Shown here: piece by piece, positions 1-5,346 of the stretch
Numbering within the stretch: position 1 is the first letter of the stretch
Layout of the letters: each line of letters begins with the position of its first letter
Virus record (IMG/VR): IMGVR_UViG_3300018471_000072
DNA: 5,346 bases
From: a virus
Lineage: Duplodnaviria > Heunggongvirae > Uroviricota > Caudoviricetes
Reading direction: 5' to 3' (one strand)
Made by a program: the position numbers and the translations under genes
Notes under the pieces: generated by a model
Told to the model about the DNA's origin: nothing
The model's input: the letters and a program-made list of their open reading frames with translations, nothing else
Database searches by the model: none

Positions 1-37
1 ATCTACACTCTTTCCCTACACGACGCTCTTCCGATCT
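1..37 (+). other. Synthetic Illumina TruSeq universal adapter (3' portion), untrimmed at contig end; not biological sequence
   Basis: Bases 1-37 (ATCTACACTCTTTCCCTACACGACGCTCTTCCGATCT) match, base for base, the 3' end of the TruSeq universal adapter as I recall it. Phage-like coding sequence begins immediately after, at 38. Confidence 0.9.
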
Positions 38-39
38 CT

Positions 40-300
40 CAAAAACTTAAAAATCAGGTAACCGAAGGTAAGCTCATCGATTCAGACTTCTGCGTTTTCG
101 CCCTCAGCAAGCTGGCGATGGCATTGTCCAGTACGCTTGATTCTATTCCGTTATCCATGCAGCGACAGTTCCCGGATTTAACGCCACGTCATATTGACCA
201 TCTGAAAACCCTTATTGCGAAGGGCGCAAATCAGTGTGCGCGGGCAGGGGATAAATTACCGGATTTGCTGGATGAATATATCAGAGCAACAACTGAATAA
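40..300 (+). CDS. nu1: Terminase small subunit, C-terminal part only (5'-truncated by the contig/adapter boundary); lambda Nu1-like
   Basis: Frame 1 is open from the adapter junction to TAA at 298-300. The translation (...DFCVFALSKLAMALSSTLDSIPLSMQRQFPDLTPRHIDHLK...KLPDLLDEYIRATTE) aligns with the C-terminal third of lambda Nu1 as I recall it. The ORF-track start at ATG 118 is an internal Met, not the true start. The 3' end overlaps the start of the terminase large subunit, as in lambda. Confidence 0.8.
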   Translation, partial: QKLKNQVTEGKLIDSDFCVFALSKLAMALSSTLDSIPLSMQRQFPDLTPRHIDHLKTLIAKGANQCARAGDKLPDLLDEYIRATTE

Positions 301-2200
301 TATGATGGCTGCCGTTTCGGTTGCGCTGCAGCCTCTGGTCAGGGTTGTACCAATGACGGCAGTTGAATGGGCTGATCAAAATTATTATCTGCCTAAAGAA
401 TCCTCATACGGTGACGGCGAATGGAAAACGCTGCCGTTCCAGATCGCCATCATGAACAGTATGGGGAATGATCAGATCCGCACTGTTAATCTGATTAAAT
501 CTGCCCGTGTTGGCTATACAAAGATGTTGCTGGGGGTGGTCGGGTATTTTATTGAGCATAAATCCCGAAACAGTCTGCTTTTTCAGCCCACGGATTCTGC
601 CGCTGAAGATTTTATGAAGTCTCACGTGGAGACGACGATTAGGGACGTGCCATGCCTGAAAGACCTTTCCCCATGGCTGGGTCGTAAACATAGTGATAAT
701 ACCCTCACGCTGAAACGCTTTTCATCGGGCGTCGGTTTCTGGTGCCTGGGCGGCGCTGCCGCCAAAAACTACCGTGAAAAATCCGTGGACGTGGTCTGCT
801 ATGACGAACTTTCCTCGTTCGAACCGGATGTTGAAAAAGAGGGTTCGCCAACCCTGCTGGGGGATAAACGTATTGAGGGCTCTGTATGGCCAAAATCCAT
901 TCGCGGCTCGACGCCTAAAATCAAAGGCTCCTGCCAGATCGAAAAAGCCGCTAACGAGTCGGCACATTTCATGCGTTTTTATGTGCCCTGTCCGCACTGT
1001 GGGGAGGAGCAGTATCTGAAATTTGGCGATGAGTCCACGCCTTTTGGGCTTAAATGGGAGAAGGGAAGTCCCGAAAGTGTTTTCTACCTCTGTGAACATC
1101 ATGGCTGCGTGATCCATCAGTCTGAGCCTGACCAGAGCAACGGGCGCTGGATCTGTGAAAACACGGGGATGTGGACCCGTGACGGCCTGATGTTTTTCAG
1201 CGCCCGGGGTGATGAAATTCCGCCGCCGCGCTCCATCACTTTCCATATCTGGACGGCGTACAGTCCGTTCACCACCTGGGTACAGATAGTCTATGACTGG
1301 CTGGATGCACTGAAAGATCCCAACGGCCTGAAAACCTTTGTGAACACCACGCTGGGCGAGACCTGGGAAGAGGCTGTGGGCGAAAAACTCGATCACCAGG
1401 TACTGATGGATAAGGTTGTGCGTTACACGGCGGCGGTGCCTGCCCGGGTGGTTTATCTGACGGCGGGCATTGACTCGCAGCGAAACCGTTTTGAGATGTA
1501 TGTCTGGGGATGGGCTCCGGGAGAGGAAGCCTTTCTGGTGGATAAAATCATCATTATGGGGCGTCCCGATGAGGAAGAGACGCTGTTACGTGTGGATGCG
1601 GCGATCAACAAAAAATACTGCCATGCAGATGGAACCGAAATGACCATTTCCCGTGTCTGCTGGGACACCGGGGGGATCGATGGCGAAATCGTTTATCAGA
1701 GGTCAAAAAAACACGGTGTTTTCCGGGTGCTGCCGGTAAAAGGTGCATCTGTTTATGGCAAGCCGGTGATCACCATGCCAAAAACCCGCAATCAGCGGGG
1801 CGTGTATCTGTGCGAAGTGGGGACGGACACCGCAAAAGAAATTCTCTATGCCCGTATGAAAGCCGATCCCACGCCTGTGGATGAGGCCACGTCGTATGCC
1901 ATCCGTTTTCCTGATGATCCGGAGATTTTTTCGCAGACAGAGGCGCAGCAACTGGTCGCGGAAGAGCTTGTGGAGAAGTGGGAAAAAGGAAAGATGCGTC
2001 TGCTGTGGGATAACAAAAAGCGGCGTAACGAAGCGCTGGACTGCCTGGTGTATGCCTACGCGGCATTACGTGTGTCCGTGCAACGCTGGCAGCTTGATCT
2101 GGCTGTACTGGCAAAATCCCGGGAAGAAGAGACGACCCGGCCAACCCTTAAAGAACTGGCAGCGAAGCTGTCCGGAGGAGTGAATGGTTACAGTCGCTGA
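272..2200 (+). CDS. A: Terminase large subunit (ATPase/endonuclease), lambda gpA-like, 642 aa
   Basis: From ATG 272 the protein starts MNISEQQL..., where lambda gpA starts MNIS..., and similarity runs along the full length (TAVEWADQNYYLPKES, KSARVGYTKMLLG, GFWCLGG.AKNYREKSVDVVCYDE, GDKRIEGSVWPKSIRGSTPK, CPHCGEEQYLKFGD, HIWTAYSPFTTWVQIV, TFVNTTLGETWE, YLTAGIDSQ, KKRRNEALDC). The ORF-track start at TTG 215 is just the first in-frame start after a stop; homology supports ATG 272. Stop TGA at 2198-2200. Confidence 0.95.
   Translation: MNISEQQLNNMMAAVSVALQPLVRVVPMTAVEWADQNYYLPKESSYGDGEWKTLPFQIAIMNSMGNDQIRTVNLIKSARVGYTKMLLGVVGYFIEHKSRNSLLFQPTDSAAEDFMKSHVETTIRDVPCLKDLSPWLGRKHSDNTLTLKRFSSGVGFWCLGGAAAKNYREKSVDVVCYDELSSFEPDVEKEGSPTLLGDKRIEGSVWPKSIRGSTPKIKGSCQIEKAANESAHFMRFYVPCPHCGEEQYLKFGDESTPFGLKWEKGSPESVFYLCEHHGCVIHQSEPDQSNGRWICENTGMWTRDGLMFFSARGDEIPPPRSITFHIWTAYSPFTTWVQIVYDWLDALKDPNGLKTFVNTTLGETWEEAVGEKLDHQVLMDKVVRYTAAVPARVVYLTAGIDSQRNRFEMYVWGWAPGEEAFLVDKIIIMGRPDEEETLLRVDAAINKKYCHADGTEMTISRVCWDTGGIDGEIVYQRSKKHGVFRVLPVKGASVYGKPVITMPKTRNQRGVYLCEVGTDTAKEILYARMKADPTPVDEATSYAIRFPDDPEIFSQTEAQQLVAEELVEKWEKGKMRLLWDNKKRRNEALDCLVYAYAALRVSVQRWQLDLAVLAKSREEETTRPTLKELAAKLSGGVNGYSR
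2174..2180 (+). promoter_or_regulatory. Shine-Dalgarno sequence for the gpW-like gene, lying inside the 3' end of the terminase gene
   Basis: GGAGGAG, 3 nt upstream of ATG 2184. Confidence 0.6.
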
Positions 2201-2390
2201 ACTGCAGGCGCTGCGTCAGGCGCGCCTTGATTTATTAACCGGTAAACGGGTGGTGTCTGTCCAGAAAGATGGTCGCAGAATTGAATATACGGCGGCTTCT
2301 CTGGATGAGCTTAACCGGGCGATCAATGATGCGGAGTCGGTACTGGGGACAACCCGACGTCGCCGTCGTCCGCTGGGAGTGAGGTTATGA
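2184..2390 (+). CDS. W: Head completion / head-tail joining protein, lambda gpW-like, 68 aa
   Basis: 68 aa, the same length as lambda gpW, with clear similarity (LTGKRVVSVQKDGRRIEYTAAS; lambda has [22 protein letters not shown]). GGAGGAG at 2174-2180 sits 3 nt upstream of the ATG. It overlaps the end of the terminase gene by 17 nt and the portal start by ATGA. Confidence 0.85.
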   Translation: MVTVAELQALRQARLDLLTGKRVVSVQKDGRRIEYTAASLDELNRAINDAESVLGTTRRRRRPLGVRL

Positions 2391-3979
2391 AACGAACGCC
2401 TGTCCTGATTGATGTGAACGGCGTTCCGCTTCGGGAGAGCCTCAGCTACCACGGGGGCGGTGCAGGATTTGGCGGGCAAATGGCGGAGTGGTTGCCACCG
2501 GCGCAGAGTGCCGATGCGGCCCTGCTGCCCGCGTTGCGTCTGGGGAATGCCCGTGCAGATGATCTGGTACGCAATAACGGGATAGCGGCTAATGCGGTGG
2601 CCCTGCATAAGGATCATATTGTCGGGCATATGTTTCTGATCAGCTACCGTCCGAACTGGCGCTGGCTGGGGATGCGGGAGACTGCGGCAAAAAGTTTTGT
2701 CGATGAGGTGGAGGCGGCCTGGTCGGAATACGCAGAAGGGATGTCTGGCGAGATCGACGTGGAAGGGAAACGCACGTTTACGGAATTTATCCGTGAAGGT
2801 GTGGGCGTTCATGCGTTTAACGGCGAAATCTTTGTGCAGCCTGTCTGGGACACGGAGAGCACGCAGCTGTTTCGTACGCGTTTTAAAGCCGTGAGTCCGG
2901 AACGGGTGGACACGCCAGGACACGGTATGGGGAACCGTTTTCTGCGGGCCGGGGTGGAGGTCGATCGGCATGGCCGTGCAGTTGCGTACCATATCTGTGA
3001 GGATGATTTTCCGTTCTCTGGGAGTGGACGATGGGAACGGATCCCGCGTGAACTTCCCACCGGGCGCCCGGCCATGCTGCATATTTTCGAGCCGGTGGAG
3101 GACGGGCAGACCCGTGGGGCTAATCAGTTTTACAGCGTCATGGAACGGCTGAAGATGCTCGATTCCCTGCAGGCAACACAGCTTCAGTCGGCCATTGTCA
3201 AGGCAATGTATGCAGCGACGATTGAAAGTGACCTTGATACCGAAAAGGCCTTTGAATATATCGCGGGGGCACCGCAGGGTCAGAAGGATAATCCGCTCAT
3301 TAATATTCTGGAGAAGTTCTCCACCTGGTATGACACGAATAGCGTGACGCTGGGTGGTGTCAAAATTCCGCACCTTTTCCCCGGGGATGATCTGAAACTG
3401 CAGACCGCGCAGGATTCAGACAATGGATTTTCTGCGCTTGAACAGGCGCTGCTGCGGTATATCGCCGCCGGTCTTGGCGTTTCCTACGAACAGTTGTCCC
3501 GTGACTACTCGAAGGTCAGTTACTCAAGTGCCCGCGCCTCCGCCAATGAGTCGTGGCGCTATTTTATGGGGCGGCGAAAATTTATTGCGGCCCGGCTGGC
3601 CACGCAGATGTTTTCCTGCTGGCTGGAAGAGGCACTTCTTCGGGGGATTATTCGTCCGCCACGGGCGCGTTTTGATTTTTATCAGGCGCGTTCAGCCTGG
3701 TCACGGGCCGAGTGGATTGGTGCCGGAAGAATGGCCATTGACGGGCTCAAGGAAGTCCAGGAATCGGTGATGCGTATTGATTCCGGACTGAGCACGTATG
3801 AGAAAGAGCTGGCGCTGATGGGTGAGGATTATCAGGACATTTTCCGCCAGCAGGTCAGGGAATCCGCAGAGCGGGAAAAGGCCGGACTCTCACGTCCGGT
3901 GTGGATAGCACAGGCGTATCAGCAGCAGATAGCGGAGAGCCGCAGGCCGGAAGAGGAGACAACACCACGTGAGACGTAA
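2387..3979 (+). CDS. B: Portal protein, lambda gpB-like, 530 aa
   Basis: Similarity to lambda gpB (533 aa) along the whole length (YHGGGAGFGGQ, GNARADDLVRNNG.AANA, TWDT, FEPVEDGQTRGANQFYSVME, LQSAIVKAMYAATIES, LLRYIAAGLGVSYEQLSR, SYSSARASANESW.YFMGRRKF, WIGAGRMAIDGLKEVQE, GLSTYEKE). ATG 2387 overlaps the gpW stop; stop TAA at 3977-3979. Confidence 0.95.
   Translation: MKRTPVLIDVNGVPLRESLSYHGGGAGFGGQMAEWLPPAQSADAALLPALRLGNARADDLVRNNGIAANAVALHKDHIVGHMFLISYRPNWRWLGMRETAAKSFVDEVEAAWSEYAEGMSGEIDVEGKRTFTEFIREGVGVHAFNGEIFVQPVWDTESTQLFRTRFKAVSPERVDTPGHGMGNRFLRAGVEVDRHGRAVAYHICEDDFPFSGSGRWERIPRELPTGRPAMLHIFEPVEDGQTRGANQFYSVMERLKMLDSLQATQLQSAIVKAMYAATIESDLDTEKAFEYIAGAPQGQKDNPLINILEKFSTWYDTNSVTLGGVKIPHLFPGDDLKLQTAQDSDNGFSALEQALLRYIAAGLGVSYEQLSRDYSKVSYSSARASANESWRYFMGRRKFIAARLATQMFSCWLEEALLRGIIRPPRARFDFYQARSAWSRAEWIGAGRMAIDGLKEVQESVMRIDSGLSTYEKELALMGEDYQDIFRQQVRESAEREKAGLSRPVWIAQAYQQQIAESRRPEEETTPRET
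3954..3958 (+). promoter_or_regulatory. Shine-Dalgarno sequence for the gpC-like gene, lying inside the 3' end of the portal gene
   Basis: AGGAG, 10 nt upstream of GTG 3969, which is the first start codon in the open frame. Confidence 0.5.
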
Positions 3980-5346
3980 TCTTTCACACATTATTGCCGC
4001 AGCATTCAATGAACCGCTGCTTCTGGAGCCCGCCTATGCGCGGGTTTTCTTTTGCGCGCTCGGGCGCGAGATGGGGGCAGCAAGTCTTTCGGTACCACAA
4101 CAACAGGTACAGCTTGATGCTCCCGGAATGCTGGCTGAAACGGACGAGTATATGGCCGGAGGTAAACGACCGGCCCGTGTTTACCGGGTGGTGAACGGTA
4201 TTGCTGTACTGCCGGTGACCGGCACGCTGGTGCACCGTCTGGGTGGTATGCGGCCATTTTCCGGAATGACAGGCTATGACGGCATTGTCGCCTGTCTTCA
4301 GCAGGCAATGGCGGATAGCCAGGTGCGTGGCGTACTGCTGGACATTGACAGTCCGGGCGGGCAGGCCGCCGGCGCGTTTGACTGCGCTGACATGATTTAC
4401 CGCCTCCGTCAGCAGAAGCCGGTCTGGGCACTGTGCAATGACACGGCCTGTTCTGCAGCCATGCTGCTGGCGTCGGCCTGCTCCCGACGGCTGGTTACCC
4501 AGACATCCCGTATCGGCTCCATTGGCGTGATGATGAGCCATGTCAGCTATGCCGGTCATCTGGCGCAGGCCGGTGTGGATATCACGCTGATTTACGCCGG
4601 GGCGCATAAGGTGGATGGCAATCAGTTTGAAGCGTTGCCGGCAGAAGTTCGCCAGGACATGCAGCAGCGGATTGATGCGGCACACCGGATGTTTGCCGAA
4701 AAAGTGGCGATGTATACCGGTCTGTCTGTTGATGCCGTCACGGGAACAGAGGCCGCCGTTTTTGAAGGTCAGTACGGCATTGATGCCGGGCTGGCGGATG
4801 AATTAGTCAATGCGTCGGATGCCATCAGTGTGATGGCCACGGCGCTGAACAGTAATGTCAGAGGAGGCACTATGCCGCAATTAACTGCAACGGAAGCCGC
4901 CGCGCAGGAGAACCAGCGAGTGATGGGGATCCTGACATGCCAGGAAGCGAAAGGACGTGAACAGCTTGCCACGATGCTGGCAGGACAACAGGGCATGAGC
5001 GTTGAACAGGCCCGGGCGATTCTGTCCGCGGCAGCACCACAGCAACCGGTGGCATCCTCGCAGAGTGAAGCCGATCGCATTATGGCGTGTGAAGAGGCTA
5101 AAGGTCGTGAACAACTGGCGGCAACGCTGGCGGCGATGCCGGAGATGACGGTGGAAAAAGCCCGCCCGATCCTGGCTGCTTCACCGCAGGCGGATGCCGG
5201 ACCCTCACTCCGTGATCAGATCATGGCACTGGATGAGGCAAAAGGGGCTGAGGCGCAGGCTGAACAGCTGGCTGCCTGCCCGGGAATGACAGTGGAGAGC
5301 GCCCGGGCTGTGCTGGCTGCGGGATCAGGTAAGGCAGAACAGATCG
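3969..5346 (+). CDS. C: Prohead protease / scaffold protein, lambda gpC-like (S49/ClpP-like serine protease family), 3'-incomplete (runs off the window end)
   Basis: Frame 3 is open from the TAG at 3930-3932 to the window end. The first start codon is GTG 3969, preceded by AGGAG at 3954-3958 with a 10-nt spacer. The translation (MRRNLSHIIAAAFNEPLLLEPAYARVFFCAL...VVNGIAVLPVTGTL...FSGMTGYDGIV...LLDIDSPGG.AAGAFDCAD...KPVWALCNDTACSAAMLLASA.SRRLVTQTSRIGSIGVMM...GLADELVN.SDAI) aligns with lambda gpC. It is absent from the ORF track only because no stop codon falls inside the window. Confidence 0.9.
   Translation, partial: MRRNLSHIIAAAFNEPLLLEPAYARVFFCALGREMGAASLSVPQQQVQLDAPGMLAETDEYMAGGKRPARVYRVVNGIAVLPVTGTLVHRLGGMRPFSGMTGYDGIVACLQQAMADSQVRGVLLDIDSPGGQAAGAFDCADMIYRLRQQKPVWALCNDTACSAAMLLASACSRRLVTQTSRIGSIGVMMSHVSYAGHLAQAGVDITLIYAGAHKVDGNQFEALPAEVRQDMQQRIDAAHRMFAEKVAMYTGLSVDAVTGTEAAVFEGQYGIDAGLADELVNASDAISVMATALNSNVRGGTMPQLTATEAAAQENQRVMGILTCQEAKGREQLATMLAGQQGMSVEQARAILSAAAPQQPVASSQSEADRIMACEEAKGREQLAATLAAMPEMTVEKARPILAASPQADAGPSLRDQIMALDEAKGAEAQAEQLAACPGMTVESARAVLAAGSGKAEQI
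4861..4867 (+). promoter_or_regulatory. Internal Shine-Dalgarno sequence for the putative nested scaffold start
   Basis: GAGGAGG, 4 nt upstream of in-frame ATG 4872, inside the gpC-like reading frame. Confidence 0.5.
4872..5346 (+). CDS. Possible nested in-frame scaffold protein (lambda Nu3-like), translated from an internal start in the gpC-like frame; 3'-incomplete
   Basis: In-frame ATG at 4872 is preceded by a strong Shine-Dalgarno GAGGAGG (4861-4867) with a 4-nt spacer. Its position after the protease domain matches where lambda Nu3 initiates inside gene C (lambda ...SGGRMTKETQ..., here ...VRGGTMPQLTA...). Inference by analogy, no expression evidence. Confidence 0.45.
   Translation, partial: MPQLTATEAAAQENQRVMGILTCQEAKGREQLATMLAGQQGMSVEQARAILSAAAPQQPVASSQSEADRIMACEEAKGREQLAATLAAMPEMTVEKARPILAASPQADAGPSLRDQIMALDEAKGAEAQAEQLAACPGMTVESARAVLAAGSGKAEQI
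4908..5346 (+). repeat. Three tandem in-frame copies of a ~47-53 aa motif in the scaffold (C-terminal) region of the gpC-like protein; diverged at the DNA level
   Basis: Translated copies: (1) ENQRVMGILTCQEAKGREQLATMLAGQQGMSVEQARAILSAAAPQQ, (2) EADRIMACEEAKGREQLAATLAAMPEMTVEKARPILAASPQAD, (3) RDQIMALDEAKGAEAQAEQLAACPGMTVESARAVLAAGSG. The IM codons lie at 4920-4925, 5079-5084 and 5220-5225, giving spacings of 159 and 141 nt. The third copy reaches the window edge. Confidence 0.65.

What the first reader, a model, noticed from the sequence alone, without database searches (positions are those of the whole stretch)
1..37. Untrimmed Illumina adapter forms the 5' end of the contig
Bases 1-37 are identical to the 3' end of the TruSeq universal adapter, and phage coding sequence starts at 38 in the middle of a terminase small-subunit gene. 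The contig end is therefore a technical artifact: it is not a physical genome terminus, cos site or prophage boundary. Any gene call or homology hit touching 1-37 is spurious, and the Nu1-like gene is artificially truncated.
Basis: partly seen in the sequence, partly recalled or inferred. Interest (0 to 1): 0.5.

Follow-up and report, generated by a model that had tools for sequence, protein, structure and literature searches.

The report
Leftover Illumina adapter at contig end
The first 37 bases of this contig are leftover synthetic Illumina sequencing adapter stuck onto the middle of a lambda-like phage packaging gene from E. coli, so the contig end is a laboratory or assembly artefact and not a biological boundary.

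Summary
The observation and its interpretation both hold.

**The adapter.** Window 1-37 is identical, 37 of 37 bases, to the last 37 nt of the 58-nt Illumina universal adapter (also called PE PCR primer 1.0). No shuffle of the window gives a match.

**The junction.** Similarity to about 1,900 E. coli lambdoid prophage records starts exactly at base 38. None extends further left. The relatives carry ordinary nu1 sequence at that point.

**What is missing.** Base 38 is the second base of codon 82 of a 168-codon Nu1-family small terminase gene. So 244 nt of the gene are absent. The cosN cohesive-end sequence lies 472 nt upstream of the junction in relatives and is absent from the window.

**Effect on gene calls.** The adapter is open in the nu1 reading frame. 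A partial gene call would therefore start with 12 adapter-encoded residues (IYTLSLHDALPI) and a hybrid junction codon.

**The other end.** The last six bases (5341-5346, AGATCG) are probably adapter too. They match the start of AGATCGGAAGAGC, and homology to relatives stops at 5340. All 121 natural copies of the preceding 19-mer continue differently.

**What is real.** Bases 38-5340 are one unbroken, ordinary lambda-like head-gene block: nu1 (3' part), gpA, gpW, portal and S49 protease.

Interest is low. This is a quality-control matter.

The parts
1..37 (+). Synthetic DNA: the last 37 nt of the 58-nt Illumina universal adapter / PE PCR primer 1.0. Bases 1-4 are the end of the P5 part and bases 5-37 are the read-1 sequencing-primer stub.
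   Evidence: Exact 37/37 match. The adapter sequence is documented in PMC7327805 and PMC6791352. 0 of 200 shuffles match. The same 32-37 nt stretch occurs in 7 unrelated phage records. It is absent from all 5,426 complete E. coli genomes apart from one 28-nt copy inside a frameshifted fliI.
38..300 (+). Genuine 3' part of a Nu1-family small terminase gene, running from the second base of codon 82 to the stop codon at 298-300. The first 244 nt of the gene are missing.
   Evidence: Aligns from base 38 with annotated 'terminase small subunit' genes at 98% identity. BLASTP gives 85/88 identical residues to positions 81-168 of WP_001519435.1. Pfam Phage_Nu1 scores 60.3 bits on profile positions 95-163 of 164.
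1..39 (+). Spurious start of the reading frame. Frame 1 has no stop codon across the adapter, giving IYTLSLHDALPI plus a hybrid junction codon TCT (Ser) where relatives have GCT (Ala).
   Evidence: Translations. The protein alignment shows identity starting at residue 14 (Gln).
272..2200 (+). Large terminase subunit (gpA family), complete at 642 aa. It overlaps the end of nu1 by 29 nt.
   Evidence: Pfam GpA_ATPase 187.5 bits and GpA_nuclease 240 bits. The start codon is placed by the RefSeq annotation of relatives.
2184..2390 (+). gpW head-tail joining protein, 68 aa.
   Evidence: Pfam gpW 79.9 bits. Annotated as such in relatives.
2387..3979 (+). Lambda-family portal protein, 530 aa.
   Evidence: Pfam Phage_portal_2 337.7 bits.
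3969..5340 (+). S49 peptidase (gpC-like head protease/scaffold), cut off at the 3' end of the contig. About 457 of 501 codons are present.
   Evidence: Pfam Peptidase_S49 123.2 bits. The full gene occupies 5432-6937 in L002.
5341..5346 (+). Probable second adapter remnant: AGATCG, the first 6 nt of the read-through sequence AGATCGGAAGAGC. This is probable, not proven.
   Evidence: All listed E. coli alignments stop at 5338-5340. The 121 natural copies of the preceding 19-mer continue with CGGTCT (112) or CGGTTT (9), never AGATCG. The terminal 25-mer is absent from the viral and metagenome collections. Alignment.

Best explanation
Bases 1-37 are untrimmed Illumina adapter, not biology.

What is shown: a library fragment had one end at the native position that is now window base 38, and the universal adapter was joined to it.

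What is inferred: at least one read carrying adapter next to insert survived trimming. The most likely source is read-through on a short insert, because the reverse complement of 1-37 is the usual read-2 read-through string AGATCGGAAGAGCGTCGTGTAGGGAAAGAGTGTAGAT. The assembler then used that read to extend the contig end and stopped inside the adapter. It would stop there either because no other reads covered the upstream nu1/cos region or because adapter sequence forms a dead end or tangle in the assembly graph.

The native part, 38-5340, is one unbroken stretch of an E. coli lambdoid phage or prophage head module: nu1 (3' part), gpA, gpW, portal and S49 protease. The 3' end very probably stops the same way, with 6 nt of adapter.
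For: - The 37/37 identity to the adapter's 3' end stops at the adapter's terminal T, and no shuffle matches.
- Homology to 1,910 E. coli records starts at base 38 in all 20 listed, best-ranked hits, so none of the 1,910 extends further left. The whole-window search gives a single alignment piece from 38 to 5338-5340 at 97.4-98.3% identity in 11 of the 12 listed records. The twelfth is in two pieces because that genome carries an IS3 insertion. This argues against an internal chimera in the window.
- Relatives carry ...GAACAGGCCGTAG before CTCAAAAAC. All 11 IMG/VR contigs with the native 25-mer show the same upstream sequence.
- The 32-37 nt adapter stretch also sits in 7 phage records from unrelated hosts (Chryseobacterium, Bifidobacterium, Klebsiella, Enterococcus, E. 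coli). Four of those copies lie within 300 nt of a record end.
- The full 37-mer is not found in any of 5,426 complete E. coli genomes.
- No other adapter 12-mers occur in the window.
Against: Nothing contradicts the artefact reading. Three things are not shown. No reads are available, so the read-through route and the reason the assembly stopped are inferred. The source contig was not found in any public collection searched, so I cannot confirm that the window is the whole contig. The 3' remnant is only 6 nt long.
Confidence: 0.97

Rival explanations
1. The adapter is synthetic, but its junction at base 38 marks a real in vivo DNA end inside nu1, such as an aberrant cleavage or degradation end in virion or induced-prophage DNA, rather than a random shearing break.
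For: Adapter ligation captures any free DNA end, and the sequence alone cannot say how the end arose. No tool result supports this reading specifically.
Against: The known physical end of this phage type, the cosN 12-mer, lies 472 nt upstream in relatives. Library fragment ends are overwhelmingly made by shearing (general knowledge of library preparation). Nothing distinctive was noticed in the sequence at 38.
Confidence: 0.02
2. Bases 1-37 are native phage or bacterial sequence that resembles the adapter by chance or by common descent.
For: None.
Against: The chance of such a match is about 5e-23, and 0 of 200 shuffles match. Homology in the 1,910 homologous E. coli records starts at base 38, with none extending left, and the three relatives read upstream plus 11 IMG/VR contigs all carry different native sequence at that spot. 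The same string appears in phages of unrelated hosts, mostly near record ends.
Confidence: 0.001
3. The contig corresponds to one long library molecule of about 5.3 kb with adapter on both ends, for example from a long-fragment or synthetic-long-read protocol, rather than an ordinary short-read assembly that ran into adapter at two independent places.
For: Adapter-like sequence lies at both ends in the orientation of a single library strand: universal adapter, then insert, then AGATCG.
Against: That orientation is the only one possible for adapter at any contig end, so it does not discriminate. The 3' piece is only 6 nt long. Standard libraries carrying this adapter have inserts far shorter than 5.3 kb (general knowledge).
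Confidence: 0.03

Closest known systems
Illumina universal adapter / PE PCR primer 1.0 (58 nt, AATGATACGGCGACCACCGAGATCTACACTCTTTCCCTACACGACGCTCTTCCGATCT)
   Same: Window 1-37 is identical to its last 37 nt and ends on the adapter's terminal T, where the insert is ligated.
   Different: Only 37 of the 58 nt are present, and the first 21 nt of P5 are missing. The ATCT just before ACAC fits the design with no i5 index. In dual-indexed designs an 8-nt tag sits at that position (PMC6791352). The sequence does not identify the exact kit.
Adapter-contaminated public records, such as Escherichia phage vB_EcoP-R1 OQ703102.1 (adapter at 40844-40875 of 40875) and E. coli AREA_R485 NZ_CP123349.1 (adapter inside fliI)
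   Same: They carry the same read-1 stub sequence, typically near a record end or breaking a gene.
   Different: Six of the seven phage records match only from base 5 or 6, so they differ from the window in the bases upstream of the stub. In AREA_R485 the adapter piece is internal and the gene is annotated as frameshifted.
Phage lambda Nu1 / cos packaging region
   Same: The native part of the window has the gene order nu1, A, W, B, C-like protease, with Pfam matches to Phage_Nu1, GpA, gpW and the lambda-family portal. Relatives carry the cohesive-end 12-mer GGGCGGCGACCT, which I recognise from memory as lambda's, 217 nt before the nu1 start codon.
   Different: The window lacks cos and the first 81 codons of nu1. 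In lambda that N-terminal part holds the DNA-binding domain (from my own knowledge of gpNu1). The gene is 168 codons in relatives. The closest named phages (PhiR12 series) are only 92% identical, and only from base 88 onward.

Membership tests
Illumina adapter contamination at a contig end | Exact identity to a published adapter, running up to the adapter's ligation end | tested here: met
   37/37 identical, ending in ...CCGATCT. The adapter sequence is quoted in PMC7327805.
Illumina adapter contamination at a contig end | Homology to native relatives breaks exactly at the adapter/insert junction | tested here: met
   All listed E. coli hits start at query base 38. The alignment shows unrelated sequence to the left of the junction.
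Illumina adapter contamination at a contig end | The same string is found in unrelated organisms' records and is not native to the host species | tested here: met
   It occurs in 7 phage records from hosts in different phyla. Only one 28-nt copy exists in 5,426 E. coli genomes, inside a gene annotated as frameshifted.
Illumina adapter contamination at a contig end | Reads soft-clip, or coverage collapses, at the junction | not testable with these tools
   No reads are available, and the source contig was not found in the public collections.
Phage_Nu1 small terminase (Pfam PF07471) | Score above Pfam's gathering cut-off | tested here: met
   The window fragment scores 60.3 bits and the full-length relative 74.5 bits, against a cut-off of 30.
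Phage_Nu1 small terminase (Pfam PF07471) | N-terminal part of the family profile (the DNA-binding region in lambda Nu1) is present | tested here: not met
   The window matches only profile positions 95-163 of 164, whereas the relative's protein matches 4-163. The absence comes from the truncation at base 38, not from the gene itself.
Phage_Nu1 small terminase (Pfam PF07471) | Lies directly upstream of, and overlapping, a gpA-type large terminase gene | tested here: met
   nu1 ends at 300 and gpA runs 272-2200, with GpA_ATPase and GpA_nuclease domains.
cos-type physical genome terminus | The contig end coincides with the cohesive-end site (cosN 12-mer GGGCGGCGACCT) | tested here: not met
   The 12-mer is absent from the window even at 2 mismatches. 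It lies 471-473 nt upstream of the junction in 14 related loci.

The most novel reading that the evidence does not exclude
The adapter junction at base 38 records a genuine in vivo DNA end inside nu1, 472 nt from cosN. Such an end could come from an aberrant terminase cut or a degradation intermediate in packaged or induced phage DNA, rather than from random shearing.
Probability: 0.02. Interest if true: 0.2.

Novelty: not a real feature. Interest (0 to 1): 0.05.

Why it matters
This matters only for data hygiene.
- The contig end must not be read as a phage terminus, cos site or prophage boundary.
- The nu1 gene must not be scored as truncated or degraded.
- The first 12 residues and the junction codon of any protein called from base 1 are synthetic and would pollute protein databases.
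- Bases 1-37, and probably 5341-5346, should be masked before any similarity search. Otherwise the contig will appear linked to unrelated adapter-contaminated records.

Tried and rejected
**Finding the source contig or an independent copy of the junction.** An exact 40-mer spanning 24-63 gave 0 hits in the viral, genome and metagenome collections.

**Looking up the window's proteins by exact sequence.** I tried gpA from two start codons, the portal protein, and the adapter-fused nu1 product. None is on record.

**Checking whether the terminal AGATCG is a natural variant.** The terminal 25-mer is absent from the viral and metagenome collections. This supports adapter but cannot prove it for 6 nt.

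**Literature search for the adapter-derived peptide strings** (LHDALPI, PTRRSSDL, YTTLFRS). It found one unrelated paper, so I make no literature claim about such peptides.

**Considered and rejected:**
- Chance resemblance.
- A cos end.
- An internal chimera in the window. Alignment to relatives is a single piece in 11 of the 12 listed records, and the exception is caused by an IS3 insertion in that relative. No other adapter 12-mers occur in the window.

Full report
**Observation**

The window opens with ATCTACACTCTTTCCCTACACGACGCTCTTCCGATCT. A direct string comparison shows this equals the last 37 nt of the 58-nt oligonucleotide AATGATACGGCGACCACCGAGATCTACACTCTTTCCCTACACGACGCTCTTCCGATCT. 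The window prefix matches no longer suffix of that oligonucleotide.

The 58-mer is not taken from memory alone. PMC7327805 quotes it as the Illumina forward adapter. PMC6791352 lists its 33-nt read-1 stub, which is window 5-37, together with the P5 part ending in ...GAGATCTACAC. A 40-mer spanning window 1-37 occurs in 708 papers, as expected for a standard reagent.

The pattern occurs once in the window, at 1-37 with no mismatch. None of 200 dinucleotide-preserving shuffles gives a match, even when 3 mismatches are allowed. The chance of an exact 37-mer at a fixed position is about 5e-23. No other adapter 12-mers, TruSeq or Nextera, occur anywhere else in the window.

**Where native sequence starts**

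Megablast of 1-1200 against 5,426 complete E. coli genomes finds 1,910 records. In every listed hit the alignment starts at query base 38, at up to 98.2% identity, under genes annotated 'terminase small subunit' and 'phage terminase large subunit family protein'.

The whole window aligns from 38 to 5338-5340 at 97.4-98.3% identity. It does so as a single piece in 11 of the 12 listed records. The twelfth is split in two by an IS3 insertion in that genome. The native part therefore shows no sign of an internal chimera.

A base-level alignment with strain KC-Dl-1 shows identity from base 38 onward. To the left, the relative reads ...GAACAGGCCGTAG and the window carries adapter. Window base 37 is T and the native base is G, so the junction is unambiguous.

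All 11 have the same native upstream sequence, with at most one substitution.

**What is cut**

In KC-Dl-1 the small terminase gene occupies L001 2757-3263, which is 168 codons. Window base 38 corresponds to L001 3001. So 244 nt are missing, and base 38 is the second base of codon 82.

The full-length relative scores 74.5 bits on Pfam Phage_Nu1, covering profile positions 4-163. The window fragment scores 60.3 bits on profile positions 95-163 only. The cut-off is 30. 'Nu1-like' is therefore correct, and the N-terminal half of the protein is absent from the contig. In lambda Nu1 that half holds the DNA-binding domain, which I state from my own knowledge.

BLASTP of the window's frame-1 translation against the relative gives 85 of 88 identical residues over relative positions 81-168.

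Frame 1 has no stop codon across the adapter, so it reads IYTLSLHDALPI. A hybrid junction codon TCT (Ser) follows where relatives have GCT (Ala), and genuine Nu1 sequence follows that. A gene caller allowed to start at the contig edge would therefore produce a protein with a synthetic N-terminus.

**Not cos and not a prophage edge**

The upstream region of KC-Dl-1 contains CAGGTTACG|GGGCGGCGACCT|CGCGG.... I recognise this from memory as the lambda-type cohesive-end site.

The 12-mer lies at L001 2529-2540 and at L002 and L003 1029-1040. In each case that is 472 nt upstream of the base homologous to window 38. In the 11 IMG/VR contigs it lies 471-473 nt upstream. The window contains no copy, even at 2 mismatches.

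Relatives also continue upstream of cos into further genes annotated with prophage-type names, such as ylcI/ynfO-family, gnsB and cspI. The contig end is therefore neither a physical phage end nor an integration boundary.

**Hits to bases 1-37**

A search with 1-37 alone finds seven phage records. Their hosts are as different as Chryseobacterium, Bifidobacterium, Klebsiella, Enterococcus and E. coli. Four of the copies lie within 300 nt of a record end, for example 40844-40875 of 40875 in OQ703102.1. This pattern fits shared contamination, not homology.

Six of the seven match only from base 5 or 6, which is the read-1 stub. Only one record matches 1-37. This fits libraries that differ in the bases upstream of the stub. 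The window's ATCT before ACAC fits the adapter design with no i5 index (table).

Among 5,426 complete E. coli genomes, only one carries any of it. That copy is 28 nt long and sits inside fliI of strain AREA_R485, where the gene is annotated as frameshifted.

**The other end of the window**

All listed E. coli alignments stop at 5338-5340, not at 5346. The last six bases are AGATCG, which are the first six bases of the adapter read-through string AGATCGGAAGAGC (one search lists both read-through sequences).

Two close relatives read CGGTCT and CTATCT at that position. Across 121 natural occurrences of the preceding 19-mer, the next six bases are CGGTCT (112 times) or CGGTTT (9 times), and never AGATCG. 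The window's terminal 25-mer is absent from both the viral and the metagenome collections.

So three of the last six bases differ from the dominant natural sequence, and all three differences point towards the adapter. The preceding 141 nt, by contrast, are 99.3% identical to many genomes. I judge a second adapter remnant to be about 80% likely. Six bases cannot prove it.

**Mechanism**

The shown part is that adapter is fused to a fragment end at native position 38.

The rest is inferred. The reverse complement of 1-37 is the string seen when a read runs through a short insert into the universal adapter. An untrimmed read of that kind probably supplied the contig's last bases. The assembly then stopped there, either because coverage upstream was lacking or because adapter sequence is a dead end or tangle in the assembly graph. 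Reads would be needed to confirm this.

**Attempts to find the source**

The junction 40-mer is absent from the viral, genome and metagenome collections. None of four window proteins is on record by exact sequence.

**Comparison with known things, and verdict**

The feature is a textbook case of adapter contamination at a contig end. The biology next to it is an ordinary E. coli lambdoid head module: nu1 3' part at 38-300, gpA at 272-2200, gpW at 2184-2390, portal at 2387-3979, and S49 protease from 3969 onward.

Kit attribution is not unique. Only 12 residues and the junction codon of the gene call are spurious. The 3' end is probably affected too.

It is not a biological feature, and interest is low.

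Noticed in passing
window 5341-5346: The last six bases, AGATCG, equal the start of the adapter read-through AGATCGGAAGAGC. Homology to relatives stops at 5340. None of the 121 natural copies of the preceding 19-mer continues this way, so the 3' end is probably adapter-tipped as well.
   Followed up: partly
GenBank phage records KT254133.1, PQ571273.1, OU509537.1, MW202825.1, OR360270.1, PQ462667.1, OQ703102.1: Seven deposited phage genomes carry the same 32-37 nt of Illumina adapter. Four copies lie within 300 nt of a record end. Two lie under annotated genes ('hypothetical protein' and 'endonuclease').
   Followed up: no
L124 301-328 (NZ_CP123349.1, E. coli AREA_R485, fliI): A 'complete' RefSeq E. 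coli genome has 28 nt of the same adapter inside fliI, and the gene is annotated as frameshifted. This is probably an assembly artefact that creates a false pseudogene.
   Followed up: partly
L003 about 1400-1405 (E. coli ST866 prophage, the closest relative over the whole window): In ST866 the nu1 gene carries a GAG-to-TAG stop codon upstream of the position that matches window 38. RefSeq annotates the gene as a partial pseudogene. Natural nu1 defects therefore exist in close relatives, and the window cannot show whether its own nu1 was intact.
   Followed up: partly
window 38-1200: Similarity is mosaic. E. coli prophages match from base 38 at 98%. The named PhiR12-series phages match only from base 88, at 92%. 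Phage 21, ev017 and lambda-like phages match only from base 346, at 87%. The nu1 3' end and the gpA 5' end therefore have different histories.
   Followed up: no
window 38-5340: E. coli genomes that carry this head module hold a median of 2 and up to 5 copies. Such repeats could themselves break short-read assemblies near this region.
   Followed up: no
window 272-300, 2184-2200, 2387-2390, 3969-3979: All four consecutive gene pairs overlap: nu1/gpA by 29 nt, gpA/gpW by 17 nt, gpW/portal by 4 nt, and portal/protease by 11 nt. The relatives' annotation shows the same overlaps.
   Followed up: no

What the first reader, a model, noticed from the sequence alone, without database searches (positions are those of the whole stretch)
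4908..5346. Three tandem copies of a scaffold-domain motif in the gpC/Nu3-like protein
The C-terminal region contains three consecutive, clearly related ~50-aa units with a shared core (R/Q-I/V-M ... EAKG-R/A-E ... LA ... P-G/E-M-T/S-V-E-x-A-R-x-I/V-L-A-A). As I recall lambda gpC/Nu3, it carries one such unit (RIMGILNCEEAHGREEQARVLAETPGMTVKTARRILAAAP). The copies are diverged in DNA sequence, so this is an old duplication kept in frame, not a recent slippage or assembly artifact. An expanded scaffold domain could change procapsid assembly stoichiometry or capsid-protein contacts. The third copy hits the window edge, so the true copy number may be higher.
Basis: partly seen in the sequence, partly recalled or inferred. 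Interest (0 to 1): 0.55.

Follow-up and report, generated by a model that had tools for sequence, protein, structure and literature searches.

The report
Known triple repeat in phage scaffold
The three related ~45-residue units are real, but they are the "Tri boxes" already annotated in 1993 in the head protease/scaffold gene of coliphage 21, a prophage head module carried by about a third of complete E. coli genomes, so the finding is correct but ordinary.

Summary
Window 4908-5340 encodes three tandem, in-frame, diverged copies of a ~40-residue motif (pairwise z = 10-17 against shuffles). The copies are 54-63% identical in DNA. They lie in the C-terminal part of a lambda gpC-like S49 prohead protease and in its nested Nu3-like scaffold frame.

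It is not new. The window is 98% identical to coliphage 21, whose GenBank record M81255.1 annotates the same segments as "Tri1 box / Tri box / Tri3 box; function unknown". The uninterrupted three-unit segment matches in 1864 of 5426 complete E. coli genomes, and Salmonella Gifsy-1 also has three units. Lambda, N15, phi80 and most other S49 prohead proteases have one.

The copy number is not higher. In relatives, unit 3 is followed by a ~47-residue non-repeat tail and a stop. The window ends where it does because the contig carries Illumina adapter remnants at both ends (1-37 and 5341-5346).

What I added:
- Close E. coli relatives vary between 2, ~2.5, 3 and 4 units.
- AlphaFold predicts each unit as a separate small helical domain joined by flexible linkers.
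- Unit 1 corresponds to lambda's single unit.

The function has not been tested. My best inference is that the units are multivalent docking modules that hold protease and scaffold inside the procapsid.

The parts
3969..5340 (+). 5' 457 codons of a phage 21 gene 5 / lambda gene C homologue: an S49 prohead protease with a C-terminal scaffold region. It has a GTG start overlapping the end of the portal gene and is cut off by the contig end.
   Evidence: 98% nt identity to phage 21 M81255.1/OL657228.1, where the CDS starts at the equivalent position. Pfam Peptidase_S49 E=3.7e-35 on the 501-aa E. coli homologue, residues 146-293. Alignment with lambda gpC.
4861..4867 (+). Shine-Dalgarno sequence GAGGAGG for the nested in-frame scaffold gene.
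   Evidence: Read from the sequence. The equivalent position in M81255.1 and OL657228.1 is annotated as a putative ribosome-binding site.
4872..5340 (+). Nested in-frame ORF equivalent to phage 21 gene 6 (the lambda Nu3 analogue, a scaffolding protein). ATG at 4872. All three units lie inside it.
   Evidence: Gene 6 CDS in M81255.1 and 'scaffolding protein' in OL657228.1 start at the equivalent base. Expression was not tested here.
4908..5039 (+). Unit 1 (residues 314-357). It contains the annotated 'Tri1 box' (window-equivalent 4939-5042) and corresponds to lambda's single unit.
   Evidence: It is 58% identical to lambda's unit and shares a 3-residue V/I-M-G insertion with it. It is 74-81% identical to unit 1 of other three-unit lineages. 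AlphaFold pLDDT is about 90.
5040..5066 (+). Linker 1 (QQPVASSQS).
   Evidence: pLDDT below 50 at model residues 57-63.
5067..5186 (+). Unit 2 (residues 367-406). It contains the annotated 'Tri box' (window-equivalent 5079-5189).
5187..5207 (+). Linker 2 (QADAGPS).
   Evidence: Confidence dips here: the 10-residue block 101-110 has mean pLDDT 67.
5208..5327 (+). Unit 3 (residues 414-453). It contains the annotated 'Tri3 box' (window-equivalent 5220-5333). It reads GAE where almost all other units read GRE.
5341..5346 (.). AGATCG, the start of Illumina adapter read-through (AGATCGGAAGAGC...). Not phage sequence.
   Evidence: Every E. coli record listed stops matching at 5340. The last 31 nt have no exact match in genome contigs or viral contigs. 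String check; the adapter sequence itself is from my own knowledge.
1..37 (.). The last 37 nt of the Illumina TruSeq universal adapter. This shows that the window is a short-read contig with adapter remnants.
   Evidence: the adapter sequence itself is from my own knowledge.

Best explanation
The region is the C-terminal scaffold portion of a coliphage-21-type head protease gene. This is phage 21 gene 5, the lambda C analogue, together with its nested in-frame gene 6, the Nu3 analogue. It carries the three previously annotated 'Tri boxes'.

Shown here:
- Each unit is an independent ~40-residue module predicted to fold into a small helical domain: helix, conserved E-A-K-G-R-E turn, then two helices. 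Flexible linkers join the units like beads on a string.
- One such unit followed by a ~40-70-residue tail is the usual C-terminal arrangement of S49 prohead proteases.
- The phage 21/Gifsy-1 head-module lineage triplicated the unit long ago. Unit 1 corresponds to lambda's single copy.

Inferred, not shown:
- Protease and scaffold share this C-terminal module, and lambda Nu3 is reported to contact the major capsid protein E, the portal, gpC and itself. The unit is therefore most likely the docking module that holds both proteins on the inner surface of the assembling procapsid, or to each other.
- Three copies would then give a multivalent tether.
- After shell assembly the S49 protease would degrade scaffold and itself, as in lambda, removing the units.
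For: Identity:
- 98.0% nt identity over window 3900-5340 to phage 21.
- M81255.1 annotates repeat_regions Tri1 box, Tri box and Tri3 box in gene 6 at positions equivalent to window 4939-5042, 5079-5189 and 5220-5333.
- Gene order is terminase, W-like, portal, then this gene. In relatives, decoration and major capsid genes follow.

Repeat statistics: z = 10-17.

One unit is the norm:
- Of the 53 full-length proteins (at least 380 aa) among the best 150 representatives, 51 have one unit, 1 has two and 1 has three. The tail after the last unit has a median of 53 aa.
- 167 isolated phage records carry the unit in 187 places. Lambda, N15, phi80, 434 and phages of Aeromonas, Vibrio, Proteus and Burkholderia show one place. 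Only phage-21-type records show more.

Old triplication:
- Unit 1 copies cluster across lineages at 67-81% identity.
- Gifsy-1, about 72% nt identity, has three units.
- Synonymous sites between units appear largely randomised.

Fold: AlphaFold2 with a 137-sequence alignment gives mean pLDDT 80.6 and three helical modules. pTM is 0.36 and the linkers are low-confidence, so no fixed arrangement between units is predicted.

Conserved surface motif: E25, A26, G28 and R29 are nearly invariant across 137 sequences.

Partners: Nu3-E, Nu3-Nu3, Nu3-C and Nu3-B interactions are compiled in PMC3224144.
Against: - No experiment or structure assigns a partner to the unit. The GenBank note itself says 'function unknown; putative'.
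- No PDB entry shares sequence with it.
- Near-identical E. coli proteins with 2, ~2.5, 3 or 4 units exist, so three copies are not demonstrably required.
- Unit 3 of the E. coli lineage has lost the near-invariant Arg (GAE instead of GRE), which may mean relaxed constraint.
- By my recollection lambda gpNu3 was described biophysically as largely intrinsically disordered (Medina et al. 2011, which I could not read here). That fits long linkers but urges caution about the predicted fold.
Confidence: 0.85

Rival explanations
1. The extra units (2 and 3) are functionally near-neutral filler or spacer. Only one unit, or only the tail, does the work, and the array expands and contracts by unequal recombination without consequence.
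For: - Among proteins 82-96% identical to the three-unit form there are variants of 451/452 aa (2 units), 472/482 aa (about 2.5 units, unit halves fused) and 551 aa (4 units). The 482-aa cluster was seen on at least 1000 contigs.
- Unit 3 lacks the near-invariant Arg.
- Lambda Nu3 (201 aa) and phage 21 gp6 (200 aa) are almost the same length although built differently. This is compatible with selection on overall length rather than on unit number.
Against: - All three units have kept the motif while synonymous sites appear largely randomised.
- The three-unit state is conserved between E. coli 21-like phages, Gifsy-1 and more distant lineages such as P0122, P0124 and P0121.
- That pattern indicates purifying selection on each unit.
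- It is not known whether the prophages carrying the variants are viable.
Confidence: 0.3
2. The units are self-association modules that dimerise or oligomerise scaffold and protease, rather than capsid-binding modules.
For: Nu3-Nu3 and C-Nu3 interactions were reported by two-hybrid assay and by personal communication (PMC3224144). The unit is the only strongly conserved element shared by the two proteins.
Against: AlphaFold does not pack the three units of one chain against each other (pTM 0.36). No oligomer prediction could be run here. The Nu3-E interaction is also reported.
Confidence: 0.2
3. The units bind the portal and serve to incorporate it at the nucleating vertex.
For: In lambda, Nu3 is required for incorporation of B into procapsids (Ray and Murialdo 1975, as listed in PMC3224144).
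Against: There is no evidence at the level of the unit. By my recollection roughly 200 scaffold copies per procapsid were reported for lambda (not checked here), which does not fit a role limited to the portal.
Confidence: 0.08
4. The apparent repeat is due to chance, low-complexity (Ala-rich) composition or an assembly artefact.
For: The region is Ala-rich, and the contig has adapter remnants at both ends.
Against: - Composition-preserving shuffles never reach the observed scores (0 of 2000).
- The same three units occur in finished phage and bacterial genomes.
Confidence: 0.01

Closest known systems
Coliphage 21 genes 5 and 6, head protease and nested scaffold, with Tri1/Tri/Tri3 boxes (GenBank M81255.1; by my recollection Smith & Feiss, Gene 1993; complete genome OL657228.1)
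   Same: 98% nt identity. Same reading frame, same nested start with Shine-Dalgarno sequence, and the same three units at the same positions.
   Different: A few substitutions only, for example K versus N in unit 2 (EEAKG versus EEANG). The window lacks the last 134 nt of the gene because the contig ends there.
Lambda gpC / Nu3 (NC_001416 4418-5737 and 5132-5737)
   Same: S49 protease with a nested in-frame scaffold. It has a homologous unit (58% identical to unit 1) followed by a tail that is related through intermediates: lambda against P0132 z = 5.3, and P0132 against phage 21 z = 10.4.
   Different: Lambda has one unit instead of three, plus a ~36-residue extra linker before it. Its Nu3 start (Met239) is an ATT Ile codon in the window. 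The phage-21-type nested start is 67 codons further downstream.
Salmonella prophage Gifsy-1 gpC homologue (STM2605)
   Same: 498 aa with three units plus tail, in the same gene neighbourhood.
   Different: Only about 72% nt identity. Its unit 3 keeps the GRE motif.
P22 gp8 scaffolding protein, C-terminal helix-turn-helix coat-binding domain
   Same: Possible functional analogy: a small helical module near the C-terminus of an internal scaffold that docks onto the coat protein (as described in PMC11922011).
   Different: No detectable sequence relation (hhalign probability 0.8%). P22 has one module and no fused protease.

Membership tests
Phage 21 gp5/gp6-type (lambda gpC/Nu3-type) prohead protease-scaffold | S49 (SppA-like) peptidase domain in the N-terminal two thirds | tested here: met
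   PF01343 E=3.7e-35, above cut-off, on the 501-aa E. coli homologue, which is about 98% identical to the window protein across this domain. PHROG 53 'head maturation protease' E=3e-229.
Phage 21 gp5/gp6-type (lambda gpC/Nu3-type) prohead protease-scaffold | Gene lies directly after, and overlaps, the portal gene in a terminase-W-portal-C-D-E head operon | tested here: met
   Window ORFs: terminase large subunit to 2200, W-like 2184-2390, portal 2387-3979, and this gene from 3969. The decoration and major capsid genes are seen only in relatives.
Phage 21 gp5/gp6-type (lambda gpC/Nu3-type) prohead protease-scaffold | Nested in-frame scaffold gene with its own ribosome-binding site | tested here: inconclusive
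   GAGGAGG at 4861-4867 and ATG at 4872 are present, matching the putative annotation in phage 21. Translation from this start cannot be tested with these tools.
Phage 21 gp5/gp6-type (lambda gpC/Nu3-type) prohead protease-scaffold | Three 'Tri box' repeats in the shared C-terminal region | tested here: met
   The annotated boxes map onto units 1-3. Repeat statistics.
Phage 21 gp5/gp6-type (lambda gpC/Nu3-type) prohead protease-scaffold | Non-repeat C-terminal tail (...FEHFMANHSPAAV...DVKMLMAMP) after the last unit | not testable with these tools
   The contig ends at 5340, in the seventh codon (GAA C..) after unit 3. The tail is present in every full-length close relative examined.
P22-type scaffold coat-binding helix-turn-helix | Sequence or profile similarity to the gp8 C-terminal domain | tested here: not met
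   hhalign probability 0.8%; hmmsearch score about 0 bits.
Helix-hairpin-helix motif (Pfam PF00633) | Score above the Pfam gathering threshold | tested here: not met
   Best hit 16.8 bits against a cut-off of 24, on unit 3 only.

The most novel reading that the evidence does not exclude
The number of units (2, ~2.5, 3 or 4 in natural E. coli prophages) is a recombination-prone, selectable setting. It would fix how many contacts the scaffold and protease make with the procapsid, and so tune assembly efficiency, protease loading or compatibility with different capsid-protein alleles. Independent recent duplications in other lineages would be the same process repeating: P0127/P0132 units are 88% identical, and P0144 units 63%.
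Probability: 0.12. Interest if true: 0.5.

Novelty: already known. Interest (0 to 1): 0.15.

Why it matters
As a discovery it matters little. The triplication has been in GenBank since the early 1990s, and it sits in one of the commonest prophage head modules of E. coli.

The open point is function. The unit is the most conserved part of the C-terminal region of S49 prohead proteases and lambda-type scaffolds. No solved structure shares sequence with it, and no binding partner has been assigned to it.

The natural 1-, 2-, 3- and 4-unit series found here gives ready-made material for testing how lambda-type scaffolds and proteases are anchored in the procapsid.

Tried and rejected
- Tandem Repeats Finder and DNA repeat search found no DNA-level array, because the copies are too diverged.
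- Looking up the exact portal protein to recover the source contig found nothing on record.
- An exact search for the last 31 nt of the window in genome contigs and viral contigs gave 0 hits. The adapter tail later explained this.
- The single-sequence AlphaFold model was unusable, with pLDDT 42.
- PDB sequence search gave no hit at E up to 1.
- Homology to the P22 scaffold coat-binding domain was rejected.
- The Pfam HHH hit is below threshold.
- Direct similarity between the lambda and phage 21 tails is not significant (z = -0.4). It appears only through the intermediate P0132.
- Literature: Smith & Feiss 1993 (Gene), Medina et al. 2010 and 2011, and PMC204528 are not held. The text searches I ran for phage 21 head-gene and scaffold papers found no paper that discusses the repeats.
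- A tblastn search of isolated phages for the P0132 lineage (near-identical units) found no close match.

Full report
**1. What is in the window**

The window carries lambdoid head genes on the + strand:
- a terminase large-subunit gene ending at 2200;
- a W-like gene at 2184-2390;
- a portal gene at 2387-3979.

From GTG 3969 an open frame runs off the end of the window. This frame aligns along its length with lambda gpC and is nearly identical to phage 21 gp5. A 501-aa E. coli homologue hits Pfam Peptidase_S49 at E=3.7e-35 (residues 146-293) and PHROG 53 'head maturation protease' at E=3e-229.

**2.

Residues 314-453 of this frame (nt 4908-5327) form three consecutive related units separated by short linkers.
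- Pairwise Smith-Waterman scores are 107, 80 and 102. Composition-preserving shuffles average about 25 (sd about 5), so z = 10.3-16.8. None of 2000 shuffles reached the observed score.
- Sixteen alignment columns are invariant across the three units.
- At the DNA level the units are 54-63% identical. Only 33-48% of conserved residues use the same codon.
- This divergence is why Tandem Repeats Finder reports nothing and the repeat finder gives only 12-19-nt matches.
- Lambda gpC has exactly one unit.

**3. It is already known**

Window 3900-5340 is 98.0-98.2% identical to coliphage 21 and several related isolates. The alignment is ungapped, with an offset of +2399. The boxes therefore map to window 4939-5042, 5079-5189 and 5220-5333, which are the cores of units 1-3.

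The same record and the 2022 complete genome OL657228.1 annotate two genes here:
- gene 5, the full-length protease/scaffold, starting at the equivalent of window 3969;
- a nested in-frame gene 6, the scaffold or Nu3 analogue, starting at the equivalent of window ATG 4872, preceded by GAGGAGG at 4861-4867.

I recall that the record derives from Smith & Feiss, Gene 1993. I could not retrieve that paper, so what it says about the boxes is unverified here.

**4. How common it is**

- A 661-nt query spanning unit 1 to the end of the gene matches, with at least 80% coverage, in 1864 of 5426 complete E. coli genomes. In 58 of 60 records sampled evenly down the ranking, the match is one uninterrupted piece covering 99-100% of the query.
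- E. coli Nissle 1917 and strain JCKP02 encode a 501-aa protein with three units.
- Salmonella Gifsy-1 is only about 72% identical in DNA and also has three units in a 498-aa protein.

**5. The copy number is not higher than three**

In every full-length close relative examined, unit 3 is followed by GSGKAEPVSASTTAMFEHFMANHSPAAVQGGVAQTSADGDADVKMLMAMP and a stop. The unit profile finds no fourth copy there.

The window ends where it does for a technical reason:
- Bases 1-37 are the 3' end of the Illumina TruSeq universal adapter.
- Bases 5341-5346 (AGATCG) are the start of adapter read-through (adapter sequences from my own knowledge).
- Every E. coli record listed stops matching at 5340.
- The last 31 nt occur nowhere in the collections searched.

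**6. Wider distribution of the unit**

A profile of the three units was searched against 1.84 billion representative proteins. It found 447 clusters at E up to 1e-3. Among the best 150, 53 are full-length (at least 380 aa). Of these, 51 carry one unit, one carries two and one carries three. The unit is followed by a tail with a median of 53 residues.

In isolated phages, 167 records hold the unit in 187 places. Lambda, N15, phi80, HK225, 434, Stx1a phages and phages of Aeromonas, Vibrio, Proteus, Serratia, Burkholderia and others show one place each. Only phage-21-type records show more.

The general architecture is therefore S49 protease, linker, one unit, tail. The triple array is a peculiarity of one lineage.

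Other multi-unit lineages exist:
- P0122 (505 aa), P0124 and P0121 each have three units.
- P0144 has two units that are 63% identical to each other.
- P0127 and P0132 are E. coli 'S49 peptidase, partial' fragments, mostly from very short contigs. The two units of P0127 are 88% identical to each other.

Unit 1 of all three-unit lineages clusters together at 67-81% identity. It shares with lambda's unit a three-residue V/I-M-G insertion that units 2 and 3 lack. The triplication therefore predates the divergence of these lineages, and unit 1 is the counterpart of lambda's copy. The P0127 and P0144 duplications look independent and more recent.

**7. Copy-number polymorphism**

This was not in the finding. 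I scanned the 120 closest protein clusters with a unit HMM. The variants are:

| Protein length | Units | How it differs from the 501-aa form |
|---|---|---|
| 501 aa | 3 | the phage 21 form |
| 452 aa | 2 | clean loss of unit 2 |
| 451 aa | 2 | unit 1/unit 2 hybrid, joined within CQEA-K/N-GREQLA |
| 482 aa | about 2.5 | C-terminal half of unit 2 missing; this cluster was seen on at least 1000 contigs |
| 472 aa | about 2.5 | unit 1 joined to the C-terminal half of unit 2 |
| 551 aa | 4 | duplication joined at PGMT/PEMT |
| 657 aa | 6 profile matches, one partial | a single record with a larger internal duplication; possibly an artefact |

Two further proteins (577 and 721 aa) are fusions to tail-fibre-like sequence directly after unit 3. 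These presumably come from prophages that have suffered deletions. All junctions lie at short stretches shared between units, as expected for unequal recombination. Whether the variant prophages are viable is unknown.

**8. Structure**

- No PDB chain shares sequence with the scaffold region.
- AlphaFold2 with a 137-sequence alignment, run on window 4872-5345, gives mean pLDDT 80.6. Blocks of about 90 cover unit 1 and blocks of 82-87 cover units 2 and 3.
- Each unit is predicted as a helix, a short turn at E-A-K, and two further helices.
- Confidence is low at 57-63 and dips near 101-110. pTM is only 0.36, so the model shows three independently folded modules without a fixed mutual arrangement.
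- Profile comparison with the P22 scaffolding protein is negative.
- Across 137 sequences the nearly invariant positions include E25, A26, G28 and R29, part of the E-A-x-G-R-E turn motif, together with hydrophobic positions.
- Unit 3 of the E. coli lineage reads GAE instead of GRE. Unit 3 of Gifsy-1 and of P0121, P0122 and P0124 keeps GRE.

**9. How it probably works (inference)**

The unit and tail form the only region shared by the protease and the nested scaffold. In lambda, Nu3 is reported to interact with E, B, C and itself (PMC3224144). Other phage scaffolds dock onto the coat protein through small helical modules (PMC11922011).

My best reading is that each unit is a docking module. It would anchor scaffold and protease to the inner face of the procapsid, or to each other. 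Three copies would make the anchoring multivalent. The protease would then clear these proteins after assembly.

The main rival is that the extra units are near-neutral filler. The 2-4-unit polymorphism and the degenerate unit 3 support that reading. Long-term conservation of all three units across divergent lineages argues against it. Self-association and portal binding remain possible. None of these could be tested with the available tools.

**10. Verdict**

The feature is a known, annotated and very common property of phage-21-type head modules, and the suspected extra copies do not exist in relatives. Interest is low. The residual value lies in the untested function of the unit and in the natural copy-number series.

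Noticed in passing
window 1-37 and 5341-5346: Illumina adapter remnants at both contig ends. 1-37 is the 3' end of the TruSeq universal adapter, and 5341-5346 (AGATCG) is the start of adapter read-through. Genuine phage DNA is 38-5340, and the last two translated residues are artefactual.
   Followed up: yes
window 5208-5327 (unit 3), codon for residue 431: Unit 3 reads E-A-K-G-A-E, where almost all other units in 137 aligned sequences read G-R-E. Unit 3 of Gifsy-1, P0121, P0122 and P0124 keeps the Arg. This may be a degenerate copy in the E. coli 21-like lineage.
   Followed up: partly
window 4671-4673 versus 4872-4874: Lambda's Nu3 start (Met239 of gpC) corresponds to an ATT Ile codon in the window. 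The phage-21-type nested start is 67 codons further downstream, yet lambda Nu3 (201 aa) and phage 21 gp6 (200 aa) are almost the same length. This could be coincidence or a constraint on scaffold length.
   Followed up: partly
proteins P0002/P0003 (551 aa), P0038 (482 aa), P0086 (451 aa), P0110 (452 aa), P0108 (472 aa): In-frame gain and loss of units or half-units among close E. coli relatives (82-96% identical), with junctions at short stretches shared between units. The 482-aa form (about 2.5 units) was seen on at least 1000 contigs.
   Followed up: partly
proteins P0080 (721 aa), P0083 (577 aa): The gpC-like protein is fused, directly after unit 3 (…AAGSG), to tail-fibre-like sequence. This presumably reflects prophages with internal deletions that removed the rest of the head and tail genes.
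   Followed up: no
proteins P0127, P0132, P0296-P0305: A second E. coli lineage, seen so far only as 'S49 family peptidase, partial' fragments, many from contigs of about 250-600 bp. Its consecutive units are about 88% identical to each other (P0127), and such near-identical repeats may break short-read assemblies. Its full copy number is unknown, and no close match was found among isolated phages.
   Followed up: partly
L002 (OL657228.1) 2478-2491 and 2712-2725, equivalent to window about 4877-4890 and 5111-5124, minus strand: The phage 21 genome record annotates two 'CII binding site' pattern matches (ttgyN6ttgy) inside the scaffold region. They are probably just pattern hits and were not examined.
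   Followed up: no
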